Shown piece by piece: positions 1 through 64,000 of a stretch of 64,000 nucleotides of DNA (positions are counted from its first letter, which is position 1; each line of letters begins with the position of its first letter). A program made the translations under genes and the position numbers. Where the stretch lies: IMG/VR virus record IMGVR_UViG_3300046519_000214, positions 1-64,000 of that record. One strand, given 5' to 3'. The notes beneath the pieces were generated by a model. It saw nothing but the letters and a program-made list of their open reading frames with translations, made no database searches and was not told where the DNA came from. The stretch comes from a virus.

Positions 1-916
1 ACTGGTCCTGGATCGCGTTACCGATCTCCAGGCCGAGCTCGCGGTGGATTGCGAAGTGGTTCATCTTCGTCCACTGACGGATCGACTGCAGAGCTGCCCA
101 GTAATCGTCACCGACCTGGGTGTCGGCGGGGAGCCAAGCGTTGTGTGCCGGTACCCGAGGAGCGTGGATCTTTGTATGCCGTTCAGCTGCCGCCTTACCC
201 CGCTTGTAGAGCTGGGCGCCGAGACCGCGGGAGCCGTGGTGGGTGACGACAGCGAGCTCGCCCGTCGACTGAAGCCGGCCGACGAAGAGGAAGTGGTTAC
301 CATCGCCCTGGGTCATGAAATGGTTCAGAGCGAACTGCTCGAGGCCCTTCAGGAATGGGTTGCGGTCGAAGGCACCAGCCAGCTTGTTGAGCTCGTCGTT
401 CCACCGGATCGGTGATGGGCGTCCACCAGGGCCGAAGTGAGTGACCCTCATAGCCGCATCGAGCACCTTGCTGACGTCTTCCTGGCGCTTGAACACCGAG
501 ATGAACATCGAGCAGCAGATGTCTGCCGAGTGGAAGCCAGGATGGATCGCGCCCTTCGTTGCGACGACGCCGCCCACGGGGATCGTGCCGAGAGCCGAGC
601 CCGAGGGGCAAGCGTCAGGCATCACTGCCGCACGCTCGATCGTCGGGGTCCGCACGAGCGCGTCCATGTGGGTCAGGACCGAGGTCGTGTTCAGGAGCTC
701 GTCGTCAGTCTCCGGTTCGATGAACTGGCCGAACGGGATGGAATTGGTCCGCAGGATGAGCTCAGGGGGCGTCTTCGGCGCCTGAGCCATGATTATGAAC
801 TTGATATCCTCGAACCCTCGACCTTGTCTCTCCATGAACTGAGCAGACGCGAGTGCCTCAGCGAACGCAGGTCCTTTCGGGAAGCCCCATTCAATAAGGG
901 TGTGTCCGGTAATCAA
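1..916 (-). CDS. rtcB: RtcB-family RNA ligase (3' end runs off the window)
   Basis: Manual translation from TTG at 916, overlapping the upstream stop: MITGHTLIEWGFPKGPAFAEAL...AVMPDACPSGSALGTIPVGGVVATKGAIHPGFHSADICCSM...TQGDGNHFLFVG...VTHHGSRGLG. MPDA, DxxC, GxGNHF and HxGSRG are RtcB motifs. Absent from the ORF track because there is no stop in the window. Confidence 0.92.
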   Translation of the reverse strand, partial: MITGHTLIEWGFPKGPAFAEALASAQFMERQGRGFEDIKFIIMAQAPKTPPELILRTNSIPFGQFIEPETDDELLNTTSVLTHMDALVRTPTIERAAVMPDACPSGSALGTIPVGGVVATKGAIHPGFHSADICCSMFISVFKRQEDVSKVLDAAMRVTHFGPGGRPSPIRWNDELNKLAGAFDRNPFLKGLEQFALNHFMTQGDGNHFLFVGRLQSTGELAVVTHHGSRGLGAQLYKRGKAAAERHTKIHAPRVPAHNAWLPADTQVGDDYWAALQSIRQWTKMNHFAIHRELGLEIGNAIQDQ

Positions 917-1191
917 TTGTCGTGTTCCTCTTCCGGAGTTTCTACACCGGCCTCTTCGTTGGTCACGTAGACCCATGCCATGACGAAAGCGCCGTCGTCG
1001 CCGCGAGAGATGACCGTGTCGACGTCGACCTCGAGCTCATCATCGGTCTTGACAGCTGCGGCGAAGGCCGCGGTATCAGGATCAGGTGGCTCGTTAAGAC
1101 GTTCGATGAGTGCTCCAACGTCAGCCCCTGGTAATTGAGCGAGCCCTTCGAGCACGAGGAGTCGCTCGGCATCATCAAGCCGCAGCCACAT
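913..1191 (-). CDS. hypothetical phage protein (MWLRLDDAERLL...)
   Basis: ORF packed against its neighbours; the ATG at 1191 overlaps the end of the upstream gene. Confidence 0.65.
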   Translation of the reverse strand: MWLRLDDAERLLVLEGLAQLPGADVGALIERLNEPPDPDTAAFAAAVKTDDELEVDVDTVISRGDDGAFVMAWVYVTNEEAGVETPEEEHDN

Positions 1192-1522
1192 CGAGGCCCC
1201 TCCCCTCGAGCGCCTCGAGCTCGTTCGCTGGAACCGTGCCGTGCTTGCCGGTGTCGAACTTGACCCAGACAGAGTCCTCGCTGTTCGCGACGACGGTGCC
1301 CCTGATCGGCGTTCGACCGCTGTTGATCTTCTGGACTCGCTCACCTGGAGCGAAGAACGGGATCTGGATCGTGAGCTGCTCAGGCTTCACGAAGATCGTC
1401 TGGTGATGGTCTTCGACCTTGATCGAGACCTGGCCACCAATGTGGTTGACCTCGGCGTCGTAATGTCGCTCGACGACGGCGCGGATGGTGACGATGTCAC
1501 CCTTGCGGTATGTGCGGCTCAT
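1175..1522 (-). CDS. hypothetical protein with two SH3/KOW-like small beta repeats
   Basis: MSRTYRKGDIVTIRAVV...FFAPGERVQK...GTVVA...VWVKFD; RBS AGGAG upstream. Confidence 0.65.
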   Translation of the reverse strand: MSRTYRKGDIVTIRAVVERHYDAEVNHIGGQVSIKVEDHHQTIFVKPEQLTIQIPFFAPGERVQKINSGRTPIRGTVVANSEDSVWVKFDTGKHGTVPANELEALEGRGLDVAAA

Positions 1523-1911
1523 GCTGTCTCCTTCTGAGTGATCGTCCGCATCAGCTTGAGCAGCTGGGACTGGGTGAAGAGGTAAAGCGTGCAGTCGTCG
1601 TCCTGGGCAGGATCCGCGATCTGATCGACGGCCTCGAGTAAGTAGCCGTCTGCTTCGTCGTTGATGAAACCATCCTCGCGTGTCAGGCTCGCATTCGCCT
1701 CGAGCAACATCCGGCACCAGCCGCTGGGTAGTTCCGGACTTTCGGCGTTTACGAAGACGCAGGTAGGAAGGATCGCGTCGATTTCCTCGAGCGAAGGGTT
1801 GCCTTCCATCGAGCCCTTGAGCGTGATTTCCTTATAATTTTTCTGATCACTGACGATCAGCTCGAACGTGCCATCCTGGAATGAGGCGAAGCCGAGTTGT
1901 AGTTGGGTCAT
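1519..1911 (-). CDS. hypothetical protein
   Basis: TAATG overlap with the upstream gene; acidic 130-aa ORF. Confidence 0.65.
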   Translation of the reverse strand: MTQLQLGFASFQDGTFELIVSDQKNYKEITLKGSMEGNPSLEEIDAILPTCVFVNAESPELPSGWCRMLLEANASLTREDGFINDEADGYLLEAVDQIADPAQDDDCTLYLFTQSQLLKLMRTITQKETA

Positions 1912-2714
1912 TAGTGGCCGTTCCAATCTTTGACGGAGGTGAGGTTGAGATCCTTGCCGAGCTCTTCGACGAAATCGGCAGCCTTCTGCCCTTCCTCGAA
2001 TGCAGACTCGAAAAGTTCGGGGTGTTCGTTCAGGAGCTCAGGATAGCCCCAGAGACGCTTCGCAGCGGCGCGGGCCTGGTTCAGCCAGGTCGTGCGAGGA
2101 TCGTTGTGCTCGAACCGATCAGGGTCGCTCGTGAGCATGTCCTGGAAGATCGCGTCGATGTCTGGCTGGTAGGCCTCGCCGGCATATTGGTTGTCCATGG
2201 CGAGCTTCTTCCAGTCGAGACGAATGAGAACCGCCGGGACGAACTCCCAGTCGTATGCCTCCACGAACTCGTAATCGAGCTCAGTCATCCGATCGTGGAC
2301 GGCGAGCACGATCGTGCCGGCCTGCTGCGAGCACATCCGCATAGCGGCGTAGCCGAGGCCTTCCCAGACGCCGTGGAAGATCTTGTGTTTCGGGTTCTCG
2401 AACATCCACTCCCAGGAGCAGAGCGCCGCCTCCATTTCGAGGGGTGAGAACATTTCTCGTCGGGAAACCCTTGCAGACGTGAAGTCCAGCTCGACGTCCT
2501 CGAGCGAGTGCTGATCTTTGTAGTCGTCGAGCTCGAGGAGCGCGGCGTAAGCCTCATCGACGGAGGCTGGGAATGGTTCCGATTTGTGGTTCTCCCAATC
2601 GCTCTCTACACGGCTGCGAAACTCGGCTTCCGCTTCGGACTTCTTGGTGAACGTGTTGGTCGTGAAGCCGACCCAATCATTGTAGCTGATGACATTCCAG
2701 ACGGTGATTTTCAT
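1911..2714 (-). CDS. hypothetical phage protein (267 aa)
   Basis: Long ORF with RBS GAGGAG. Confidence 0.75.
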   Translation of the reverse strand: MKITVWNVISYNDWVGFTTNTFTKKSEAEAEFRSRVESDWENHKSEPFPASVDEAYAALLELDDYKDQHSLEDVELDFTSARVSRREMFSPLEMEAALCSWEWMFENPKHKIFHGVWEGLGYAAMRMCSQQAGTIVLAVHDRMTELDYEFVEAYDWEFVPAVLIRLDWKKLAMDNQYAGEAYQPDIDAIFQDMLTSDPDRFEHNDPRTTWLNQARAAAKRLWGYPELLNEHPELFESAFEEGQKAADFVEELGKDLNLTSVKDWNGH

Positions 2715-2727
2715 GGGAGCTCCTCGC

Positions 2728-2760
2728 TAAAAGAAAAAGGCCACCCGGATGGGGTGGCCT
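2728..2760 (-). terminator. intrinsic terminator-like hairpin
   Basis: AGGCCACCCC-ATCC-GGGTGGCCT followed by TTTTCTTTT on the minus strand, downstream of terB. Confidence 0.7.
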
Positions 2761-2786
2761 CTGCGGTCATTCTGATTTTGGGAGGA

Positions 2787-3236
2787 TCAGAACTCGAACT
2801 TGGCAGCGTCGACGCCGAGACGGGCAGCGAGCTTCTTCAGGATATCGGCTTCCGCCGGTTCCTGTTCGCCGTCCGAGTTGGCGATGTCGAGAGCGATCAG
2901 GTAGGCGTCTTCTGCCATCTGGGCGCCATCCGTCTTGCCCTTCACGTCGTCGAGCTCGCGGGCCAGCATCTGGCGACCGGAGGCGTCCTTCGCACGCTTG
3001 AACATGGTCTCGGCCGTCGACTCGATGACCTGCGTCGAGTAGAGCTTGGACAGTGTCGGGTGGTTCGAGATGATCGAGATCACCTTACGGCGCTCGGACT
3101 CTTCGATTTCGCCATCAGCTGCGGCGACGAGGGCAGATGCAGCGAGAACCGCTTCGAGGAAGTCCTTGTTCTGGCCGTACTCAGCCTTGACTTCCTTGGT
3201 TGCAGCGCCAGCGACTTTCTTCAGAATACCAAACAT
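2787..3236 (-). CDS. terB: TerB-family (tellurite resistance-like) protein
   Basis: FLEAVLAASALVAAADGEIEESERRKV...IALDIANSDGEQEPAEADIL, the typical doubled ADG motif of TerB; RBS AAGGAG. Confidence 0.85.
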   Translation of the reverse strand: MFGILKKVAGAATKEVKAEYGQNKDFLEAVLAASALVAAADGEIEESERRKVISIISNHPTLSKLYSTQVIESTAETMFKRAKDASGRQMLARELDDVKGKTDGAQMAEDAYLIALDIANSDGEQEPAEADILKKLAARLGVDAAKFEF

Positions 3237-3262
3237 ATTTATCTCCTTGATGATGTTGGGTT

Positions 3263-3379
3263 TTAGAACTTTAGGAACGACTTGCGTCGATCCCACTTGC
3301 CACGGAGGATCCAGACCATGCTGGTCCAGCACAGCCCGAGCGCCAGCTCAGGCAGATTGTTGATGATTGCGAAAATCAT
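3263..3379 (-). CDS. small hydrophobic peptide (38 aa)
   Basis: MIFAIINNLPELALGLCWTSMVWILRGKWDRRKSFLKF; below the ORF-track cutoff; AGAAGGG upstream. Confidence 0.45.
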   Translation of the reverse strand: MIFAIINNLPELALGLCWTSMVWILRGKWDRRKSFLKF

Positions 3380-3450
3380 GAGTTACCCTTCTGAGCCAAC
3401 GGGCTCCATGAGGGGCTCCCCCACGGGGGAGCCCATCGCAGAGACGGTTG

Positions 3451-4314
3451 TTAGGAGCCGAAGTTGGAGACGACGTTCTGGCGAGCCTTCATGACCGACC
3501 GGATCAGTGTCTTGCGGACATTGGCGTCAGATAGCGTGTCCTTGTTGACGTAGACCTTGGCGAGCCAAGAGATGGTCGACTTGCCGCTGAACCAGCCCTG
3601 CAGCTTCGGGTAGGTGCCCGAGGGGATCTTGCTGTAGGTGTAGAGCGGCTTGCCCTGACTATCCGGAGCGTCGTCGAAGTCCTTGTCGTTGACACCGACG
3701 AGGACCAAGTTGTCGCTGTAAAGCTCGTCGGCCGACCGCATTACGGAGTTGATGAGAGCAGCCGGTACCAGTGCGCACGTCGTCTGGTCGTTGGCGACGG
3801 CCGAGAGTGCATCATCACCACTTTCGGCAGTGGGGCGGACGCCAGAGTAGTCGCTGTCCTCCGAGATGAAGTTCTGCCAAATCAACCAGGCGCCCGAGCC
3901 ACGCTCGCCAAGAGCGATCGAATACTTGGTCGCGTCGTTTTCGAGACCCCCGATGTCAGTAATGCCAGAATTTTTTCCGCAGACTGCGGTTGCATATTCA
4001 CGGTGAAGGTCAGCGATCGGCAGGAACTTGGCGGCGTTGGCCGGCTCGGTTCGCTTGAGGTAAGCAAGAGCATCGGGCTGGGCGATAATTGCATCGCACT
4101 TGCCTTGGAGAGAGAGCTGGACGTTGCCCCAGCTACCACCAGTATCTTTAACGACTTCGACATCCAGGCCGTTCCCCTTGGCTTCGTCCTTGATGAGTTC
4201 GCCAGCTGCGGCGTAGGGTTGATCCGCGGCGCCAGTGCAGAGGCGGATGGTTGCGGCATGAGCAGGCACAGAAATGAGCAGCGCCGCTATGGCGCCGAGG
4301 AAAAATTTCTTCAT
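3451..4314 (-). CDS. TAXI-family TRAP transporter solute-binding (periplasmic) protein
   Basis: Signal peptide MKKFFLGAIAALLISVPAHA; TGA..Y, TGGSWGNV, D.IIAQPD, LHREY and GERGSG motifs typical of TAXI. Confidence 0.8.
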   Translation of the reverse strand: MKKFFLGAIAALLISVPAHAATIRLCTGAADQPYAAAGELIKDEAKGNGLDVEVVKDTGGSWGNVQLSLQGKCDAIIAQPDALAYLKRTEPANAAKFLPIADLHREYATAVCGKNSGITDIGGLENDATKYSIALGERGSGAWLIWQNFISEDSDYSGVRPTAESGDDALSAVANDQTTCALVPAALINSVMRSADELYSDNLVLVGVNDKDFDDAPDSQGKPLYTYSKIPSGTYPKLQGWFSGKSTISWLAKVYVNKDTLSDANVRKTLIRSVMKARQNVVSNFGS

Positions 4315-4385
4315 GGGATCTCCTGATGAAGTTGCGTGATTTTGGTAGTTGGTCCCCATGTTGGGGGACAATCCGTGATCGGCGG

Positions 4386-4400
4386 GAGTTCTGAGAACTC
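4386..4400. promoter_or_regulatory. palindromic operator-like box GAGTTCTNAGAACTC
   Basis: Perfect 7-1-7 palindrome; recurs at 18110, 18204, 20465 and partially at 62665. Confidence 0.6.
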
Positions 4401-4404
4401 GGGC

Positions 4405-4430
4405 AAAAAAAAGCCCGCTCGGGGCGGGCC
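4405..4430 (-). terminator. intrinsic terminator
   Basis: GCCCGC-CCCGA-GCGGGC followed by a T8 run on the minus strand. Confidence 0.75.
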
Positions 4431-4717
4431 TAGATGGGAATGTCTTCTGCGAAGTCTTGGGGTCGTGCCTTTCTCATTTCTCGCTGGACCTGCTCCAGCT
4501 GTTTCAATTTTCCGGAATTGCCCTTGCGTCGGCAGACCTCGATCGCGTTAGCGCGATGCTCGGGCGTCATGTCGTACATGTTGATCAGGCCCTCGGCCGA
4601 TCGCCACATGAAGTCGCCGCTTCCAGATTGATAGGTCGGTCGTCGCCGGCTGCGGCGGTGGTCATGGGCCACGCCGAAGATCATCCGGTCGATCATTTCG
4701 TCGGCCATTTCACCCAT
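4430..4717 (-). CDS. hypothetical protein (MGEMADEM... phage family)
   Basis: ORF in the operon; MGEMAD N-terminus is common in small phage proteins. Confidence 0.65.
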   Translation of the reverse strand: MGEMADEMIDRMIFGVAHDHRRSRRRPTYQSGSGDFMWRSAEGLINMYDMTPEHRANAIEVCRRKGNSGKLKQLEQVQREMRKARPQDFAEDIPI

Positions 4718-5078
4718 CGAGATCCTCCGTCACAACGTACCGACCCAGTCGGTACTTTCCGTTCCTGCTGTCCTGGCGAACGAACCAACCCTTCTCGGTC
4801 AGCTCGGGAAGGAGTTCGTTAATGGCGCGGAGGGCAATGAGCGCCCTCCCCGGTAGTGTTTCCCGGCGCCGCTGCTGTTCCTCGCGTTTGATCTCGCGAT
4901 GAACCATCTTCTGCAGATCGAGAATTTCGAACCAGGTTCGCTGTCCGCCACCCTTCCAACTCTTCACGAGAGGCCAGGTAATTGTCAGGAACTGCTCAGC
5001 GGTCGAAATACCATTGTTCCGCAGCAAGTTACCGGCTCGAACGCTCAATTCGAGCGTGTCGATGAAGGTGTTAGCCAT
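4710..5078 (-). CDS. RNA polymerase alpha-subunit CTD-like domain protein
   Basis: FIDTLELSVRAGNLLRNNGISTAEQFL resembles the alphaCTD signature IDDLELSVRSxNxLxxxGI. Confidence 0.7.
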   Translation of the reverse strand: MANTFIDTLELSVRAGNLLRNNGISTAEQFLTITWPLVKSWKGGGQRTWFEILDLQKMVHREIKREEQQRRRETLPGRALIALRAINELLPELTEKGWFVRQDSRNGKYRLGRYVVTEDLDG

Positions 5079-5607
5079 AATGCCGACCTTCAGCCTGATC
5101 CTGCTGGCTCCTGACATGGAACAAGTCCTTGAGTGCCTTGTCGACGAAGTCTCGGAGTTGAGCACGGAGACCATCCTTGAGGTGGGCGGTCACTGTGACA
5201 GCTTCGGCTTTGAGAAGTTTGGAGAAATCCTCACCGCAAGCCTTGAGCATCACGTATTGAGCGCGGGTCATGGCTGAACTGTAGGAGTCTTTGGTCTCCT
5301 TGCCGTTACTGTCTACCTTCTTCTCCCAGTAACCAGAGACGGCGTCTTCGAGCTGCTTCCGGATCGTCGTGGCCTCCCCCTGTGGTTGGCCCCAGGAATC
5401 GACACGCCGGTACTCACGGTCGAATCCATCTTCGACCGCCTGGTCGATTGCTGCACGGATCCGCACTTCGGCCTGTTCTTTGAAGAGAGTGTCGATGCGG
5501 GATTTGAACTCGACGTCGATCTGGCGAGTGTAGTCGCGATTTTCGAGAAGGCGCTCCACCGCGCTTTCAACGATTGCCTTTTCAATTGCTGCCTGGTTTA
5601 GTTCCAT
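5071..5607 (-). CDS. hypothetical phage protein
   Basis: 178-aa helical ORF with GGAG RBS. Confidence 0.7.
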   Translation of the reverse strand: MELNQAAIEKAIVESAVERLLENRDYTRQIDVEFKSRIDTLFKEQAEVRIRAAIDQAVEDGFDREYRRVDSWGQPQGEATTIRKQLEDAVSGYWEKKVDSNGKETKDSYSSAMTRAQYVMLKACGEDFSKLLKAEAVTVTAHLKDGLRAQLRDFVDKALKDLFHVRSQQDQAEGRHYG

Positions 5608-5613
5608 TTTCGG

Positions 5614-5648
5614 CTCCAAAACAAAAAGCCCCGGCGGTTGCCAGGGCT
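5614..5648 (-). terminator. terminator hairpin fused to the RBS of the next gene (repeat copy 1)
   Basis: AGCCCTGG-CAACCG-CCGGGGCT-TTTTGTTTT-GGAG; 33/35 identical to 7206..7240. Confidence 0.7.
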
Positions 5649-5706
5649 GTGAACGTTGATTATATTGCTGGAGCAAGGGACAGGACCGAAATCCTGCCCC
5701 CCGCTC

Positions 5707-5796
5707 TTAGATTACGAAGACGACCCGCACATCAGCCTGCCAGCCTGTGCGGGTTTTTCGTATCGTAAGAGTGAGGTTGATGGGTAAGAACCACAT
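5707..5796 (-). CDS. 29-aa peptide MWFLPINLTLTIRKTRTGWQADVRVVFVI
   Basis: GGAG RBS upstream, followed by a hairpin; not in the ORF track. Confidence 0.5.
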   Translation of the reverse strand: MWFLPINLTLTIRKTRTGWQADVRVVFVI

Positions 5797-5822
5797 CGCT
5801 CAACTCCAGTTTGAGGACCAGG

Positions 5823-6167
5823 CTATGCCCAGTCAGGAGAACCATTCTCCTGATGCACCTGGCAGGATGCGTCTGCTTCGGCCCCCAAAGACTCATGTGA
5901 CAGTTCTAGCTCATCCGGAGCCACGCTGTCGATGTACTCACTGTCCACCGACATATTTGTGGCTAGGCTCAGCTCCGGAAGCTCTGGATCGTCGAAGCTG
6001 CGTTCACTGACCGGTACACGGTCCTCGCCCACTTCGAACTCGTCGACTGGCATCTGCAGGCATTCATATCTGAGCTTGCGGAGCTTCTCGACTGCCTCTT
6101 CCGGCGTGGCCGCTCGGATGTAAGCCGTCGCCCAAACTTTCACGTCGATCGAATAGACGTTGGTCAT
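5823..6167 (-). CDS. hypothetical protein
   Basis: ATGA overlap with the upstream gene. Confidence 0.65.
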   Translation of the reverse strand: MTNVYSIDVKVWATAYIRAATPEEAVEKLRKLRYECLQMPVDEFEVGEDRVPVSERSFDDPELPELSLATNMSVDSEYIDSVAPDELELSHESLGAEADASCQVHQENGSPDWA

Positions 6168-6442
6168 GGTTCGACATGCCCCACGATGATAGCATCCCTG
6201 CCCCACTCGATCACCCCGAGCTCGTTCGGATCGAAGATGAGTTCGTAGACCAAGAGCTTGTCTTCAGCCTTCGCAGCTGGCGTTCCAGAGACCAATTGGC
6301 CGCTGTAGATCGCGTCTTCAGGGCACTCCTCGAACCAGTGGGCGAGCCACATGCCGTGAGCCTGGTGCATGTTCGGGGCGCGGACGTGGAGCGTGTAATC
6401 CTCGCCGTTGTCGTCGCGACCGCAGAGGTAGTAGAGATTCAT
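6164..6442 (-). CDS. hypothetical protein
   Basis: ATGA overlap with the upstream gene. Confidence 0.65.
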   Translation of the reverse strand: MNLYYLCGRDDNGEDYTLHVRAPNMHQAHGMWLAHWFEECPEDAIYSGQLVSGTPAAKAEDKLLVYELIFDPNELGVIEWGRDAIIVGHVEP

Positions 6443-7200
6443 GCTGCAAGCTCCGGAGTGAGGCCGGTGATTTCGGCCAGGGTTCGAGGGACGCCCTTGC
6501 GAGGCATCATCATGGTTCGGCCGAGGCGCTGCTCGAGCTCCGAGTAGCGGGCGAACATTTGGGGGTTGTGCTTGGCGGCGATCGTCAGGTCACCATCGCT
6601 GGCCATGATGCAGAAGATGCAGGACAAACGGGTCATGCCGAGGGAGTAAGCGAAGTGCGGCTTCTGACCGGCGTCCTCGATCGTCTCCCATACTTCGTCG
6701 AGCGTCATCTTGTGGATCGGGAGCCAATCCCACCATGTGCGGCCGGCGATGCTGTGGCGCAGGCTGAGCTTGATCGGGGTCGCCTTAGCACGGTTCGAGC
6801 TCTCTTCGGCTCGCAGCCCCATGCAGTTGACGACGTGACCGCCGAAGTGTGGATTTTCGCGGAGGTAGCGGCGGATCTCGCGGTTGATCGGATCCCGCTT
6901 CAGGTCGCTCGTGCATTGCCGCTGCTGCGGCGACGGGAACATGCCTCGACGCTCGACCATCTCCAAGAACGTCTTGTTTTCGTTCTTGCAGACGATCAGC
7001 GGCAGGCCCTCGGTCGTCGCCTTGATGTGGTCGATCACACCTGGCCACTCCACCTCCCCGAGGCTGGCGTGGATCACCAACAGCTGTTCATCGGGGATCA
7101 TGGCGCGGAGCACCGCGGTCATCGCTTGGCTGTCCTTGCCACCACTATGGTTGATGACAAAGAGTGCCCCTTGTTCGACAAGGGGTGTGGGGTCGTACAT
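6439..7200 (-). CDS. phosphoadenosine phosphosulfate (PAPS) reductase-family / PP-loop protein
   Basis: PP-loop SGGKDS, QRQCTSDLK, GLRAEESSNRA, WLPIH, RLSCIFC. Confidence 0.88.
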   Translation of the reverse strand: MYDPTPLVEQGALFVINHSGGKDSQAMTAVLRAMIPDEQLLVIHASLGEVEWPGVIDHIKATTEGLPLIVCKNENKTFLEMVERRGMFPSPQQRQCTSDLKRDPINREIRRYLRENPHFGGHVVNCMGLRAEESSNRAKATPIKLSLRHSIAGRTWWDWLPIHKMTLDEVWETIEDAGQKPHFAYSLGMTRLSCIFCIMASDGDLTIAAKHNPQMFARYSELEQRLGRTMMMPRKGVPRTLAEITGLTPELAA

Positions 7201-7205
7201 GGTAT

Positions 7206-7240
7206 CTCCAAAAGAAAAAGCCCCGGCGGTGGCCAGGGCT
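7206..7240 (-). terminator. terminator hairpin fused to RBS (repeat copy 2)
   Basis: Near-identical to 5614..5648; lies downstream of the par operon. Confidence 0.7.
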
Positions 7241-7271
7241 TGATTGAATGACGTGCGTTGACGCAGATGCG

Positions 7272-7559
7272 TTAAATGTTCGCTCGGTCCATGAGCTCCT
7301 TGAGAGCCTCGGGGTACGAGAGCCGCTGCTCCATCGCCCAGGTCACAAACCGGTTGTAGGTGGAGATCGGCGGACGGATGTTGAGGTTGGCGGAAGGTTC
7401 GGCTTCCTTGCGGCGGACCACCTTCTGAATCGGCTCGCGTGAAACAAAACCGTGCTTCTCAGCCACTTCGTCGATCTTGCGATCGGGAACTTTTGGTTCG
7501 TCGTCGACATCCGGCTTGATTGCGCTGAGGGCACTAAAGCCCAAGTTCTTCCCGGTCAT
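7272..7559 (-). CDS. small partition/stability determinant (probable ribbon-helix-helix centromere-binding protein)
   Basis: 95 aa, coupled to parA by ATGA; AEKHGFVSRE followed by a C-terminal NLNIRPP...YNRF...ALKELM beta-helix-helix pattern. Confidence 0.75.
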   Translation of the reverse strand: MTGKNLGFSALSAIKPDVDDEPKVPDRKIDEVAEKHGFVSREPIQKVVRRKEAEPSANLNIRPPISTYNRFVTWAMEQRLSYPEALKELMDRANI

Positions 7560-8230
7560 GCTGCTTCTTTCTTCTGGACCACGAGGTTGACCAGCTCCTC
7601 AGCGAGGCGCAGGGCGTTCTCGCGGGCCTGGGGCACGCCGTTGACCTCTCCCTCGTCAAGCTCGTTTAGATCGAGCTGGTGGAAGAACATCGACTTGTAG
7701 GCGGCACGCTCGTTCAAGTGATTGTTGAAGGAAGGCACCTCCCCTCCCCTCAGCTGCGCCAGGATCGCTTTCTCAAGCTTGGTGGCAATGACCGGCGAGG
7801 TTCGAGTGAACAGGATCTGGTACGGGATCCGCTTCTCAAATGCCTGCTCCTCTTCCTGGATCAGGCGGATGGCCTTGGCGGCGAGCTCGGCGTCGGTGGG
7901 GCTGGCCTGGATGGGGATAACCACCATCTGGGCTCGTGCGAGTGCTCGGGACATCAGGCGGCTGGCTACACCTTCAAGATCGACGAAGACGAACTGGAAT
8001 TTCTTCCGGTACTCGTCGAGCTTGGAAGTGATGTTGCTTTCGTTCACGTCGCCGTCGACGATCACGGTGTTCTTCGAGGATCCACTACGCCAGCCGGTGA
8101 TTGGTTGGTTCGGATCACAGTCGAGGATGATGGTGGTGGCGCCCTGAGCGGCCAGTGTGGTGGCGAGAACGAGGGTCGTGGTCGACTTCCCTGCCCCACC
8201 CTTGGGGTTCGCTACGGCGATAACAGGCAT
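7556..8230 (-). CDS. parA: ParA-family partition ATPase (short, type Ib-like)
   Basis: Deviant Walker A NPKGGAGKST, LDCDPNQ, FVFVDLEG; no N-terminal HTH. Confidence 0.92.
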   Translation of the reverse strand: MPVIAVANPKGGAGKSTTTLVLATTLAAQGATTIILDCDPNQPITGWRSGSSKNTVIVDGDVNESNITSKLDEYRKKFQFVFVDLEGVASRLMSRALARAQMVVIPIQASPTDAELAAKAIRLIQEEEQAFEKRIPYQILFTRTSPVIATKLEKAILAQLRGGEVPSFNNHLNERAAYKSMFFHQLDLNELDEGEVNGVPQARENALRLAEELVNLVVQKKEAA

Positions 8231-8349
8231 GTGCGTCCTTCCTGATGAACGTTGTAGCGTCATGATGCGGCGGAACGCTTTACGAGACGTTAACGTGCAT
8301 CATAATGGTTCATGAAGCGTCTGCGTCAGAGTACGTTGACGTTGACGCA

Positions 8350-8562
8350 TTATGTAGCGTACCGAACTTCGGCCACGTAGCTGGCGTTCATCTTCGCGAT
8401 CAGCTTGTCGCTAGCGTAGACTTCATACCAAGTGATGCCGTAGGTGCCGAGGTTCTCGGTGACCTCGCGGATTTCGGTGACGCCGTCGTAGTCGATGACC
8501 CACGCGGTAGGATACTCGGGCTTATGAACGGGTTCAGGACCGATGATACTCTTGATTTTCAC
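8350..8562 (-). CDS. hypothetical protein
   Basis: GTG start with AGGAGAG RBS. Confidence 0.6.
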   Translation of the reverse strand: MKIKSIIGPEPVHKPEYPTAWVIDYDGVTEIREVTENLGTYGITWYEVYASDKLIAKMNASYVAEVRYAT

Positions 8563-8574
8563 TAACTCTCCTTC

Positions 8575-8601
8575 TGCGTCAACGTTGACGCATCATGATG
8601 C
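8575..8601. repeat. centromere-like palindromes TGCGTCAACGTTGACGCA / GCATCATGATGC
   Basis: Perfect 18-bp palindrome; related CGTTGACG/TGCGTCA units cluster at 7249-7275, 8247-8352 and 8711-8740. Confidence 0.6.
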
Positions 8602-8737
8602 TTGTAACCCTCGCATCGTTGCGCCCCTGGCTCCAAGCCAGGTGCTCCACCGTTCCGCGAGGGTAGGGGTTCGAGGAGTAGGGCTGACCGCGATGTCCGG
8701 CGGTCAGTCCGCGTTGACGTGCGTTAACGCTCATGCG

Positions 8738-8953
8738 TCATATACTCTCGCTGCAAGGGTAGACCCTTTCCGTGCTGAACTCATCCAGGCTTTCGACATT
8801 GTCGACATGACCGATCAGCTCGAAAGTTTCTGAGCGGGCACCCGCGCGATTCATTTGGATGAAATTCTGGTGAACTTGAATCTCGACCGTTGTGGGCATG
8901 TTCCGAAGTATTCGACGCAGCCGAGAGAACCACTGTTTCTCTTCTGGGTTCAT
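8738..8953 (-). CDS. hypothetical protein
   Basis: Coupled ORF. Confidence 0.55.
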   Translation of the reverse strand: MNPEEKQWFSRLRRILRNMPTTVEIQVHQNFIQMNRAGARSETFELIGHVDNVESLDEFSTERVYPCSESI

Positions 8954-9207
8954 ACCGTGAACACCACGGTCTCGCCGTCGAGCTCGTACTTCACGGCCTT
9001 GCTGAGCAAAGCCCGAGCCGCTTCGACTGGGATCTTCCAGCCGTCCGAGATGATTTTCTCGAGCGTCTTGCGGTCGGGCTTGTTCCAGTAGCCGCTCATT
9101 GCCCAGTTCACGATACCTGGAGCATAGACGGCGTGATTTGAGCCGAGGCGATAGGTCTTAGGGTCGGTAGCTGAGGAGCTCAGTGTAGCCTCCAATGTGT
9201 TTGCCAT
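8950..9207 (-). CDS. hypothetical protein
   Basis: ORF in the operon; start uncertain. Confidence 0.55.
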   Translation of the reverse strand: MANTLEATLSSSATDPKTYRLGSNHAVYAPGIVNWAMSGYWNKPDRKTLEKIISDGWKIPVEAARALLSKAVKYELDGETVVFTV

Positions 9208-9355
9208 TGTGGAAGATCTGGGGAAAAGTGCCGAAGCCACCTTCCTTGACGATCAGCTGCGCCGTGAAATCCGAGAGGACGATCGCGTCGGGGAGCATGG
9301 CCTTGGCCATCTCGCAGTAATCGCAGCCGTCGCGGGCCAGGATGATGTATTTCAA
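9158..9355 (-). CDS. glutaredoxin
   Basis: CDYC active site, TFPQIF, HIGGY. Confidence 0.9.
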   Translation of the reverse strand: MKYIILARDGCDYCEMAKAMLPDAIVLSDFTAQLIVKEGGFGTFPQIFHNGKHIGGYTELLSYRP

Positions 9356-9750
9356 TGCACTGCTCCGAAAATGTACGGGGCATGACCTTCCAGCTGGTCG
9401 TCAGCGTCGGCCGGGAGCCCGTGGTAGATAAGATGGCGGATCCGCTTGGCGGCGCCGGCGGGTGTGTCGTCTCTCCAGTACCAGCCGCCGCTGAAGCACC
9501 AGGAGAACTCGGGGCTCCCAGGCAGCAGTCCAAAGGTGTCGATCGCATATTCTCCCCAAGACTGGGCATCACCGACAGGCAGGCCTGCTCCTGGTCCATG
9601 GCCAACGGCGCACGCGACCGTCGCACACTCGTGAGCCGGGGGGTCGAGCCGATCGCCGTGTTCGTCGCGGGCAAACGAGTCCATGGCGAAGGCTGGCTGT
9701 GGAACGTGGTCGAGATGGTTCGCAAGTATTGTCAGGTTCTGAATATTCAC
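9352..9750 (-). CDS. hypothetical phage protein (CxTxACAxG family)
   Basis: HECATVACAVGHGP motif; AGGAG RBS. Confidence 0.7.
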   Translation of the reverse strand: MNIQNLTILANHLDHVPQPAFAMDSFARDEHGDRLDPPAHECATVACAVGHGPGAGLPVGDAQSWGEYAIDTFGLLPGSPEFSWCFSGGWYWRDDTPAGAAKRIRHLIYHGLPADADDQLEGHAPYIFGAVH

Positions 9751-9793
9751 TGACAGTAACTCCTAAGTATTTCGTGGAAAGGGAGGGAGGAGG

Positions 9794-10681
9794 CTAAGCC
9801 GCCACCCCGTATTGCTCCTCGACCGAGATGAGGAAGTCGTCCGCCGTCATGCCCATGGCGAGCAGCAGTTCAGCTGCGAGCTCGGGGTACTCATAGACGA
9901 GGTCGTTCATGCTGAGATCAGCCGGTTCGCGTTGACGACGAGGGGCGTAGCGGTGGTCGACTTCTTCCTTCGGATCCCGCTCGACGACCAGGTTCTCCCA
10001 CCGCACCTGGAGCAGAGCTTCGCGGAGCGCCAGCAGGAACGGGATGTCCTGCTTCTCGTCCTTGTGGTGCTGGTGGAAGTAGCCGACCGACACGTTGGTG
10101 CATTCCGCGACCAGGTGGGGGTACTCGTTGGTGTCCGTGTAGACACCTTCGTCGGAGGGCTGGTAGCTACCGCCGAGCTCGGCCGCGAGGGACAGAGCGA
10201 AGGCATCGGAGGCTGTCCGCCGGCCGCACTGGTGGGTGATGATGTCGTCATAACCCATGCGGTCGAAGGCGATCGCAATGTCGATGTGTTCGAAGAACTC
10301 CGGGTTGTCCTTGGCCAACGCTCGCGAGCCCTGGCATCCCATCTCCTCACCGAAGTGGATAACGTAGACGCCCTCGATCCCAGCCTTGGCCATCTCGAGC
10401 ATCAGGAAGACGCCGGCAGTGTCGTCGGCGCCGAGGCAGTTTGCGTCGGTCTGCGTCAGGAACTGGCCGTCGAACTTTAGCGACTGGTTCCTGCCATCGA
10501 AGCGGTGGACCGTGTCCATGTGGCTGGAGAACAGGATCCGCGGCTTGTCACCGATCGTCCGCACCATGTTGCCATAGGCGTCCTTTCTGAACCCCTTCAG
10601 GTACTTGTTGACGAAGAGTTTCTCGGTCACGCCACCGGAGGGGCGCTGATACGAGAACATGTCGATGAGGGTATCCATCAT
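9794..10681 (-). CDS. M28/M20-type zinc peptidase
   Basis: SHMDTVH, LGADDTAGV, GEEMGCQGS, AFDR, YTDT, NVSVGY..QH. Confidence 0.85.
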   Translation of the reverse strand: MMDTLIDMFSYQRPSGGVTEKLFVNKYLKGFRKDAYGNMVRTIGDKPRILFSSHMDTVHRFDGRNQSLKFDGQFLTQTDANCLGADDTAGVFLMLEMAKAGIEGVYVIHFGEEMGCQGSRALAKDNPEFFEHIDIAIAFDRMGYDDIITHQCGRRTASDAFALSLAAELGGSYQPSDEGVYTDTNEYPHLVAECTNVSVGYFHQHHKDEKQDIPFLLALREALLQVRWENLVVERDPKEEVDHRYAPRRQREPADLSMNDLVYEYPELAAELLLAMGMTADDFLISVEEQYGVAA

Positions 10682-12207
10682 TATGCGGCTTCCTGAATTG
10701 GGAGTTCGAGTTGGTTCGGGTCCGGCGGGGTTTTGACGCAGGCCCCGATGTCACGCAGGTATTCCTCGAAGTCCTCCCGGTTGTGGAAGGATTTCATGTT
10801 TACCGATGTGTGATTGTCGAGTTTTACTTGCTGGTCTTCGTCTTCGTTGACGAACCATTCTTCGCTATACTCACAGAAGTAGCCGTGCTCTGCGGCGTAC
10901 TCTGTAGTATAGTGGTCCTCGTTGATGTCCACGACGTATTCGGTCTCAGCCTTCTTGTGCCAGGTGTTAGTGCCCTCGCACTTGAACCAGTCGCTGTTGT
11001 ACTCGACGTGATCCAGTGAGTAGTTTTCGTCTGTCTCGGTTTTCGCCAAGCGATGGTCAGGGTAATCCTCTTGCGAACCTTCGCAGAAGAAGTAACCCCT
11101 TGAGTAGCAATGCTCGCAGACCCGCGTTTCGCTGTACGAGATGTAGTAGTCCTCGTCCTCATCTATCCGAGCGTTGCAGTCGTCACACCGCCTACGCTCG
11201 ATTTCCTCGCTGAGACCGGTTGTGCCGTCGTGGCAGATGTCGCTCCCGATGCGGAAGTGATCACCGTAGTCGTCGACGCCATCACAGAAATCGAAGTAGG
11301 GGAGGACGAACCGGTCGTCCTTCGCCTCGATCTTTTGGATCCTGGCTCCACGCCAGCTGGAGCTCAGTGGCTCACGATAGCCAGCAGCCTGGAGCGCCGC
11401 TTCCATGCGAGACTCATCACCATAGATCGAGGTGTGAAACTTCTTCTCGGGCCATACAACGGAACGGGCGAGGGGCTGCTCGATCGAGCCGATGTAAGCG
11501 ACGGCCAGGTCTGGTCCAGCGTAGACACGGGCAGGGTGGCACGGGCCGTCATAGCTGTCGTCCGAGAACCACATGCAGGAGCCGAAGTGGCGAGCCTTGT
11601 AGATCTGCTCGATCTCGTCGGCGTCCTGGGTGATCCTCAGCGTCTTGAGATCAGTCCAGTTGCCCCACTCGTGGGCCAGCTCATGGATCTCAGTTTCGGA
11701 AAGAATGTCCCCGAAGAATTTCTTGAGAAAGCGTCCCGGCTTGATTGGGGTGCGGATGTTGCGTGCCCGCTTATCCAGGTTCTGGAAGTAGGCGACCGCA
11801 CCTGGCACCGTCTCGCTCGGCCGTGGCAGGAGCTCGACCCAGCGGAGGAAGTTCTCGCGGAACCAGTGGTGCCGGAGCCACGGGTTCCCCTCGAACGTCG
11901 TGGCGACTTCTTCCTCATGGAACTGCAGGCCTCCGTCCTTTGGCGGACGGAGCACGTGAATCTTCTGGCAGAAGTCGCTGTTCAGCGACGACACTTCCTT
12001 GAGACCGACGTAGGTCGTGCCCTGGAGCTCCAGTTCGCCATCCGTGGTCAACATGATGACCGATCGATATCGGGTCTCAATTCCGAAGGCCGCGTCGGAC
12101 AGTAGCTCCCCATGAGGCATGCTCACGGAGACGAGGTCGTCCCAACGTTCGGTATCTGGAGGCAGCACAAAGCCGCCCGCTGGTTTCACAGCAGGAGAAG
12201 CAATCAT
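10681..12207 (-). CDS. large phage protein with GSCM motif and C-terminal Cys-rich repeats
   Basis: KPGRFLKKF, HFGSCM, LARSVVW, LPYFD, then CDDC, CEHC, FCE repeats. Confidence 0.75.
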   Translation of the reverse strand: MIASPAVKPAGGFVLPPDTERWDDLVSVSMPHGELLSDAAFGIETRYRSVIMLTTDGELELQGTTYVGLKEVSSLNSDFCQKIHVLRPPKDGGLQFHEEEVATTFEGNPWLRHHWFRENFLRWVELLPRPSETVPGAVAYFQNLDKRARNIRTPIKPGRFLKKFFGDILSETEIHELAHEWGNWTDLKTLRITQDADEIEQIYKARHFGSCMWFSDDSYDGPCHPARVYAGPDLAVAYIGSIEQPLARSVVWPEKKFHTSIYGDESRMEAALQAAGYREPLSSSWRGARIQKIEAKDDRFVLPYFDFCDGVDDYGDHFRIGSDICHDGTTGLSEEIERRRCDDCNARIDEDEDYYISYSETRVCEHCYSRGYFFCEGSQEDYPDHRLAKTETDENYSLDHVEYNSDWFKCEGTNTWHKKAETEYVVDINEDHYTTEYAAEHGYFCEYSEEWFVNEDEDQQVKLDNHTSVNMKSFHNREDFEEYLRDIGACVKTPPDPNQLELPIQEAA

Positions 12208-12220
12208 AACGATTTCGCCT

Positions 12221-12544
12221 TTAGAGAGTGGTAGTCATCTGCCAGAGCTCGCGGAAGTGAGCTCGCATGGTCTTGACGTCGTCTTCCGATCGGTACGGGA
12301 CGTAGACGGTGACGAAGGATGCGGAGTGAACCTCGACGCTCGCGAGGCCGGGGTACGTGCCGGCGGCAAGGAACACGGCCGGCATGTTGGTCTTGGTGTG
12401 GAAGCTGATCGCAATCTGCGGTCGGCTGTCGCGGACCCGATACTTGAGCATCTCAGTGTTGAAGAGGCTCTGTTGCTTGTGCGTCTCGGCAAGGAGACCG
12501 GGATTTATCTTGCCATACGCGGAGCCATCACTGGTGACGTGCAT
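12221..12544 (-). CDS. hypothetical protein
   Basis: Overlaps the end of the upstream paralog. Confidence 0.6.
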   Translation of the reverse strand: MHVTSDGSAYGKINPGLLAETHKQQSLFNTEMLKYRVRDSRPQIAISFHTKTNMPAVFLAAGTYPGLASVEVHSASFVTVYVPYRSEDDVKTMRAHFRELWQMTTTL

Positions 12545-12857
12545 CGGATTTGGCCAGCTCGATCGCCTTGTCCCAAGCCTCGAGAACTTCGGCGTGAGTG
12601 TGCTTATCGTTGAAACTCACCATCCATCCGCCTGCGACACGGTCCAGAAGTCTTTTGACCTCGAACTTCAGGTCGAGTTGGTACCGACCCAGCACCTTGT
12701 GAACCGCGCCGATCGAGCAGAAGCACGTGGCCTTTGGATCCCAGGGATGCTCGACAGATTCGCCTGCCTTGTTGCGGGCAAGGGTTCGCTGCGTCCAGTT
12801 CTTCGGATCCGCGAGCAGTTCGCGGCCGGTGGTGAGGACTTCGAGAGGTGTGTTCAT
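12528..12857 (-). CDS. DUF6197-like protein, paralog 6
   Basis: DPKNWTQ..AR...ATCFCSIGA...FND.HTHAEV..AWDKA. Confidence 0.8.
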   Translation of the reverse strand: MNTPLEVLTTGRELLADPKNWTQRTLARNKAGESVEHPWDPKATCFCSIGAVHKVLGRYQLDLKFEVKRLLDRVAGGWMVSFNDKHTHAEVLEAWDKAIELAKSDARHQ

Positions 12858-13013
12858 GAGTTCAGGCTCCGGAGAACTTCGTTGATGTCGACCTCGTCGA
12901 ACTCGTCGAGGTCATTGGGGTAGGGGAGGTCGTCAGGGTGCTCATCCATGAGCTTTCCTTTTTTCTTGACATTGCCTCGCATGGTCACCACTGATTCGTT
13001 TCAGAGGTGGCTA

Positions 13014-13337
13014 ATGTTCGAGAGACTGTCCGTTCGAGAGGTGCTGGTTTGCATCGAAAAGCGCCGGGGCATCAGTATGCGCCGGCATTCCACGCTGGAG
13101 GATTTGGCCTACAGCTTGCTCTACCGCTGGCCTGATGATTGCCGCGGCAAGGAGTGGATAAGGGCACAGACGATGTGTCTGGAGGCTATGGAAGGGGTCC
13201 GAGATCCAGAGCAGGCTAGAGCCGCGTTCGTCGCCGCAGCCAATGCTGCGGAGATGCTCATGGTTCGTGAGGAGTACATTCAGGAGCGGCCTGAGAAGCG
13301 TTCCCGCCGAAATAGCCAGCGTCCTTCGCAGCCTTGA
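13014..13337 (+). CDS. DUF982-family protein (rhizobial)
   Basis: STLEDLAYSLLYRWP...AQTMCLEAMEG...ARAAFVAAA; TTGACA at 12966; opposite strand to its neighbours. Confidence 0.75.
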   Translation: MFERLSVREVLVCIEKRRGISMRRHSTLEDLAYSLLYRWPDDCRGKEWIRAQTMCLEAMEGVRDPEQARAAFVAAANAAEMLMVREEYIQERPEKRSRRNSQRPSQP

Positions 13338-13734
13338 GGGCTCGACGACCACCAGCCTCGGCTTGTGTCCAAGCGTTGGTGTCGAGGTAGTTCTGTGGTT
13401 CGTAGAACGCGAGGATGAAGTTGAGGGCGCCGGCCATCTGCTCGATCAGCTGGAAGCTGGCTCGGATTTGAGCGTGGTTGTCTGCCAGCCAGGTAACCGC
13501 CTCGTCGTTGTATCCTGCCCAATCCCGATTGCCATCCAGGTACCCTGGGTAGGTCTCTTCATCATAAGGCCGTCGATCTTGGGTCGGCGGCATCCCCTGC
13601 AGGGGAGGCGGGTTCGGAGCAGCCTGGACCATTGCTCGATACTTGGCGTCCAGATCCGACTTGGGATCCAAGTCGATTGCGGCCTTCGCCATGTCGAGTG
13701 TGGGCTCGAGGGGAACGAGTTTCCAGCTGGTCAT
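13258..13734 (-). CDS. hypothetical phage protein
   Basis: WKLVPLEPTLDM...YRAMVQAAP, a common phage module. Confidence 0.7.
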   Translation of the reverse strand: MTSWKLVPLEPTLDMAKAAIDLDPKSDLDAKYRAMVQAAPNPPPLQGMPPTQDRRPYDEETYPGYLDGNRDWAGYNDEAVTWLADNHAQIRASFQLIEQMAGALNFILAFYEPQNYLDTNAWTQAEAGGRRALKAAKDAGYFGGNASQAAPECTPHEP

Positions 13735-13910
13735 TTGATCTCCAGAACGTGGTCGACGTGCAGCTTGAATGATTTGTCGCTGCGCTCGCCTTTGACGGTG
13801 AGGTACTTGCGGACGGTCACGCGGGCATGGGTCTCGCCTCGCATGAACCAATCGGATGCAGGGTGGATGCGGATGCGGTCTCCGCGTTTGAAGTCCGAGA
13901 GTTCGAACAT
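13731..13910 (-). CDS. small SH3-like hypothetical protein
   Basis: FKRGDRIRIHPASDWFMRG. Confidence 0.6.
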   Translation of the reverse strand: MFELSDFKRGDRIRIHPASDWFMRGETHARVTVRKYLTVKGERSDKSFKLHVDHVLEIK

Positions 13911-13930
13911 ATTGACTCTTCCGTTAGCGT

Positions 13931-13945
13931 GAACGAAATAAGAAC
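13931..13945 (+). promoter_or_regulatory. alphaproteobacterial LexA (SOS) box
   Basis: GAAC-GAAATAA-GAAC (GAAC-N7-GAAC) ending 1 nt before the ATG at 13947, with TTGACT at 13912. Confidence 0.75.
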
Positions 13946-13946
13946 G

Positions 13947-14234
13947 ATGAAACATCGTCGAGGCGTAGATCTGATCCGCCCAAAGGCAGGCGAGATCCTT
14001 TACCTGGGGCCATTGATGGACCCAGTTCACACGACGTTTGACGATATTCCGGAGTGGCATGCACTGGGCGGTTACTGCCCGAAGTGCGAGCGTGAGGCGT
14101 GGCTCTTGAGATGGGAGCTGGCCAAAAAGTGGGGGCAGGGGGCTTACCTCGGATCACTCACCTCGCGATTGCGGTGCATTGGCTGTGGCAATCGCGAGGG
14201 GAACAAGTGGATCCTGGGTCAGCTGCCTCGCTAG
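13947..14234 (+). CDS. zinc-ribbon protein (CxxC...CxxC), probably SOS-regulated
   Basis: YCPKCER...LRCIGCGNR; LexA box upstream. Confidence 0.7.
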   Translation: MKHRRGVDLIRPKAGEILYLGPLMDPVHTTFDDIPEWHALGGYCPKCEREAWLLRWELAKKWGQGAYLGSLTSRLRCIGCGNREGNKWILGQLPR

Positions 14235-14515
14235 AGCTGGATCACCACAGGTTCGGTGTCAGGCCGGCGGTTCATCATCAGCATCTCGTAGGCTTCCCGA
14301 GTGTTCTGATACTGATTGCGGTCGTACTTCCGCATCACGAATTCAGCGAACTCGCGCTGAGTGTTGAAGCGGCCGAGGAGTGGTCCGTCGATTGTGCCGT
14401 TGCACATCCGGCTCCAGTCCGCGAAGTGGACCTTGTTCACCTCCGGATCGTGGATCGCGGTGATGACCTGGCCCTCTGCGGTGTAGAGGCGCTTAGTGTT
14501 GAAGGTGAGCTTCAT
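14231..14515 (-). CDS. hypothetical protein
   Basis: GAGGA RBS; coupled ORF. Confidence 0.65.
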   Translation of the reverse strand: MKLTFNTKRLYTAEGQVITAIHDPEVNKVHFADWSRMCNGTIDGPLLGRFNTQREFAEFVMRKYDRNQYQNTREAYEMLMMNRRPDTEPVVIQL

Positions 14516-14828
14516 TCGAGCATTCCTCTTCGATGTGCTTGATCAGCGTGTGAGGGGTGGTCTTCTTGAAGCTCGTGTACCCACACCAATAGTGGTCACC
14601 GATCTTCACGTATGTGGCGGCGATGTCGCCGGTCAGCATCTCGATCATGCGGAAGCCGCCGACGCAGTAGGCGGGAGGGAGCATCTCGAGGAACTCGTCG
14701 AAGATATCCCTGTCGATCATCCAGAACCGGCCGAGCATCTGTTCGGCCGGGAAACAGAACTTGTTGTATTCGTTCAGGTTCTCGAAGTGCTGGTGACGAT
14801 TGTTGCGGGCGCTAGGCAGCTGTTGCAC
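14493..14828 (-). CDS. hypothetical protein
   Basis: FDEFLEMLPP...FRMIEMLTG; start embedded in the 3' end of the upstream paralog. Confidence 0.65.
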   Translation of the reverse strand: MQQLPSARNNRHQHFENLNEYNKFCFPAEQMLGRFWMIDRDIFDEFLEMLPPAYCVGGFRMIEMLTGDIAATYVKIGDHYWCGYTSFKKTTPHTLIKHIEEECSNEAHLQH

Positions 14829-15144
14829 GGGCGAGCTCCCTTGCTTTGTCGAACATCGCCATCACCTCGGCGTGGGTCGTGACCGGTTGGTCGTTGAACT
14901 CGGGCACCGCTCCAACTCGGTGATCATTGAGGGCGCGGCCGAGCAAGTCGAAGGTGTCGTGATCATCAGGCACATGGCCGAGTACATGGCCGATCGCGCC
15001 GAGGGCGCAGAAGCAGATGGCTTCCGAACTGGTTGGATCGACTGCACCTCCATTGTCGTCGAATGCGAAGTCACCCTTGGCCCAATGTGCCGGATTGCGG
15101 ATCAGCTCCTGGGCAGCGGTCAGGATTTCAAGATTAGATTGCAC
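14812..15144 (-). CDS. DUF6197-like protein, paralog 5
   Basis: WAKG...AICFCALGA...FND...THAEV.AMFDKARELA. Confidence 0.8.
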   Translation of the reverse strand: MQSNLEILTAAQELIRNPAHWAKGDFAFDDNGGAVDPTSSEAICFCALGAIGHVLGHVPDDHDTFDLLGRALNDHRVGAVPEFNDQPVTTHAEVMAMFDKARELARATAA

Positions 15145-15433
15145 TGGCGATTTCCTTCGCGCGGTCCCACAGGTCGATGACCTCGGCGTGGGTGTGGGTG
15201 TCATTGAAAGCGATGATGCTGCCGCCTGCCAGCTTATCGAGGATGTCGATCGCGGGGAGGTAGGAGTAACCCTGGTCCGCCCTGTGCAGGGCGCCGACGG
15301 AGCAGAAGCAGGTGGCTCGTTTGATGGTGACTGGGAGACCCTGGTCGTCGACTGCGGCCATGCCCTGGATCCAATTCTTCGGATCGCGGATCAGATCCTG
15401 GGCGGCGTGGAGGAGCTCAAACGTGGTTTGCAC
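15134..15433 (-). CDS. DUF6197-like protein, paralog 4
   Basis: DPKNWIQG...ATCFCSVGA...FNDTHTHAEV. Confidence 0.8.
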   Translation of the reverse strand: MQTTFELLHAAQDLIRDPKNWIQGMAAVDDQGLPVTIKRATCFCSVGALHRADQGYSYLPAIDILDKLAGGSIIAFNDTHTHAEVIDLWDRAKEIASAI

Positions 15434-15770
15434 GGGCGAGCTCCCTTGCCTTGTCCCACACGGCCATGACTTGCTCATGAGTGTGCTCATCGTTGAACTC
15501 GTGGATGTAATTGAAACGTGAGCTCTCCGATGTCGCGTCGGTGAGGTAGCGGCGCGTCTCGTAAAACATGTCGAGTACATCCGTGGTCGAGAATACGCTG
15601 GGCTGGAGCACCCTATGGAGGGCGCCCAGGCTGCAGAAGCAGGTGGCGTCGGAGTCAGTGGCGTTACGCTCGAAGCCCTCGGGGTTGCGAGCGTAGACCT
15701 GCTGCGTCCAGTGAGCGGGGTCGCGGATCAGGTCTTGGGCTTCAGTCAGGATCTCATATGCGGTTTTCAT
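15417..15770 (-). CDS. DUF6197-like protein, paralog 3
   Basis: DPAHWTQ...ATCFCSLGA...FNDEHTHEQV.AVWDKARELA. Confidence 0.8.
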   Translation of the reverse strand: MKTAYEILTEAQDLIRDPAHWTQQVYARNPEGFERNATDSDATCFCSLGALHRVLQPSVFSTTDVLDMFYETRRYLTDATSESSRFNYIHEFNDEHTHEQVMAVWDKARELARANHV

Positions 15771-15933
15771 TGCCGGCCTTCTTCTGCTGGGCGTCGATCG
15801 CCTTCATGATGTTGATCTGCTTCTCAACTTCCTGAGGGCTCAACACGCCCGGGAAGCTCGAGAGCACTTTGGACACGGGGTCATGAGCAAGGGTCACTGG
15901 ACCCCTGCTGGTTTGTTCGATTGTGACCCTCAT
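15754..15933 (-). CDS. small hypothetical protein (59 aa) inside the paralog array
   Basis: MRVTIEQTSRGPVTLAHDPVSKV...; ATGA-coupled; not in the ORF track. Confidence 0.5.
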   Translation of the reverse strand: MRVTIEQTSRGPVTLAHDPVSKVLSSFPGVLSPQEVEKQINIMKAIDAQQKKAGNENRI

Positions 15934-16250
15934 GCGAGTGCGAGCTCCCTAGCCTTGTCCCAAGCAGCCATGACTTCCTCATGGGTGTTGTGATCGTTGA
16001 ACCCAGCGATACCCATCTCACCGGAGATCAAGTTGACGGCGCGGTAGAGGAACAGCCGTCCCTGTTGTCGCACTAGATCGTCACCGTCAGCTGCTTTGAT
16101 CAGAGCGCCGATCGAGCAGAAGCAGAAACCTTCTTCAGCTCCGCAGGGGTGTCCGCCCTCGGTTCGAGCGTAAGTGCCCTGGGTCCAGTGTTCTGGATCG
16201 CGGATGATGTCCTGAGCTGCGGTCAGGAGATTGTAGACGTCGGTGGTCAT
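15930..16250 (-). CDS. DUF6197-like protein, paralog 2
   Basis: DPEHWTQG.YAR...FCFCSIGA...FNDHNTHEEV.AAWDKARELALA. Confidence 0.8.
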   Translation of the reverse strand: MTTDVYNLLTAAQDIIRDPEHWTQGTYARTEGGHPCGAEEGFCFCSIGALIKAADGDDLVRQQGRLFLYRAVNLISGEMGIAGFNDHNTHEEVMAAWDKARELALA

Positions 16251-16585
16251 GCGAGTGCGAGCTCCCTTGCCTTGTCCCACATCGCCATCACTACCTCGTG
16301 GGTATGATTGTCGTTGAAATTGGGGACAGTGATCTCGAAGCCGGCCACCAGCTTGGAGGCGCGGTTCAGTATCGAACGTGCCGTCCTCCGATCGTCGGTG
16401 AGCGTCGGTTCGGCGTGGAAGAGGGCGCCCAGGCTGCAGAAGCAGGTGGCGTGCTCACTTTCGGGGGAGGCGAGGTAGCCCTGAGAGTCGAGGGCAAACT
16501 CACCCTGGATCCACGCTTCAGGATCGCGGATCAGGTCTTGGGCACGGGTAAGCAATTCGTGGACGGCGTTCGTCACGATGGTCAT
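16247..16585 (-). CDS. DUF6197-like protein, paralog 1
   Basis: DPEAWIQG...ATCFCSLGA...FNDNHTHEVV.AMWDKARELALA. Confidence 0.8.
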   Translation of the reverse strand: MTIVTNAVHELLTRAQDLIRDPEAWIQGEFALDSQGYLASPESEHATCFCSLGALFHAEPTLTDDRRTARSILNRASKLVAGFEITVPNFNDNHTHEVVMAMWDKARELALA

Positions 16586-16605
16586 CCTTTGATTGTGATT
16601 GGAGG

Positions 16606-16695
16606 GAGCAGTTTTCGATCTTGCTCAGGATCTTCTCGGGGGTGCCCGACTATTAGTCCCGGCGGGCTGCGGCGCAGCACTTTCGTGGCTGCTCT
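16606..16695 (-). other. structured RNA leader (two hairpins plus an H-type pseudoknot candidate)
   Basis: Minus strand: GCAGCCAC-GAAA-GTGCTGC; GCCCG..GACTA-A-TAGTC-GGGC; GATC-CT-GAGCA-A-GATC-GAAAAC-TGCTC. Confidence 0.45.
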
Positions 16696-16710
16696 ACGTA
16701 TCAGGGAGGG

Positions 16711-16938
16711 CTATGGTCCCTGAATTTCGGCCAGCTCCGTGGGTACGAAGCAGTATCGGTGTATTGGATCGTGGGCATTGCCCGTCAGCTGCTGCAGAAG
16801 CTTGACGCTTTCGACTGCCCACATCCCATCCTTCCCAGAGGAAGTGCGGTTGACCAGTTCGAGTCGGGTGCCCTTCGGTAGCGTGATGGCCGAGCCCCAA
16901 ATGGTCAGGGTGTGGTCCTGGCTCAGGATCGCCTTCAT
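16711..16938 (-). CDS. hypothetical protein
   Basis: Coupled ORF. Confidence 0.6.
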   Translation of the reverse strand: MKAILSQDHTLTIWGSAITLPKGTRLELVNRTSSGKDGMWAVESVKLLQQLTGNAHDPIHRYCFVPTELAEIQGP

Positions 16939-17351
16939 GCGGATTTCACCCATGGTAGAAATTGGTCGGGGATTTTGACGTTGGGCATCCAGCACAGTGG
17001 TTCTGACTGGATGTCTGCCGCGTTCATCCACTTGCCTTTCATGAAGGCACCCTGAATTGAGTAGACGAATGGACCGCTCTTGATCGCGAGGATGCAGTGC
17101 TTACCGTCCAGAGGGGCGGTTTCCATTGGTTGCCAGCCCACGGGGTTCACGCTCTCAACCTGGACCGTGAACTCACGGCTGACGCCGTCATCCTTGCTGT
17201 GGATCCCGTCGATGTAGCCGACGATCATGATTGGGATGCGGAGCTCCTCGGGGCACGGCCCCATTCGGGGTCGAGGTTCAAAGTGGTTGAACAGCTCATC
17301 ACGACCCTTCTTCACGTCGAGGATGGCGAATTCGGATTGGATCTTGATCAT
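16935..17351 (-). CDS. hypothetical protein with C-terminal WQPMETAP (DUF551-like) module
   Basis: GWQPMETAPLDG...EPLCWMP. Confidence 0.65.
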   Translation of the reverse strand: MIKIQSEFAILDVKKGRDELFNHFEPRPRMGPCPEELRIPIMIVGYIDGIHSKDDGVSREFTVQVESVNPVGWQPMETAPLDGKHCILAIKSGPFVYSIQGAFMKGKWMNAADIQSEPLCWMPNVKIPDQFLPWVKSA

Positions 17352-17608
17352 GCTGATGCTTTCCTTGCATTCATCTGTTCGCGGGTTTCGAACATGGGAT
17401 GACCGAGGCGAGGTTCGAAGTCTCGCTTCCAGTGAGCCAGGTTCATGTGGTCGAACTGGATCTGGACGCGGCAATCTTCGCAGTACCAGGAGTACGAGCC
17501 GTGGTTGTACCAAAGTGCTGGTGCGCTCTGGCAGCGTGTGCGGTTGCAGCTGCCGCCTTCCTTACCCTTGTCGGGCTTGTTGGGTCCGTCGTAATCACCG
17601 TATGCCAT
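17348..17608 (-). CDS. Cys-rich hypothetical phage protein
   Basis: KGKEGGSCNRTRCQ...WYNHGSYSWYCEDC. Confidence 0.65.
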   Translation of the reverse strand: MAYGDYDGPNKPDKGKEGGSCNRTRCQSAPALWYNHGSYSWYCEDCRVQIQFDHMNLAHWKRDFEPRLGHPMFETREQMNARKASA

Positions 17609-17799
17609 TAGTCGAATGGTCCGATCTTGGTTTGGGGTTCGAGGATCTGACACAGGATCGACTTCAGATCCTGGATCGTGGTCGCGGTCTGGGCTCGGAA
17701 GAGCAGATCCTCGGCTATGGCGATCTCTTTGGCGCGGTGCATCCCGAGTGTGGGTTGGAGTTCGCGGATCCGGTTCAGGATCTGGTTAGAAGCGGACAC
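17608..17799 (-). CDS. hypothetical protein
   Basis: Coupled ORF. Confidence 0.5.
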   Translation of the reverse strand: MSASNQILNRIRELQPTLGMHRAKEIAIAEDLLFRAQTATTIQDLKSILCQILEPQTKIGPFD

Positions 17800-18089
17800 A
17801 GTGACCTACCTTTCCGGCTCGATAGATCGGGGTCCATCGATCGCGGATCTGGATACAGGTCCACCAATAACCGTCGCTCAGGGCGAAGGCTTTCCAAGTC
17901 ATGGTTTTCTCCGAGGTTCTGGTTCGCGGATCTGGATCAGGTCCAGATGCGTGCTGGTTGACTCACAGCGAGTCACCAGCGCGTTTTGTGAGGGTGTCGA
18001 AGGGAATGCACCATGGAGGTGCCAGCGCTCGCCGCAGGGCGAATTTGACCACAGGGGTGGTTTGAACGGCCCCGTTTTTGAGGGCAACC

Positions 18090-18225
18090 AGTTTCCCTAG
18101 TCTCTCTTTAGTTCTTAGAACTTATTCTTTTTTCCCTGGAGTAAAGTAGAAAGAAAAAGAAGAGATATATAATAGGGGACCAACTCTAACATCTGAGCTT
18201 ACCTGAGTTCTTAGAACTCACACCT
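18090..18225. promoter_or_regulatory. AT-rich non-coding tract bounded by two GAGTTCTTAGAACTC-type boxes
   Basis: AGTTCTTAGAACT at 18110-18122, purine tract and TATATAAT, TGAGTTCTTAGAACTCA at 18204-18220. Confidence 0.6.
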
Positions 18226-18403
18226 CCACCACCGACTGGTCAACTGCGGACCCGAACCAGAGCCTGGTCCAACACCAACAATCCGCGATCCCGATCCAGC
18301 CCCCGGATCTCCACCGCAACCTCGCGGCTCCGGTTCAGGTCCGATAGCTCGCGGCTGGTTCTAAGACCAGCCGGAAAGCCATCCCTCACAATTGCGTATA
18401 GTT

Positions 18404-18604
18404 TCACAGTGCCAGCTCCCCGTACCGACGAGTACGCTTTTCGATCCGACGCTCGCGGCCCTTGCGGACCCGAGGCTTGAATTTCGTTACCTTGTCGTAG
18501 GCAATGCCCTGCAGGCTGAGCCATGCATGGGCATCGCGAAACGAGAATGCCTGCAATGAGCCGAGCATCCGGCCCTCAGAGTCCAGATACCAGAACTCTG
18601 TCAT
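18404..18604 (-). CDS. hypothetical protein
   Basis: MTEFWYLDSEG..., coupled. Confidence 0.55.
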   Translation of the reverse strand: MTEFWYLDSEGRMLGSLQAFSFRDAHAWLSLQGIAYDKVTKFKPRVRKGRERRIEKRTRRYGELAL

Positions 18605-18822
18605 ACAGCCACCGCCACGCCCTGGGCGATCCACGTGGTGAGCACGCCACCCATGGTGATGGCCAGCGCACCGAGAGCGATGAGCTGCATCATGCGATCG
18701 GTCGCACGGTAGCGAGTACCAGCATCATAACCCTGCTGGTACCCGTCACTCGGTTCTAAATAGAATGGGCCATTGCCGCGAATGGCATCCTGGTACCCAT
18801 GCTGGTATGTATTCAAAAACAT
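18601..18822 (-). CDS. small membrane protein with YxxGY repeats
   Basis: YQHGYQD...GYQQGYDAG plus a C-terminal hydrophobic helix. Confidence 0.55.
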   Translation of the reverse strand: MFLNTYQHGYQDAIRGNGPFYLEPSDGYQQGYDAGTRYRATDRMMQLIALGALAITMGGVLTTWIAQGVAVAV

Positions 18823-19232
18823 CAGATGTCCCTCGCCCTTTGGTAGTATAATTCTGAAACCTGACCGCCGAGCTGGTCGGCGAGCAGCTTCATCTGGTCC
18901 ACGATCCACGGCAGTGAGCCGCGAACCCGAGCAAAAATCTCGTGTGTGGTTCGATCACGAATGAGCCAGAGCGGTGCATCGGGAGCCTGATCCACGATCC
19001 ACATGCTCGACCCGAGCGGCCTGTCCCGCGGCTCAGGTTCGCGGCTCGGAGCCTCATGAGGCAGTCGATCGCGAAATGGTTCTTGAGGCTGGCCCTTGGA
19101 CATGGACCGCGATCCGGCGCTCACGAAGTCGCCATCATAGATCTGAGCTGCTGGCCGGTCAGGCAGCATCCGGACCCGACCCGAATGTTGAGCGGGCTGG
19201 TGGTACTTTGGGTTCGTCGTTTCACGGATCAT
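18822..19232 (-). CDS. hypothetical protein
   Basis: ORF with AGGAAGG upstream; start uncertain. Confidence 0.45.
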   Translation of the reverse strand: MIRETTNPKYHQPAQHSGRVRMLPDRPAAQIYDGDFVSAGSRSMSKGQPQEPFRDRLPHEAPSREPEPRDRPLGSSMWIVDQAPDAPLWLIRDRTTHEIFARVRGSLPWIVDQMKLLADQLGGQVSELYYQRARDI

Positions 19233-19371
19233 TTCCAAACGCCTTCCTGTGCGCTTTTAGGTTTTGGCTCTCGCGTCGATATGCGACGCATGGTTGTAGG
19301 TGTAGGCGCGGTTCGGGTGTGAGCCGCGCTTCCGTGGGGGTGGAGGCTCCCCCGTGGGGGAGCCGGGAGGC

Positions 19372-20121
19372 TTAGGCCGCGTTGGCGGCTGGGCCGTTGA
19401 TCGTGCGGGCCGCATTGGCGATCATGTTCTCCAATGCATCCCGCATCAGGATCATGTTCTCGACCTCGATCTTGGAGACGATGAAGGCCGCGACCTGCAT
19501 CAAGTCATCCTGCCCTGCCTCAGCAAGGGCGCCGATCGCTGCCTCAGCGGCAGTGCGTTCGGGCGTTGCCGTCGCTGTGGCTTGCGCCTCAGTCTCGGCC
19601 GTCTTGTCGGTCTCGGCCTTCTCGGCCTTCTCCGCTGCCGCAGCAGCATCGGCCGCTGCCTTATCCGCTGCCTTTTGCTCAAAGAAGCGGGCCGCTTCGG
19701 AGACCGACAGGTTGCAGACCGACGCATAGTCGTTCTTGCCCGAGACCCCCAGTTGCGACATGTGGGCGTTGATGGAAAGGATCACGTTCGACACTGCGTC
19801 GTCGATGGCCATGGACCGGATGTCATCCCAGTCGCGATTGCCAAGGACCGTGTTGCGGGCGTTCGCCGCAATCGACCACATGTTCTGGAAGTTCTTCGAA
19901 GGCTTGCCGCCCCTGCCGAAGACCGCTTCGATAAGCTTCTTCTTATCGACGTTCTTGGCCATGGCGAGCAAGGCGAGCGTCAGATAACGCTTCCATGCTG
20001 CCTTCTCAGCGTTGCCCGCTGCATCGAGATCCATATCCGCGATGCGAGCGGCAACCGTAGCTGCCTGATAACCAGCGGCCTTTGCAGTTGCGACAGTCTC
20101 GATTGCCGTATCCGTTGCCAT
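19372..20121 (-). CDS. Ala-rich hypothetical protein, first gene of the leftward accessory operon
   Basis: MATDTAIETV...; purine-rich RBS region; Ala/Glu/Lys-rich linker. Confidence 0.75.
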   Translation of the reverse strand: MATDTAIETVATAKAAGYQAATVAARIADMDLDAAGNAEKAAWKRYLTLALLAMAKNVDKKKLIEAVFGRGGKPSKNFQNMWSIAANARNTVLGNRDWDDIRSMAIDDAVSNVILSINAHMSQLGVSGKNDYASVCNLSVSEAARFFEQKAADKAAADAAAAAEKAEKAETDKTAETEAQATATATPERTAAEAAIGALAEAGQDDLMQVAAFIVSKIEVENMILMRDALENMIANAARTINGPAANAA

Positions 20122-20487
20122 TTCCGTTTTCCCTTCCGTTCCCCCGCAGGGGAGAGTGTTGAACCTTCCCCCGTGGGGGAGACTTGGAGTGGAGACACAG
20201 CTCCGCCCCAAGCCCGTGGCCCGAAGGCCACTTGCCTCGTCGATCTGTCGATCAACTGTCATCAATCTAATGGGTCACTACATGAAGTACCACATAAGGG
20301 TACCACGTAATTATCTGATTTTATTACACTATTCGGCCCTAATAGGGTCAGAGAAACTCTGGGAAGTTTTTCGTTTTTCTGACTGCTATCATATGGCTCC
20401 GGGTCGGTTTCGATGACCGGACTCCTACTTCCAGCCGCGGACCAGAATCCAGACCAGAATCGCGTGAGTTCTGAGAACTCAAACACG

Positions 20488-20515
20488 AAAAAGGGCGCCC
20501 GAAGGCGCCCATTTT
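20488..20515. terminator. bidirectional terminator-like hairpin
   Basis: AAAA-GGGCGCC-CGAA-GGCGCCC-ATTTT (UUCG loop on the minus strand). Confidence 0.7.
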
Positions 20516-20613
20516 ACCCGATTTTGAGCCAGAACCAGGCCCAAAACCCTATGTTTTTCCGTCGCTTGAGGGTCGGAACCGCCCTGGAGGACGTCGATTT
20601 TTGACCCTGACGA

Positions 20614-20742
20614 CTACGAGATCGTCATCGAAACGTGGGTCAGAAGCCAATAAATCAGCCAAATTCCACCTCCGAGGCTCAAGATCGCACCAATAGCGGC
20701 CCAGATCAGAAGAAAATACAGAAGGTTTCCAAGTCCAGTCAT
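20614..20742 (-). CDS. small membrane protein (42 aa)
   Basis: MTGLGNLLYFLLIWAAIGAILSLGGGIWLIYWLL; coupled to the primase stop. Confidence 0.5.
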   Translation of the reverse strand: MTGLGNLLYFLLIWAAIGAILSLGGGIWLIYWLLTHVSMTIS

Positions 20743-23150
20743 CAGATTCCAACTCCTATGTAGTAAATTTCGTTCTTGCCGCGGATGTCGATGTCGAACG
20801 GGAACGTGCCCGACAGCTCCTTCATCAGCTTCGTGAATTTCGTGATGTTCACCCGAGTTGAGTTGCCAGTCGCGATGCAGAACTGCCAATACTGGGTGTG
20901 CATCTCGGCCAGCGAGAACTCGTGCTGAGCGCCCCACTTCAGACCCGTGCCCGTCGACGAAAGGAAGTGACGAACCGAGTTGTTGTCCGCCGCCATCTGA
21001 TCAACGAGAGCCAGGTGCGAGGTCGGAAGAGTGAAGTTTCCAGCATCGACCAGGCGCTTGTAGCCCTGGATCGCCCAGGCAACGATCGCTTCGCGCTCGT
21101 GCTCGAGGATCTGAGCATCCAGATCGATGACCCGCTTGTCGGGGCTGATCCGGTTGTTGAACTCGAGGATCAACCAGCGACGATTGAAGCCCTCGGAGCT
21201 GTCCCTCGTCTTCGGCAGGTGGTTCGAGTTGAACCAGTGAGCGCATTCCGGGATGAAAACGAAGGGGTTTTGGTTCTTGAACTGAACCTGCATCTCTTCG
21301 CCCGACACCACCTTCTTGAAGATGTCGCCAGGAATCGGCCGCGTTTCCGACAACTCGCCTGCGAAGTTGACGACCTTGCCGAACATCTCGGCCGGCAGGA
21401 ACCGGTCGGACCAGTCAGACGGCACAATGGCCGACGAGGAACCAAACGGCATCAAACCCCGCATGATGGCCTGGAGCACGGACTTGCCAGCACCCGCCTG
21501 ACCGAACAGGAGGAACGCCATCTGAAAACGTGGCGCCATGCCCATGAGCGAAACACCGAGCATCTCCTGCAGAGCCAGCAGCTTGTCACCGTAATCCGCG
21601 TCCGTCGCCCAGCTATCATTGAGGAACTGGTCGAACATCGGCATGTGACCGGCCTTCTCGGGTGTGTACCGGTAGGGCAGGGTGTAGGTCATGCCGTATT
21701 CCGGAGCGTGCGGAACGAGCTCGAGGTTCTCGGTCAGGTAGCCGTTGGCGAAGTTGACACCCTTGACGTACGAATTGCGAAGCGGCTCCGAAGCGATGGC
21801 CTTCATGACCTTGAGCACACCGTTGTGGTCGCTCTGGCGCTTGCCGGCCGGATATGAACCATAGTTTTCCGCGATGATCTTCAGCAGCTCCTGCTCCTGG
21901 CACTTCACCCAGGCAGCACCGCGCCACTGCCAGAAGTGGCTGGCGTCGTAGCGGACGTCACCGTACTTGCGGAGGAAGCCCAGGCAGGCATCCGCGAGCT
22001 CGGCGTGCGTCTCACCGAGGATTTCACCACGGCGAAGGGTCTGCAGCTGACGCTTCAGGTCTGGTACGGACAGACCGTTGTTCGCATGGTTGACGATGAA
22101 CTTGAGGAGGATTGCCTCGTCGATCGGGCTCAACGGCGGGTTGGTCCGTACAATTCGGTCCAGGGCGACCGAGATCGCATTGCTGCGGCCTTCGGAGCGG
22201 ACGTCCATATGACGCTCGAACTCCAGAGAGACATAATCCATGATCTTCTGCGGCGACCAGCTCTTGTCGTCGTCCGTGAAGGTCAGGCCGAGCTTGACAA
22301 GATCCTCTTCCGTCAGACCCTCATCCCAACCAAGCGGCAGGGCCTTGCGAGCCTCGCCGGTCACATCGCGAACGAGGAACTCGACGACCTTCCCTTGGGC
22401 CTTGTCGATCGTGAGCGGATCCCCGACCACCTTCTCGACATAGTTCTCGACCCACGCAGCCATCTCACCCATCACCTGGAGGAGCGAACGCTCGCCGCGG
22501 AGCACGGCTCGAGCCAGCAGACCGGCATGCCACACCATGGTGGCATCGCGAGCACCGGCCGGTACGAAGTTGACGGTCTTGTTGCCACCACCGGTGGAGA
22601 CCTTGATCCCAGCTTCCTGCAGGGCGCTCTTCAGCACCTTCTCGAAATTGAGGGGCAGGGGAGGAGCGTTCTTCGCGATCTCCCAGAGATTGCCGTCAGC
22701 CGTGTAGGGCTGCTTGGTATCCGGGTGGATCGACGGCGGGAGAACGAACTGCGTGCCCTTGGACAGGATTTCGCAGATCATCGAGCCGTCTTCGGCCTTG
22801 ATACGAGCGGTACGCTCGCCCGACCAGCGATAGATCTGGACCCGACCCTTACGACCAACGCGGTGCCACGGAGACGGCGGCAGGACGCGATCAAGAACCT
22901 GGAGGACTACCGGATCCTCGGAGTCGACGTCGATCGCGACGAGGCCAGCAGCTGGACCCATTGGCAGACCGATGTTGCCAGCTGCGAAGGCATGCAACCA
23001 TGCAGCCTGATCTTCCTTCGTCGGGAAGGCGTCGGAGTACATCTGCCAGCGTGGGATGGCGGGGCGCTTGTTCTCGAAGACGAGGGGAATGGCTGGCAAG
23101 CCAGCGGCCCAGTAGAGTGGGGCGTGGGTTTCGAAAATCTTATCGGCCAT
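20742..23150 (-). CDS. DNA primase-polymerase / SF3 (P4/D5-like) helicase fusion
   Basis: N-terminal NIGL...VAIDVD...FVLPPSIHP Prim-Pol motifs; NFANG; Walker A GQAGAGKS; SNHLP...GFNRR. Confidence 0.92.
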   Translation of the reverse strand: MADKIFETHAPLYWAAGLPAIPLVFENKRPAIPRWQMYSDAFPTKEDQAAWLHAFAAGNIGLPMGPAAGLVAIDVDSEDPVVLQVLDRVLPPSPWHRVGRKGRVQIYRWSGERTARIKAEDGSMICEILSKGTQFVLPPSIHPDTKQPYTADGNLWEIAKNAPPLPLNFEKVLKSALQEAGIKVSTGGGNKTVNFVPAGARDATMVWHAGLLARAVLRGERSLLQVMGEMAAWVENYVEKVVGDPLTIDKAQGKVVEFLVRDVTGEARKALPLGWDEGLTEEDLVKLGLTFTDDDKSWSPQKIMDYVSLEFERHMDVRSEGRSNAISVALDRIVRTNPPLSPIDEAILLKFIVNHANNGLSVPDLKRQLQTLRRGEILGETHAELADACLGFLRKYGDVRYDASHFWQWRGAAWVKCQEQELLKIIAENYGSYPAGKRQSDHNGVLKVMKAIASEPLRNSYVKGVNFANGYLTENLELVPHAPEYGMTYTLPYRYTPEKAGHMPMFDQFLNDSWATDADYGDKLLALQEMLGVSLMGMAPRFQMAFLLFGQAGAGKSVLQAIMRGLMPFGSSSAIVPSDWSDRFLPAEMFGKVVNFAGELSETRPIPGDIFKKVVSGEEMQVQFKNQNPFVFIPECAHWFNSNHLPKTRDSSEGFNRRWLILEFNNRISPDKRVIDLDAQILEHEREAIVAWAIQGYKRLVDAGNFTLPTSHLALVDQMAADNNSVRHFLSSTGTGLKWGAQHEFSLAEMHTQYWQFCIATGNSTRVNITKFTKLMKELSGTFPFDIDIRGKNEIYYIGVGI

Positions 23151-23616
23151 TGGTGAGCACTCCGTCGATACGCTTCATGAAATCGGTGATCTGATCTTTG
23201 GTGAGGATTTCATCCATGAACTGGATGACTGTGGACCTGAACTCATTGATCTGCTTGAGGTTTGCGGCCCGCTCCAGGTTGTTCAGGAGCTTCTCGAGGA
23301 GGGAGTTTTTCGTCTTGAAATACTGCAGCTTCTCAGAGTTATCGTCGGCGCCGAGCTTCTGCCCGTAGTCCTCGAGATCGTTGATCAGCTTCTGGATCTG
23401 CTTCTCGATCGCCACCACTTGGTCGCCTTCGAAGAGATCCTCAGCCACTCCACCCTGGGAGGCTCGAGCCTGCTTCAGGAAGAAGTCCTTGACGAGCGGA
23501 GGGTAGGGGCACTGAGCGTCGGAGAGATATTCAGGGTTCTCGCTGATGCTCCGCAACACTCGATTTACGAGGAGGATTTGGTCCTCGCTGATGTTCGGAA
23601 AATATTTCGGGTTCAT
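23140..23616 (-). CDS. hypothetical helical protein upstream of the primase
   Basis: 158-aa ORF with GGAG RBS. Confidence 0.7.
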   Translation of the reverse strand: MNPKYFPNISEDQILLVNRVLRSISENPEYLSDAQCPYPPLVKDFFLKQARASQGGVAEDLFEGDQVVAIEKQIQKLINDLEDYGQKLGADDNSEKLQYFKTKNSLLEKLLNNLERAANLKQINEFRSTVIQFMDEILTKDQITDFMKRIDGVLTNGR

Positions 23617-23752
23617 TTGGGCTCCATGTCTGTTGGAGCTTAGGTAGAAAACCGGAGGAGGTTTGGCTACACGAGCCGTGCATCAGTTCCAAGAACTCAA
23701 GCAGATTACGCAATATCTCTCGACTTCCATTTCTGGGAATGTCTCGCACTAA

Positions 23753-23780
23753 TTGCAAATGAACTCTCGGCTACCCATAT
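23753..23780 (+). promoter_or_regulatory. candidate late promoter (TTGCAA-N15-CCCATAT)
   Basis: Same geometry recurs before the protease, tail tube and tail M genes. Confidence 0.5.
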
Positions 23781-23790
23781 AGCCAAACAC

Positions 23791-25560
23791 ATGTATCGCA
23801 ATGACTATTTGTCCGACTTCCGAGCCCAGCTGCGCCAGCGATTTGCGGAAGATTCGATCAATATGTCGATGTCCGAATGGATCATCAAGAACACCCATCT
23901 GAGAAAGAAGCAGTTCAGTTTCGCTGGCTATGAGTTCCAGCAGCAGATCGTCGACGACATGCATCCGGACCTCTGGACGATCAAATGCTCTCAGATCGGC
24001 CTGACCGAAGTTCAGCTCCGCAAGTTCGCGGGTTTCCTGGCCCGAACCACTGCCGTCAACGCGATCTTCTCTCTGCCGACCGACGTGATGTTCAAGCGCG
24101 TGTCTCAGACACGTTTCGGCCCTCTGATCAACGACGAGCCAGTCTTCAACATGGCATCTGTCGACAAGCCCGTGCGCTCAGTCGGCCTCTATCAGATCAA
24201 CCAGTCATTCGGATTCTTCACCGGGGGCAAGGAATCGGATGCCACTTCGATCAACGCCGACGCGCTTTTCCAGGACGAAATCGATCTCGCAGATCAGGAA
24301 ATGCTGGCTCTCTACCAGTCACGTCTCCAGGGCTCTGACTACAAGATCACACAAAGCTTCTCGACCCCCACGTTCGAAGGATATGGGGTCCACGCGGGGT
24401 TTCAGACATCCGACCAGCACGAGTACGTCCTCAAGTGCGAAGGGTGCAACCACTACAACATCCCGCAGTTCAACCCGAAATTCATCCACATCCCGGGGCT
24501 CTCCAGTGACATCAACGATCTCTCAGAAATCGACTCGGAACTTGCTGACAAGCTGGACCTTAGAGCCGGCTACGTTCGATGTGAGGCTTGTGGACGCCGT
24601 CTTAATACCTCTGATCCTTCGCTGCGGTCTTGGGTGCCTCGCTTTCCTGGGCGCCGCTCTCGCGGTTACAGGGTTAGCCCCTTCTGCGTTCACCGCATAG
24701 CGAACCCGGAATACATCGTCGACCAGCTCCTCAAGTACAAGAAGCGTGACGCGCTGCGCCGCTGGTACAACACGGTGCTGGGCGAAGCCTACAACGACGC
24801 CAGCGCTCGCCTGAGCGAAGTCGACATCCGCGCCGTCATGAAGGGGGAGGGCAGCGCCGACGTCAGCAGCCTCGAGCCCGTAATGATTGGCATCGACGCC
24901 GGTCTCACCTGCCACATCACGCTTGCCACCATTGGCCAGGCCCAGCCAGTCGTCTTTAGTTTCCGCCAGGTATCCGCGGACAATCTCTACGACGAGGTCA
25001 AAACGATCCTCGGCCGATACAACGTCGTGGGTGGGTGCATGGACCGCAATCCATACACGCCGCTCGCGAACGAAATCCGTGACCTGTCGGCGGGTCGCAT
25101 CCTCCCTGTCCAGTACGCCGGCCAACCAGGCGCCGCGGCGGTCACCTTCGTCAAGGACGAGCTCGATCAACTGTCACACCTGGTTGGCAACCGCACGACC
25201 ATGCTCGACGCTGTGGCCGGCGCCGTCCGCAAGCGGAGGGTCTCGTTCTACGGCTACGGTCGCCTCGAACGCATCATCCTCGATCACCTGCAGGACATGG
25301 TGCGTATCGAGAACGAGCTGAACGAGAAAACCAAGGACGAGATCCCCGCCCGCTGGGCCAAGCTCACGGGCAATGATCACTTCTTCCACTCACTCGGTTA
25401 CCTGCTCTACGCCATCCGCGTGAACACCGCGATCGACTACCGCGAGGAGGATCCTCGCACCCAGGTCACCGTCTCGAACGTAGTCGTTCCGGTTCAAAAC
25501 GCATCACGACTGGGGCTGCAGCGTGGGGTCCGAACCCCCACATCTCTCGGAATACGCTAG
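23791..25560 (+). CDS. terL: terminase large subunit (GpA-like)
   Basis: KCSQIGLTE, FQDEID, FSTPT, Zn-binding CEGC/CEAC, NTVLGEAY, IGIDAG, NDHFFH. Confidence 0.88.
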   Translation: MYRNDYLSDFRAQLRQRFAEDSINMSMSEWIIKNTHLRKKQFSFAGYEFQQQIVDDMHPDLWTIKCSQIGLTEVQLRKFAGFLARTTAVNAIFSLPTDVMFKRVSQTRFGPLINDEPVFNMASVDKPVRSVGLYQINQSFGFFTGGKESDATSINADALFQDEIDLADQEMLALYQSRLQGSDYKITQSFSTPTFEGYGVHAGFQTSDQHEYVLKCEGCNHYNIPQFNPKFIHIPGLSSDINDLSEIDSELADKLDLRAGYVRCEACGRRLNTSDPSLRSWVPRFPGRRSRGYRVSPFCVHRIANPEYIVDQLLKYKKRDALRRWYNTVLGEAYNDASARLSEVDIRAVMKGEGSADVSSLEPVMIGIDAGLTCHITLATIGQAQPVVFSFRQVSADNLYDEVKTILGRYNVVGGCMDRNPYTPLANEIRDLSAGRILPVQYAGQPGAAAVTFVKDELDQLSHLVGNRTTMLDAVAGAVRKRRVSFYGYGRLERIILDHLQDMVRIENELNEKTKDEIPARWAKLTGNDHFFHSLGYLLYAIRVNTAIDYREEDPRTQVTVSNVVVPVQNASRLGLQRGVRTPTSLGIR

Positions 25561-25569
25561 GAAACCTCT

Positions 25570-27069
25570 ATGGCCTCTTTGGGCAAAGCCGTTCTGTCGA
25601 TCATTGCTCCTAAGAAGGCGGTCAAGAAGGGTGGCTTCGCAGCCACGGGCACCTTTAGCCCGTCGACGAGCCAGAACGTCCTCACAGCTCCGACCTACCA
25701 GGACCACCTCAACGACATCTTCTCCACCAGGACGGCCGACGACGCCCGCACGCTGATCGTCAGCCTTATGGAGCAGGATCCGGATGTATCGGCTGCGCTG
25801 CACGCTTATCTCACCATGGCGAACACGCAGCCGGTCATCCTCGTCAAGGATATGAACGATCAGATCGACGCCGCAGCAACGGCCGAGCTGATGCAGAAGA
25901 TCAAGTTCATGACGCGGCCGACCGACTACACCAAGGGCTTCCAGATGAAGATGACCCTGGAGCAGTGGTGCGAAGAGATCCGCTACATGGTCCTCATGCG
26001 GGGTGGCGCGGCGATCGAGCTCATCTACGACGAGAAGATGATCCCCTCGGATCTCCGGAACGTCGACCTGGCGTCCGTCGAGTGGTTCGAAAAGAAGCCT
26101 GGGGAATACAAGCCGCGCCAGAAGGTTTCTGGCGTGCAGGACGGCATCAATCTGGACATCGCGACGTTCTTCGTCGCCTACTACCGCCAGAACCCGACCA
26201 AGATCTATTCGAACTCACCGTTCGTCTCTACGATCAACACGATCGCCGCTCGCCAGCAGGTGATCAACGATCTCTACCGCATCATGCAGTACACCGGCTA
26301 TCCGCGCCTCGAGGTGACGGTCGTCGAAGAAGTGCTGCGCAAGAACATGCCGGTCAACATCCAGGCGGACGAGACCAAGAAGACAGAATGGATCAACGCC
26401 CGACTGGCTGAGATCCGCAACTCTGTTCAGGATATCAGGGCTGACACCGCCTTCGTCCACATGGACTCGGTGACGCCAGGTATCATGAACGAAAAGTCCC
26501 CAGGCGCCGGGATCGACATCAGCAAGGTGATCGAGACTCTTAACGCACAGAATCAAGCGGGTCTGAAGACCATGGCTACTGTGATCGGTCGCGGTGCCTC
26601 GGGGGTCAACACCGGCTCCGTGGAAGCGCGTATCGCTGCCATGAACGCCGACGAGCTCAATGCGCCTGTGTCAGCCATCCTGAGCAACGTGTTCTCCTTC
26701 ATGTTGCATCAGGGTGGCTACCAGGGGTTTGCCGAAGTCTCCTTCGTTAAAGGTGAGCTTCGTCCGGAGCTCGAGCTCGAGCCTCAGCTCACGATGCGTC
26801 AGGCCCGTCTGCAGACCGATCTCTCACTCGGCCTGATCAGCGACCTCGAGTACCATTTGCAGATGTACCACCGGCTCCCGCCGGAAGGTGCTCCGGAGCT
26901 GAGTGGCACTGGCTTCATGCAAGCCGTCGCGGGTGGCGCTGAGAGCCGCGCTGATGAGGTCACCCCGAACTCGGACCCGCTCGGCCGCTCACTCGCGCCG
27001 GAAGGCTCCAAGATGGCGAAATCCAAGCAGGTGAAGAAGCCTGCCGCTAAGAAGAAGGAGGCCGCATGA
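25570..27069 (+). CDS. portal protein
   Basis: 499 aa directly after terL; helical; GYPR motif. Confidence 0.75.
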   Translation: MASLGKAVLSIIAPKKAVKKGGFAATGTFSPSTSQNVLTAPTYQDHLNDIFSTRTADDARTLIVSLMEQDPDVSAALHAYLTMANTQPVILVKDMNDQIDAAATAELMQKIKFMTRPTDYTKGFQMKMTLEQWCEEIRYMVLMRGGAAIELIYDEKMIPSDLRNVDLASVEWFEKKPGEYKPRQKVSGVQDGINLDIATFFVAYYRQNPTKIYSNSPFVSTINTIAARQQVINDLYRIMQYTGYPRLEVTVVEEVLRKNMPVNIQADETKKTEWINARLAEIRNSVQDIRADTAFVHMDSVTPGIMNEKSPGAGIDISKVIETLNAQNQAGLKTMATVIGRGASGVNTGSVEARIAAMNADELNAPVSAILSNVFSFMLHQGGYQGFAEVSFVKGELRPELELEPQLTMRQARLQTDLSLGLISDLEYHLQMYHRLPPEGAPELSGTGFMQAVAGGAESRADEVTPNSDPLGRSLAPEGSKMAKSKQVKKPAAKKKEAA

Positions 27070-27398
27070 AGCCCCCGTATCGCGACATCAACCTCTGGCG
27101 CGGCAACTCCGAAACGCTGACCTTCCGGCTACGTGATGCATCCGGCGTTGCCTATGATCTGACGGGCGACGTCCTGAAGATGTTTATTGAGAGCGACGAG
27201 GTCGTCACGGAGATAGTTGCCACGGTGACCGACGCCCTCGTTGGCGAGTTCCAGGTCCACATCACCAGCGCCATCACCAAGACCATCACCGCCAAGACCC
27301 ACCAGGCGAACTACGAGATCGTTCGTTTCTTCGAGGCCGAGGAGAAGACGGTCCTCCACGGCAACCTCCTGATGGCGGGAAGCATCAACCATGGCTGA
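27066..27398 (+). CDS. BppU-N-like / fibre adaptor protein
   Basis: LWRGNSETLTF...YDLTG...DALVGEF...YEI. Confidence 0.55.
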   Translation: MKPPYRDINLWRGNSETLTFRLRDASGVAYDLTGDVLKMFIESDEVVTEIVATVTDALVGEFQVHITSAITKTITAKTHQANYEIVRFFEAEEKTVLHGNLLMAGSINHG

Positions 27399-27714
27399 AG
27401 TCATCCTGGTCGAGATCTCGAATGGGCCAAGCCTGATCGAGGTTGTCGAACCAGCGAAGCCTGAAGTCGTCGAGATCGTCCAGAAGGGTGACCGGGGTAC
27501 CCAAGGTATCCAAGGCATTCAGGGGATCCAAGGCATCCAAGGCCTGAAGGGTGACAAGGGTGACAAGGGTGACCAGGGCATCCAAGGCATCCAGGGTCTG
27601 AAGGGTGACAAAGGGGATCAAGGCATCCAGGGCATCCAGGGAATCCAAGGCATCCAGGGTGAACTTGGGCAGCTCCCGGATCTCGTTGCATTGTTTGAGA
27701 ATGGATTGATTTGA
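27391..27714 (+). CDS. collagen-like (Gly-X-Y) virion protein
   Basis: About 20 uninterrupted GIQ/GDK/GDQ triplets; tandem DNA repeats at 27487-27670. Confidence 0.85.
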   Translation: MAEVILVEISNGPSLIEVVEPAKPEVVEIVQKGDRGTQGIQGIQGIQGIQGLKGDKGDKGDQGIQGIQGLKGDKGDQGIQGIQGIQGIQGELGQLPDLVALFENGLI

Positions 27715-29723
27715 TGTTTGCAGCCGATACGATCGTCGCCCTCACAAGCCGCCTCTCTGCTGAGTTCAAGAGTGTCCGCACCGCGATCGAGAATGCGGCT
27801 TCCTACGTCCGGAAAGCGAACAACGGTTCTGACTTCGCAGATCCTGCCGCAGTGCGTACCAATATCGGAGCTCAGGCTGCTCTAACCCTTGTTACTCCCG
27901 CGCTAGCTCAGGCTGGAACAGACACGACACTGACTGGTTGGAGCTCTCTCCGCGTTAGGCAGAACGTCTCGGCCTATGCGGCTCCAACGGTCCACGTCCA
28001 CACGACAGCGGATATCACTGGCCTGGATGCTTACCTTGCGGCCCTCGCCCCTCTTGTCGATGCACACTTGCAAGGGACACCGACCGCGCCGACTGCAGCA
28101 TTGGGCACGAACACCACTCAGATCGCCACGATGGCTGCTGTCAAAGCCGCGGTCGACAACCTTAAGGTTGGTGCTCCCGCTCTCTACGACACCCTGGCAG
28201 AGATCGGCACGTGGCTCGATTCTAACGATACAGAGCTCGCCAACGCGATCTCGTTCAAGCTGGACGCATCGGCATATACCGCGGCCGACGTTCGCGCCAA
28301 GCTACTGACAGTCGATGGTGATAGCAGTGGGCTAGATGCCGATCTCCTGGATGGCCAACACGGAGCCTACTTCCTCAACCTGGTGAACGCGACAGGTAAG
28401 CTGCCCGCCGCCAACTTCGACGACACCGGTCACGGAGCGCGAGGCGGTGGCACCCTTCACGCCACCGCCACCCCAACGGTTCAAGGCTTCATGCTGGATG
28501 CCCCGAACGATGGGCTTGGCTATATGCGTAAGAACGGCGTGTGGTCGCCTAGCACTGGTGGGGCGCACACTGACGACGCTCCACCGGCCGCGCCGCTCCA
28601 GGATGGACAGCTGTGGTGGAAGTCGAGCACGGGCGTCCTGTATGTCTGGTATGACGATGGCAACACCCAGCAGTGGGTTGCGACGTCTGGCAACGCGCAG
28701 ATCGTCGACCAGAACTACGTCCGCAAGACGGCCGAACGGCGCAATCGCGTTGTCAACCCGGCGATGCAGATCAGCCAGGAGAACGGTAATACACAGGTCC
28801 TGACGGCGAACAGCTATCCGGTCGACCAGTTCTTTCTGGCGTGGTCAGGTGCAATGGTACTCGGTGGCCAGCGGGTGCAGACCAAGACGCCAAACGGAAG
28901 CCGCGACCGACTGCAAATCTCGGTTGGCACCATCGACGCTTCGATGACGACAACCGACTATACGGCGCTGTTTACCCGTATTGAAGGCATTGACGTGGCC
29001 GACTTCCTTTGGGGCACCACCAATGCCAAACAGACGATATTGCGTTTCGGCTTCAAAGGACCGGCAGGCACCTATTCCGTGAGCGTTCAAAATGGGGCCG
29101 GGGATCGCTCTTATCTGGCACAATTCACTATTTCGGCGGCACAAGCGGGCACTGACACGGAACAGATTTTGATTGTCCCTGGCGACATCACCGGCACCTG
29201 GTCGGTCGATAATACTAAAGGGGTGCAAATTGTTTGGTGTCTTGCTTGCGGCCCGACTTACACCGGCGCACTTGGCTGGCAGGCCGGAAACTTTATTGCT
29301 GGACCGGGGCAGTTCAATGGTGTGGCGGCAGGCAACACCTTTGATGTCTTTGATGTCGGGCTCTACCTCGACCCTGATAAGACTGGTATCCCGCCGAAGT
29401 GGGAACTACCAGATGAGGCCGCACAACTGGCAAAGTGCCTACGCTACTACTTCATGCTGGCCGCCGAGGGCGTGGTAAACTCCATACAAGTCCGTGGTTA
29501 CGCAGCGGCTGGCACTGGCGTCAGCAACACCATCCCATTACCGCAGCCGATGCGCGTAGCACCAACCATGTCACAGAGTGGCAACACCCTCGTAAATGCA
29601 GCGTCCGTATCAATGAATTGCTCAACGCGTCAATTCATTATCGCGCTCCCGTCAACGGCAACCGGTGACACCTATCTAACTGCCACAACCACCGGCAAAG
29701 TCATAGCAAACGCGAGGATGTAA
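27714..29723 (+). CDS. fibre protein 1
   Basis: GTPTAPTAALGTNTTQIAT, LDADLLDGQHG and DAPNDG..Y.RKNG.W fibre repeats; C-terminal beta-rich domain. Confidence 0.8.
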   Translation: MFAADTIVALTSRLSAEFKSVRTAIENAASYVRKANNGSDFADPAAVRTNIGAQAALTLVTPALAQAGTDTTLTGWSSLRVRQNVSAYAAPTVHVHTTADITGLDAYLAALAPLVDAHLQGTPTAPTAALGTNTTQIATMAAVKAAVDNLKVGAPALYDTLAEIGTWLDSNDTELANAISFKLDASAYTAADVRAKLLTVDGDSSGLDADLLDGQHGAYFLNLVNATGKLPAANFDDTGHGARGGGTLHATATPTVQGFMLDAPNDGLGYMRKNGVWSPSTGGAHTDDAPPAAPLQDGQLWWKSSTGVLYVWYDDGNTQQWVATSGNAQIVDQNYVRKTAERRNRVVNPAMQISQENGNTQVLTANSYPVDQFFLAWSGAMVLGGQRVQTKTPNGSRDRLQISVGTIDASMTTTDYTALFTRIEGIDVADFLWGTTNAKQTILRFGFKGPAGTYSVSVQNGAGDRSYLAQFTISAAQAGTDTEQILIVPGDITGTWSVDNTKGVQIVWCLACGPTYTGALGWQAGNFIAGPGQFNGVAAGNTFDVFDVGLYLDPDKTGIPPKWELPDEAAQLAKCLRYYFMLAAEGVVNSIQVRGYAAAGTGVSNTIPLPQPMRVAPTMSQSGNTLVNAASVSMNCSTRQFIIALPSTATGDTYLTATTTGKVIANARM

Positions 29724-30499
29724 TGGCAATCGACTTTCCTTCCTCACCCATCGTAGGCCAGCAGTTCACCGGGGGCTCAACCAACTACCAGTGGGATGGC
29801 ACCGCGTGGAACATCGTGCCGCAGATAGGGCCGATGTACATCGGAGACACACCACCCTCCAATCCAGCCATCGGGCAGCAATGGTGGCGGTCGAGCAACG
29901 GGCAGCAGTACCTCTGGTATGATGACGGCAACACCAAACAGTGGGTACAGTCGGCCGGTGCAGCAGCGGCGGCGGCATTGGGATCGTGGGAAACGCTGTT
30001 CACCAAAACCTACACTGGCGGGTTGATCGGTGACATCGTCAGGGACTTGGCGCCTTATCGGGAAATCAAATTTACAATCGATGGCCGTGCGGTCGGCGTT
30101 GACACGGTGGTCTTGGCCAATCCAAGCACCGACAACGGCAGCACCTTCATAACGACGGCCGGGGCATTTCCGCTCGACCAGCTTTACAGCATCAGCGGTG
30201 GCGCACCATCCTACAACACCAGCGCCCAAAGCGGGCTGGTTGTGGCCAATCCAGTCCCGGCTAACACTGGGGTAAACAGCGGCTTTGGCGGTGATATGAC
30301 GCTTTATGGCTTCAACACGACACTACCTCTTAAAATGGGGCAGGGCCGGTCAGCTTACATCGACAACTCGTCCAATAGGGTGAACAACTCTTGGGCGACC
30401 TTTGTCAGCAATAGCAACGCTTGGAACGCCCTGAAATTGAGCCAAAGCGGGGGAACTGGTTTCATAGGCTTCATCGCAGTACAGGGGATGCGCGGATGA
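29723..30499 (+). CDS. fibre-associated protein 2
   Basis: MAIDFPSSP..GQ; shares the GQxWWxSS.G.xY.WYDDGNT.QWV module with fibre 1. Confidence 0.7.
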   Translation: MAIDFPSSPIVGQQFTGGSTNYQWDGTAWNIVPQIGPMYIGDTPPSNPAIGQQWWRSSNGQQYLWYDDGNTKQWVQSAGAAAAAALGSWETLFTKTYTGGLIGDIVRDLAPYREIKFTIDGRAVGVDTVVLANPSTDNGSTFITTAGAFPLDQLYSISGGAPSYNTSAQSGLVVANPVPANTGVNSGFGGDMTLYGFNTTLPLKMGQGRSAYIDNSSNRVNNSWATFVSNSNAWNALKLSQSGGTGFIGFIAVQGMRG

Positions 30500-31578
30500 T
30501 CGACTTTCCAACTAACCCCACGGTCGGGCAGGTTTTCAACTCTGGCGTCGGGCCGATCTACACATGGGATGGTATCGCGTGGAGCCTACCACCGGTCAAT
30601 GTAAAGACGGCCGACCGGCGTAATCGCGTCGTCAACCCTGTTATGCAGGTGAGCCAAGAGAACGGCTCCAGCGTCGTCTCAACGGTTGGTGCCTATCCGG
30701 TCGACCAGTGGATGATTACTTCTAGCGGCTTAACGATGCAGGCGGCACAGGCAGCGATAGTATCACCCGCCCGTGCCAAGAACACACTGGTGCAATCTTA
30801 CGGGGTCGCCAAGGCATCACTGGCGGCTACCGATTATGGGCAGATTTACCAACCCCTTGAAGGCCAGCGAGTGCAGGATTTTGCGTGGGGAACGCCGGCA
30901 AAGGCCATACCCGCGGTGCTGCGCTTTTCAGCCTATGCCGATATCGCTGGCACCTATACAGCTTCCGTGACTGATCCAGCAGGCAATGTTTCGTTCCTGT
31001 ACCCTTTCACTCTTGATGCCGTGGGTGTTTGGAAGACCTTCAATATTCCGATCCCCGCGCCGATATCAGGCGGCACATGGGCAACCGATGGCTCGGCTGG
31101 CATGCTGTTGCATTTCTGCACTGCCTGCGGCACCACTTATCAAGGCGTGCAGGGGTGGCAGACCGGCAACAAGGTGGGCCTGGCCAGCCAAGCGAACCTT
31201 GCGTCGGTGATTAATAAGAACCTCGCCATTGCCGATGTCGGGCTCTATGCCGACCCCGACAATACAGGCATCGCGCCACCCTTCGAGGTGACGGAATACG
31301 GCAACGATCTGCGCGATTGCAAACGGTATTTCTTCAACATCAATTCTTGTTTGATCTTCACGTCCTACGCGAGTGCAGGCGGACTGGTAATCACCACACA
31401 CCAATTTGAGCCGATGCGAACGACACCAACTGCTGGCTACACTAGCGTCTCATATGCAAACGCCACCGCCCTAGCAACCAATGCCGTCACAGACCGCTTG
31501 ATCCGGCCGCAGGTCACCGCGACGGCGGCTGGCCAAGCCTATGGCGGCTGCAATATTCTTTTGAACGCGAGGATGTAA
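30496..31578 (+). CDS. fibre-associated protein 3 (paralog of the fibre 1 C-terminal domain)
   Basis: MIDFPTNP..GQ plus KTADRRNRVVNPVMQVSQENG...LNARM. Confidence 0.75.
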   Translation: MIDFPTNPTVGQVFNSGVGPIYTWDGIAWSLPPVNVKTADRRNRVVNPVMQVSQENGSSVVSTVGAYPVDQWMITSSGLTMQAAQAAIVSPARAKNTLVQSYGVAKASLAATDYGQIYQPLEGQRVQDFAWGTPAKAIPAVLRFSAYADIAGTYTASVTDPAGNVSFLYPFTLDAVGVWKTFNIPIPAPISGGTWATDGSAGMLLHFCTACGTTYQGVQGWQTGNKVGLASQANLASVINKNLAIADVGLYADPDNTGIAPPFEVTEYGNDLRDCKRYFFNINSCLIFTSYASAGGLVITTHQFEPMRTTPTAGYTSVSYANATALATNAVTDRLIRPQVTATAAGQAYGGCNILLNARM

Positions 31579-31580
31579 CC

Positions 31581-31991
31581 ATGTCACTCACCAAATTCGT
31601 TTCCGCTAAATGGCAGATGCCAATACCTGGCCAAGAGCCCACTATCAAAGCCGTTGGTGACGACGGGCTCGAATACTTCCTCCCCTCGGTGAATAGCGAC
31701 GTGCCACCGTGGCCGCAGTTTATCGCTGAAGGTGGAGTGATCGACCCGCTGGTCGAACCAGAACCGATCACCACCTATGTGCTGTCGAAGTTGCTGGTTT
31801 GGACGCGCCTGTCTGACGAGGAGGCCGAAACAGCCAGCGCGGCCATGTCGACGCAATCAGCCAAACTACAGGGCATCTGGAACTCGGCCACTGAAGTCCA
31901 AAGTGACAGCGAGTTTTTTGGAAACCTGCAAACTTTCCTGACCGCTGTGCTTGGCGAGGAAAGAGCAACGCAAGTCCTGGCACCGGCCTAA
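31581..31991 (+). CDS. probable fibre assembly chaperone
   Basis: 136 aa directly after the fibre genes. Confidence 0.5.
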   Translation: MSLTKFVSAKWQMPIPGQEPTIKAVGDDGLEYFLPSVNSDVPPWPQFIAEGGVIDPLVEPEPITTYVLSKLLVWTRLSDEEAETASAAMSTQSAKLQGIWNSATEVQSDSEFFGNLQTFLTAVLGEERATQVLAPA

Positions 31992-32094
31992 CGCAGCGTA
32001 ATGAATCACAATTAATCATTGTGCTTCAATGCTTTAATTGAACTTCCTAAACTAAATTTCCATCTGTCAGTGAACCCCACGGGACCACTGACAG

Positions 32095-33204
32095 ATGAAG
32101 CAAATCGCAAAAACACAGGCCATCAAGGATCTACTCACCGCTTCGGCGGGTGACGTCGATGTTGATGGTCTGCGCGTCTACGAAGCGATTGCTTTCAACA
32201 CCCTGCCGATCCGTAAGGAACACCCGCTCTACAAGGGTGCTCGCGCCGATCGCGCCTTCCTCCTCGAGATGGCCGGTGAGCTAAAGCGTGAATCTCGCCC
32301 CGTGCAGATCATGCACAACACCTCGCCGCTCCCAATTGGCCGCGTCTTCCATGGTGAAGTCGTAGACACGGGCGTCGAGTCCGAACTCCGCGTGCTCTTC
32401 TTCCTCGATCCGACCGCCAATGACCAGGCGACCAAGATCGAGGCTGGCAGCGTTGACCAGGTGTCTGTCTCTGTTCTCGCAAAGCAGATGCTTAATTCCA
32501 AGTCGGGTTTTGATTACTTCGGCCCCGACTCCTCGTCCGACAACATCTGGTCCGGAACGGACAACGACGGAAACCAGGTCGGCAAAAACGGCGTCTACGC
32601 CCGCATGGTCGGTCTCGACAAGTTTTTCGAGCTGTCCCTCGTCGGCCAGGGCGGCGCCCAAAATGCACGGATCGTTTCACGCGACCGGTCGCACTTCGGC
32701 CAGTCCCTCGAGCAGCTCGCTGCCTCTGGGATGGATCCGAACTCCCTCGTCCTGCTCGCAACCGCCTCCAAGGAAGATTCTATGGACCTCGCAACTCTCG
32801 TCGCCAACCTGACGACCACGACTGCTGACCTCACGAACGCCAAGCGCGACCTTACGGACGCAACCGGCAAGGTCACCACGCTCGAAGCCACCATCACCGA
32901 ACGTGACGCAACGATCGCTGATCTGAACACCCAGCTGACCGCTGCCAATGCTGTCGACGTCAACGCTGTCACCGCTGACCGCGATGCTGCCGTTGCTGCC
33001 CTCTCGGAAGTCGCCAAGAGCGTCCTGACGAAGGTTGGCAAGCTCAACGTCGAACTGCCGAAGACGGTCACCGAGCTGTCCGCCCTGATCAACGAGCACT
33101 CCGCTGTTCTCGTGATCCAGGCAGGTGGCAAGGCCAGCGACAAGCCGACCGACCTGGCGAACCAGCCGTCCCGCAACGCCGCTGCTTTCCGCTCGGCCCG
33201 CTAA
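32095..33204 (+). CDS. prohead protease / scaffold fusion
   Basis: IMH...LPIGRVF, QVSVSV, FELSLVGQGG..NA; coiled-coil C-terminus with an internal RBS and ATG at 32782. Confidence 0.75.
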   Translation: MKQIAKTQAIKDLLTASAGDVDVDGLRVYEAIAFNTLPIRKEHPLYKGARADRAFLLEMAGELKRESRPVQIMHNTSPLPIGRVFHGEVVDTGVESELRVLFFLDPTANDQATKIEAGSVDQVSVSVLAKQMLNSKSGFDYFGPDSSSDNIWSGTDNDGNQVGKNGVYARMVGLDKFFELSLVGQGGAQNARIVSRDRSHFGQSLEQLAASGMDPNSLVLLATASKEDSMDLATLVANLTTTTADLTNAKRDLTDATGKVTTLEATITERDATIADLNTQLTAANAVDVNAVTADRDAAVAALSEVAKSVLTKVGKLNVELPKTVTELSALINEHSAVLVIQAGGKASDKPTDLANQPSRNAAAFRSAR

Positions 33205-33229
33205 TCACCCACCACGGAGATAAACTACC

Positions 33230-33628
33230 ATGGCATCCTTCCACACCAAAGTCAGTCTTCGTGGTTTCCACTTCGAAGACTTCATCCTGACCTTCACGCT
33301 CGCAGCAGGCATCGTCGCTGCTGACGTAGGCAAGGCAGTGTCGCTCGACACGTCCGCGCCGAACAAGGTCAAGCTCGCCGCTGATGGCGACGTGATCGTT
33401 GGCCGTCTGTCGACTGTCGAAGATCGCAAGGTCGAAGGTCAGCTCGTCGGCGCCGTCGCTCTGAAGTTCGCAAACCTGCTTCCGATCAAGAACGGCGATG
33501 CAGCCGCAGTTGGCGACACGGTCATCGGCGGCGGTAGCGGCACAGTCAAGAAGGCCGCTGCGAACGACGCCACCAAGAACTTCGTCGCGGAAATCATCGG
33601 GACCGACGCCGTCGTCGTCCTGGTCTAA
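33230..33628 (+). CDS. head decoration protein
   Basis: 132-aa beta-rich protein between the protease and the major capsid gene. Confidence 0.65.
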   Translation: MASFHTKVSLRGFHFEDFILTFTLAAGIVAADVGKAVSLDTSAPNKVKLAADGDVIVGRLSTVEDRKVEGQLVGAVALKFANLLPIKNGDAAAVGDTVIGGGSGTVKKAAANDATKNFVAEIIGTDAVVVLV

Positions 33629-33667
33629 CGCGCCGCGCCGCCCCAAACTCAACGGAGAATTTTTGAA

Positions 33668-34855
33668 ATGACCGAATCCCTTACTCGAGTTCAGCGTCGT
33701 GGCGTAGAAACCCTTCGCGTACTCCTGGTGGAAGACGAGGCGGCATCGAAGAGCGAAGCTGCGAAGCTCATTCGCGAAGCTAAGAACTTCGGCCTCAATC
33801 TGCGTGACTTCCTGACACTGGCGATCGACGCCTCGCAGTCCGAGCACTCCGAACGTTACCAGGACGCCAACGGCTTCCTGAATGGCTACGAAGCCTCCCT
33901 GGCCTTCCTGAACCTCCCGGTTCGTGATGACTTCGCCCAGGGCGTTGTCCTCGACGCCGCGTCCGACACCTTCCAGACCTACGCCGGTACCCGTGCGCTG
34001 TTCCCGGAAGTTGTCGACGACATGGTCCGCTGGAAGTACCGCCAGAGCCAGCTCGAGAGCGTTCAGCCGTTGATCTCCCAGTCGCGTTCCATTTCGGGCA
34101 ACGAAATGATTTCGACGGTGATCGATGACAAGCAGGACGACTACCAGACGACTCGTGCGGTTGCAGAACTTGGTCGCGTACCGGTTCGCACGATCCGGTC
34201 CAGCCAGACCTCGGTCCAGATCTTCAAGCACGGTGGTGGTCTGCGTTATTCGTACGAGTTTGGCCGTCGAGCCCGCCTCGATCTGATGACGCCATACTTC
34301 GTCCGCATGCTGCGCGAAGCTGAGATGTCCAAGGTTTCGGCCGCGGTATCTCTGCTCGTGAACGGTGACGGCGTGAATGCCGCTGCTCCAGTCGTCACGC
34401 AGTCCAGCCTCGACGCTGGTGCAACCGCTGGCAAGATCAGCCGCCGTGCCCTCGTCAAGTGGATGATCAACCGCGCCAAGGCTGGCACCCCGATCGACAC
34501 GGTTGTCGGTAACTGGGACGCCTACCTGGAATGGCTCGAGCTGTTCGTCATGCCGAACGCTGCCCTCCAGGGCAAGACTGAGGTTGAGATCGCTCAGGCT
34601 CAGGGCTTCCAGCTCGGCGGCATCCCGCTTCTGCAGGGCGTTGCCAACTTCGCGATCGCCAGCGATGCCCCGGTCGGCAAGCTCATTGGTCTCTCCAAGG
34701 GTGACACCATGGAAGAGCTGATCGAAGCCGGCTCGGATATCGAGGAGTCCGAACGCTCCATCACCAACCAGTCGGTCACGGTCACCAAGACCACAAACGC
34801 TGGTTACAAGATGAACTTCGGAGACACCCGCTCGATCTTCGACTTCTCGGCTTAA
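33668..34855 (+). CDS. major capsid protein
   Basis: 395 aa, position, AVAELG.VP...K.G...SYE (HK97-fold-like), followed by a terminator. Confidence 0.8.
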   Translation: MTESLTRVQRRGVETLRVLLVEDEAASKSEAAKLIREAKNFGLNLRDFLTLAIDASQSEHSERYQDANGFLNGYEASLAFLNLPVRDDFAQGVVLDAASDTFQTYAGTRALFPEVVDDMVRWKYRQSQLESVQPLISQSRSISGNEMISTVIDDKQDDYQTTRAVAELGRVPVRTIRSSQTSVQIFKHGGGLRYSYEFGRRARLDLMTPYFVRMLREAEMSKVSAAVSLLVNGDGVNAAAPVVTQSSLDAGATAGKISRRALVKWMINRAKAGTPIDTVVGNWDAYLEWLELFVMPNAALQGKTEVEIAQAQGFQLGGIPLLQGVANFAIASDAPVGKLIGLSKGDTMEELIEAGSDIEESERSITNQSVTVTKTTNAGYKMNFGDTRSIFDFSA

Positions 34856-34875
34856 TCACCGAGAAGCACCCAACC

Positions 34876-34912
34876 GGCCCGTCGTTCAAACCCTGGACGA
34901 CGGGCTTTCTAT
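34876..34912 (+). terminator. intrinsic terminator after the major capsid gene
   Basis: GCCCGTCGTTCA-AACCC-TGGACGACGGGC-TTTCTATT. Confidence 0.7.
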
Positions 34913-34925
34913 TAGGAGAACCCCC

Positions 34926-35213
34926 GTGAAAATTCTTGCTGAGACCACTGGTGACTTCATGCTGGCGGATATGTCCACTGGGCATGACATCCAGGCTCAC
35001 CGTCCCTCTGTTGTAGCCCGCTCTGGCTTCATCGACTCCCGTATCGCTCTCGGCCAGGTGACTAAGGTTGCTGATGTTCCGGACGAAGCCACCGACGAAG
35101 AGTTCCTGGCCTTCTGGATCGACTCTGGAGACCGCGATCTCGCGATCGCATCCTTCCTCTCGAAGTTCGACGAGAACGCACCTGCGGCTCCGAAGGTACG
35201 GAAGGTTAAGTAA
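34926..35213 (+). CDS. hypothetical virion-module protein
   Basis: AGGAG RBS with GTG start. Confidence 0.65.
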   Translation: MKILAETTGDFMLADMSTGHDIQAHRPSVVARSGFIDSRIALGQVTKVADVPDEATDEEFLAFWIDSGDRDLAIASFLSKFDENAPAAPKVRKVK

Positions 35214-35932
35214 TGGACATCATCGGGGGCACACCGTCTGCATTGACCATCCCATTCATGGTTGGCGACCGGCCGGTTGCCCCTGATCTCGGGTCCGTAA
35301 CATACACCGTCCGCAACCAGGCGGGCGCCGCTATGCCAGGGCTGGAGGACATTCCTTATGTCACCACCTCCGCGACCTATCAGATGACGGTCCTCGTTCC
35401 GTCGTCGGCCCACCAGATCGACCCGACGCGCAGCTTTGAGCGCCGCACAGTCGTCGTCAAATTCACCGTCCAGGGTCAGGAAGTCCAGCTCAATCGCGCT
35501 TACCGCGTTGTGCCGGAACCCGTCCACACCACAACTGGTCAACAAGTCCGCGCCTTCATCGGTATCGAGGAGCACGAGCTCCCGGACTCTGACATCGATA
35601 TCTTCTCCGCGTTCCTCACGGTCGAGCGTGAAATCGGCGCCGACGAGCTCGCAGCAGCACTCGTTTCGGGCACCACGGCCGAGCTCGCCGCTAACACCCT
35701 GATCTGCATGCGAGCTGTTCTCGATGTGCTGCCATCCGCCAAGCAGCGGATGGCTCAGTCCGAGAAGAACGGCGTCAAGGAATTCAGCCGCGTGGATCTG
35801 AAGGAGCTCGACAAGCTGAAGATCGAAGCCGAGAAGCGCTACCAGGAAGCCATCGACCAGGTCGTGACCAAGAACGAAGTCACGCCGTCGTTCTTCCTGG
35901 TCACCTCGAACACTGACGCAATCACGGGGTGA
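35213..35932 (+). CDS. probable head-tail adaptor
   Basis: Position; VRAFIGI...ELPDSDI. Confidence 0.55.
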   Translation: MDIIGGTPSALTIPFMVGDRPVAPDLGSVTYTVRNQAGAAMPGLEDIPYVTTSATYQMTVLVPSSAHQIDPTRSFERRTVVVKFTVQGQEVQLNRAYRVVPEPVHTTTGQQVRAFIGIEEHELPDSDIDIFSAFLTVEREIGADELAAALVSGTTAELAANTLICMRAVLDVLPSAKQRMAQSEKNGVKEFSRVDLKELDKLKIEAEKRYQEAIDQVVTKNEVTPSFFLVTSNTDAITG

Positions 35933-35935
35933 TGA

Positions 35936-36481
35936 ATGGTTAGCCTGAAAACCGCCGGCCTTCGTTTCGACAGCCTGATGTATCGTGACGACGGACTGCC
36001 ATTCAAAGGCACCGTCGAGCAGGATCTCGAGGGCAAGCTGATCGGCTACGATTTCAGCTTCCCCCGTCGTCTCCTCCGCGTTTCTCCGGACTGCCTGGTC
36101 CAGACCCTCGACGTGATCATCGACGGCCTCGAGCGCCGTTACCTGGTGGCCGACCACGATGGCTCCTTCGCCTACAACGTCGCTGAGTACCGATCGCACA
36201 TGCTGATCCCACTCACCGAGCAGGTGGCCTGGGAGCGCGAGACGCAAGTCATCGACCCGCTGACAAAGCGGCCGAAGTCCGCCGGCCGACAGCCGCTTGG
36301 TGATATCTGGATCCTGCCTGAACGTGTGAACCGTGAGCAGGCCGATGGCACCATGCGTGTGAAGGAGCAATCCTTCACCGTCTTCACCGCGGCAAAGCTC
36401 GAGCTCAACGACATCGTCAGGGGCATGACGGTCAAGCGTATCGATGTCGTCCGTGGTGTCTATCTCGCGGAGATCCAGTAG
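35936..36481 (+). CDS. probable head closure protein
   Basis: Position; beta-rich. Confidence 0.5.
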   Translation: MVSLKTAGLRFDSLMYRDDGLPFKGTVEQDLEGKLIGYDFSFPRRLLRVSPDCLVQTLDVIIDGLERRYLVADHDGSFAYNVAEYRSHMLIPLTEQVAWERETQVIDPLTKRPKSAGRQPLGDIWILPERVNREQADGTMRVKEQSFTVFTAAKLELNDIVRGMTVKRIDVVRGVYLAEIQ

Positions 36482-37341
36482 TGCCCGTCAAGGTCACCTT
36501 CAAGGTCGGGAACCGCAAGGTCAGCAACGCTGAGATGTCTGAAGGCATCGACCAGTTCATCCAGGCGGTAGGCGTGAAGACCGTGGACCAAGCCGCAACT
36601 GTCGACCGCGTCCAGGTCCAGGCGTTGCGGGCAAAGCTGACCGGCCGTGTGGAGCGCTCGCTCGAGGCCGCAGTTAATTTCGCAGCTAACACCATGGTTG
36701 GTACGAAATCGAATGTGGCCATGAAGGGTAGGGGTGCAGAGACGGCAATCCATTTCGATTGGTCGGAGCCATACAATCCGATTGTCAATGCCAGTAAGGC
36801 CCAGATCGAAAGCCTCAAGACTGGCGACGTCATCTATTGGGAAGCGCTGAGCCGCAAGACCATTATGAAGAAGTCGAACACCCAGGCAAACGGAGCTGTC
36901 GCCGGCCGAGGTGACTCTCCTCGCGAGCGAGCGCGGCAATACTTCGTCCACACCGGTGCTCTGCAGGCTGAGCTGCGCCAGCTCGCCAAGACCATCACGA
37001 CCAAGACCGGCACGGTCACAGTGGGTTACATGAAGGGCAACGCGAAGAACTTCCGCTCGTCGAAGGATCTTCCGAAGCGCATCAAGGTCGGCAAGATCCA
37101 GATTGCCTTCTTGCCGAAGGCCAACCTCAAGAACCTACCTGGTGCCCATACCGCTGAAGTCTCGAACTGGGATCCGAATGTTCTGTTCGAACGGAGCCTC
37201 GGGATCTCCAAGCCGTCACTTCGAAAGCTACGTGGTGTAGACGGACATCATCGTCCGCTCCTCCAGCCGATCTTCACCTTCTGGGCGCTGAACCGCATAC
37301 CGCGGATTGTTGCGACCACGATCCAGAACAGCCTCAAGTAA
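36481..37341 (+). CDS. probable tail completion/neck protein
   Basis: Basic; HTGAL and HRPLLQP motifs reminiscent of HK97 gp10-like proteins. Confidence 0.45.
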   Translation: MPVKVTFKVGNRKVSNAEMSEGIDQFIQAVGVKTVDQAATVDRVQVQALRAKLTGRVERSLEAAVNFAANTMVGTKSNVAMKGRGAETAIHFDWSEPYNPIVNASKAQIESLKTGDVIYWEALSRKTIMKKSNTQANGAVAGRGDSPRERARQYFVHTGALQAELRQLAKTITTKTGTVTVGYMKGNAKNFRSSKDLPKRIKVGKIQIAFLPKANLKNLPGAHTAEVSNWDPNVLFERSLGISKPSLRKLRGVDGHHRPLLQPIFTFWALNRIPRIVATTIQNSLK

Positions 37342-37353
37342 GGGTTTGCTAAT

Positions 37354-37806
37354 ATGTATGAGAACATTTGGGGATCCATCGTCGCCTTCTCGAACGATAT
37401 CATCGACGATCGTCGAGCCAAATACCCAGGCGTCGACATTGAATACGTGGACTGGGAAGCCCATGCCAACATCCAGGAGCTGCCAGAAGGCGACCTCATT
37501 GGCACAACGGCGATCACCTTCACGGAGGATCAGCCTGAGTTGTTCAACGGCTCGTTCACGATCGGTGTGTCGACCTATGCCGACGACAGCAATCTCTTCA
37601 GGCTTCGCAATTATGTGGGAGAGGTTTTCAACCGGCTGCGGCCGGGGATGAAAGTGCCCTTCTACGATCATGAGACGCTCGAGCAGAAGGGATGGTTTCA
37701 CATTGTCGATGGGACGATTGTGCTACCAATGACGAGGGCGGATGCCCGCCCTCTCCAATTCGTTCAATGTCAGTTTGTCTTCGACCCAGTCACTGCGACT
37801 GGCTGA
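37354..37806 (+). CDS. probable tail terminator
   Basis: 150-aa acidic protein before the tail tube gene. Confidence 0.5.
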   Translation: MYENIWGSIVAFSNDIIDDRRAKYPGVDIEYVDWEAHANIQELPEGDLIGTTAITFTEDQPELFNGSFTIGVSTYADDSNLFRLRNYVGEVFNRLRPGMKVPFYDHETLEQKGWFHIVDGTIVLPMTRADARPLQFVQCQFVFDPVTATG

Positions 37807-37993
37807 GAGACGAGAGCCCGCCCTGGGCAATCATGACAGTCCGGAGGATCTCCAGATTATCGCCGTGCTCTGCAGCGAGCGCGGCTTCAAGAAGGAAGAT
37901 GACTTCCTTGTTCATCGATCGACGATTGATCTCTGCTCTGCCTTCAAGCAGTGCAAATAACTCGTCTGGAAGGCTAGTTGAAAGACGACGCAT
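37790..37993 (-). CDS. Arc-family ribbon-helix-helix repressor
   Basis: LPDELFALLEGRAEINRRSMNKEVIFLLEAAL. Confidence 0.85.
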   Translation of the reverse strand: MRRLSTSLPDELFALLEGRAEINRRSMNKEVIFLLEAALAAEHGDNLEILRTVMIAQGGLSSLSQSQ

Positions 37994-38093
37994 TTCCCAC
38001 CATTTTGAATAATCTTGTGCCTAGCAAATATAAGTATCTCTCCTCATTTATCAAGCAGCAACACCTGTTCTGAACAATGAGGAACTCTCACCC

Positions 38094-38894
38094 ATGGCTG
38101 GCAACGCTAAGACCAAAAACTTCCTTCTTTCTACGGCGACCGTCATGATTGGCGCTCCTGACAAGCTGCACCAACTCAACCCTGCCGAACACTCGATCGG
38201 TCTCGTCAAGAACTTCCAGATGACCGCTGATCCGACGTTCGTCGAGCTCACGCAGGGCGTCAAGAACTCGGTCGTCATGTCCGTCAAGAACGGCGAAGGC
38301 CTGAAGTGCTCGATGGAAGTCTACGAGTACACGCTCCGCAACATGGCTTACGCAGCTGGTCTCGACGCCTCGGGCGTTGAGTTCGATTCGATCACCGACA
38401 TCTGGATCGCATCCGGCGCCTACGCAACGGCTGGCAAGACGATCGAAGTTGGCACCGACATCAGTGCGAAGCTGAGTGCCGGCGACTACATCTTCCTGCA
38501 GAACGGCCTGGACGATAAGGTCCACATTGCCAAGGTCGCCTCGTCTGCCTTCGCTGCGGCCAAGACCACGATCACCCTCGCCGCTGGCTACGAGCCATCT
38601 GCGACGGTCACGTTCCCGATCGGTACCCGTATCGGTAAGGTCAAGCGTATCGACGTTGGTGGCACGGATGTGCAGCCGGAATTCGCGGTCAAGATCGTCG
38701 GCCTCCTACCGGTCGACAACGCGCCGTTCACGATCTACCTGCCGAAGGTCAAGATCACGAAGGGTCTCGGTGTCGCGTTCCAGACGGACAACTTCGGCAA
38801 CCTGCCGTTTGAGTTCACTCCGTACTCTGGTGTCGAGAGCGATCCTCTTTACGCTGAATACGGACCTGCAGCGGCCATCCTCTTCAACCGCTAA
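38094..38894 (+). CDS. major tail tube protein
   Basis: Position, size and beta-rich composition; followed by a hairpin at 38919-38948. Confidence 0.75.
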   Translation: MAGNAKTKNFLLSTATVMIGAPDKLHQLNPAEHSIGLVKNFQMTADPTFVELTQGVKNSVVMSVKNGEGLKCSMEVYEYTLRNMAYAAGLDASGVEFDSITDIWIASGAYATAGKTIEVGTDISAKLSAGDYIFLQNGLDDKVHIAKVASSAFAAAKTTITLAAGYEPSATVTFPIGTRIGKVKRIDVGGTDVQPEFAVKIVGLLPVDNAPFTIYLPKVKITKGLGVAFQTDNFGNLPFEFTPYSGVESDPLYAEYGPAAAILFNR

Positions 38895-38972
38895 GCCCTC
38901 AAACTCTCTTGCAAATATGCGCCCCAGTCACCACATGACTGGGGCGCAATTGTTTGTAACTCTGGATCACAA

Positions 38973-39380
38973 ATGACCGAAATTCCCAATCCAAAATTGA
39001 CCATTACTCAGGACGGCAAAGAGCGCGAACTCTTCATGTCCTATGGACTTCTGAACGTGCTTTCGATCGCAGTCGGCTCGCCCGAACTGGTGCCGGCAAT
39101 GTCCCTCGACGATGAACTTCGAACCGAAGTTCTGAAGGCCGTCCTGGCTGAACGCAAGGTCACCGGCAAGGTCGTCCAGGCGATCGCGGATCTCGAAGAG
39201 ATCGAGATCTCCATCGACGACGTTGAAGCGGTTCTCGACTGGGCTGGAGAGCACCTCATGGGTTTTTTCATGCGGCGCTTGGCAAAGTCAGCCAAGCACG
39301 TGGAAAACCACAAAAGCCTACTCGAGGGCCTCAAGTCTTCCATGGATGGCTTGCGGAGCTTAGCTTCCGCGACAGCATAA
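38973..39380 (+). CDS. tail assembly chaperone (G-like)
   Basis: Between tail tube and tape measure genes; slippery G GGT TTT at 39260. Confidence 0.75.
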   Translation: MTEIPNPKLTITQDGKERELFMSYGLLNVLSIAVGSPELVPAMSLDDELRTEVLKAVLAERKVTGKVVQAIADLEEIEISIDDVEAVLDWAGEHLMGFFMRRLAKSAKHVENHKSLLEGLKSSMDGLRSLASATA

Positions 39381-39637
39381 TTTGGGCGCTGGGCGTCAGG
39401 CCCAGCCTTCTCGAGGAAGTGTACTGGTCGCACTCCCTCGAGGATCTGACCACTCTGGTGAGTTTGAAATCACAGGAGCGTATGGCCGGATACTACCAGG
39501 AATACGAAACGTTCCGCCTGGTAGTCGATGAAGCACTCGGAGGGGGAGGAAACTCCAAACCTGATGAGAGCGAGGCGATCCAAACCTTCGATCAACTCGC
39601 CAGGGCATTTGCCGACGTAGGAGGCACACTTGGCTGA
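39263..39637 (+). CDS. tail assembly chaperone -1 frameshift extension (T-like)
   Basis: The -1 frame is open from the slippery site to 39637. Confidence 0.65.
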   Translation, partial: FFHAALGKVSQARGKPQKPTRGPQVFHGWLAELSFRDSIIWALGVRPSLLEEVYWSHSLEDLTTLVSLKSQERMAGYYQEYETFRLVVDEALGGGGNSKPDESEAIQTFDQLARAFADVGGTLG

Positions 39638-42600
39638 GAATACCTTTGAAGTTGATTATGAACTGAACGCTGCCCAGGCTCGAGATGAGCTGGAGAAGGT
39701 TCGTAAACAACTCGACGGTGTCACAGCCAAGTTCAACAGTAATCTCGGGACTGCTAAGAAGGGCATTCTCGAGCTGACCAAGCTCCTCAGCGACATGGTC
39801 GCCGCAACCGAGAAAGGCACTGCTGCTCGCGCCCGTGCCGAGCGCAGTGCCACCTCGATCCTCGGAGCTCGCTACCAGCAACTTGGCCAGGGCTCGGGCG
39901 TCCAGAAGTCTCAGGAAAACCAGCTCAACCGAGTCGCCGCCCAGGCACTCGTCAACGATATTCAGAACACCGCAAAGGCTGCAGAAGCCCGCGTCACTGA
40001 GGCGATCGTCAAGCAGACCGTCAGCCTTCTGAAGACGACCGAGGCCGCGGTCGCAGCTCGCATCAAAAACGCCACGTTCGCCAACAACCAGTCGATCGCG
40101 AACTCCGACGATCGTTATCTCAGCGCCCGCAACACGCTGGCCAACCAGCGCCGTGCCGACGCCATCTATGCCGCAGAGAATGGTCGCGCCGCCCTGTCGA
40201 GCCGCAACCGTCTCGAGCAGCTGAACTATAACGGCGGCGCCGATCTCATGGGAATCCAAGGTCGCGTCATGCTGAACTACGCCGCAGTCGGTGGCCTGTT
40301 CAACACGATCAAGGGCGCCGGAACCGGCCTCGTCGAGCTGGACAAGGAACTGCATCAGTACCAGGCGATCTCTGCTGCCACGAACAAGGAGATGGTGCAG
40401 TTCAAGCAGAACCTGGTGCAGATCTCCCAGTCTGTTCCGTACACCACGCTCCAGATCACCCAGGCCGCAACCGCCCTTGCCCAGGCGGGTCTGTCCACTG
40501 GCCAGGTCAGCGAGTCCCTTGGCTCGATCGCGCAGTTTGCTACGGCCACGGGCTCGAGCCTGTCGCAGGCTGTTGACGTCGTGACCTCGACCCTCACGGC
40601 CTTCAACCTCGAAACGAGCCGCACGGGTGACGTCGCCAACATCTTCACCGCGGCGCTCAACCTCTCGAAGCTGTCCGTCGACAAGCTGCAGACCTCGCTG
40701 AACTACATCGGCCCGACCGCCGAAGCTCTTGGCCTGACGCTCGAGGAGACGACCTCGATCCTCGGTGCTCTTTCCCAGTCTGGCGTGAAGGCCTCGACGA
40801 TGGGCACAGGCTTCCGTGCTCTGCTCACCGACCTCCAGTCTCCATCCAAGAAACTGGTCGACGTGTTGAGGGCTGCTGGCCTGTCCGTCGACGACATCAA
40901 CGTCAAGACGAAGGGCTTTCTGCCTGTTATCGAGACGCTGAAGAAGGCGGGCTTTGGCGCAGCCGAGGCCTACGAAACTCTCGAGACCCGTTCCGCAGCA
41001 GCCTTCCTGGCACTGGCGAACAACACAGAACTGGCTCGTGATATGCAGCGTAGCTTCACGCTATCGGCTGCAGCTGTCGAGGCGAACGCCATTCAGATGA
41101 AGTCGCTGAGCAACACCGCCCAGGTCTTCAAGAACACTCTCGGCGCTTCTGTCTTCACCGCGTTCGAGCCCATCGTGGCGACACTGCAGCAGATAATCGC
41201 CGGTGCCACCACTGTCTTCTCCTGGCTCAATAAATTTCCTGGAGTGCTTCAGGCGATCGGCGCTGTCGCCGGCACCTTCGCAACCGTGCTCGGCGTCTCG
41301 CTGTTTGGCAGCTTGATCAAGAGCCTGGGTCTGATGATCCCGCTGCTCGCCAACTTCGCCACTGGGTTCAAGGGCGTGGGACTAGCCGCTACTGAGGGTG
41401 CTGTCGCCGTTGGCTTCTTCGGCCGCGTCCTCGCCGGCCTATCCGCTCTCACTCTCACCAACTGGATCGGTCTTGTCATCGCGGGTGTCGCCCTGGCGGC
41501 GGGAGCCTTCTTTGCCTGGAAGGGTAAGACCGACGAACTCACCAAGAGCATCGACGACCTCGAGTCCAAGGTCAATGAGCTGAAGGGCGCGGCCGACGCG
41601 ACCGAAAGCAAGATCGGCTCGCTCGACACCGCGATCCAAGGTCTGATCGACCGCCGCAAAGAACTTGACGGCGACCGGATCATGCGTGGCGCCAAGATCG
41701 ATGAGCTCCGTGCCCAGTTCAACGAGCTCGGTCTGTCCATCAAGGACGACACCATGTCGGTCACGGACCTCATCCGTGAGCTGAACGACCTTCGTGCGAC
41801 ATCCTCCCGAGTTCGTGCCGCTGAGCTGGCTGAGGCCGCTGAAGCTCGCCGTGGCGAGATCGACAAACTGAAGGAACAGCGCGGGAAGCTCACCGACCAC
41901 AATGGTCCTCAAGCCAACTACATCCGTGGTCTGGCCGATCAGGCGGTTGGTGGTGCCGGTGGTGGGATCGAGACCTCTGCGAACAACTACCTCATCGAGC
42001 AGATCAGCAAGCGTTTCGGCACCAACATCGGTGAGGCGCTTCGAATCTCGCTTGGCGATCTCAGCCAGGTCCACGATGCACGTCAGGCCCTTTCCCTCGG
42101 CAAGTACGTGAATGAACAGATCGGTGTTGCTCAGCGCCAGGGCGACCCCAACGGTAGCCTCGGCTTCCTCACGGAGCTGAAGGCCACGCTCGACCCGATC
42201 GTTGCCAACCTGACCAAGACTGCCGCAGCCGACGCCGATCTCGTCACCATCCTGCGCCGCGAAGCCGACGCTGGAATTCAGGGCTCGAAGTCCTTTGGTC
42301 GTTTGAGCGAGAAGTCGCAGTTCATCCAGAAGACGTTCGACGACAAGATGAGCGCGATCTCGACCGGGAATCTGAACGACGAGGAGAAGATCGAAGCATA
42401 CAGCGCCGTCCGCCGGTGGTTGGAAACCGTTCGCGACAAGTCGATCCAGGCGTTCAAGGATGATTTCGCGAAGGAATCTTCGACCGACCCCAACCTCGCC
42501 GGTCTCGACGACAAGTCCGTTTCGTCGCAGATCGACCAGGCGCTGGCCAGTCTGCAGCTGAAGCTGAACGAGGCGAGCCAGAAAGCTGTCACCAACCAGA

Positions 42601-45005
42601 CGAAGTACACCTCGAAGGAAGTCAAGAAGGCCGAGCAGAACCAGAACCGCGAGCTGGCCCGCTGGCAGCGGCAGATCTCTGGTGCCAAGAACAACGAAGC
42701 GTTCGAGGCTGCGAAGAAGGGCTACGACGAGCTCCGCAAGACGACGACGGCACAGATCATCAACTTCTATGATGAGCTCATCCGCCTCGCGAACCTGAAC
42801 AAGGATACCGACGCAGTCGAGAAGCTGCAGGAGGAGCGGAAGGAGTTTACGGAACGCGCTGCGGCCGAGTTGGCTGAGCAGAACCGTGCCAACGACGAGA
42901 AGGAACTCGACCTCCAGAAGGAGTCGCTGCAGCGCCAGCGTGAAGCTGTCCAGGACGCAGCGAAGACCCTCCGCACCAAGATCGAGGAAGCAACGGCCGA
43001 GCTGAAGAAGACGCCGCCGAGTGCAGCCATGAACGCGCTCGTCGACAAGATCAAGGAGCTGACCGGCCAGCTCAGCGGCGAGCTCAACAAGATCGGCAAC
43101 ATTGACGTCCAGCTCGAGGGCATCGATCTGAACGAGCCGATCAGCCAAGCAATGGCTGGTAGCGCCCAGTCTGCGATCAAGCACTATATGGACCGCGGTC
43201 TTTCCAAGGCTGGCGCCGCTGCGATCGCGTCGAACCTGTCCGTCGAGTCCGAGTTCAATCCGAATGCTCTAGGCGACCATGGCACCGCCCATGGTGTTGC
43301 CCAGTGGCGAGGCACACGCTGGAACGAGCTCCGGTCCTTTGCAATCCAAAAGGGCACAGCCGCGAACGATGTCAACACTCAGTATGATTTCGTACTGAAG
43401 GAGCTTATGCGTGACTACCCGGATCTCTTCGCACGGCTGAAGGCAGGTACCGAAGATCCGCAGGCTTTGTCGAAGGCGTTCATGAACATCTTCGAACGGC
43501 CAAACAAAGATCCGTCGATCAACCACGTCGGCAAGCGCATGTCTCGCGCCCAGGCGTTTCTTTCTGGCACGGACACCGCCGGTTCGGCTGAAACGTCCAA
43601 GATCCTCGAAGAGACCGAACGTCAGGCCACGGAGAACATCAACAAGGGTATCGAGGCCCAGGCAGAAGCTGCGATCACCAGCCTCAAGTCCCGTATCGGC
43701 AACCTGAAGACCCAGGTCCGCTTCACGGACGACGCAAAGTCGCTCAAGGATCTGCAGTCACAGATCCAGAGCGCCCACGACCAGCTCCTGGATCAGGAGA
43801 TCAAGAAGTTCGATGCTGAGAATGCCGAGCTCAAGAACACCAACCCGACCGACTACACGAACAAGCTCAAGGAGCTGAAGGACGGCCTGCACGAAAACCT
43901 CAACTCCGACCTTCAGAAGGTGATTGAGGAATATTTCAAAGCCGCGGAAGAAGAGCTGCAGCGGCCGGTCGATCGCGCCAAGGCTGCACTGGATGTTGCC
44001 CAGCAGCCCGACATGGCCAGCAAGTACACCACTCTGGACATTCAGAAGCTTCAGCAGAACGTGGTCGATCGCGAGCGTGAGGCAGCTGCCAACCGTGTCC
44101 TGCTCATCGAGCAGCAGATCGCTGAAGTTCGCCGCATGGCGGCTGACGCAGAAGCGAACAACACGGACGGCTCGCGTGACACCGAGGTGCTGCAGTGGCG
44201 CACCCTCGAGAACGACCTCATCGAGAAGAACAACCAGCTGAAGGAGCAGAACAACCTCCTCGACGCTGCCAAGGCGAACCAGGGGCCAACAACGGTCAAT
44301 GCGATCCAGTCCGCAACCGCAGCCTGGGCTCAGCAGAACGGCATCATCGACGCTACCGGTAAGATGATCCCGCTGGCAACCCAGGTGGGCAACGCCTGGG
44401 GTCAGGTGCTTGATGGTTTGTCTTCCGGCTTCTCGCAGTTCTTCATGAACATTTCCTCTGGCACCATGTTGGCCGGCGAGGCGTTCAAGCAGCTCGGCCA
44501 GACCATCCTCCAGATGTTCATGCAGATCATCGCCAAGGCCCTCGCCAACCAGATCATCATGTCGCTGTTCAGCGGTGGATCCGGCGGCTCTAGCATCCTC
44601 TCTCAGCTGGGGGAGGGTCTCTTCGGCATCGTCGGCGGCAAGGCTGTTGGTGGCCTGATCCGAGCCGCCAATGGTGCGGTCGCTCCGTTCCGCGACGGTG
44701 GCGCCTACCAGCTGATGCCTGGTGAGATGGTTCTGCGTCAGTCGGCCGTCCAGGCGATCGGTGAGGATAAGTTGACCCACATCAACAACCTGGGCAACCG
44801 CCAGATCTCGGAAGGCGCTCTCCAGGGTCTCGCTGCGAACAGCAACAAGAAGCAGGATCCTGGCATGGTCAACGTATGGGTTGTCTCGCCGGATCAAGTC
44901 CCACAGTCTGGCCCGAACGACATCATCGCTACCGTCAGCGCCAACATCCAGAACCGCGGCTCGATCAAGCAATTGATCCAGCAGGTAGCGATGGGTCAGA
45001 TCTAG
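39630..45005 (+). CDS. tape measure protein with an embedded phage tail lysozyme domain
   Basis: 1791 aa; TP901-like core (ALAQAG, LNYIGP); GLSKAGAAAIASNLSVESEFNP...GVAQW...FERP at about 43190-43560. Confidence 0.93.
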   Translation: MAENTFEVDYELNAAQARDELEKVRKQLDGVTAKFNSNLGTAKKGILELTKLLSDMVAATEKGTAARARAERSATSILGARYQQLGQGSGVQKSQENQLNRVAAQALVNDIQNTAKAAEARVTEAIVKQTVSLLKTTEAAVAARIKNATFANNQSIANSDDRYLSARNTLANQRRADAIYAAENGRAALSSRNRLEQLNYNGGADLMGIQGRVMLNYAAVGGLFNTIKGAGTGLVELDKELHQYQAISAATNKEMVQFKQNLVQISQSVPYTTLQITQAATALAQAGLSTGQVSESLGSIAQFATATGSSLSQAVDVVTSTLTAFNLETSRTGDVANIFTAALNLSKLSVDKLQTSLNYIGPTAEALGLTLEETTSILGALSQSGVKASTMGTGFRALLTDLQSPSKKLVDVLRAAGLSVDDINVKTKGFLPVIETLKKAGFGAAEAYETLETRSAAAFLALANNTELARDMQRSFTLSAAAVEANAIQMKSLSNTAQVFKNTLGASVFTAFEPIVATLQQIIAGATTVFSWLNKFPGVLQAIGAVAGTFATVLGVSLFGSLIKSLGLMIPLLANFATGFKGVGLAATEGAVAVGFFGRVLAGLSALTLTNWIGLVIAGVALAAGAFFAWKGKTDELTKSIDDLESKVNELKGAADATESKIGSLDTAIQGLIDRRKELDGDRIMRGAKIDELRAQFNELGLSIKDDTMSVTDLIRELNDLRATSSRVRAAELAEAAEARRGEIDKLKEQRGKLTDHNGPQANYIRGLADQAVGGAGGGIETSANNYLIEQISKRFGTNIGEALRISLGDLSQVHDARQALSLGKYVNEQIGVAQRQGDPNGSLGFLTELKATLDPIVANLTKTAAADADLVTILRREADAGIQGSKSFGRLSEKSQFIQKTFDDKMSAISTGNLNDEEKIEAYSAVRRWLETVRDKSIQAFKDDFAKESSTDPNLAGLDDKSVSSQIDQALASLQLKLNEASQKAVTNQTKYTSKEVKKAEQNQNRELARWQRQISGAKNNEAFEAAKKGYDELRKTTTAQIINFYDELIRLANLNKDTDAVEKLQEERKEFTERAAAELAEQNRANDEKELDLQKESLQRQREAVQDAAKTLRTKIEEATAELKKTPPSAAMNALVDKIKELTGQLSGELNKIGNIDVQLEGIDLNEPISQAMAGSAQSAIKHYMDRGLSKAGAAAIASNLSVESEFNPNALGDHGTAHGVAQWRGTRWNELRSFAIQKGTAANDVNTQYDFVLKELMRDYPDLFARLKAGTEDPQALSKAFMNIFERPNKDPSINHVGKRMSRAQAFLSGTDTAGSAETSKILEETERQATENINKGIEAQAEAAITSLKSRIGNLKTQVRFTDDAKSLKDLQSQIQSAHDQLLDQEIKKFDAENAELKNTNPTDYTNKLKELKDGLHENLNSDLQKVIEEYFKAAEEELQRPVDRAKAALDVAQQPDMASKYTTLDIQKLQQNVVDREREAAANRVLLIEQQIAEVRRMAADAEANNTDGSRDTEVLQWRTLENDLIEKNNQLKEQNNLLDAAKANQGPTTVNAIQSATAAWAQQNGIIDATGKMIPLATQVGNAWGQVLDGLSSGFSQFFMNISSGTMLAGEAFKQLGQTILQMFMQIIAKALANQIIMSLFSGGSGGSSILSQLGEGLFGIVGGKAVGGLIRAANGAVAPFRDGGAYQLMPGEMVLRQSAVQAIGEDKLTHINNLGNRQISEGALQGLAANSNKKQDPGMVNVWVVSPDQVPQSGPNDIIATVSANIQNRGSIKQLIQQVAMGQI

Positions 45006-45367
45006 AATTTGACGGAATGAAGGGGACCGCACTCAGGATGAGGTGCGATCCCCGGCCCGCCGAGTGCATCGATCACCTGGTTGTTCTTGAAGAACACCAG
45101 GTAGAACCCTTGGCTGTACGCCCCGAAACTATTCTTCGCATAGAAGGTCGTGCAGACTGCCCATGCTCGAGGATAGCGGAAATTGTCGACCGCCTGGTGG
45201 GGCTTGCCAGCCTTCAGATCCCGAACCGACCATGGATCCTTTGCTGACTTGCGAATGATGTCCGCGACCTTCTTGTCAGTCCCGGTAGGTGCCGGCTCAC
45301 TGGCAGCGTAAGCGGTGGTGGCGATCAACGTGATCGCTGCTGCGGACAAAATTCTGAAAAACTGCAT
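45002..45367 (-). CDS. secreted/periplasmic protein (moron)
   Basis: Signal peptide; KDPWSVR...AVC...AKNSFGAY motif; opposite strand inside the tail operon. Confidence 0.7.
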   Translation of the reverse strand: MQFFRILSAAAITLIATTAYAASEPAPTGTDKKVADIIRKSAKDPWSVRDLKAGKPHQAVDNFRYPRAWAVCTTFYAKNSFGAYSQGFYLVFFKNNQVIDALGGPGIAPHPECGPLHSVKF

Positions 45368-45372
45368 AACCC

Positions 45373-45388
45373 TTAACAGCACCTTAAC
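45373..45388. promoter_or_regulatory. CtrA-type binding site
   Basis: TTAA-CAGCACC-TTAAC, an exact TTAA-N7-TTAAC. Confidence 0.55.
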
Positions 45389-45517
45389 GATCTATCGACA
45401 ATTCTAATCTGTGGACCCCTGCGCGTTTTCTGCTCAGGGGTTGGCACGACTCAACCACTAGGCCACAATATCACTGATTTGCAACGGGGGACGTGAGTCT
45501 TGACGTAATTTACCCAC

Positions 45518-45590
45518 AAACGAAAAAGCACCGGGTTGCCGCCCAGTGCTTGTTCAAACCTTCAGAGAGCTCTTGAAGCCCCTTCACAAG
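45518..45590 (-). ncRNA. candidate counter-transcribed (antisense) RNA in the leader of the rep-like gene
   Basis: Minus-strand TTGACA at 45623-45618 followed by CCTGATTCG; about 70 nt with a small hairpin, then terminator AGCACTGGG-CGGCAA-CCCGGTGCT-TTTT. Confidence 0.55.
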
Positions 45591-45677
45591 GTCAAAGCTC
45601 TCATAAAACGAATCAGGTGTCAACGGGAAATTTGCCGATTTCTCGAACGATATCTTATACCTAAGTGAGGTACAGCT

Positions 45678-46466
45678 TTGACGGGAAACCTATTGGTTGC
45701 TCTGCAACTCAAACGTGCTATTTCCAAAGCCACAAAACTTCAGGTCTGCACCAATCTCTCGAGGATCCTTTGGGATCAGCACCACAAAGGCGAGCTCAGC
45801 GACCGGCGAGCTCACCAGCTCGACGCGGCCCTGAAACTACGCCAGACTCTGATCCACCAACGGATCATCACGGTGTTCACCGAGATCGAGCGGAAGAAGC
45901 CACAGCCCCGGAAGAGGGAGGCGTCGATTGCCCGCCGTCGTGGACTGGTTGCAGCGGGATTTCTTCCTCCGGAGATCGCTACCCAGTTCACCATGTCTGA
46001 GCAGGCGGTCCTCACAACATTGGCGAAGCTGGCTGGTGAGTGCTCTGTCATTCGTTGCGCCGTCGACGCCATCGCTGCCCGTGCGGCTGTCTCGAGATCC
46101 ATGGTTCAGAAGACGATCCGGAAAGCCCACGATATGCGGCTGATCGAGCGAAAGATTCAGAAGCGGAAGGGCGAGAAGAACGACTTCAACCTGATCAGGC
46201 TTCTGTGCCCGAAGTGGCTCGGCTGGTTGTCGCGGAGGATAGGGTGGAAAAAAGAAAGCACCACGAATACTCAAGGTTTATCTACTAAGAGCGCAGCGAC
46301 CGCAAACCCTTGTATTGCAAGGGAATCAAACCCATATCAACCCGCATGGAAACGTATGATTTCCCGTACTTCACCTGGACAACGGAATACCCAGAGTCCT
46401 CTCCAAAGGTGCAGCTCGGGCGAGGCTATGAATTTGCAGCCAGACCTCGCGGACCTGATCAGGTAA
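45678..46466 (+). CDS. HTH-domain protein, candidate plasmid-type replication initiator
   Basis: TTG start with GAGG RBS; AVDAIAARAAVSRSMVQKTIRKAHDMRLI wHTH followed by R...KNDFNLI; own promoter TTGGCA-N17-CACAAT at 45441-45469. Confidence 0.6.
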   Translation: MTGNLLVALQLKRAISKATKLQVCTNLSRILWDQHHKGELSDRRAHQLDAALKLRQTLIHQRIITVFTEIERKKPQPRKREASIARRRGLVAAGFLPPEIATQFTMSEQAVLTTLAKLAGECSVIRCAVDAIAARAAVSRSMVQKTIRKAHDMRLIERKIQKRKGEKNDFNLIRLLCPKWLGWLSRRIGWKKESTTNTQGLSTKSAATANPCIARESNPYQPAWKRMISRTSPGQRNTQSPLQRCSSGEAMNLQPDLADLIR

Positions 46467-46726
46467 AGTACACGCTCCACTACAAGACGATGAAGTTTTA
46501 CACGGACGAGACTGGCCGTGTCCTCACGGGTATCATGCCCAAGATCAACATCGCTCGTCTGGAAGAGTTCTACCTGAAGCACAAGCTGTTCGAGAAGTTC
46601 ATTCTGCCTTTGCCGGGGAAGGGGCTTTTGACCGTTCGCTTCAGCAAGCCGCTGAAATACCGTGTCGCTGAGGACGGTCAAGGTACTGTCGAATCCTTCG
46701 AGATGGAGGTCACGACCCAGCCATGA
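46346..46726 (+). CDS. minor tail protein M-like (distal tail)
   Basis: VQLGRGYEF...LEEFY..H...KF; position. Confidence 0.7.
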   Translation: METYDFPYFTWTTEYPESSPKVQLGRGYEFAARPRGPDQVKYTLHYKTMKFYTDETGRVLTGIMPKINIARLEEFYLKHKLFEKFILPLPGKGLLTVRFSKPLKYRVAEDGQGTVESFEMEVTTQP

Positions 46727-47214
46727 CGTCGACTGCGCCTCTTGAGCACAAACAAGAAGCACAGAAACTCACAGCCGACGCGCTGGTCGATCTCTACACG
46801 ATCATCCTGAAGAACCAACCGGTCATCTTCCGCTTCAAGACCGACAACACCACCACGTGGCAGGGACAGCTTTACGAAGGCATGGCCACACGCATGACCG
46901 GCGACACTCGATCGGCGGACGGCGAGGAAAGCCGGCCAATTCTCCAGGTCATGAACCCGTTCGGGATCTTTAACTCGGCCGCGATCAAGGGCCAGCTCGA
47001 CCAGGCCACCGTGATCCGTCGTCGCGTCCTCCGCGATCATGTCGAGAAGGATGTGAACAAATTCGAGCAACGCATGTGGTACGTCGGCCGCATCCGCGAG
47101 CTCATCTCCGGACAGAGCATCTCGCTCGAGCTCCGCAACATGACCGAAGGCGCGAACTTCCAGATTCCGTGCCGCATGTTCATCCCGCCTGAGTTCCCGA
47201 TGGTGTCGCTCTAA
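46723..47214 (+). CDS. minor tail protein L-like
   Basis: QKLTADALVDLY...TWQGQLY...P.L...N. Confidence 0.75.
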   Translation: MTSTAPLEHKQEAQKLTADALVDLYTIILKNQPVIFRFKTDNTTTWQGQLYEGMATRMTGDTRSADGEESRPILQVMNPFGIFNSAAIKGQLDQATVIRRRVLRDHVEKDVNKFEQRMWYVGRIRELISGQSISLELRNMTEGANFQIPCRMFIPPEFPMVSL

Positions 47215-47702
47215 TGTTGAAATATGAGCACCTGCTGCACCGACCGTTCAGCTACAAGAACCAGAACTGCTACCACCTGATCCGCGGCTTCTACGCTGAC
47301 AACTTCGGCATTCAGCTACCCAACTACGCTGGCCCGAAGGATTTCTGGAACAACGATCTCGACCTCTACATGAACCGCTATCGCAAGTGCGGCTTCTATT
47401 TGCTCGACTGCCACCCATCCGAATACCAACCAGGTGACGTGATCCTCTGTGGCATCGACTCTCCCGTAGCCAACCACGTGGGTGTGTTCGTCGAGAACGG
47501 CCAGGTGCTTCATCATCTCTGGGGCCGGCTGTCGACCGTGGAGTCGTATCGGGCTCTGCTTCGCAACACCACTCTCGCCGTCCTCCGTCACAAGGACGTC
47601 AAACTCGAGCAGACCGAGAGCTCTGTGAACCTCCTCGATATTGTTAGCCCGAGCGTCAAAAGGAAACTCGATGACTTCCTCCGAACTTCTCCACTTGTAT
47701 GA
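47214..47702 (+). CDS. NlpC/P60-family tail protein (K C-terminal half)
   Basis: NCYHLIRGFY...QPGDVIL...NHVGVF...LHH. Confidence 0.85.
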   Translation: MLKYEHLLHRPFSYKNQNCYHLIRGFYADNFGIQLPNYAGPKDFWNNDLDLYMNRYRKCGFYLLDCHPSEYQPGDVILCGIDSPVANHVGVFVENGQVLHHLWGRLSTVESYRALLRNTTLAVLRHKDVKLEQTESSVNLLDIVSPSVKRKLDDFLRTSPLV

Positions 47703-47991
47703 GGGCGACAAGGAACGCTGTGGTTTCATCCTGAAGACAGGCGAGATCGTCGAGTGCGAGAACATCTGCGAGCAGCCAACTGAGGGCTTCGATTTCCGGG
47801 GTGAGGATCTCGTCCTTTACACGCCGGTCGCAGCCGCCAGCTGGCACACCCACCCTGGCGAGGACTCGAACCTATCTGCCGGCGACTTCCATTCGTTCAT
47901 CAACTGGCCCGAGCTCGAGCACTACATCATCGGCAATGATGGTGTGACGAAGTACGTGGTCGCGGACGGAGATGTTCTCGTTGCGGATTAA
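47671..47991 (+). CDS. JAB/MPN-domain tail protein (K N-terminal half)
   Basis: ERCGFI...WHTHP...LSAGD. Confidence 0.85.
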   Translation: MTSSELLHLYEGDKERCGFILKTGEIVECENICEQPTEGFDFRGEDLVLYTPVAAASWHTHPGEDSNLSAGDFHSFINWPELEHYIIGNDGVTKYVVADGDVLVAD

Positions 47992-48541
47992 GGTCATTCT
48001 CCACGGCTATTTCGCTGCCTTTCATGATGGCCCGATTGAGATGGTGGGTCACACCGTCGCGGACATCATCGAAGGTGTCACACGCCAGGTCAAAGGCTTC
48101 CAGCCTGACCCCGTTCGTGGTCGCCATCGCATCAAGATTGTCGGCTTTGATACGGAGGAGTCCCTCCACACGCCGATCGAGCCCGACGTCGAATTCATCC
48201 ATATCGTCCCGCAGCTGAGCGGTGGCAAGAAGGGTGGTCTGCTTCAGATCCTCCTCGGCGTTGTACTTGTCGGCGTCGGCCTTATGCTGGGCGCTGGCTC
48301 GCTCGTCGGCTCGCTTCTGATCAAGGTTGGTGCCTTGGCCCTACTCGGAGGCCTGACAGCACTCCTGGCCCCGAAGCCTGAGACCGACACGCAAGGGGAT
48401 AGCACGCGAAAGAGCGGCTATCTCGGCACGCCGAAGAACACGGTGGCGATCGGTACCCGCATCCCAATCCTCTACGGCAGGCGCCGCGTCTACGGACACT
48501 TCCTGTCGTTCGATATCAACGCGATCGAGTACAAACCATAG
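47972..48541 (+). CDS. tail assembly protein I-like
   Basis: IHIVPQLSGGK.G..QI..G; NT...G..IPILYG. Confidence 0.85.
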   Translation: MFSLRIKVILHGYFAAFHDGPIEMVGHTVADIIEGVTRQVKGFQPDPVRGRHRIKIVGFDTEESLHTPIEPDVEFIHIVPQLSGGKKGGLLQILLGVVLVGVGLMLGAGSLVGSLLIKVGALALLGGLTALLAPKPETDTQGDSTRKSGYLGTPKNTVAIGTRIPILYGRRRVYGHFLSFDINAIEYKP

Positions 48542-48549
48542 GATCTCTA

Positions 48550-49587
48550 ATGCGTCCATCTGAAGACCTCATCAAGCAGGCAGTTGGCATGACGGGGGGC
48601 TTCAGACCCGCCGCTCGCTATCTGCGGGAGCAGGGCTACGACATCTCCGAGTCTGGCATCCGTGGGATGAAGAAACGCTGGGACGACAGCGACTTCGAGC
48701 TTGTCGACGAGCCAAAACCCTCGATCGACATCGAAGCCCTGGTCGAGCGCCGCATCAACCAGTTCGCTCAGAAGCGGGAGAAATTCGAGCGGGAGAAAAT
48801 CATCCCGGTTCGCGTCAAGCGCGACGGCCCAATCGGCATTGGCTTCTTCGGTGACATGCACCTGGACGACGATGGCACAGACCTGGCCCAGGTGCTCGAG
48901 CACGTCAATCTCTTCGACGGCCGGAATGAAGGTCTATATGCGGCCAACGTCGGTGACGTCTTCAACAACTGGGCTGGCCGTCTGGCTCGTCTCTACTCGG
49001 AACAGAGCACCTCGGCGGACGAAGCCCTGGCACTGGTCGAGTACGTTCTCCAGAAGATCGACTGGCTCTATTACACGGACGGCAACCACGATCTGTGGGG
49101 GCAGGGTGGCGACATCCTGAAGCACATCCTCGCGAACAACGCTCTGGTCCACAAGTCGAACAAGGTTCGTCTGCAGCTGCAGCTGCCCAACGGACGTGAC
49201 GTGAAGATCTATTCGGTCCACGGGTTCCGCGGTAAGTCCATGTGGTCGGAGTCCTATGGTGCTGCGAAGGCAGCTCAGCTCGACGGCGATCACCACGACA
49301 TCTACGTCGCCGGCCACATCCACACCTCGGGTTATGCCCATGGCATGCGTCCATCATCCTCGCAGATCTGGCACGCTCTCCAGGTCGCCTCGTACAAGAA
49401 GATTGACCGCTACGCCGAGGAGCTGAACCTCGACGCCAAGGATCTCTACAATTGCCCTGTGGCACTCATCGATCCCTACGCGACGAGCGAGATGAACTTC
49501 ATCCGTTTCGAGTTTGATCCTGGTGAAGCAGCCGAGCGTCTGAAGTGGATGCAGAACCGCTGGCGCTCTGGAAAAACAGCTCATTAA
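48550..49587 (+). CDS. calcineurin-like metallophosphoesterase with an N-terminal HTH
   Basis: GDMH, VGDVFN, GNHD, VHG, GHIH. Confidence 0.85.
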   Translation: MRPSEDLIKQAVGMTGGFRPAARYLREQGYDISESGIRGMKKRWDDSDFELVDEPKPSIDIEALVERRINQFAQKREKFEREKIIPVRVKRDGPIGIGFFGDMHLDDDGTDLAQVLEHVNLFDGRNEGLYAANVGDVFNNWAGRLARLYSEQSTSADEALALVEYVLQKIDWLYYTDGNHDLWGQGGDILKHILANNALVHKSNKVRLQLQLPNGRDVKIYSVHGFRGKSMWSESYGAAKAAQLDGDHHDIYVAGHIHTSGYAHGMRPSSSQIWHALQVASYKKIDRYAEELNLDAKDLYNCPVALIDPYATSEMNFIRFEFDPGEAAERLKWMQNRWRSGKTAH

Positions 49588-49598
49588 TCCCCACTTAA
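49584..49598. promoter_or_regulatory. second CtrA-type site
   Basis: TTAA-TCCCCAC-TTAA, 30 nt upstream of the tail J gene. Confidence 0.4.
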
Positions 49599-49628
49599 AC
49601 CGGTACATAAGAAACGCCGGATAAGTCT

Positions 49629-52600
49629 ATGACAATTCAAGATATCTCCCTTCGGAAACTTAGCGGTTCGAAGGGAGGATCTAGTTCCAGTCCTAAACAG
49701 ACAGCCGACTCCCTTTTCGCGACCGATGTGGTCGAAGCACTTTTGGGCATCAGCGAAGGCCCAATCAAAGGTCTGGAGAACGGCGCCAAATCCTACCTGG
49801 TCGGTGAGACCCAACTCCAGGACGACAGCGGCTCCAACAACTTCGAAAACTTCGAGCTCGTCGACTACAAAGGAAGCGAGCAGGGGGAGGAGATCTACTC
49901 CCGTCTTGGTGGCTTCGGCGCGTCCACCACGGTCAACACCGAGATGGCACCCAACGTCGCTATCATCCGGCAGGGCACCCATACGGACATCGACTACATT
50001 GATTTGCGCTTCGTCATCAACCAGCTGGTGACGCAGAACGACAAGGGCACCTTTAATCACACCGGCCGCTGGCGCATCGAACACAAACTCGTCAGTGGCC
50101 AGTATTGGGAACCCGTCCGGACGCCGAGCGTCAATCCACTCCCGCCGCAAATCTCTGGCGACAGCTTCGACATCTATTATGGGACTGGTGGAACACCGGC
50201 AAAGATCAACGCCTCTCCAGGTGATCGGCCGACTTACTGGGCACCATCGCAGCCGATCACGACGGCCAACGCTGGCATCTGGTTCGACACCTCGAACAAC
50301 TATAAGCCAAAGATCTGGGACGGATATAACTGGTATTTCCCAGCCGGTCTCTACTTCGCGAGCAATCGCTGGACCTGGTCCGAGGCTTCCTCATGGGGAG
50401 GCGATCGGGCCACCAGAGCATTCGTCGGCCCGCAACTCGGCTTCGCTCCTGAGCAAGGCGACTACTGGCTGCACACGGGCGCCCAGCGTCCATACTTCTT
50501 CAACGGCTCGAGCTGGATCCAGGCGGGATCCTCGCTCCGTCCTGGTACCTTCGGTGAGAACGGGACCGGCGGTGACGTCGTCCTGACGAATGGTGAAATC
50601 GCGATCACCGCGAAGACCACTCAACCGTTCCCGAAAGAGCTCCGCATCCCGGTCGCTCGGGCCAACGAGCCCTACATGTTCCGCGTCACCAAGACCTCTC
50701 CGATCGATACGACGGAGAACTTCTTCAGCATCACCTGGGAGTCGTTCCAGGAGGTGACCGCGAAGAACTACAAGTTCCCGGGTCTCGCCTGCACCCAGGT
50801 GATCGCTCGAGCGAGCGAGCAGTTCTCGTCGATCCCGGATTTCTCAGGCATTTACCTCGGCCGCATCGTTCGTGTTCCGTCCAACTACAACTCGACGACC
50901 CGTGTCTACACCGGGGTCTGGGACGGCACCTGGAAGCTCGCCTACACGAACAACCCAGCCTTCGTCGCCAACGATGTTGTGCTGAACGACCGGTATGGCA
51001 TGAATGCCTACTACCCGATCGTGATCGACAAGTGGGATGTCTATGACGCTGGCGTCTGGTGCGACACGCGAACGGCGTCTGGGAAACCCCGCTTCACCTT
51101 CAACGGTTTGATCTCGGACCCGAAGGGTGGCCGCGACACCATCAATTACATTTGCGGCATCTTCGCCGGCCGTTTCTTTGACGACGGCAATGGTCAGGGC
51201 GTCATCAAGATTGACCGCGATCTCAATCCCGCCGTGGCCTTCACGCCTGAGAACGTTGTCGACGGACTTTTCACGTACTCGTTCACCGAGATCTCGACCC
51301 GCCACAACGATCTGACGGTCACGTTCACGAATGAGAACCTGGGCTGGCAGGACGACCGCCGTCGTGTCTACGACCAGGACCATATTAATAAGTACGGTCG
51401 CATCCCGTTCAACTTCGAAGCGATCGCCTGCACCGACGAAGAAGAAGCGATCCGCCGCGCTCGGTATCATCTGATCACCGGCACGACCGAGACCATGATG
51501 GTCAACTTCAAGACCAACCGCATGGGTCTCTATCTCACGCCGTATGATGTTATCACCGTCGCGGATGAGGACATGGAAGCTGGCCTCAGCGGACGTGTGA
51601 AGAGTGTGACCGGCAAGCGGACGATCAATCTCCGCGACCCACTCTTCCTCGAACCTGGCTACTCCTACCAGGTGGGCTTCCAGCGGATCAGCGAGGCGAC
51701 TGGCGACTTCGTGATGGACAGCCGCGAGCTGACCAATGTCACGGGCGCTGTGACCGCTCTGACGACCACTGTGGACTTGCCGGATCTTCCGGACGACGCC
51801 GTCTTCACCATCTCCCAGATGAATGGTGATGTGGCACCGCTCGCGTTCCGCGTCATGTCGATCACGGAAGTGGACGGCGATCCGGACAACGTCGAAATCC
51901 AGGCCATGCAGATGAACCGAGCCAAGTGGCTCTACGTCGACGGCTACATTGGTTCGATCGATGACCTGGATAAGTACGTCCTAGATCAGAAGAAGAAGCC
52001 CGAACCTATCACGGATCTGAAGGTGAGGGCGACCAGCCGCTCCGTTGGCGCCCGCAAGGTCACGACACTCACCCTGGCCTGGAACCCGAGCCCGACGAAG
52101 ACCGTCACCAAATACAAGATCTCTGGCTCGCGAGACAACGGCCCAATCGCGCTGCTTGGCGAAGTCCCGGTCCCCCAGTTTGAGTGGGACGACATTCCGG
52201 CCGGCGAATATTATTTCGAGGTGACGGCTGTCGACGTGAACGGCTACGCTTCTGCAGCGGCCATTATCGAGCACCGCCTGATTGGCGACACCCGCGTGGT
52301 AGACGGGATCGCCGGTCTCCGGATGATCGACGAGCCGACCGAGACGGACTTCGAAAGCCGTTCGCCGCTCTTCCAATGGGGTGCATCGAAGGACGACTAT
52401 TTCAAGCAGTACATCATGCAGATCCGCGATCTGAGCGATCTCGTGATCCGCGAGGAAATCCTCGACCGCACGTGGTACACCTACGAGTACACGGTCAATA
52501 TGAACGACGGCGGTGGAACGCCTCGTCGTGCCTTCAAGATCGCCATCGCGACCGAGGACCAGTTCGGGTTCAGGTCCGACTTCGTCACACTGGCCGTCAA

Positions 52601-53435
52601 GAACGATGCACCGGCAGCTCCTGCCACCCAGAGCGTCGAGGTTCTCTACGAAGCTGCCGTCGTCCATTATGACGTGCCGCCGATCCGCGACTTCCGCGGC
52701 GTCGTGGTCCATGCCTCATTGACGGACAGCTTCACGCCAGATGACAGCAACCTCGTCTACAAGGGACCGAACAACAACGTCGCGATCCCGCTCGAGGCCG
52801 ACAACACCTGGTACTTCAAGCTGGCGTTCTACGACTTGTTCGAGGACGATTCCGATCTCAACTTCGGCAACCAGATGATGCTCGAGATCCCGCTTCCGAG
52901 CGGTGGCGTGGGTGACGAGATTCCGCCGGAACCTCCGACAAGCCTGTCGGTCGCACCTGGCTTCAAGATCCTGGTCGCCAACTGGGTGAATCCGTCCGAC
53001 TCCGATATCTCGTACATTGAGCTGTTCACCAATACGGTCAACGACGTGACGACGTCCACGTTCGGCGGCAATGCTTCAGGCACCCGTGGCGTGATCATTG
53101 GCCTGAGCGCCAGTGTGAAATATTGGGTCTGGGCACGAGCCGTCGACAAGTCTGGGAACCGTTCGGTATTCACGTCAACCGAAGTCTTCGGAACACCGCT
53201 GGCGCTCGGCGCGACCGAGATCTCGGACGATGCCATCAAAACGAATCATCTTGATGCAGGAAGCGTCACTGCGGAGCAGCTCGCGGCTGGATCTGTCACC
53301 GCTGCGAAACTAAGTGTGTCTTCACTATCGACCGTCACCGCAAACATGGGTGATTTGACCGCGGGCGTGGCTCGATCGGCAAACAACAAGATGCGGATCG
53401 AGCTCGACAACACCAGGATTCTAATCGCGGACTAA
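49629..53435 (+). CDS. central tail tip / host specificity protein J-like
   Basis: ISEGPIKGL, VPSNY...Y.G.WDGT.K.AYTNNPA, PRFTFNG, FN3 repeats. Confidence 0.92.
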   Translation: MTIQDISLRKLSGSKGGSSSSPKQTADSLFATDVVEALLGISEGPIKGLENGAKSYLVGETQLQDDSGSNNFENFELVDYKGSEQGEEIYSRLGGFGASTTVNTEMAPNVAIIRQGTHTDIDYIDLRFVINQLVTQNDKGTFNHTGRWRIEHKLVSGQYWEPVRTPSVNPLPPQISGDSFDIYYGTGGTPAKINASPGDRPTYWAPSQPITTANAGIWFDTSNNYKPKIWDGYNWYFPAGLYFASNRWTWSEASSWGGDRATRAFVGPQLGFAPEQGDYWLHTGAQRPYFFNGSSWIQAGSSLRPGTFGENGTGGDVVLTNGEIAITAKTTQPFPKELRIPVARANEPYMFRVTKTSPIDTTENFFSITWESFQEVTAKNYKFPGLACTQVIARASEQFSSIPDFSGIYLGRIVRVPSNYNSTTRVYTGVWDGTWKLAYTNNPAFVANDVVLNDRYGMNAYYPIVIDKWDVYDAGVWCDTRTASGKPRFTFNGLISDPKGGRDTINYICGIFAGRFFDDGNGQGVIKIDRDLNPAVAFTPENVVDGLFTYSFTEISTRHNDLTVTFTNENLGWQDDRRRVYDQDHINKYGRIPFNFEAIACTDEEEAIRRARYHLITGTTETMMVNFKTNRMGLYLTPYDVITVADEDMEAGLSGRVKSVTGKRTINLRDPLFLEPGYSYQVGFQRISEATGDFVMDSRELTNVTGAVTALTTTVDLPDLPDDAVFTISQMNGDVAPLAFRVMSITEVDGDPDNVEIQAMQMNRAKWLYVDGYIGSIDDLDKYVLDQKKKPEPITDLKVRATSRSVGARKVTTLTLAWNPSPTKTVTKYKISGSRDNGPIALLGEVPVPQFEWDDIPAGEYYFEVTAVDVNGYASAAAIIEHRLIGDTRVVDGIAGLRMIDEPTETDFESRSPLFQWGASKDDYFKQYIMQIRDLSDLVIREEILDRTWYTYEYTVNMNDGGGTPRRAFKIAIATEDQFGFRSDFVTLAVKNDAPAAPATQSVEVLYEAAVVHYDVPPIRDFRGVVVHASLTDSFTPDDSNLVYKGPNNNVAIPLEADNTWYFKLAFYDLFEDDSDLNFGNQMMLEIPLPSGGVGDEIPPEPPTSLSVAPGFKILVANWVNPSDSDISYIELFTNTVNDVTTSTFGGNASGTRGVIIGLSASVKYWVWARAVDKSGNRSVFTSTEVFGTPLALGATEISDDAIKTNHLDAGSVTAEQLAAGSVTAAKLSVSSLSTVTANMGDLTAGVARSANNKMRIELDNTRILIAD

Positions 53436-53884
53436 TGACCAACAGAATTATCCTCGGCGCCTTCGAAGGCACATATGTCCTAAGAGCCTCCAAGCCAGGT
53501 TACAATGTTCTCGATCCTGCCCTGACCAAGGAGCAGCTGGCCTTCGATAGCCGTTACTTCACCGCCATGCGTGTCCTTTCCCAGGGAACTGTCCAAGGTC
53601 TCCTGGAATGGGCCGACATGGTCGGATGGTCCTGGTTCGGGGCCTCACCAATCTATCTAGGCGGCAGCTGGGATGCGAACGAGCTCCCCACCATGGTTGT
53701 CGCGCCACGTTGCAACTTCAGCAACGATATAATCGGTCAGGCCCAGATCGGTGGCCTCTTCTCTTCTGGAGGCTATGACGCCACAGGCAAGACCTTGGGA
53801 TTTGGTGCCACAGCCGCCTGGTATCCTCCTGATCGAGTCACCCGCACGTACGGATGGTTCGACTACTGGATTGTGAAACCGTAA
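53435..53884 (+). CDS. tail tip accessory protein, paralog A
   Basis: MTNRIILG...LRASKPGYNVL. Confidence 0.7.
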   Translation: MTNRIILGAFEGTYVLRASKPGYNVLDPALTKEQLAFDSRYFTAMRVLSQGTVQGLLEWADMVGWSWFGASPIYLGGSWDANELPTMVVAPRCNFSNDIIGQAQIGGLFSSGGYDATGKTLGFGATAAWYPPDRVTRTYGWFDYWIVKP

Positions 53885-54285
53885 TGGTAGGTCGCGTCCT
53901 CCTCGGTAAGCGGGGCACTGAATATGGATTGTGGATCACCAAACCTGGCAAGGAAGTTCAGACCGCCACACTGGACAGCGACTTTCTGCTTCGGGTCGAC
54001 ACCAAGATGGTGCAGGTGGTCCAGAGTGGGGTCATTCCTCAAACCGCCGGTGGCTTCACACCAACCGTCGTGAACATTCCGAACCTTGGCTTCAAGCCCG
54101 TCGTCGAGTTCGAGAGCGTCGGTTGGTACGAGGTTGTTTGCCAGTATCTGAGTTGGACTCAAATCTATTTCATCCAATCACCTAACGGTGGTGATGGAAG
54201 CCTGGGCAATCGCTTCACCCCCGCAGGCAGTGCGGCCCAGAGATATATCCGCTATCGAGTTTGGAGCTTGCCCGCCGTTGCCTAA
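53884..54285 (+). CDS. tail tip accessory protein, paralog B
   Basis: MVGRVLLG...LWITKPGKEV. Confidence 0.7.
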   Translation: MVGRVLLGKRGTEYGLWITKPGKEVQTATLDSDFLLRVDTKMVQVVQSGVIPQTAGGFTPTVVNIPNLGFKPVVEFESVGWYEVVCQYLSWTQIYFIQSPNGGDGSLGNRFTPAGSAAQRYIRYRVWSLPAVA

Positions 54286-54655
54286 TCGTGTGCTGCTCAG
54301 CAATGAGGGTTTGAAGGTATCACGTCCAGGCATGGACGTGCTGAGTGCTGCAAATGTAAACCTGAACTTCTCGTCTGATTGGTCAGCAATGACGCTGCTC
54401 ATCTCGGGCAAGGTCTACGTCACCGGGACGACCGTCATCCCTTTTGGCAAGACCTTCTCTCGAATCCCCCAGGTAACCGTCCCGTACAACTTCAACTCGG
54501 CCGAGTTGGGTTATCAATGGATGTATTTGCAGTTCAACGATTTGACCCTGGGATTGAACGGGGTTGCACAAGTTTTCAACGATCGGCTGGAACTCTACGC
54601 GGGCACCTGGGGACCGATCTACATGGGCTACTTCATTTGGGATTACGCTGTATGA
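54278..54655 (+). CDS. tail tip accessory protein, paralog C
   Basis: (M)PNRVLL...LKVSRPGMDVL; TTG start. Confidence 0.65.
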   Translation: MPNRVLLSNEGLKVSRPGMDVLSAANVNLNFSSDWSAMTLLISGKVYVTGTTVIPFGKTFSRIPQVTVPYNFNSAELGYQWMYLQFNDLTLGLNGVAQVFNDRLELYAGTWGPIYMGYFIWDYAV

Positions 54656-55215
54656 TTATCGAACACTTACCTGACGGCCGGATCACTCACGCCATCTGGG
54701 ATCCAGTCTCCCCCGACATTCATGCCGCTTTCGAGGAGCAGGGGCGACCCTACTTGGATTTCCCTCCAGTGGCCCTGCCTGACATCGGCGCCGTCGACCC
54801 CACAACGGGCCAGCCCATCATGGAGACGGTCCAGATTCCAAGGATCGACGCTGAAGGTCAGCCCGTCGTCGATGAGCTGGGCGAGCAGGTAGTCGACACC
54901 TTCGAGCAGCAGATAGTCATCACCGGTCGTCTGGAATCCGTGAAGTGTGCCATTGAGAGCGACTACATTCTGGATGGACAGATCACGGCACGGCCGAAGT
55001 TCGATGTACCTGCCGAAATCAATCTCAAGGTCGGTGAGACTGTCAAGCTGACTGGCTTGCCGGATCCTTGCAACGTTTGGGTGGACCGCGATCCCACTAT
55101 CCTGACCGGTGGCGAGCTCGAGCTCGAGGCCGAGATGCCGGCGACCTACAACATCGTGCTCGAGAAGTGGCCGTACATGGAACGCTACGTGAAGGTGACG
55201 ATCGATGAAGCTTAA
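54652..55215 (+). CDS. hypothetical tail-associated protein
   Basis: ATGA-coupled ORF. Confidence 0.65.
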   Translation: MIIEHLPDGRITHAIWDPVSPDIHAAFEEQGRPYLDFPPVALPDIGAVDPTTGQPIMETVQIPRIDAEGQPVVDELGEQVVDTFEQQIVITGRLESVKCAIESDYILDGQITARPKFDVPAEINLKVGETVKLTGLPDPCNVWVDRDPTILTGGELELEAEMPATYNIVLEKWPYMERYVKVTIDEA

Positions 55216-55585
55216 TCTGAAGAAGGATCTGACTCCGATCCGCGCCGCGGCGATCGCCAAGATCGATGCTGCAGCCGAGCTCGCACGTGGAAGGTACATC
55301 ACGCTCGGCGCCGGTCAGGCCATGACCTACCTGGAGAAGGAACGCCAAGCAGAGACGGTTTGCGCGGACCCGAACATAAACCCGAACCTGGTCCGCCTAG
55401 TGGCGATCGACGCTGAGCGATACAACGTCACGCTCCTGGACGCCGCGGCTGTCATTCTCACTATGGCCGAGAGCTGGCGTGTCGTCGGACCTATGATCGA
55501 AGACAAACGCATGGTGGCCAAGGATCTTGTGGCCGCAGCGACAACACCAGCCGCAATCGAAGCAGCAACGGAGATAGCCTGGTGA
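55205..55585 (+). CDS. tail fibre assembly-like protein
   Basis: IDAAAELARGRYIT...GQAMTYLEKERQA...AATTPAAI...W. Confidence 0.7.
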   Translation: MKLNLKKDLTPIRAAAIAKIDAAAELARGRYITLGAGQAMTYLEKERQAETVCADPNINPNLVRLVAIDAERYNVTLLDAAAVILTMAESWRVVGPMIEDKRMVAKDLVAAATTPAAIEAATEIAW

Positions 55586-55743
55586 GCAAGACCCGAAACA
55601 AAGGCATCATCGCGTATGGCACGGACGAGGATCGCGAGAAGCTCGCGGTCCTGGCCGACACCTATGGACTGTCCGGAAGCGAGTTTCTGATTAAGATGAT
55701 CAGGGAAAAATTTGAACAACTATTCGGTGCATCGGTTCCATAA
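55582..55743 (+). CDS. small ribbon-helix-helix-like DNA-binding protein (53 aa)
   Basis: (M)SKTRNKGIIAYGTDEDREKLAVLADTYGLSGSEFLIKMIREKFEQLF; GTGA overlap; not in the ORF track. Confidence 0.6.
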   Translation: MSKTRNKGIIAYGTDEDREKLAVLADTYGLSGSEFLIKMIREKFEQLFGASVP

Positions 55744-55754
55744 CAGAACCTATG

Positions 55755-55805
55755 CGATTATCCGTCATAAGGTTTAAGCCTTTCCGATTATCCGTTATAA
55801 GGTTT
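55755..55805. repeat. 21-bp direct repeat x2 (CGATTATCCGTYATAAGGTTT), 30-bp period
   Basis: 55755-55775 and 55785-55805, one mismatch. Confidence 0.85.
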
Positions 55806-55909
55806 CGCCCAGCCCTTATAACCTTCAAACTGAACCGTTCTGAGTCAACCGGAACGGGAATCCTCCAGCCACTGTAACCATATTTACGGGAACCAATTGG
55901 AGTTCCCGT

Positions 55910-56239
55910 ATGCCCCTCACCGACGCTTTCACCCACCGGCTTGACGGCCTTGAATCGGCAGTCCGGCAGATGTCTGATCGCCTCGTTGCAATGGCGGAGT
56001 TTATGGAGCGCCTGGTCGTGCTCGAGGAGCGTAACAGCTTCGTCTCGACCCAGGTGAAGGAAGTGAAGGATGGCTTCAAGGAGGCCATTGGGGAACTCAA
56101 AGCCCAACACACGGACCTCGAGAAAAAGTACACGGCCTTGAATGAGAAGGTCGTCCGCCTGGTGACGCTTTGCTCCGTTGCCAGTGCTGTGATCTCCGCT
56201 GTTGGCCCGCTGCTCCTCAAGAAGTTCGTGGGGCTCTGA
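55910..56239 (+). CDS. coiled-coil protein with C-terminal TM helix (lysis module)
   Basis: Heptad pattern and hydrophobic C-terminus. Confidence 0.65.
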   Translation: MPLTDAFTHRLDGLESAVRQMSDRLVAMAEFMERLVVLEERNSFVSTQVKEVKDGFKEAIGELKAQHTDLEKKYTALNEKVVRLVTLCSVASAVISAVGPLLLKKFVGL

Positions 56240-56487
56240 TGCCGAAGCTGCACCCCGACTGGTGGACGATTCTGCGTCACTCCTGGTCGCTGATGTGCGT
56301 CTACTTCTTCCTGTTCCTCGTCGTGCTTGAGCCGATCTGCGACACGCTGCTGTCCATGATGGCTGGCTCGTCGCTTCCGCCGGCCGTCCGACTTGGCTTC
56401 TCCATCCTGGACGGCCTGGTCGGCCTCGGCGCGGTCTACGGACGCCTCATCCCCCAGAAGAAAATCTCAGGAGCCAAGAATGGCTAA
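56239..56487 (+). CDS. holin
   Basis: Two TM helices; MPKLHPDWWTILRHSWS...GRLIPQK; directly before the endolysin. Confidence 0.7.
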   Translation: MPKLHPDWWTILRHSWSLMCVYFFLFLVVLEPICDTLLSMMAGSSLPPAVRLGFSILDGLVGLGAVYGRLIPQKKISGAKNG

Positions 56488-56971
56488 GAAGACGATCATC
56501 GGCACGATCGCCAGTGCTGCTGTTGCGATCGGCGTCTCCATTGCTGAACCGGCGGAAGGTTATGTCGGCTACGTCTACCGCGATGCGGTCGGCGTGCTGA
56601 CCTACTGCATGGGAGAAACTGAAAATGCGAAGTCCATGCAGGGCCGGAAGTTTTCCAGGCAAGAGTGTCATGACCTGCTGGTTAAGCGCATGGCCCACTA
56701 CGATCAAGGTAACGCGGCATGCGTCAAGAACTGGGACGCCCTCCCCGTCGAGACTCGAGGAGCCTTCGACAGCTTCAGCTACAACATCGGAGTCGGGGGC
56801 TTCTGTGGCTCGAGCTCGGCCCGCTATCTTCGCACCGGAAACATCAAAGCCGCCTGCGAAGGAATGCTGGCCTGGAACAAGGGGACAGTGAACGGCAAGA
56901 AGGTCGTGCTCCCGGGCTTGGCGAAGCGCAGAGCGACGGAGCGGAACATGTGCATGCGGGGAGTGGAATGA
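56480..56971 (+). CDS. SAR-type endolysin (GH24 lysozyme)
   Basis: N-terminal weak TM; EG...YRDAVGVLTYCMG (E-X8-D-X5-T); YNIG; LPGLAKRR. Confidence 0.9.
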   Translation: MAKKTIIGTIASAAVAIGVSIAEPAEGYVGYVYRDAVGVLTYCMGETENAKSMQGRKFSRQECHDLLVKRMAHYDQGNAACVKNWDALPVETRGAFDSFSYNIGVGGFCGSSSARYLRTGNIKAACEGMLAWNKGTVNGKKVVLPGLAKRRATERNMCMRGVE

Positions 56972-57324
56972 TTCCTCTCACGCTCCTCGAGCCGTTAGCA
57001 AAACCGGTCCTGATCTGTGCCGTGGCAGCAGGCCTGGTCTTTGGCGGATACTTCTACGGACAGCACGTCGCGAACGAGAGGCACGAAGCGGCCGAGCTCG
57101 CCAAGTGGGTGAAGGACATCAACCTCGGAATAGCGATCGACTCTGCTGACCGCGTGAAGCGGGAACAGGATCAGAGTCGGATTACAGAATTGCAGAAGGA
57201 GCTGGCGAATGCTCGCGCCAAGATTAAGAAGCCTGACGATACCTGCTTTGACAGCGATGATGTTGAGCAGCTGTGGAACATCTGGCCTCACGGACAGAGC
57301 AAACCTGCCTCTCCTGCCCGCTGA
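56968..57324 (+). CDS. i-spanin (Rz-like)
   Basis: N-terminal TM helix and coiled coil. Confidence 0.7.
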   Translation: MIPLTLLEPLAKPVLICAVAAGLVFGGYFYGQHVANERHEAAELAKWVKDINLGIAIDSADRVKREQDQSRITELQKELANARAKIKKPDDTCFDSDDVEQLWNIWPHGQSKPASPAR

Positions 57325-57508
57325 CATCCGGACCTGTTTCGACGAGACAGTGCCTCCTCCCGAGCGTGGCAAGCGGATGTCGAAGGTGCAGGTGTACGAC
57401 AAGTTCGGGGAGTTCATCACCCTGGACGAAAAGAAGTCGTCCTGTGGTCGACGACTGATCGAGAGAGATGACGCTCTACGGACAGGACAAATAAAAAAGG
57501 CCCCGTGA
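57209..57508 (+). CDS. o-spanin (Rz1-like lipoprotein)
   Basis: Lipobox LSSC; Pro-rich; overlaps the i-spanin in another frame. Confidence 0.7.
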   Translation: MLAPRLRSLTIPALTAMMLSSCGTSGLTDRANLPLLPADIRTCFDETVPPPERGKRMSKVQVYDKFGEFITLDEKKSSCGRRLIERDDALRTGQIKKAP

Positions 57509-57519
57509 GGGGCCTTTTT
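57493..57519. terminator. bidirectional terminator between the convergent late and nrd operons
   Basis: AAAAAAGGCCCC-GTGA-GGGGCCTTTTT. Confidence 0.85.
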
Positions 57520-57520
57520 C

Positions 57521-59161
57521 TTATGCTTCACATGCCACACAGGACTCGTTCGATCGAGCCAGAGCCTGGGCCGGATTCGTCGACTCCTGATAATAGAGCG
57601 ACTTCAGACCGAGCTTGTGGGCCTTGAGGGTCAGACGCATCTGCTCCTTCGGCGTCACGTTCGGCGGCATCTTCAGGTTCAGGCTCTGACCCTGATCGAT
57701 GTAGCGACCACGAGCTGCGGCCTGTTCGATCACCTTGTCCATAGAGACCTCGCTGGCTGTCCGGAAGACGGCCTTCTCATGGTCCGTGAGGATGTCCAGG
57801 TGCTGAACCGAGCCCTCGCGAAGCAGGATCGAACGCCAGGTCTCAGCATTGTCCATGTTCTTCTGGCCGAGAACCTTCTCCAGGTACGGGTTGCGGAAGG
57901 TGAACTTGCCCTTCTGCAGATCCGGAACGAAGTAGTTGTTCTCGAACAGGCCGATGCCTTCAGAAGCTTGGCCGAGGATGAAGGCCGAGGACTTCGTCGG
58001 CGCGATCGCCATGGTGGTGCTGTTGCGGCGCTTGTAGTTGATCAGCATCTCCGGAACACCGTATTCTCGGCCGAGGAGCTCCGACGCCTCATAGGACTGA
58101 GCCTGCATCTGCTGGAAGATCTTGATGTTCAAGATCGAAGCTTCAGCGCTCTCGAACGCGATCATCTTGGACTGCAACAGCGAGTGCCAGCCGAGGATGC
58201 CGAGACCGAGGGCACGGTGATGCAGAGCGAAGCGATAGGAGCTGTCCATGAACGGCAGATCCTTCGTCTTCTCGATGTACTCGGACATGACGGCGTCGAG
58301 CAGATAGATGGCCACCTTCACCAGGTCGGTGTCCTTCCAGTCGTCATAGTGCAGCACGTTCAGGGAGAGCAGGTTGCAGACGAACGACTCTCTCGCCGTC
58401 GAGGGCAACATGATCTCGGTGCAGAGGTTGGACGACCAGATGGTCCGCTTCTGATCACGATAAACGTCCGCAGCGAAGCGATTGGCGTTGTCGTGGAAGA
58501 AGATGAACGGACGACCGTTGGCGCGACGGCGCTCGAGGATCTTGGCGAACACAGCCTGGTTGCGTTCACTGCCGGCGAAGGCGTCTTCCAGGAACTTGTC
58601 TGTGATGGATACGGCTGGCTGGACGTTCTGCAGCGGGCTGGCCTTCGTGCGGATCGTCAGATGTTCGTCGATGTCAGGGTGATCGGCCGGCAGGTAGACG
58701 GCGATCGAGCCACGGCGGACATTCGACTGGCTCACCACGGACGTTGTCGTTTCCGCCATCTGCATGAAATGGACAGCACCATAGCTCGAGCCGCCACCAG
58801 AGATGCCAGCGCCACGTCCACGGAGAGCACCATAGTAGGCAGAGGTGCCGGCGCCGTACTTGGTCTGGGCACCGATCTCGGCCGTCTTCAGCAGGATGCT
58901 GTCCATGGTATCGTCCATGAAGACGTTGTTGCAGCTGATCGGCAGGCCACGGGCGAGACCGAAGTTCGACCAGATTGGCGACGACAGGCTCATCCAGCCA
59001 TTCATCAGGTACTCGGAGATCTTCTTTCCGATGTCAGGGCGATCGAGGATCTCCCCTGCCCGCTTGCCGACCTCAGCAATGCGGTCCTCTACGGACACTG
59101 CCTCCCGCAGATATCCGCGGGAGAGAAACTTACGGGTGTCATCGGTAATCCAGGTGGTCAT
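57521..59161 (-). CDS. nrdA: ribonucleotide reductase class Ia alpha subunit (no ATP cone)
   Basis: PISC, SNLCTEI, VCNL, AIAPTKSS, DQGQSLN, KSLYY, C-terminal CVACEA. Confidence 0.95.
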   Translation of the reverse strand: MTTWITDDTRKFLSRGYLREAVSVEDRIAEVGKRAGEILDRPDIGKKISEYLMNGWMSLSSPIWSNFGLARGLPISCNNVFMDDTMDSILLKTAEIGAQTKYGAGTSAYYGALRGRGAGISGGGSSYGAVHFMQMAETTTSVVSQSNVRRGSIAVYLPADHPDIDEHLTIRTKASPLQNVQPAVSITDKFLEDAFAGSERNQAVFAKILERRRANGRPFIFFHDNANRFAADVYRDQKRTIWSSNLCTEIMLPSTARESFVCNLLSLNVLHYDDWKDTDLVKVAIYLLDAVMSEYIEKTKDLPFMDSSYRFALHHRALGLGILGWHSLLQSKMIAFESAEASILNIKIFQQMQAQSYEASELLGREYGVPEMLINYKRRNSTTMAIAPTKSSAFILGQASEGIGLFENNYFVPDLQKGKFTFRNPYLEKVLGQKNMDNAETWRSILLREGSVQHLDILTDHEKAVFRTASEVSMDKVIEQAAARGRYIDQGQSLNLKMPPNVTPKEQMRLTLKAHKLGLKSLYYQESTNPAQALARSNESCVACEA

Positions 59162-60126
59162 GCGAATAGTTCCTTCGGGTCGTATGCGACGTCGTTTTCG
59201 GTGTAGTCGACGGGGTTCTTGTGGAAGAAATCGGTCTTGTTGGTCCCGAAGACTTCTTCATCCATCCAGAGCGTCTCGATCAGCGGCCAGTTGTTCAGGG
59301 GCGACGCAATACCGATGGCCTTGAGGCTGTCCTGCAGGCGGGTGGAGACGTAGTTCTTCAGGATATCGGCGCTGATGTTGTCGTCGGCGTAATCACCGAT
59401 CATCCAGTCGATCAGCTTGCTCTCGGCCGAGTACGCTTCGATGCACTCATCACGGATGCGCTCGGTCAGTTCGAAGTCGAACAGATCGGGATATTCCTGG
59501 CGCAGCGTGTTGATGATCTTGATGCCGACCTGGGCGTGGAGCGTCTCTTCGTTCTTCGTGTACTGAACCTGCTGAGCAGTGTCCTTCAGCACGTTCTTGA
59601 AGCGGTTGAACCACATGATCGTGTAGAACTGGCTGAAGAGACTGACGTTCTCGACGAAAAGCGTGAACAGGATGATTGAGTAGACGTACTGCTTGCGATC
59701 GTCCTCGTAGACACGTTGTGCATGCTTGCGGAGATAGTTCACGCGGGCGCGAACGACATCGATCTTCAGGTTCTCTTCGAAGACCGCCTCCAGACCCAGC
59801 ACCTCGAGCAGCCGCTCGTAGGCCTGGTTGTGGATCACTTCGGTGTACGCCATGACGTAGCCGAGATCCTTGATCGCAGGGTGACGCAGGTTCCGGCCCA
59901 GGTTCGCCCAGAAGTCCTTCACGGCGATCTCGATCTGGCCGATCGCGGAGAGCGTGCGGACGACGATCTGACGCTCCTGGTCGGTGAGAGCCGTCTTGAA
60001 CTGGTCGAAGTCAGACTGGAATGAGAACTCGTTGACTGTCCATGGTGAGGAGGTGATGGCGTGGATGAAGTCGTCAGTCCACGGATACAGGTTAGGCTTA
60101 CGCGCAATTTGCTCGTTGAAAAGCAT
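59158..60126 (-). CDS. nrdB: ribonucleotide reductase beta subunit
   Basis: EVIHNQAY, ENVSLFSQF, EETLH, DFF. Confidence 0.95.
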   Translation of the reverse strand: MLFNEQIARKPNLYPWTDDFIHAITSSPWTVNEFSFQSDFDQFKTALTDQERQIVVRTLSAIGQIEIAVKDFWANLGRNLRHPAIKDLGYVMAYTEVIHNQAYERLLEVLGLEAVFEENLKIDVVRARVNYLRKHAQRVYEDDRKQYVYSIILFTLFVENVSLFSQFYTIMWFNRFKNVLKDTAQQVQYTKNEETLHAQVGIKIINTLRQEYPDLFDFELTERIRDECIEAYSAESKLIDWMIGDYADDNISADILKNYVSTRLQDSLKAIGIASPLNNWPLIETLWMDEEVFGTNKTDFFHKNPVDYTENDVAYDPKELFA

Positions 60127-60211
60127 CAGTTTTTCCTTGTTGGATGTCTTAGGTGGTGAGCCCCGCCGGCGGTCGCCATGGCGGGGCTGATGCGGTCTGG
60201 TTCAGTTAGGA

Positions 60212-60454
60212 TCAGCGGACGAAGGTGATCTTCGGACGGACGCTATTGCGCTCGCATTTGAAGAACATCTTCTCGAAATCCTGGAACCGACCCTCCTCTT
60301 TCAGCTTGGCAATCTTGGCCGGATTGGTCCGGACCTCTGCGACACTGGCCATCATGATCTTGGCGTTGTCCTCGCACTTATCCATGTCGTAGGGCAGCGG
60401 CCCCCAGGTTCCGCCGATCGAGGTGCCGACGTACAGAACGAGCCAGAGCTTCAA
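60212..60454 (-). CDS. hypothetical protein
   Basis: Coupled ORF. Confidence 0.55.
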   Translation of the reverse strand: MKLWLVLYVGTSIGGTWGPLPYDMDKCEDNAKIMMASVAEVRTNPAKIAKLKEEGRFQDFEKMFFKCERNSVRPKITFVR

Positions 60455-61017
60455 TGGAACGTCACCTTTCCATTCGTGAGGTCGATCTCCACGGCGCCGG
60501 TTGGGCTCCGGAACACTTCGGCTTCCGCCTCGAGGTCACGGTTGACTGCGAGCTCCGTGGTGAACTTGTCCGGATAGCGCTTAGCCAGCTTGGCGATGTT
60601 GCGCTCGAACACTTCCTCGAACGTGATGTCGAACTTCTTGAATAGCAGCGACAGGTACCAGAGGAAATCGCCGCTCTCGTCGACGACACGGGCGCGGATG
60701 ACATCGCGGGGATCGTCCGACAGGACGGCCTCGGAGATCTCACCGACCTCCCCCTCCATGCCGAGGATGGCATGGAGCTCGTCCTCGTCCATGAAGAACG
60801 GGAGGCCGAGCGGGTTCTTGGCGATCTCGGCGTAGTCAGTCTTCTTGAGGCGCTCGGTGTTGCCGTAGATCAGCGCCCGCTTCACTGCGTCGATGATGTC
60901 GGCCGACTTCTTGCGAGCGTCCATCAACTGGCCGACGAAGGCCGGATTGACGTTATTCAGGAAGAAGACGGGAGCGAGAGTGCGGCCAAACTGCTGCTGG
61001 TATTCAGATGCTTGCAT
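60451..61017 (-). CDS. MazG-like nucleotide pyrophosphohydrolase
   Basis: LHAILGMEGEVGEI...DESGDFLWY...NIAKLAKRYP. Confidence 0.9.
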   Translation of the reverse strand: MQASEYQQQFGRTLAPVFFLNNVNPAFVGQLMDARKKSADIIDAVKRALIYGNTERLKKTDYAEIAKNPLGLPFFMDEDELHAILGMEGEVGEISEAVLSDDPRDVIRARVVDESGDFLWYLSLLFKKFDITFEEVFERNIAKLAKRYPDKFTTELAVNRDLEAEAEVFRSPTGAVEIDLTNGKVTFH

Positions 61018-61029
61018 GTACTTGGATCC

Positions 61030-61653
61030 TTAGTGGAAGACTACTTGTTCGCCGTTGAAAACGGGGAAACCGAAAGGGAGAGCGGAGGTGGGGATGCGGG
61101 GAGTGTCGGGGAACTTCACGACATTGTCCGGTGTGGGCTGTGGCTCGCCCTGGAACTCGACCCAACGGGCCAGTTCCCAGGCCGCGGTGACCAGGTGAGA
61201 GAGAGGACCACCGTCGCGGAATGCGAGAAGCTCGTTCAGCACCCAGATCAGGCTCGGTTCCGGATCGAACTCGATGCCTTCCGGAGCGGCCGAGGTGACG
61301 AAGCGATCGTCATTGCCAACACCCTGGCTGGCGAACTCGAGCAGGAAGGCGATGTTGCAGCCGAGGTGGCCGGCCTCGGACAGGTTGCTCTCAGGGTCCG
61401 TGGTGTGACCATCGAGCATGCGGATCAGGTGACGGAGAGCGCTGTTCATGACGCTGTCCCAGCTGCCGCCCTTGCGCCAGTTGTGGCTGCTGTACTTCTT
61501 GGCGCCGAAATCGAGCACCTCACCGACGAGCCAGATCAGCTTCGTCGGGAAGGCCGAGTGGCATTCATAGGCCGAGTTGAAGATGGCTTCGAAGAAGCTC
61601 GAAGGGATGAGTGCGAGCGGGTTCTTACCCGTGTTGTAGCGAAGCATGGTCAT
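61030..61653 (-). CDS. dATP/dGTP diphosphohydrolase-domain (DUF5664-like) protein
   Basis: RYNTGKNPLALIP...FGAKKYSSHNWRKG...SALRHL...DPESNL...H. Confidence 0.85.
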   Translation of the reverse strand: MTMLRYNTGKNPLALIPSSFFEAIFNSAYECHSAFPTKLIWLVGEVLDFGAKKYSSHNWRKGGSWDSVMNSALRHLIRMLDGHTTDPESNLSEAGHLGCNIAFLLEFASQGVGNDDRFVTSAAPEGIEFDPEPSLIWVLNELLAFRDGGPLSHLVTAAWELARWVEFQGEPQPTPDNVVKFPDTPRIPTSALPFGFPVFNGEQVVFH

Positions 61654-62162
61654 CAGAGGAGTCCCAGGAAACGGAAGGTTTTGCGGAGGTTTTGTTCGGC
61701 TTCGCGCCATTCCCAGCCTTCGACACGCACGTTGAGTGGTGCCAGACCCGGGATGATGTACGGGGGCTCGAAAAGCTGCTCCATCTCGTCGGCGCAGATG
61801 CGGCGATCGTAGTGAGTGAGGAGCTCCATGTTCTCCCATGGTTCATTGAACTGCCGGAAGATGTGCATCTGCACGCTCTTCTCGAACTCGACGTAGTCAG
61901 GCAACGCCGCCTTGAAGGGATGAGGCAGATCGTTGGTGAGACCCTCGTTGAGATCGTGGAGAGCAGCCGCACGCTTCAGACCCACAGGCACCTTGTTGAC
62001 GAGGTGAACCGTGTGCTCCGCGACGGAGTAGAAGCGGTTGGTGTGGCCCGTGTAGCGGTTGAGCTTAGCGAGCGGCGGGATGAGTTCGTCGAGCGAAAGG
62101 ACTACGCCCTCGAGCGCGAACGGGTCGACGCGGCGACCGGAAGAAAGAAGGATCGCGGTCAT
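61653..62162 (-). CDS. HD-domain phosphohydrolase (YfbR/YfdR-like)
   Basis: LAKLNRYTGH...YSVAEH...ALHDLNEG...DLPHPFK. Confidence 0.88.
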   Translation of the reverse strand: MTAILLSSGRRVDPFALEGVVLSLDELIPPLAKLNRYTGHTNRFYSVAEHTVHLVNKVPVGLKRAAALHDLNEGLTNDLPHPFKAALPDYVEFEKSVQMHIFRQFNEPWENMELLTHYDRRICADEMEQLFEPPYIIPGLAPLNVRVEGWEWREAEQNLRKTFRFLGLL

Positions 62163-62163
62163 C

Positions 62164-62583
62164 TTACATGACCACCATGGTGGAGAAAAAATTCCGACGT
62201 TCAGTCGGCTTCAGACGCGGGATCAGGTACAAGATGACCCAACCATTGAGTTCCGTGGTCTGGCACATTTCGTGGGTGCCGGCGTCGTACTTCTGACGGG
62301 CGTCCGCAATGACTGCGGTGAAATGCTTCGGCCATTCTTGGCCTTGACGCTTTACAGCGATGACATTGTGCTCGTGGCCTGGGCGGCCGAGCGTCCGGAT
62401 GTCTGCCGGTTCCGGTTCAGTGACCGTCGCGATACCCACGCGGCGGGTGGCAAGTTCACGCTTACGCTGGTCGAGCAGGGCGTGATAATCGAGACCGAGA
62501 GCACGGGCGACCTTCGAGAGATTGCCGCCCGTGCGCTTCAGTTCTTCCTTAATTAGATTGGAAGTCTGCGAGTTGGTATTCAC
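62164..62583 (-). CDS. protein with an N-terminal Fis-type HTH
   Basis: ELKRTGGNLSKVARALGL. Confidence 0.7.
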   Translation of the reverse strand: MNTNSQTSNLIKEELKRTGGNLSKVARALGLDYHALLDQRKRELATRRVGIATVTEPEPADIRTLGRPGHEHNVIAVKRQGQEWPKHFTAVIADARQKYDAGTHEMCQTTELNGWVILYLIPRLKPTERRNFFSTMVVM

Positions 62584-64000
62584 TATTTTCTCCTACAGCG
62601 ATGAAGTAATCCGCTGAAGGAGATTTATGCGACACCAGTAAGAGTTGGGAGATCCTACCGGCGAGAGTTCTAAGAACATGGGCCGTTTTCTCGGCTCTAT
62701 TTTTGTCCATAGACTCGTCAATCTCATCGCCCATGAAGAGCGAAAAGACGTTGTTTGTCAGTACTTGACCAAGGCCAATTCGTAACGAGAGATTCGCCAC
62801 AGCCTTGCCAGAACCAGAGAGAGTGTCGATCGACTGATTGTCAACGAGGATGTTGAAGTCTTCGTCGACGATAATGCTCTGACGCTCACCCCCGGTCATG
62901 TGAGACAGGAGGCTGCTGGCGACCTTGTTCAGGCTCGGAACCAGATACTGCTTGATCTTCGAACGCAGGATCGTGAGAGCGTCCTTGACCCTGGACCAGT
63001 CGTCGGCTTCGAGGCGGTAGTTGGTTATCTTCCCGTGGGTTTCCGAGTAGATCTGGAACTCCCGGAACCAGACGGCGTAAGCCTGCTCGAAAGCGCGAGC
63101 CTGGTTCAGAGCCTCGATCAGATCCGGGTAGTCCTGCAGGTCGACCTCCAGCATGGTCAGCTGGATCGTCTTCTGTGCCCTCTCGGCTTCCCAGGCTTCG
63201 AACTCGGCTACCTGGTCGGACCAAACGGCGAGCTGAGCCTCATACTGCTGTGCCTCGCGGAGCATCTTGGCGTAATCAGGCTCGTCCTTGGTCTTCGTAG
63301 CTTCGAGCTGAGCCACGAGCTCTGCACGGCGGTCCTGCTGCTGGATCCCATGCTCGAGGCTGGCGAGCTGCTCGAGCGTCCAGCGGACCACTGGCTGCGT
63401 TTCCGGGGCGTGCTGGTGGATGGTCTCCCATTCCTCCTCGACGCGCTTCCAGGCGTCCAGCATCCGCTGATAACCGTCGATCTTCTCTTCGGTTAGGGCA
63501 CGGGTGTTGTACATGCGAGGCAGGGCGCTGACTTCCTTGAGCTCGGCTTTCACCTTGTCCAAAGCCTCGCCCGCGATCGGCCAGTGGTGGGTGCAGCTCG
63601 GGCAGACATGTTCGCCCTGCTCCTGGAGATCCTTCAGTTGATCGCACAGGTGGTCGAACCGCTTCTGGTTCTTCATCGCTTCCCAATCGACACGAAGCTG
63701 ATCGAGGAAGGCCTGGTTCCACTCCGGTTTGTGGTGAAGAGACTGGAACTGCCGGCGAGCTCGGTACGCTTGGGCGAGTTTGTGGTTCTCGCGGTCGGCG
63801 TTGATCTCGTCCATGGTGATGCCAGTCGCTACCGGAATACGAGCGAGCTCACCTTCCAGAACCTGGCGCTGGATCTTGCGGGCGTTCTGCTGGTCGAGCA
63901 TTTCCTGCACGATCGCGGATCCGAGTCCGTGTGGATTCGTCGGCTTGACCGGCCGCTTCTTCTCGTTCGCCAGCCAGCCCCGCAGCTGGTCGGCCTGCGA
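62549..64000 (-). CDS. SbcC/Rad50-like (gp46-like) recombination ATPase, 5' end outside the window
   Basis: Zn hook CPSC, coiled coils, LSGSGK signature, GDEIDESMD Walker B, VSH. Confidence 0.88.
   Translation of the reverse strand, partial: SQADQLRGWLANEKKRPVKPTNPHGLGSAIVQEMLDQQNARKIQRQVLEGELARIPVATGITMDEINADRENHKLAQAYRARRQFQSLHHKPEWNQAFLDQLRVDWEAMKNQKRFDHLCDQLKDLQEQGEHVCPSCTHHWPIAGEALDKVKAELKEVSALPRMYNTRALTEEKIDGYQRMLDAWKRVEEEWETIHQHAPETQPVVRWTLEQLASLEHGIQQQDRRAELVAQLEATKTKDEPDYAKMLREAQQYEAQLAVWSDQVAEFEAWEAERAQKTIQLTMLEVDLQDYPDLIEALNQARAFEQAYAVWFREFQIYSETHGKITNYRLEADDWSRVKDALTILRSKIKQYLVPSLNKVASSLLSHMTGGERQSIIVDEDFNILVDNQSIDTLSGSGKAVANLSLRIGLGQVLTNNVFSLFMGDEIDESMDKNRAEKTAHVLRTLAGRISQLLLVSHKSPSADYFIAVGENSEYQLADFQSN

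Follow-up and report, generated by a model that had tools for sequence, protein, structure and literature searches.

A packed array of diverged DUF6197 genes in a rhizosphere phage differs between related phages by whole gene units

Multigene families can evolve by birth-and-death, by unequal crossing-over and by gene conversion. The protein family DUF6197 is catalogued in Pfam and PHROG, yet it is an unstudied small phage protein that has neither a solved structure nor a fold match and next to no literature. A single paper naming the family was found; it describes cluster A15 Gordonia phages, in which a DUF6197 gene lies next to DNA polymerase I and a second copy elsewhere, while sister phages of this cluster carry a two-domain tandem fusion of DUF6197 (PMC10586128). 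Viral gene arrays of changing copy number have been described as the genomic accordions of poxviruses, which are amplifications of the K3L type (reviewed in PMC9973261).

The locus described here belongs to the IMG/VR record IMGVR_UViG_3300046519_000214 (80,553 bp), of which positions 1–64,000 constitute the window, i.e. the whole stretch of 64,000 nucleotides that was analysed. The phage has a genome of about 80 kb, comes from a rhizosphere habitat and is probably a Rhizobium phage-plasmid. Neither a megablast search against phages nor a tblastn search against plasmids gave any match, and a scan of genome contigs returned a single Brucella locus and nothing else. The closest homologs are carried on contigs of 82,238, 83,005 and 14,164 bp. 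Six DUF6197 genes appear to sit in the leftward arm of the phage genome, with its replication and accessory genes; they are listed below together with two ORFs that are not paralogs, with reference to the relatives L001 and L003 and to a strain found in run X18.

12528..12857, minus strand: copy F, 109 aa, isolated, overlapping the downstream 107-aa gene by 17 nt
14493..14828, minus strand: 111-aa ORF, not a paralog, starting at a GTG within the 3′ block of copy E; 59–61% identity to L001/L003
14812..15144, minus strand: copy E, GTG start, 110 aa; missing from L003 and the X18 strain
15134..15433, minus strand: copy D, GTG start, 99 aa; orthologs in L003 (72% amino-acid identity) and on contig 82238 (P0010)
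15417..15770, minus strand: copy C, 117 aa; missing from L003, its slot in X18 holding 353 other letters
15754..15933, minus strand: 59-aa ORF inside the array, not a paralog; same position in L001 and L003 (tblastn, 49–69% identity)
15930..16250, minus strand: copy B, 106 aa; missing from L003 and the X18 strain
16247..16585, minus strand: copy A, 112 aa, opening the array; PF19698 score 51.8 bits, AF2 model with pLDDT 97

All six predicted paralogous minus-strand ORFs are present, with corrected starts and lengths of 99–117 aa. Copies A, B, C, D and E form one packed array, and copy F lies 2 kb apart in a separate overlap chain. The assignment to a DUF6197-like family proved right, since all six proteins pass the Pfam model PF19698 with 47.4–65.6 bits (gathering threshold 24.6 bits) and also match the PHROG 762 profile (phrog_762) with E-values from 4e-18 to 4e-10. 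Searching all six frames of the entire 80,553-bp record with PF19698 yielded exactly six copies (46.7–65.4 bits), and a permissive HMM search of the same record gave no weaker DUF6197 relatives beyond these. The 59-aa ORF had no match in Pfam or PHROG; for the 111-aa ORF Pfam yielded a weak DUF1419 match below the cut-off and nothing more. NCBIfam and PADLOC searches gave nothing meaningful, and in a scan for promoters and terminators between 12000 and 18600 the counts did not exceed the shuffle expectation.

The shared motifs and the two variable internal segments noted earlier are visible in the alignment of the six copies, in which W25, C50, G53, A54, N91 and D92 are invariant. In a survey of 41 DUF6197 ORFs, taken from 22 loci and this record (23 sources), the W, C-x-x-G-A and N-D residues are kept in 40–41 of the 41, the second Cys of the CxC motif, Gly-Ala and Asn-Asp in every one. 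A metal site made of CxC plus His, which had been put forward, did not hold up: 37 of the 41 ORFs have the first Cys and 32 have the His, the latter being replaced elsewhere by Phe or Gln, and the second Cys alone is invariant. Judged from these sequences, a Cys2-His zinc site is not universal in DUF6197.

Every junction of the array is a stop/start overlap, and the 3′ end of each upstream gene holds an RBS-like run and the start of the next gene, as originally described. The overlaps are 4 nt (ATGA) between A and B and between B and the 59-aa ORF, 17 nt between C and D, reaching onto the GTG start of D, 11 nt between D and E, and 17 nt between E and the 111-aa ORF. A GGAG or AAGGA run lies 7–11 nt upstream of each start, inside the upstream gene, where the conserved C-terminal helix (K-A-R/K-E-L/I-A) is encoded by codons that spell these SD-like letters and the tail carries the next start codon. 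With its overlaps and internal SD-like runs the array has the layout of a translationally coupled operon, and coupling is predicted. Stop/start overlaps are usual in this phage and in most DUF6197 genes elsewhere, so the self-coupling 3′ ends are no special device; in line with the original prediction, the overlap architecture survives gain and loss of units.

The identical blocks of 21–22 bp at both pairs of gene ends were confirmed, and a longer third block, absent from the earlier description, was found in the cores of A and C:

16247..16267, minus strand: 21-nt block AGGGAGCTCGCACTCGCATGA, 3′ end of A; identical copy at 15930–15950, 3′ end of B; each includes the stop codon along with the SD-like run and the start codon of the following gene
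15428..15449, minus strand: 22-nt block GCAAGGGAGCTCGCCCGTGCAA, 3′ end of C; identical copy at 14823–14844, 3′ end of E; each includes the GTG with which the following gene starts, together with the SD-like run
16421..16452, minus strand: 32-nt block in the CFCSLGAL core of A, identical to 15618–15649 in C

In a null model the six proteins were kept fixed and synonymous codons were redrawn from the codon usage of the phage itself. Exact runs of at least 21 nt occur in three pairs in the real sequence, whereas two or more such pairs appeared in none of 300 simulations. Thus, the identical blocks between paralogs exceed chance. More generally, the paralogs share short near-identical DNA blocks in the 5′ AQDLIRDP helix, the CFC core and the 3′ end.

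Selection for translational coupling could in principle keep the junction blocks identical to the letter, which would turn the gene end into a portable RBS-plus-start module. The Arg codon of K-A-R-E, which completes GGGAG, is AGG or CGG in five of five array genes of the window and of L002, and these two codons make up 28% of the Arg codons of the phage; the five codons are nevertheless non-independent observations, and AAGG comes from the K-A dipeptide, a family motif at the protein level. Relatives vary in the letters of the same junctions (CGG for AGG, TTG or ATG for GTG), and the SD-like run is still located 7–11 nt before the start. Such retention speaks for coupling selection, but the exact identity of the blocks is not kept between relatives, and overlaps are the rule across this genome. 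Furthermore, the CFC core, which has no junction, holds an identical block just as long, so that gene conversion or recent crossover is a simpler source of identity than coupling selection. We regard coupling selection as possible, though somewhat unlikely, and the identical junction blocks may be young footprints of recombination or gene conversion instead of functional handles.

The copies themselves are old. Amino-acid identity between the six paralogs is 36–51%, and dS between them is 0.67–2.55, with synonymous sites near saturation. No window copy is sister to another window copy in the tree; the four copies resolved by it (A, D, E and F) each group with copies of other phages, with clade support of 99/99 for A, 100/99 for D, 96/90 for E and 99/96 for F. 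Copy A groups with protein P0006 of contig 14164, and the clade of copy F includes proteins of Rhizobium ruizarguesonis. The tree thus describes the copies as ancient subtypes common to several phages.

Copy number varies among relatives as originally anticipated: there are six copies here, one, three and four in syntenic relatives and four in the X18 strain. In L003, with a DNA identity to the array phage of about 82%, three units of exactly one gene each (B, C and E) are missing, and the endpoints of these units all lie within the CTCGCATGA or CGCC(A/C)GTGCA overlap block. A contig of 27,685 nt from run X18 differs from the window in 20 of 2,516 letters between 12000 and 14515 (99.2% identity in this flank), while between 14515 and 16944 it aligns in patches only. 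The strain has four copies: B and E are absent, the E region of 443 nt being replaced by 127 nt, and the interior of A and the slot of C hold other sequence. Both in L003 and in the X18 strain the 111-aa ORF follows directly after D. Breakpoints in the X18 contig and in the 82,238-bp relative are resolved to within the aligned pieces. Run X16 contains contigs with the variant letters of the X18 contig at a depth of about 5 alongside the window type. Some joints in the read alignments are cross-matches between paralogs (e.g. 12543 to 15165, with only 30 nt on one side) and were left out of the deletions.

Replacement also affects the interiors of genes. Residues 1–26 of the first array gene are 77–88% identical in three phages, and the interior is 23–38% identical; for copy F, the interior (12804–12540) shows 50–80% identity to L003 between flanks of 90–100%. 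By this comparison, the differences between related phages consist of whole gene units or interiors with endpoints inside shared blocks, and the array appears to turn over quickly by recombination.

The original prediction of a gene accordion, i.e. the recent, strongly selected amplification of one gene with copies diverging while the array expands and contracts, is borne out in one respect, the variation of copy number between close relatives. The nearly identical 3′ blocks that flank B and the D–E pair also speak for it. Recent amplification is not supported: the high dS, the identities of 36–51% and the lack of sister copies argue against it, A, D, E and F have nearer kin in other phages, and strains differ via replacement with unlike units instead of by the number of like ones. 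We consider an accordion in this sense highly improbable. Whole-gene dN/dS between orthologs is 0.28–0.44. In the variable segments it reaches 0.3–0.8, and no reliable ortholog pair has a value above 1, which does not demonstrate diversifying selection. Values below 1 throughout fit plain purifying selection with relaxed loops.

We suggest that ordinary homologous or short-homology recombination at the shared blocks adds, deletes and swaps units in register, both among paralogs and with co-infecting relatives. Unit exchange in register would leave every product in frame and still overlapping the gene that follows. Neither a dedicated recombinase nor a dedicated recombination site is likely to take part. 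No match to RVT_1, to the tyrosine recombinase model PF00589 or to the annealase models RecT, Erf and AAA_24 was present in the record, and no Sak4-type annealase was found. The junctions have no inverted repeats, the sole one between 14700 and 16700 lying inside gene C. An integron-like cassette system was rejected on account of the missing junction repeats and PF00589 match, and a target of a diversity-generating retroelement on account of the missing RVT_1 match and of variable segments that differ by indels and all base classes.

The AF2 model of copy A (pLDDT 97) matches uncharacterised phage proteins in BFVD (TM 0.74–0.84, E-values 7e-7 to 2e-4), and its structure neighbour in the Atlas is a DUF6197 cluster (TM 0.84). 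According to these models the array proteins share the predicted fold of other DUF6197 members. A search of PDB sequences with the profile returned nothing, Foldseek against the PDB gave a best E-value of about 1 with no match to a solved fold, and an Atlas search with DUF6197 clusters excluded gave a best score of 0.75 and no lead. A wide VIA-align search gave Z 6.2 for a GluRS anticodon-binding domain and Z 5.4 for an HDOD-like protein; as Z-scores of this size are within the noise range common for helical domains, no fold relative is named. Each protein would be a small cytoplasmic domain of five helices and a beta-hairpin, in which the invariant residues are Trp, Gly-Ala, Asn-Asp and one Cys that begins a helix. 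The two segments that vary, namely the hairpin and the region of helix 3, may set the target that each copy binds or acts on.

The invariant residues could also mark a small Cys-dependent enzyme with the Cys as nucleophile, Asn-Asp and usually His as helpers, and variable segments that choose the host molecule to be modified. Their conservation in the 41 ORFs (Cys, Gly-Ala and Asn-Asp in all, His in 32) is in line with this, as is the model, in which the Cys stands at the N-terminal end of helix 2 and helix 5 begins with the His, located two residues past the Thr. An enzyme of about 100 aa would be small, however, Phe or Gln replaces the His in some members, and no solved enzyme matches structurally (Foldseek E about 1, VIA Z 6.2), which leaves catalysis an unlikely function.

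Alternatively, the six proteins might be parts of one hetero-oligomer or multi-domain machine, e.g. a replication accessory, and the array a split version of a fused form. A search for longer forms revealed natural fusions of 2 to 9 DUF6197 domains per polypeptide, predicted tight coupling would favour equal dosage, and DUF6197 adjoins DNA polymerase (PMC10586128) or primase in other phages. A Pfam scan of the long matches found DUF6197 repeats only and no informative fusion partner, and the fusions fit cooperating domains as well as independent binders. Syntenic relatives manage with one, three or four copies of different subtype make-up, copy F stands 2 kb away in another overlap chain, and a fixed complex is hard to square with the replacement of units between strains of 99% identity. 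A joint machine thus seems quite unlikely.

The set is most likely a host-interaction repertoire, acting in counter-defence or takeover and not in a core replication or virion function. Taken as a whole, an account of six ancient subtypes, packed by overlaps, exchanged as units through shared blocks and serving such a repertoire explains the data best, and we consider it probable, if by no wide measure. A further-reaching idea is that DUF6197 arrays are recombination-ready repertoires of putative counter-defence or host-takeover binders, whose conserved blocks (5′ helix, Cys core and overlapping 3′ end) are built-in handles for in-frame exchange of interiors or units between co-infecting phages, a counterpart of cassette-based antigenic variation with no dedicated recombinase; we offer it tentatively and on balance doubt it.

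The strain-level evidence comes from one habitat, where the array appears to have been rebuilt by recombination while its flanks are still 99% identical, and a rebuilt array between stable flanks is the pattern expected for genes of phage–host conflict. Phages multiply DUF6197 repeatedly. A profile of our own assigns about 29,800 clusters (50% identity), mostly viral, to the family, and in cultured phages its genes are located among small early genes near a primase or helicase. The locus offers one scaffold in six natural variants, together with natural chimeras and with invariant Cys and Asn-Asp residues that could be mutated. If, for example, inhibition of a defence were found, tens of thousands of phage genes would be annotated together.

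Compared with PF19698 and PHROG 762, the six copies share the family length and the invariant residues and show no difference at family level. The Gordonia A15 phages resemble the array phage in DUF6197 multiplicity and in indel variation among close relatives, but they are actinophages with two copies instead of six, and their description contains no analysis of junctions or recombination (PMC10586128). Like the poxvirus accordions, the locus is a viral tandem array whose copy number shifts between close strains by repeat recombination. Poxvirus accordions are transient and consist of near-identical copies, whereas the DUF6197 array holds ancient subtypes and changes by loss or replacement of unlike units; variation of copy number between close strains is thus common to both, and near-identical recent copies are not found here. 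Integron cassette arrays likewise gain or lose single-gene units at defined junctions, but the junction blocks of the array are the family's own coding sequence, with no inverted repeats and no tyrosine recombinase. With birth-and-death families the locus shares diverged tandem paralogs, unit-precise gain and loss, chimeras broken in conserved blocks and short identical tracts between diverged copies. It differs from them in its phage setting, where co-infecting relatives probably exchange sequence on top of what is exchanged within one genome, and in an overlap architecture that is predicted to keep every recombinant translationally linked.

Six DUF6197 genes, here called A to F, are encoded on the minus strand of the window. 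All of them match phrog_762 (6/6), and their PF19698 scores are 47–66 bits versus a gathering score of 24.6. A search for the family in all six frames of the entire 80,553-bp source record (an IMG/VR virus, estimated to be 98% complete, with the window as its first 64 kb) revealed no seventh copy, and a permissive HMM search detected no weaker relatives in the record. Thus, the six paralogs and their family assignment in the original prediction are borne out.

Features of the window
16585-16247, minus strand: DUF6197 copy A, 112 aa
16250-15930, minus strand: DUF6197 copy B, 106 aa
15933-15754, minus strand: 59-aa ORF, unrelated to DUF6197, in the gene chain between B and C
15770-15417, minus strand: DUF6197 copy C, 117 aa
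15433-15134, minus strand: DUF6197 copy D, GTG start, 99 aa
15144-14812, minus strand: DUF6197 copy E, GTG start, 110 aa
14828-14493, minus strand: 111-aa ORF, unrelated to DUF6197, in the gene chain after E
12857-12528, minus strand: DUF6197 copy F, 109 aa
7556-8263, minus strand: ParA/VirC1-like ATPase
57521-60126, minus strand: ribonucleotide reductase genes, beyond the virion genes

Copies B–F share 36–51% pairwise identity with A in the alignment, which shows the predicted scaffold with two variable interior segments. Conserved are helix 1 (L..AQDLIRDP..W.QG), CFCSxGA and FND..TH.EV...WDKA.ELA, while the variable segments, approximately residues 27–46 and 56–88 of A, differ strongly in both length and sequence. 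The AF2 model of A (120 homologs, pLDDT 97, pTM 0.89) consists of a helix (7–18), a hairpin (31–33 and 46–49) and four further helices (51–58, 64–81, 87–92, 96–111). Helix 2 begins at the invariant Cys50, helix 4 ends with Asn91-Asp92 and helix 5 begins at His96. Across 41 diverse DUF6197 ORFs (22 loci from other records plus this record) the W, the second Cys, G-A and N-D are invariant. The first Cys is present in 37 and the His in 32 of these ORFs, so that the suggested CxC-plus-His metal site is not universal and the idea is not supported.

The array was originally regarded as a gene accordion. This is contradicted by the divergence of the paralogs (dS 0.67–2.55, dN 0.51–0.73) and by a maximum-likelihood tree in which no two window copies form a sister pair. 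Its 36 copies were taken from this phage, from three syntenic relatives and from homologs in metagenomes or Rhizobium. The F clade (support 99/96) contains the genes at the F position of the relatives L002, L003 and the 82,238-bp contig 82238 as well as two proteins of Rhizobium ruizarguesonis. The D clade (100/99) includes L003 and contig 82238, the E clade (96/90) has three other members, and A pairs with a protein from a 14-kb contig (99/99). Both lines of evidence argue that the array is an assembly of ancient subtypes and not the product of recent amplification.

Nevertheless, the variable copy number expected by the original prediction was found, since the syntenic relatives carry three, four and one copies versus six in the window.

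Gene order: window and syntenic relatives
Window: A-B-59aa-C-D-E-111aa ... F; 6 DUF6197 copies
L003 (49-kb fragment, ~82% DNA identity): A-like, 59aa, D-ortholog, 111aa ... F-ortholog; 3 copies
L002: three tandem copies and an F-ortholog; 4 copies
L001: one copy, without F; 1 copy

The units missing from L003 (B, C and E) are each exactly one gene. In this relative the end of the A-like gene, ...AAGGCACTCGCATGA, runs directly into the 59-aa ORF, which in turn continues into the start of D (ATGCAAACC), and the end of D, ...ATCGCCAGTGCA, runs into the 111-aa ORF. According to these junctions, the endpoints of the missing units all lie within the overlap blocks.

The strongest evidence for array turnover comes from public rhizosphere metagenome runs, at least 17 of which contain the window stretch. 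One strain (run X18) is represented by a single contig of 27,685 nt at depth 13.5, which differs from the window in 20 of 2,516 letters over 12000-14515, F included, and aligns only patchily to 14515-16944. In it, the 5′ part of A leads into a core that is a better match to C, and the 59-aa ORF comes immediately afterwards, leaving no B. Different sequence (353 letters) fills the C slot and closes with a DUF6197 3′ block, D is kept with a diverged middle, and 127 letters replace the 443 nt holding E, which is thus absent as well. In a second run, X16, contigs with the X18 variant letters (depth ~5) occur alongside the window type (depth ~11–14). The DUF6197 proteins P0016, P0098, P0010 and P0003 of contig 82238 fit the X18 architecture; P0003 corresponds to F with 98% identity, and we infer that P0098 occupies the C slot. 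These data give a new, strain-resolved and unit-precise view of how the DUF6197 array is rebuilt.

Outside the array, position 13450 is followed at once by 14235 in an X16 contig (depth 11.7), which leaves out 784 nt (13451-14234) containing an antisense 135-aa gene, a 109-aa gene and part of a 197-aa ORF. As the genes in this stretch are also missing from L001, it represents a second indel-prone spot.

Changes also affect the interior of single genes. Among the window, L003 and contig 82238, residues 1–26 of the first array gene are 77–88% identical, residues 27–88 only 23–38%. Between F and its L003 ortholog, the first 60 nt (90–100%) and most of the downstream gene (93–100%) are nearly identical, and over 12804-12540 identity falls to 50–80%. 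In this patch dS is ~1 versus 0.13–0.16 in the flanks. Judged from these values, the interior patch of F is a replaced allele and not a site of local fast protein evolution. Ortholog dN/dS is 0.28–0.44 for whole genes, 0.06–0.34 for conserved and 0.29–0.78 for variable segments; at low power, the ortholog segment values give no support for positive selection. The A-position gene of L003 (5548-5844, plus strand) lacks the entire hairpin segment, ~13 residues long, as well as the 12 nt that encode R-E-L-A in the C-terminal motif, with the frame still open and the invariant Cys and Asn-Asp kept.

At every junction, stop and start overlap: by 4 nt (ATGA) at A/B and B/59-aa ORF, by 17 nt at C/D, E/111-aa ORF and F/107-aa gene, and by 11 nt at D/E. 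The K-A-R-E codons of A, B, C and E read AAG GCx AGG GAG and so create an AGGGAG run, 7 nt (C, E) or 11 nt (A, B) before the next start; D has AAGGAA and F only AAGG. The predicted coupling architecture, in which a gene end carries the RBS-like run and start of the next gene, therefore holds at the sequence level. The phage uses AGG for 9% and CGG for 18% of its Arg codons, and one of the two encodes the K-A-R-E Arg in 5/5 array genes having it (window and L002); these five cases are not independent of each other. Nor is the arrangement peculiar to the DUF6197 array, since shared stop/start coordinates are found throughout the phage genome and most of the 41 DUF6197 ORFs overlap the downstream gene by 4, 8, 11, 17 or 20 nt.

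The identity of the 21-nt block at the ends of A and B and of the 22-nt block at the ends of C and E was confirmed; over their final 33 nt, A and B are distinguished by one letter. Two further identical blocks, absent from the original prediction, are common to A and C (32 nt over the CFC core) and to B and F (20 nt). When the six proteins were fixed and synonymous codons redrawn 300 times from the phage's own usage, runs of at least 21 nt appeared in 7% of simulations and two or more such pairs in 0/300. With three pairs observed, a nucleotide-level process, be it selection or recent exchange, is acting on the blocks. The longest block (A/C) lies away from the junctions, where relatives have CGG instead of AGG and TTG or ATG instead of GTG. 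Recent crossover or gene conversion hence explains the block identity more simply than letter-by-letter selection, and the young age of the blocks may by itself have preserved their identity. Neither a reverse transcriptase nor a tyrosine recombinase was found in the record, RecT, Erf and AAA_24 gave no match in it, and the array junctions have no inverted repeats. The simplest reading is general homologous or short-homology recombination at DUF6197's own conserved blocks.

The leftward arm encodes a Prim-Pol/D5 primase-helicase, the ParA/VirC1-like ATPase, a PAPS-reductase-like protein and an M28-like peptidase. The large terminase is 40–44% identical to those of ~80-kb siphoviruses, e.g. Caulobacter phage Seuss and Achromobacter phage JWF. 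Since DUF6197 homologs lie on 80–83-kb contigs of Rhizobium isolate assemblies and no tyrosine integrase is present anywhere in the 80.5-kb record, a Rhizobium phage-plasmid (plasmid-like prophage) is plausible, and the ParA/VirC1-like ATPase fits this lifestyle. The antisense 135-aa gene (13827-14234, plus strand) within the leftward chain has two CxxC pairs (CPKCERE...CIGCGN); since L002 and L003 have it too, 60–84% conserved and likewise in opposed orientation, it is a real gene rather than a shadow ORF. A 508-aa protein (10681-12207, minus strand), Cys-rich in its C-terminal half, matches nothing in Pfam or PHROG; in L001, L002 and L003 it is 46–82% conserved and immediately follows the F unit.

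No solved structure matched DUF6197 by sequence or fold, and the BFVD matches of the A model are uncharacterised phage proteins only. A 146-aa ORF upstream of the L003 array (4289-4729, plus strand; CCLGHAC ... WNDESN), with no window counterpart at HMM level, looks like an uncatalogued sister family of DUF6197. At E ≤ 1e-3, a profile search of 1.84 billion representatives yielded 29,782 proteins, among them many two-domain DUF6197 fusions, and none has an informative partner domain. Nine matched stretches occur in one metagenomic polypeptide (P0212, 990 aa), three in P0150 and two in other proteins; arrays can thus fuse into multi-domain proteins. Homologs in Xanthomonas phage DMF5-T1 lie amid small hypothetical genes upstream of primase and helicase genes, and those in Pseudomonas phage pf16 amid small hypothetical genes ~3 kb from the record start. 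In the only paper found to name the family, cluster A15 Gordonia phages carry two DUF6197 copies and a tandem fusion (PMC10586128).

What the first reader, a model, noticed from the sequence alone, without database searches (positions are those of the whole stretch)
45380..46466. Plasmid-type replicon module (HTH initiator candidate plus antisense ctRNA) hidden inside the tail operon
Seen: a self-contained insert lies between the tape measure and tail M genes. It has a plus-strand promoter (TTGGCA-N17-CACAAT), a structured leader of about 200 nt and a winged-HTH ORF. In the leader, a minus-strand TTGACA-CCTGATTCG promoter points into a roughly 70-nt unit that ends in an intrinsic terminator. 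An AT-rich patch lies in the 3' part of the ORF (about 46250-46340). Known: rhizobial repABC/repC replicons control RepC through a short counter-transcribed RNA in the repC leader and carry oriV inside repC. From memory, their ctRNA promoter also has TTGACA followed by a GATTC site. Inference: this ORF does not look like canonical RepC, so it may be a distinct initiator family using the same antisense logic. Together with the distant ParA cassette it would make this genome a phage-plasmid with a split replicon. I recall RHEph10 and pLM21S1 as rhizobial phage-plasmids; relatedness is untested.
Basis: partly seen in the sequence, partly recalled or inferred. Interest (0 to 1): 0.82.

Follow-up and report, generated by a model that had tools for sequence, protein, structure and literature searches.

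The report
Antisense-controlled plasmid replicon inside phage tail operon
A 1.3-kb cassette wedged between the tape-measure and tail genes of an 80-kb rhizosphere phage encodes a DNA-binding protein from a large unnamed family that takes the place of the replication initiator in plasmids and plasmid-prophages of Alphaproteobacteria, so it probably lets this phage persist as a plasmid.

Summary

- **Family.** The ORF (45678-46466; conserved part about residues 1-200) belongs to a family of at least 1,137 clusters with no Pfam or NCBIfam name.
- **Position.** Members occupy the RepC position after repA-repB in Ochrobactrum phage POI1126, a proven plasmid prophage whose initiator was never identified. 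They follow parA-parB in Aurantimonas phage AmM-1.
- **Plasmids.** Thirteen of 14 inspected alphaproteobacterial plasmids carrying a member have no recognised Rep.
- **Split cassette.** The window's ParA and its partner, 38 kb away, are 62% and 49% identical to the AmM-1 pair.
- **Antisense unit.** A -35 TTGAC, a 17-nt spacer, a -10 like GAGNNT, a hairpin and a terminator recur in the leaders. An automatic scan found antisense terminators in 14 of 18 leaders, against a background of 0.19. The unit matches no Rfam family.
- **Candidate origin.** A low-GC patch with depressed third-codon-position GC (GC3) follows the wHTH in most loci.
- **Rest of the genome.** No integrase, RepC or Rep_3 was found.

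Caveats: no RNA or replication data exist, the fold is a generic wHTH, no iterons were found, and one plasmid also carries a Rep_3. Confidence: initiator about 0.65, ctRNA about 0.75. Another first-stage window of this scan also noted this stretch.

The parts
45002..45382 (-). P0002: small protein with a signal-peptide-like N-terminus (likely start ATG 45367). It is the leftward gene of the same insert.
   Evidence: ORF and translation. phrog_2320, function unknown, E 1.5e-8. A minus-strand ORF of similar length occupies the same position in L009.
45373..45387 (.). Perfect CtrA box TTAA-N7-TTAA, between the P0002 start and the rep promoter.
   Evidence: One of only two in the 80.5-kb genome. 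Invariant in three relatives.
45415..45441 (.). HP1: hairpin abutting the -35 of the rep promoter, with a different stem sequence in each of three relatives.
   Evidence: Inverted repeat I4. Stems read by eye from alignment A2.
45441..45469 (+). Candidate rep promoter TTGGCA-N17-CACAAT, with a GANTC site at 45448 in the spacer.
   Evidence: Promoter scan, 9 of 12 matches. Invariant in L008 and L009. GANTC positions.
45515..45551 (-). Intrinsic terminator of the antisense RNA: 10-bp stem at 45551-45526, loop CGGCAA, then a T-run.
   Evidence: Terminator scan. L008 and L009 carry a matching 1-nt insertion in both arms that adds a base pair. No T-run follows on the plus strand.
45517..45588 (-). 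Predicted counter-transcribed RNA of about 65-70 nt: a 5' single-stranded tail plus the terminator hairpin. The 5' end is inferred from the promoter, not measured.
   Evidence: Promoter and terminator geometry. The same geometry occurs in 14 loci read by eye. No Rfam match at E up to 10.
45565..45602 (.). HP2: hairpin with three entirely different stem sequences in three relatives. Its upstream arm on the minus strand contains the antisense -10.
   Evidence: Alignment A2. Folds of both strands. Equivalent hairpins in AmM-1, pAU40rrn, pMaq22A_3p and other plasmids.
45595..45623 (-). Antisense promoter: -35 TTGACA (45623-45618), 17-nt spacer ending in TGA, -10 GAGCTT (45600-45595). A GANTC site lies at 45610.
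   Evidence: Sequence. The same TTGAC(N)-17-(TGn)-GAGNNT layout appears in most family leaders, and CCCGTTGAC is shared with AmM-1 and pAU40rrn.
45624..45645 (+). HP3: conserved hairpin in the sense leader (9 bp with two G-U pairs, loop UGCC).
   Evidence: Folds. Invariant in three relatives. A hairpin at the same place in AmM-1, read by eye, differs at some stem positions.
45678..46466 (+). wHTH protein P0001, the candidate replication initiator. The conserved part is residues ~1-200 (to about 46280). The last ~40 codons are unconstrained read-through into the tail gene.
   Evidence: phrog_15967, E 4e-37. 1,137 related clusters. Structure model. Synteny. Frame test.
46245..46300 (.). AT-rich patch just after the wHTH; candidate origin or DNA-unwinding region (inferred).
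   Evidence: Low-GC window at +550 to +700 in 12 of 13 loci. GC3 falls from 0.70 to 0.39 here, and by 0.07-0.41 in all 12 loci measured.
46310..46337 (+). Late-promoter-like motif TTGTAT-N15-CCCATAT that would restart the tail genes. It belongs to the phage backbone, not the replicon.
   Evidence: The same motif lies before the terminase gene (23753) and two other virion modules. More than 90% identical in L009.
7272..8263 (-). Partition pair: ParA (7556-8263) and a small partner (7272-7559), the separated half of the cassette.
   Evidence: Pfam VirC1, AAA_31 and CbiA matches. 62% and 49% identity to AmM-1 gp35 and gp34, which directly precede the AmM-1 family member.

Best explanation
The insert is the replication half of a plasmid-maintenance cassette carried by a phage-plasmid.

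P0001 is a DNA-binding protein with a three-helix N-terminal domain and a winged HTH. It most likely acts as the initiator for replication in the plasmid (prophage) state, filling the role RepC fills in repABC replicons without being related to RepC. It is transcribed from the promoter at 45441-45469 through a ~200-nt structured leader.

A strong promoter on the opposite strand (TTGACA, 17-nt spacer, TGA, GAGCTT) makes a ~65-70-nt counter-transcribed RNA ending at the terminator at 45551-45515. This RNA should pair with the leader and hold down initiator synthesis, which would set copy number and incompatibility.

How repression works is an inferred step. One reading is that pairing with the upstream arm of hairpin HP2 frees the CUC-containing downstream arm, which then covers the GAGG/TTG translation start. 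Cleavage of the RNA duplex or transcription attenuation are equally open.

The AT-rich stretch just after the wHTH coding part is the candidate origin. Partition is supplied by the ParA pair 38 kb away.

Shown here: the sequence features, their conservation and covariation, the family's synteny, and the absence of an integrase or a known Rep. Inferred: the initiator function, the existence and 5' end of the RNA, the origin, and the plasmid lifestyle.
For: Family and position
- Large family with no name: phrog_15967 at E 4e-37; 1,137 clusters at E up to 1e-3; only generic HTH matches in Pfam.
- RepC slot: POI1126 has repA(gp39)-repB(gp38)-gp37-gp36, and gp36 is a family member. That phage replicates as a plasmid, and its authors could identify no plasmid gene beyond the partition pair (PMC5492332).
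- AmM-1 has parA-parB-member.
- Thirteen of 14 inspected plasmids with a member have no replicon type and no annotated Rep, and most have parA beside the member.
- pMaq22A_3p is an 85.7-kb circular plasmid with this phage's architecture and carries a member.

Split cassette
- The window's ParA and partner are 62% and 49% identical to AmM-1 gp35 and gp34.

Antisense unit
- The terminator is on the minus strand only. The stems covary and both arms carry a compensating insertion in relatives.
- The same promoter-hairpin-terminator layout appears in 14 loci read by eye.
- Automatic scan: antisense terminators in 14 of 18 leaders against 3 of 18 on the sense strand, with a background of 0.19 per 400-nt window.

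Candidate origin
- The low-GC patch recurs in 12 of 13 loci and GC3 drops in all 12 measured.

Other
- Weak similarity of the wHTH to lambda O-type initiators: phrog_391 at E 4e-4 and BFVD matches at E about 4e-4.
- No integrase, resolvase, RepC or Rep_3 in the 98%-complete genome.
- The ORF is the most diverged stretch between related phages (45-60% nt identity against a ~82% backbone), while its leader stays at 92-93% and only the hairpin stems change. This is the pattern expected of an incompatibility determinant.
Against: - No experimental data exist for any family member as an initiator, and no RNA data were available.
- Structure searches return only generic winged-helix regulators such as CodY, MarR, CRP and ORC/Cdc6 WH domains.
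- No iterons were found near the gene, and a scan downstream of it (+500 to +1000) found a DnaA-box-like site with at most 1 mismatch only in AmM-1.
- The 9.4-kb plasmid pAU40rrn carries a Rep_3 initiator as well as a member, so the member is not the sole Rep there (PMC10645730).
- The phage has its own primase-helicase (20742-23150) and family-A polymerase. By analogy with N15, these could replicate an episome without P0001.
- The predicted -10 lies inside HP2, so the RNA cannot contain the full hairpin whose stems covary.
- A thermodynamic test of the translation-start occlusion model showed almost no change in accessibility in any of the three relatives; the predicted pairing with the start region appeared as the minimum-energy fold only in the window.
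- The low GC3 could reflect relaxed selection on a disordered tail rather than an origin.
Confidence: 0.6

Rival explanations
1. P0001 is a transcription regulator rather than an initiator. It could be a repressor of lytic or partition genes in the plasmid state, itself tuned by an antisense RNA, while episomal replication relies on the phage's own primase-helicase and polymerase.
For: The fold is a generic wHTH, closest to CodY, MarR and CRP-type regulators. Depositors annotate members as GntR-family or transcriptional regulators. The phage encodes a PrimPol-D5-type helicase and PolA. pAU40rrn already has a Rep_3. No iterons were found.
Against: Thirteen of 14 plasmids with a member lack any other candidate Rep, and most lack a primase-helicase. 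The member sits in the RepC slot of repA-repB in POI1126. Antisense RNA control combined with an AT-rich patch is typical of replicons. Regulators of partition operons are normally the Par proteins themselves (established knowledge).
Confidence: 0.22
2. The minus-strand promoter and terminator serve the leftward gene P0002. They would act as a leader or attenuator for that moron, not as a regulator of P0001.
For: P0002 lies downstream on the same strand, about 150 nt beyond the terminator. Read-through from a strong TTGACA promoter could express it.
Against: The same antisense unit precedes family members whose upstream neighbour is unrelated or co-oriented, for example parB in AmM-1 and POI1126 and various genes on plasmids. 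The unit therefore travels with the wHTH gene, not with P0002.
Confidence: 0.08
3. The motifs are chance matches, and the ORF is a decaying passenger gene with no current function.
For: Single consensus matches are common. The promoter scan found 2 sites where 0.9 were expected, and the terminator scan found 2 where 2.3 were expected.
Against: The leader is invariant or covaries across relatives whose ORF is only 50% identical. The antisense terminator is enriched across 18 loci. The family has more than 1,000 clusters with conserved residues.
Confidence: 0.03

Closest known systems
repABC and repC-family replicons of Alphaproteobacteria (e.g. p42d, pRmeGR4a)
   Same: Partition genes are followed by the initiator gene. 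A short counter-transcribed RNA with a sigma-70-type promoter and an intrinsic terminator is encoded opposite the initiator leader, and it represses the initiator and determines incompatibility. The origin is an AT-rich stretch inside the initiator gene (PMC10194956, PMC3155836). In POI1126 the family member stands exactly where repC would, downstream of a p42d-type ctRNA.
   Different: P0001 is ~200 functional residues with a single wHTH and gives no RP-C match. Its antisense RNA matches no Rfam ctRNA family. In the window the partition pair is a small type-Ib-like ParA plus a 95-aa partner, located 38 kb away.
Ochrobactrum phage POI1126 (Namazuvirus), a proven plasmid prophage
   Same: It carries a family member (gp36) with an antisense promoter 59 nt upstream of the start and a clean terminator about 150 nt upstream. 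It also has partition genes and phage structural genes.
   Different: It is a podovirus of 60 kb, unrelated in its virion genes. Its cassette is contiguous (repA-repB-gp37-gp36) and lies among non-structural genes. It also has an integrase-like gene (PMC5492332).
Lambda O-type phage replication initiators
   Same: Weak sequence and structure similarity of the wHTH: phrog_391 at E 4e-4, phrog_1032 at E 1.3e-3, and BFVD O-like entries at E about 4e-4. In lambda the origin lies inside the initiator gene (established knowledge).
   Different: No iterons were found. No P-like or DnaB-loader gene was seen next to the ORF. The wHTH is C-terminal to a helical domain rather than N-terminal.
Antisense-RNA-controlled plasmids (R1 CopA, pMV158 RNAII, ColE2 RNAI, IncB RNAI)
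   Same: A constitutive short antisense RNA covers the rep leader. The stem-loop that determines specificity varies between otherwise conserved relatives.
   Different: The hosts, initiators and RNAs are unrelated. The mechanism here has not been determined.
Phage-plasmids P1 and N15
   Same: The phage genome carries partition genes and no working integration system.
   Different: P1 uses an iteron-type RepA and N15 uses a primase-helicase RepA with linear ends. Here the candidate initiator is a small wHTH protein placed inside the tail operon, apart from its partition genes.

Membership tests
RepC (repABC / repC family) | Initiator protein with RP-C (PF03428) and RP-C_C domains | tested here: not met
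   Pfam scan of P0001 gives only weak generic HTH matches. PF03428 has no match in the whole genome. None of 88 family members matches RP-C.
RepC (repABC / repC family) | ctRNA of the p42d type (Rfam RF00489) opposite the initiator leader | tested here: not met
   No ctRNA family matches at E up to 10 in 44500-47000. RF00489 does match next to repB in POI1126 at 36 bits, E 1.7e-4, below the gathering score.
RepC (repABC / repC family) | Contiguous repA-repB-repC operon | tested here: not met
   The ParA pair is at 7272-8263 and the candidate initiator is at 45678. The arrangement is contiguous in AmM-1 and POI1126.
RepC (repABC / repC family) | Origin inside the initiator gene (AT-rich) | tested here: inconclusive
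   An AT-rich, low-GC3 patch recurs after the wHTH, but origin function cannot be tested with these tools.
Rep_3 iteron initiators (RepE, pi, RepA) | Two winged-helix domains (Rep3_N and Rep3_C) | tested here: not met
   No Pfam match. The model shows one wHTH after a three-helix domain.
Rep_3 iteron initiators (RepE, pi, RepA) | Array of iterons next to the gene | tested here: not met
   Only two-copy short repeats in 45300-46600. No arrays around five plasmid members.
Lambda O-like initiators | O-type DNA-binding wHTH | tested here: inconclusive
   phrog_391 at E 4e-4 and phrog_1032 at E 1.3e-3. BFVD O-like matches at E about 4e-4 with TM 0.25.
phrog_15967 / unnamed wHTH family | Full-length profile match | tested here: met
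   E 4.4e-37 over residues 8-212. 424 clusters at E up to 1e-10.
Phage-plasmid | Complete virion and lysis genes plus a partition system | tested here: met
   Terminase and tape-measure genes and a gene order shared with the annotated phage-plasmid pMaq22A_3p, which has head, tail and lysis genes. ParA plus partner.
Phage-plasmid | No integration module | tested here: met
   PF00589 and PF00239 are absent from the 98%-complete record.
Phage-plasmid | Demonstrated extrachromosomal maintenance | not testable with these tools
   Indirect only. The relative pMaq22A_3p is a circular plasmid. A 68%-identical member lies on an 83-kb contig of a Rhizobium ruizarguesonis isolate.

The most novel reading that the evidence does not exclude
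P0001 represents an unrecognised, widespread family of plasmid replication initiators (more than 1,000 clusters, mostly Alphaproteobacteria). Each member would be paired with a new class of counter-transcribed RNA, and the family would functionally replace RepC. This would account for replication of many currently untypeable plasmids and plasmid prophages, including POI1126, AmM-1 and pMaq22A_3p. In this phage it travels as a ~1.3-kb portable cassette that landed in the tail operon, apart from its partition genes.
Probability: 0.55. Interest if true: 0.78.

Novelty: new variant of a known kind. Interest (0 to 1): 0.68.

Why it matters
Many small and mid-sized alphaproteobacterial plasmids cannot be replicon-typed, and several plasmid prophages have no known initiator. 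The authors of the POI1126 study said so explicitly for that phage. A validated new initiator family with its own antisense RNA would do three things:
- fill a gap in plasmid typing schemes;
- improve detection of phage-plasmids in rhizosphere and phyllosphere bacteria;
- provide a compact (~1 kb) replicon for vectors in Rhizobium, Agrobacterium and Methylobacterium.

The finding also shows that a replicon can be split, with its replication half lodged inside a late structural operon. This bears on how lytic-type phages acquire a plasmid lifestyle.

Tried and rejected
- **Rfam:** a search of 44500-47000 at E up to 10 gave only a chance L19-leader match.
- **The look-up of encoding contigs:** The 83-kb Rhizobium ruizarguesonis contig and the contexts of P0005-P0007 could not be fetched that way.
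- **Collection scans:** a protein-pattern scan of genome contigs found nothing. The 21-mer leader motif found nothing in metagenome contigs. In genome contigs it gave one unexamined Pyrinomonadaceae hit.
- **Expression:** no RNA holder is listed among the sequencing runs; all 22 are rhizosphere metagenome DNA.
- **Structure searches:** Foldseek against PDB and VIA-align wide returned only generic winged-helix folds. RepE, pi and RepC-type folds were not among the listed rows, which excludes nothing.
- **PDB profile search:** only chance-level HTH matches.
- **Occlusion model:** the thermodynamic test gave unpaired probabilities of 0.36 to 0.30, 0.56 to 0.56 and 0.28 to 0.29. This gives no clear support, and the script stopped before the more distant loci.
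- **Iterons:** the k-mer script timed out. The repeat finder then showed no arrays.
- **DnaA boxes:** in the 500 nt downstream scanned (+500 to +1000), only AmM-1 has a site with 1 mismatch.
- **MAFFT/RNAalifold:** on four antisense sequences it did not capture the HP2 covariation, because the stems are unalignable by sequence. The covariation was therefore read from individual folds.
- **RHEph10 / pLM21S1:** no similarity found.
- **B1VFA / V1VFA-S phages** (PMC12509600): these are 120-kb RepC-type elements and are unrelated.
Full report
**Setting.** The window is bases 1-64000 of an 80,553-bp IMG/VR virus record, estimated 98% complete, with no end repeats. The genome is a siphovirus-type phage. 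Its large terminase is 40-46% identical to those of Caulobacter phage Seuss, Achromobacter phage JWF, Acinetobacter phage EAb13 and the 85.7-kb circular plasmid pMaq22A_3p of Methylobacterium aquaticum. That plasmid is a whole phage genome with the same architecture. The window phage carries its own DNA-synthesis genes: a PrimPol/D5-type helicase, a family-A polymerase, a ligase, ribonucleotide reductase and ThyX. It also carries a ParA ATPase at 7556-8263 on the minus strand. Whole-genome profile searches found no tyrosine or serine recombinase, no RepC and no Rep_3.

**The observation.** The tape-measure ORF ends at 45005 and the next tail gene starts at ATG 46346. Between them lie two genes:
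- a minus-strand gene for a small signal-peptide protein (P0002, 45382/45367 to 45002; phrog_2320);
- a plus-strand ORF at 45678-46466 (P0001, 262 aa, TTG start, GAGG 6 nt upstream).

In pMaq22A_3p the tape-measure gene is directly followed by tail genes, so this is an insert relative to that backbone. The consensus scan finds TTGGCA-N17-CACAAT at 45441-45469. It also finds a minus-strand terminator (stem 45551-45526, then TTTCGTTTGT). TTGACA on the minus strand is at 45623-45618. The 225-nt leader folds better than shuffles, z = -2.9.

**Relatives of the insert.** Two viral contigs carry the same insert: L008 (protein 85% identical) and L009 (50% identical). Against L009 the phage backbone is about 80-85% identical in DNA. 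The ORF body (45650-46250) is only 45-60% identical and is the most diverged stretch. The leader at 45386-45535 is 92-93% identical, and identity rises above 90% again from about 46286.

Within the conserved leader, three hairpins change in a compensating way:
- HP1 (45415-45441) has three different stems in the three sequences.
- HP2 (45565-45602) also has three different stems.
- The terminator stem has gained one base in each arm in L008 and L009, forming an extra pair.

The minus strand folds 6-10 kcal/mol better than the plus strand in all three sequences, because several pairs are G-U on that strand.

The C-terminal 65 residues of P0001 look conserved only because they are read from backbone DNA. 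In the 120-nt overlap with the tail gene, the tail frame shows 4-5 amino-acid changes and the P0001 frame 6-12. The structure model is also low-confidence beyond residue ~190. A motif at 46310-46337 (TTGTAT-N15-CCCATAT) recurs before the terminase gene and two other virion modules.

**What the protein is.**
- Pfam and NCBIfam give only weak generic HTH matches.
- PHROGs gives phrog_15967 (function unknown) at E 4e-37, and weak matches to O-like replication initiators (E 4e-4 and 1e-3).
- An exhaustive search finds 1,137 clusters at E up to 1e-3, typically 230-250 aa, matching residues ~8-205. Every member that carries a name is called hypothetical. The protein atlas likewise returns unnamed or HTH_36-tagged clusters.
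- With an 88-sequence alignment, AlphaFold gives mean pLDDT 82.5. The model has a three-helix N-terminal domain, a linker helix, a winged HTH at residues 106-175 and one further helix.
- Searches of solved structures return only generic winged-helix proteins.
- Among predicted viral structures the best matches are the AmM-1 and POI1126 members, followed by many HTH proteins that include O-like initiators at E about 4e-4.

The fold therefore says 'DNA-binding' and nothing more specific.

**Where the family sits.** This is the strongest evidence.

Phages:
- A tblastn search of the plasmid collection finds members on 58 plasmids, mostly Methylobacterium and Methylorubrum, with Shinella, Agrobacterium, Rhizobium, Methylocystis, Aureimonas and others.
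- In Aurantimonas phage AmM-1 the order is parA (gp35), a small partner (gp34), then the member (gp33).
- In Ochrobactrum phage POI1126 the order is repA-type ParA (gp39), repB-type ParB (gp38), a tiny ORF, then the member (gp36, annotated 'transcriptional regulator'). This is the position of repC in a repABC operon.
- POI1126 was shown experimentally to replicate as a plasmid prophage. Its authors wrote that, apart from the partition pair, no plasmid gene could be identified (PMC5492332).
- A below-threshold match to the p42d-type ctRNA lies just after repB in POI1126 (36 bits, E 1.7e-4).

Plasmids:
- Eight small plasmids were read in full: pSS37A-Re-6, pAt6, pMNOD05, pB146-3, pE, pNYY1_7, pSM30-2 and pMPOP02. 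In each, the member lies next to or near a parA-type gene, usually with a small partner gene. None has an annotated replication protein or a MOB-suite replicon type.
- Five larger plasmids sampled afterwards also have no replicon type.
- The exception is the 9.4-kb rrn plasmid pAU40rrn, which also has a Rep_3 initiator (PMC10645730).

The window phage's ParA and its 95-aa partner are 62% and 49% identical to AmM-1 gp35 and gp34. The three genes that are contiguous in AmM-1 are therefore all present here, but split by 38 kb.

**The antisense unit is a family trait.** In the leaders of the window group, AmM-1, pAU40rrn, pMaq22A_3p, POI1126 and nine plasmids, the strand opposite the gene shows the same layout:
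- a -35 TTGAC(N), or TTGCA/TTGCG in a few;
- a 17-nt spacer that often ends in TGn;
- a hexamer with A at position 2 and T at position 6, most often GAGNNT;
- a hairpin;
- an intrinsic terminator about 65-85 nt from the -35.

The -35 lies 55-100 nt upstream of the start codon in most loci. The motif CCCGTTGAC is shared by the window, AmM-1 and pAU40rrn, even though their proteins are only about 30% identical.

Two scans quantify this:
- A strict scan gave background rates of 0.19 sites per kb per strand, and 0.07 for stems of at least 8 bp. About 0.3-0.9 sites were therefore expected in 12 leaders, but 6-7 independent leaders were positive.
- A more tolerant scan found an antisense terminator in 14 of 18 leaders and a sense terminator in 3 of 18. 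The rate in random 400-nt windows of the same loci was 0.19. Four of the six loci that had not been inspected beforehand were positive.

Not all 18 loci are independent; there are about 12 lineages. None of these units matches an Rfam family.

**Mechanism.** The promoter geometry places the 5' end of the RNA near 45588, inside HP2. The RNA would then be a ~25-nt single-stranded tail plus the terminator hairpin, about 65-70 nt in all. This shape resembles the 55-59-nt repABC ctRNA (PMC10194956).

HP2 would form in the sense leader. Its downstream arm carries CUC(U/C)CA, the complement of the conserved GAG of the antisense -10, and could pair with the GAGG/TTG start region (inverted repeat I6). 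Pairing of the RNA with the upstream arm could therefore release an anti-Shine-Dalgarno segment.

A partition-function test did not clearly support this model. Blocking the target region changed start-site accessibility from 0.36 to 0.30 in the window, and not at all in L008 and L009. I treat this step as an open inference. Duplex cleavage or attenuation are equally possible.

Between related phages, the variable part of the leader is exactly the hairpin that would set RNA-target specificity, and the initiator gene diverges with it. This is what selection for compatibility between co-resident replicons would produce.

**Candidate origin.** In 12 of 13 loci a low-GC 80-nt window lies 550-700 nt after the start, immediately after the wHTH; in the remaining locus it lies just downstream of the gene. 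In the 36 codons after the conserved W..W motif, third-position GC falls by 0.07-0.41 in all 12 loci measured (window 0.70 to 0.39). This points to a constraint on the DNA rather than on the protein. No iteron array was found, and a scan of the downstream 500 nt found a DnaA-box-like site with at most 1 mismatch only in AmM-1. The origin assignment stays tentative.

**Cell-cycle signals.** The leader has three GANTC sites where 0.5 are expected. A perfect CtrA box sits at 45373-45387, one of only two in the genome.

**Verdict.**
My confidence is about 0.65 for the initiator, 0.75 for the RNA, 0.4 for the origin location and 0.65 for the plasmid lifestyle.
- The main rival is a regulator role, with replication left to the phage's primase-helicase.
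- The claimed link to RHEph10 and pLM21S1 is not supported (PMC4447125).

This is a new variant of a known kind. The logic is that of repABC/repC replicons, but the initiator family and the RNA are both uncatalogued, and the placement inside a tail operon is unusual.

Noticed in passing
window 45373-45387 and 49584-49598: These are the only two perfect CtrA boxes (TTAA-N7-TTAA) in the 80.5-kb genome. Both lie at the edges of non-structural inserts in the tail operon. A Methylobacterium bullatum plasmid carries a ctrA gene 2 kb from its family member.
   Followed up: partly
window 45002-45382 (-): P0002 is a 121-126-aa protein with a signal-peptide-like N-terminus (phrog_2320, function unknown). 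It is transcribed leftward from the same insert, and L009 has a minus-strand ORF of similar length at the same position. It may be a moron, for example a superinfection-exclusion or envelope protein.
   Followed up: partly
window 45415-45441: Hairpin HP1 directly abuts the -35 of the rep promoter. Its stem sequence differs in each of three relatives while pairing is kept. No T-run follows on either strand, and its role is unknown.
   Followed up: partly
window 23753, 32038, 38022, 46310 (+): A recurrent motif, TTG...-N15-(C/T)(C/T)CAT(A/C/T)T, lies before the terminase, protease, tail-tube and post-insert tail genes. It is probably a late promoter class. The terminase and tail genes start 8-10 nt after it with no Shine-Dalgarno sequence.
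   Followed up: partly
L007 (pB146-3), L017 (pMPOP02), L015 (pNYY1_7): These 16-23-kb Methylobacterium and Methylorubrum plasmids combine HK97-type head, portal, terminase and tail genes with parA and a family member. They look like miniature phage-plasmids or plasmid-borne gene-transfer-agent-like elements.
   Followed up: no
L019 4186-4700 (POI1126): Two antisense units lie in series between repB and gp36. The first is a p42d-type ctRNA right after repB (RF00489, 36 bits). The second has TTGCAA-N17-TAGTGT plus a clean terminator ahead of gp36.
   Followed up: partly
window 45533-45544 and 45631-45643; L018; L013: The loop of the antisense terminator hairpin (CGGCAA) is complementary to the loop of the downstream sense hairpin HP3 (UUGCCG) as well as to its own template. 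The same holds in AmM-1, and pMaq22A_3p has a parallel variant (CGCCAA / UUGGC). This may be a second kissing site.
   Followed up: no
L003 (pAU40rrn) 7620-8414: The Aureimonas rRNA-operon plasmid, regarded as a Rep_3 plasmid, also carries a family member with the complete antisense promoter-hairpin-terminator unit.
   Followed up: partly
L011 (Pyrinomonadaceae MAG chromosome): The invariant 21-mer of the leader (GAAATTTGCCGATTTCTCGAA) has one exact match in an acidobacterial MAG. It was not examined and may be chance or contamination.
   Followed up: no
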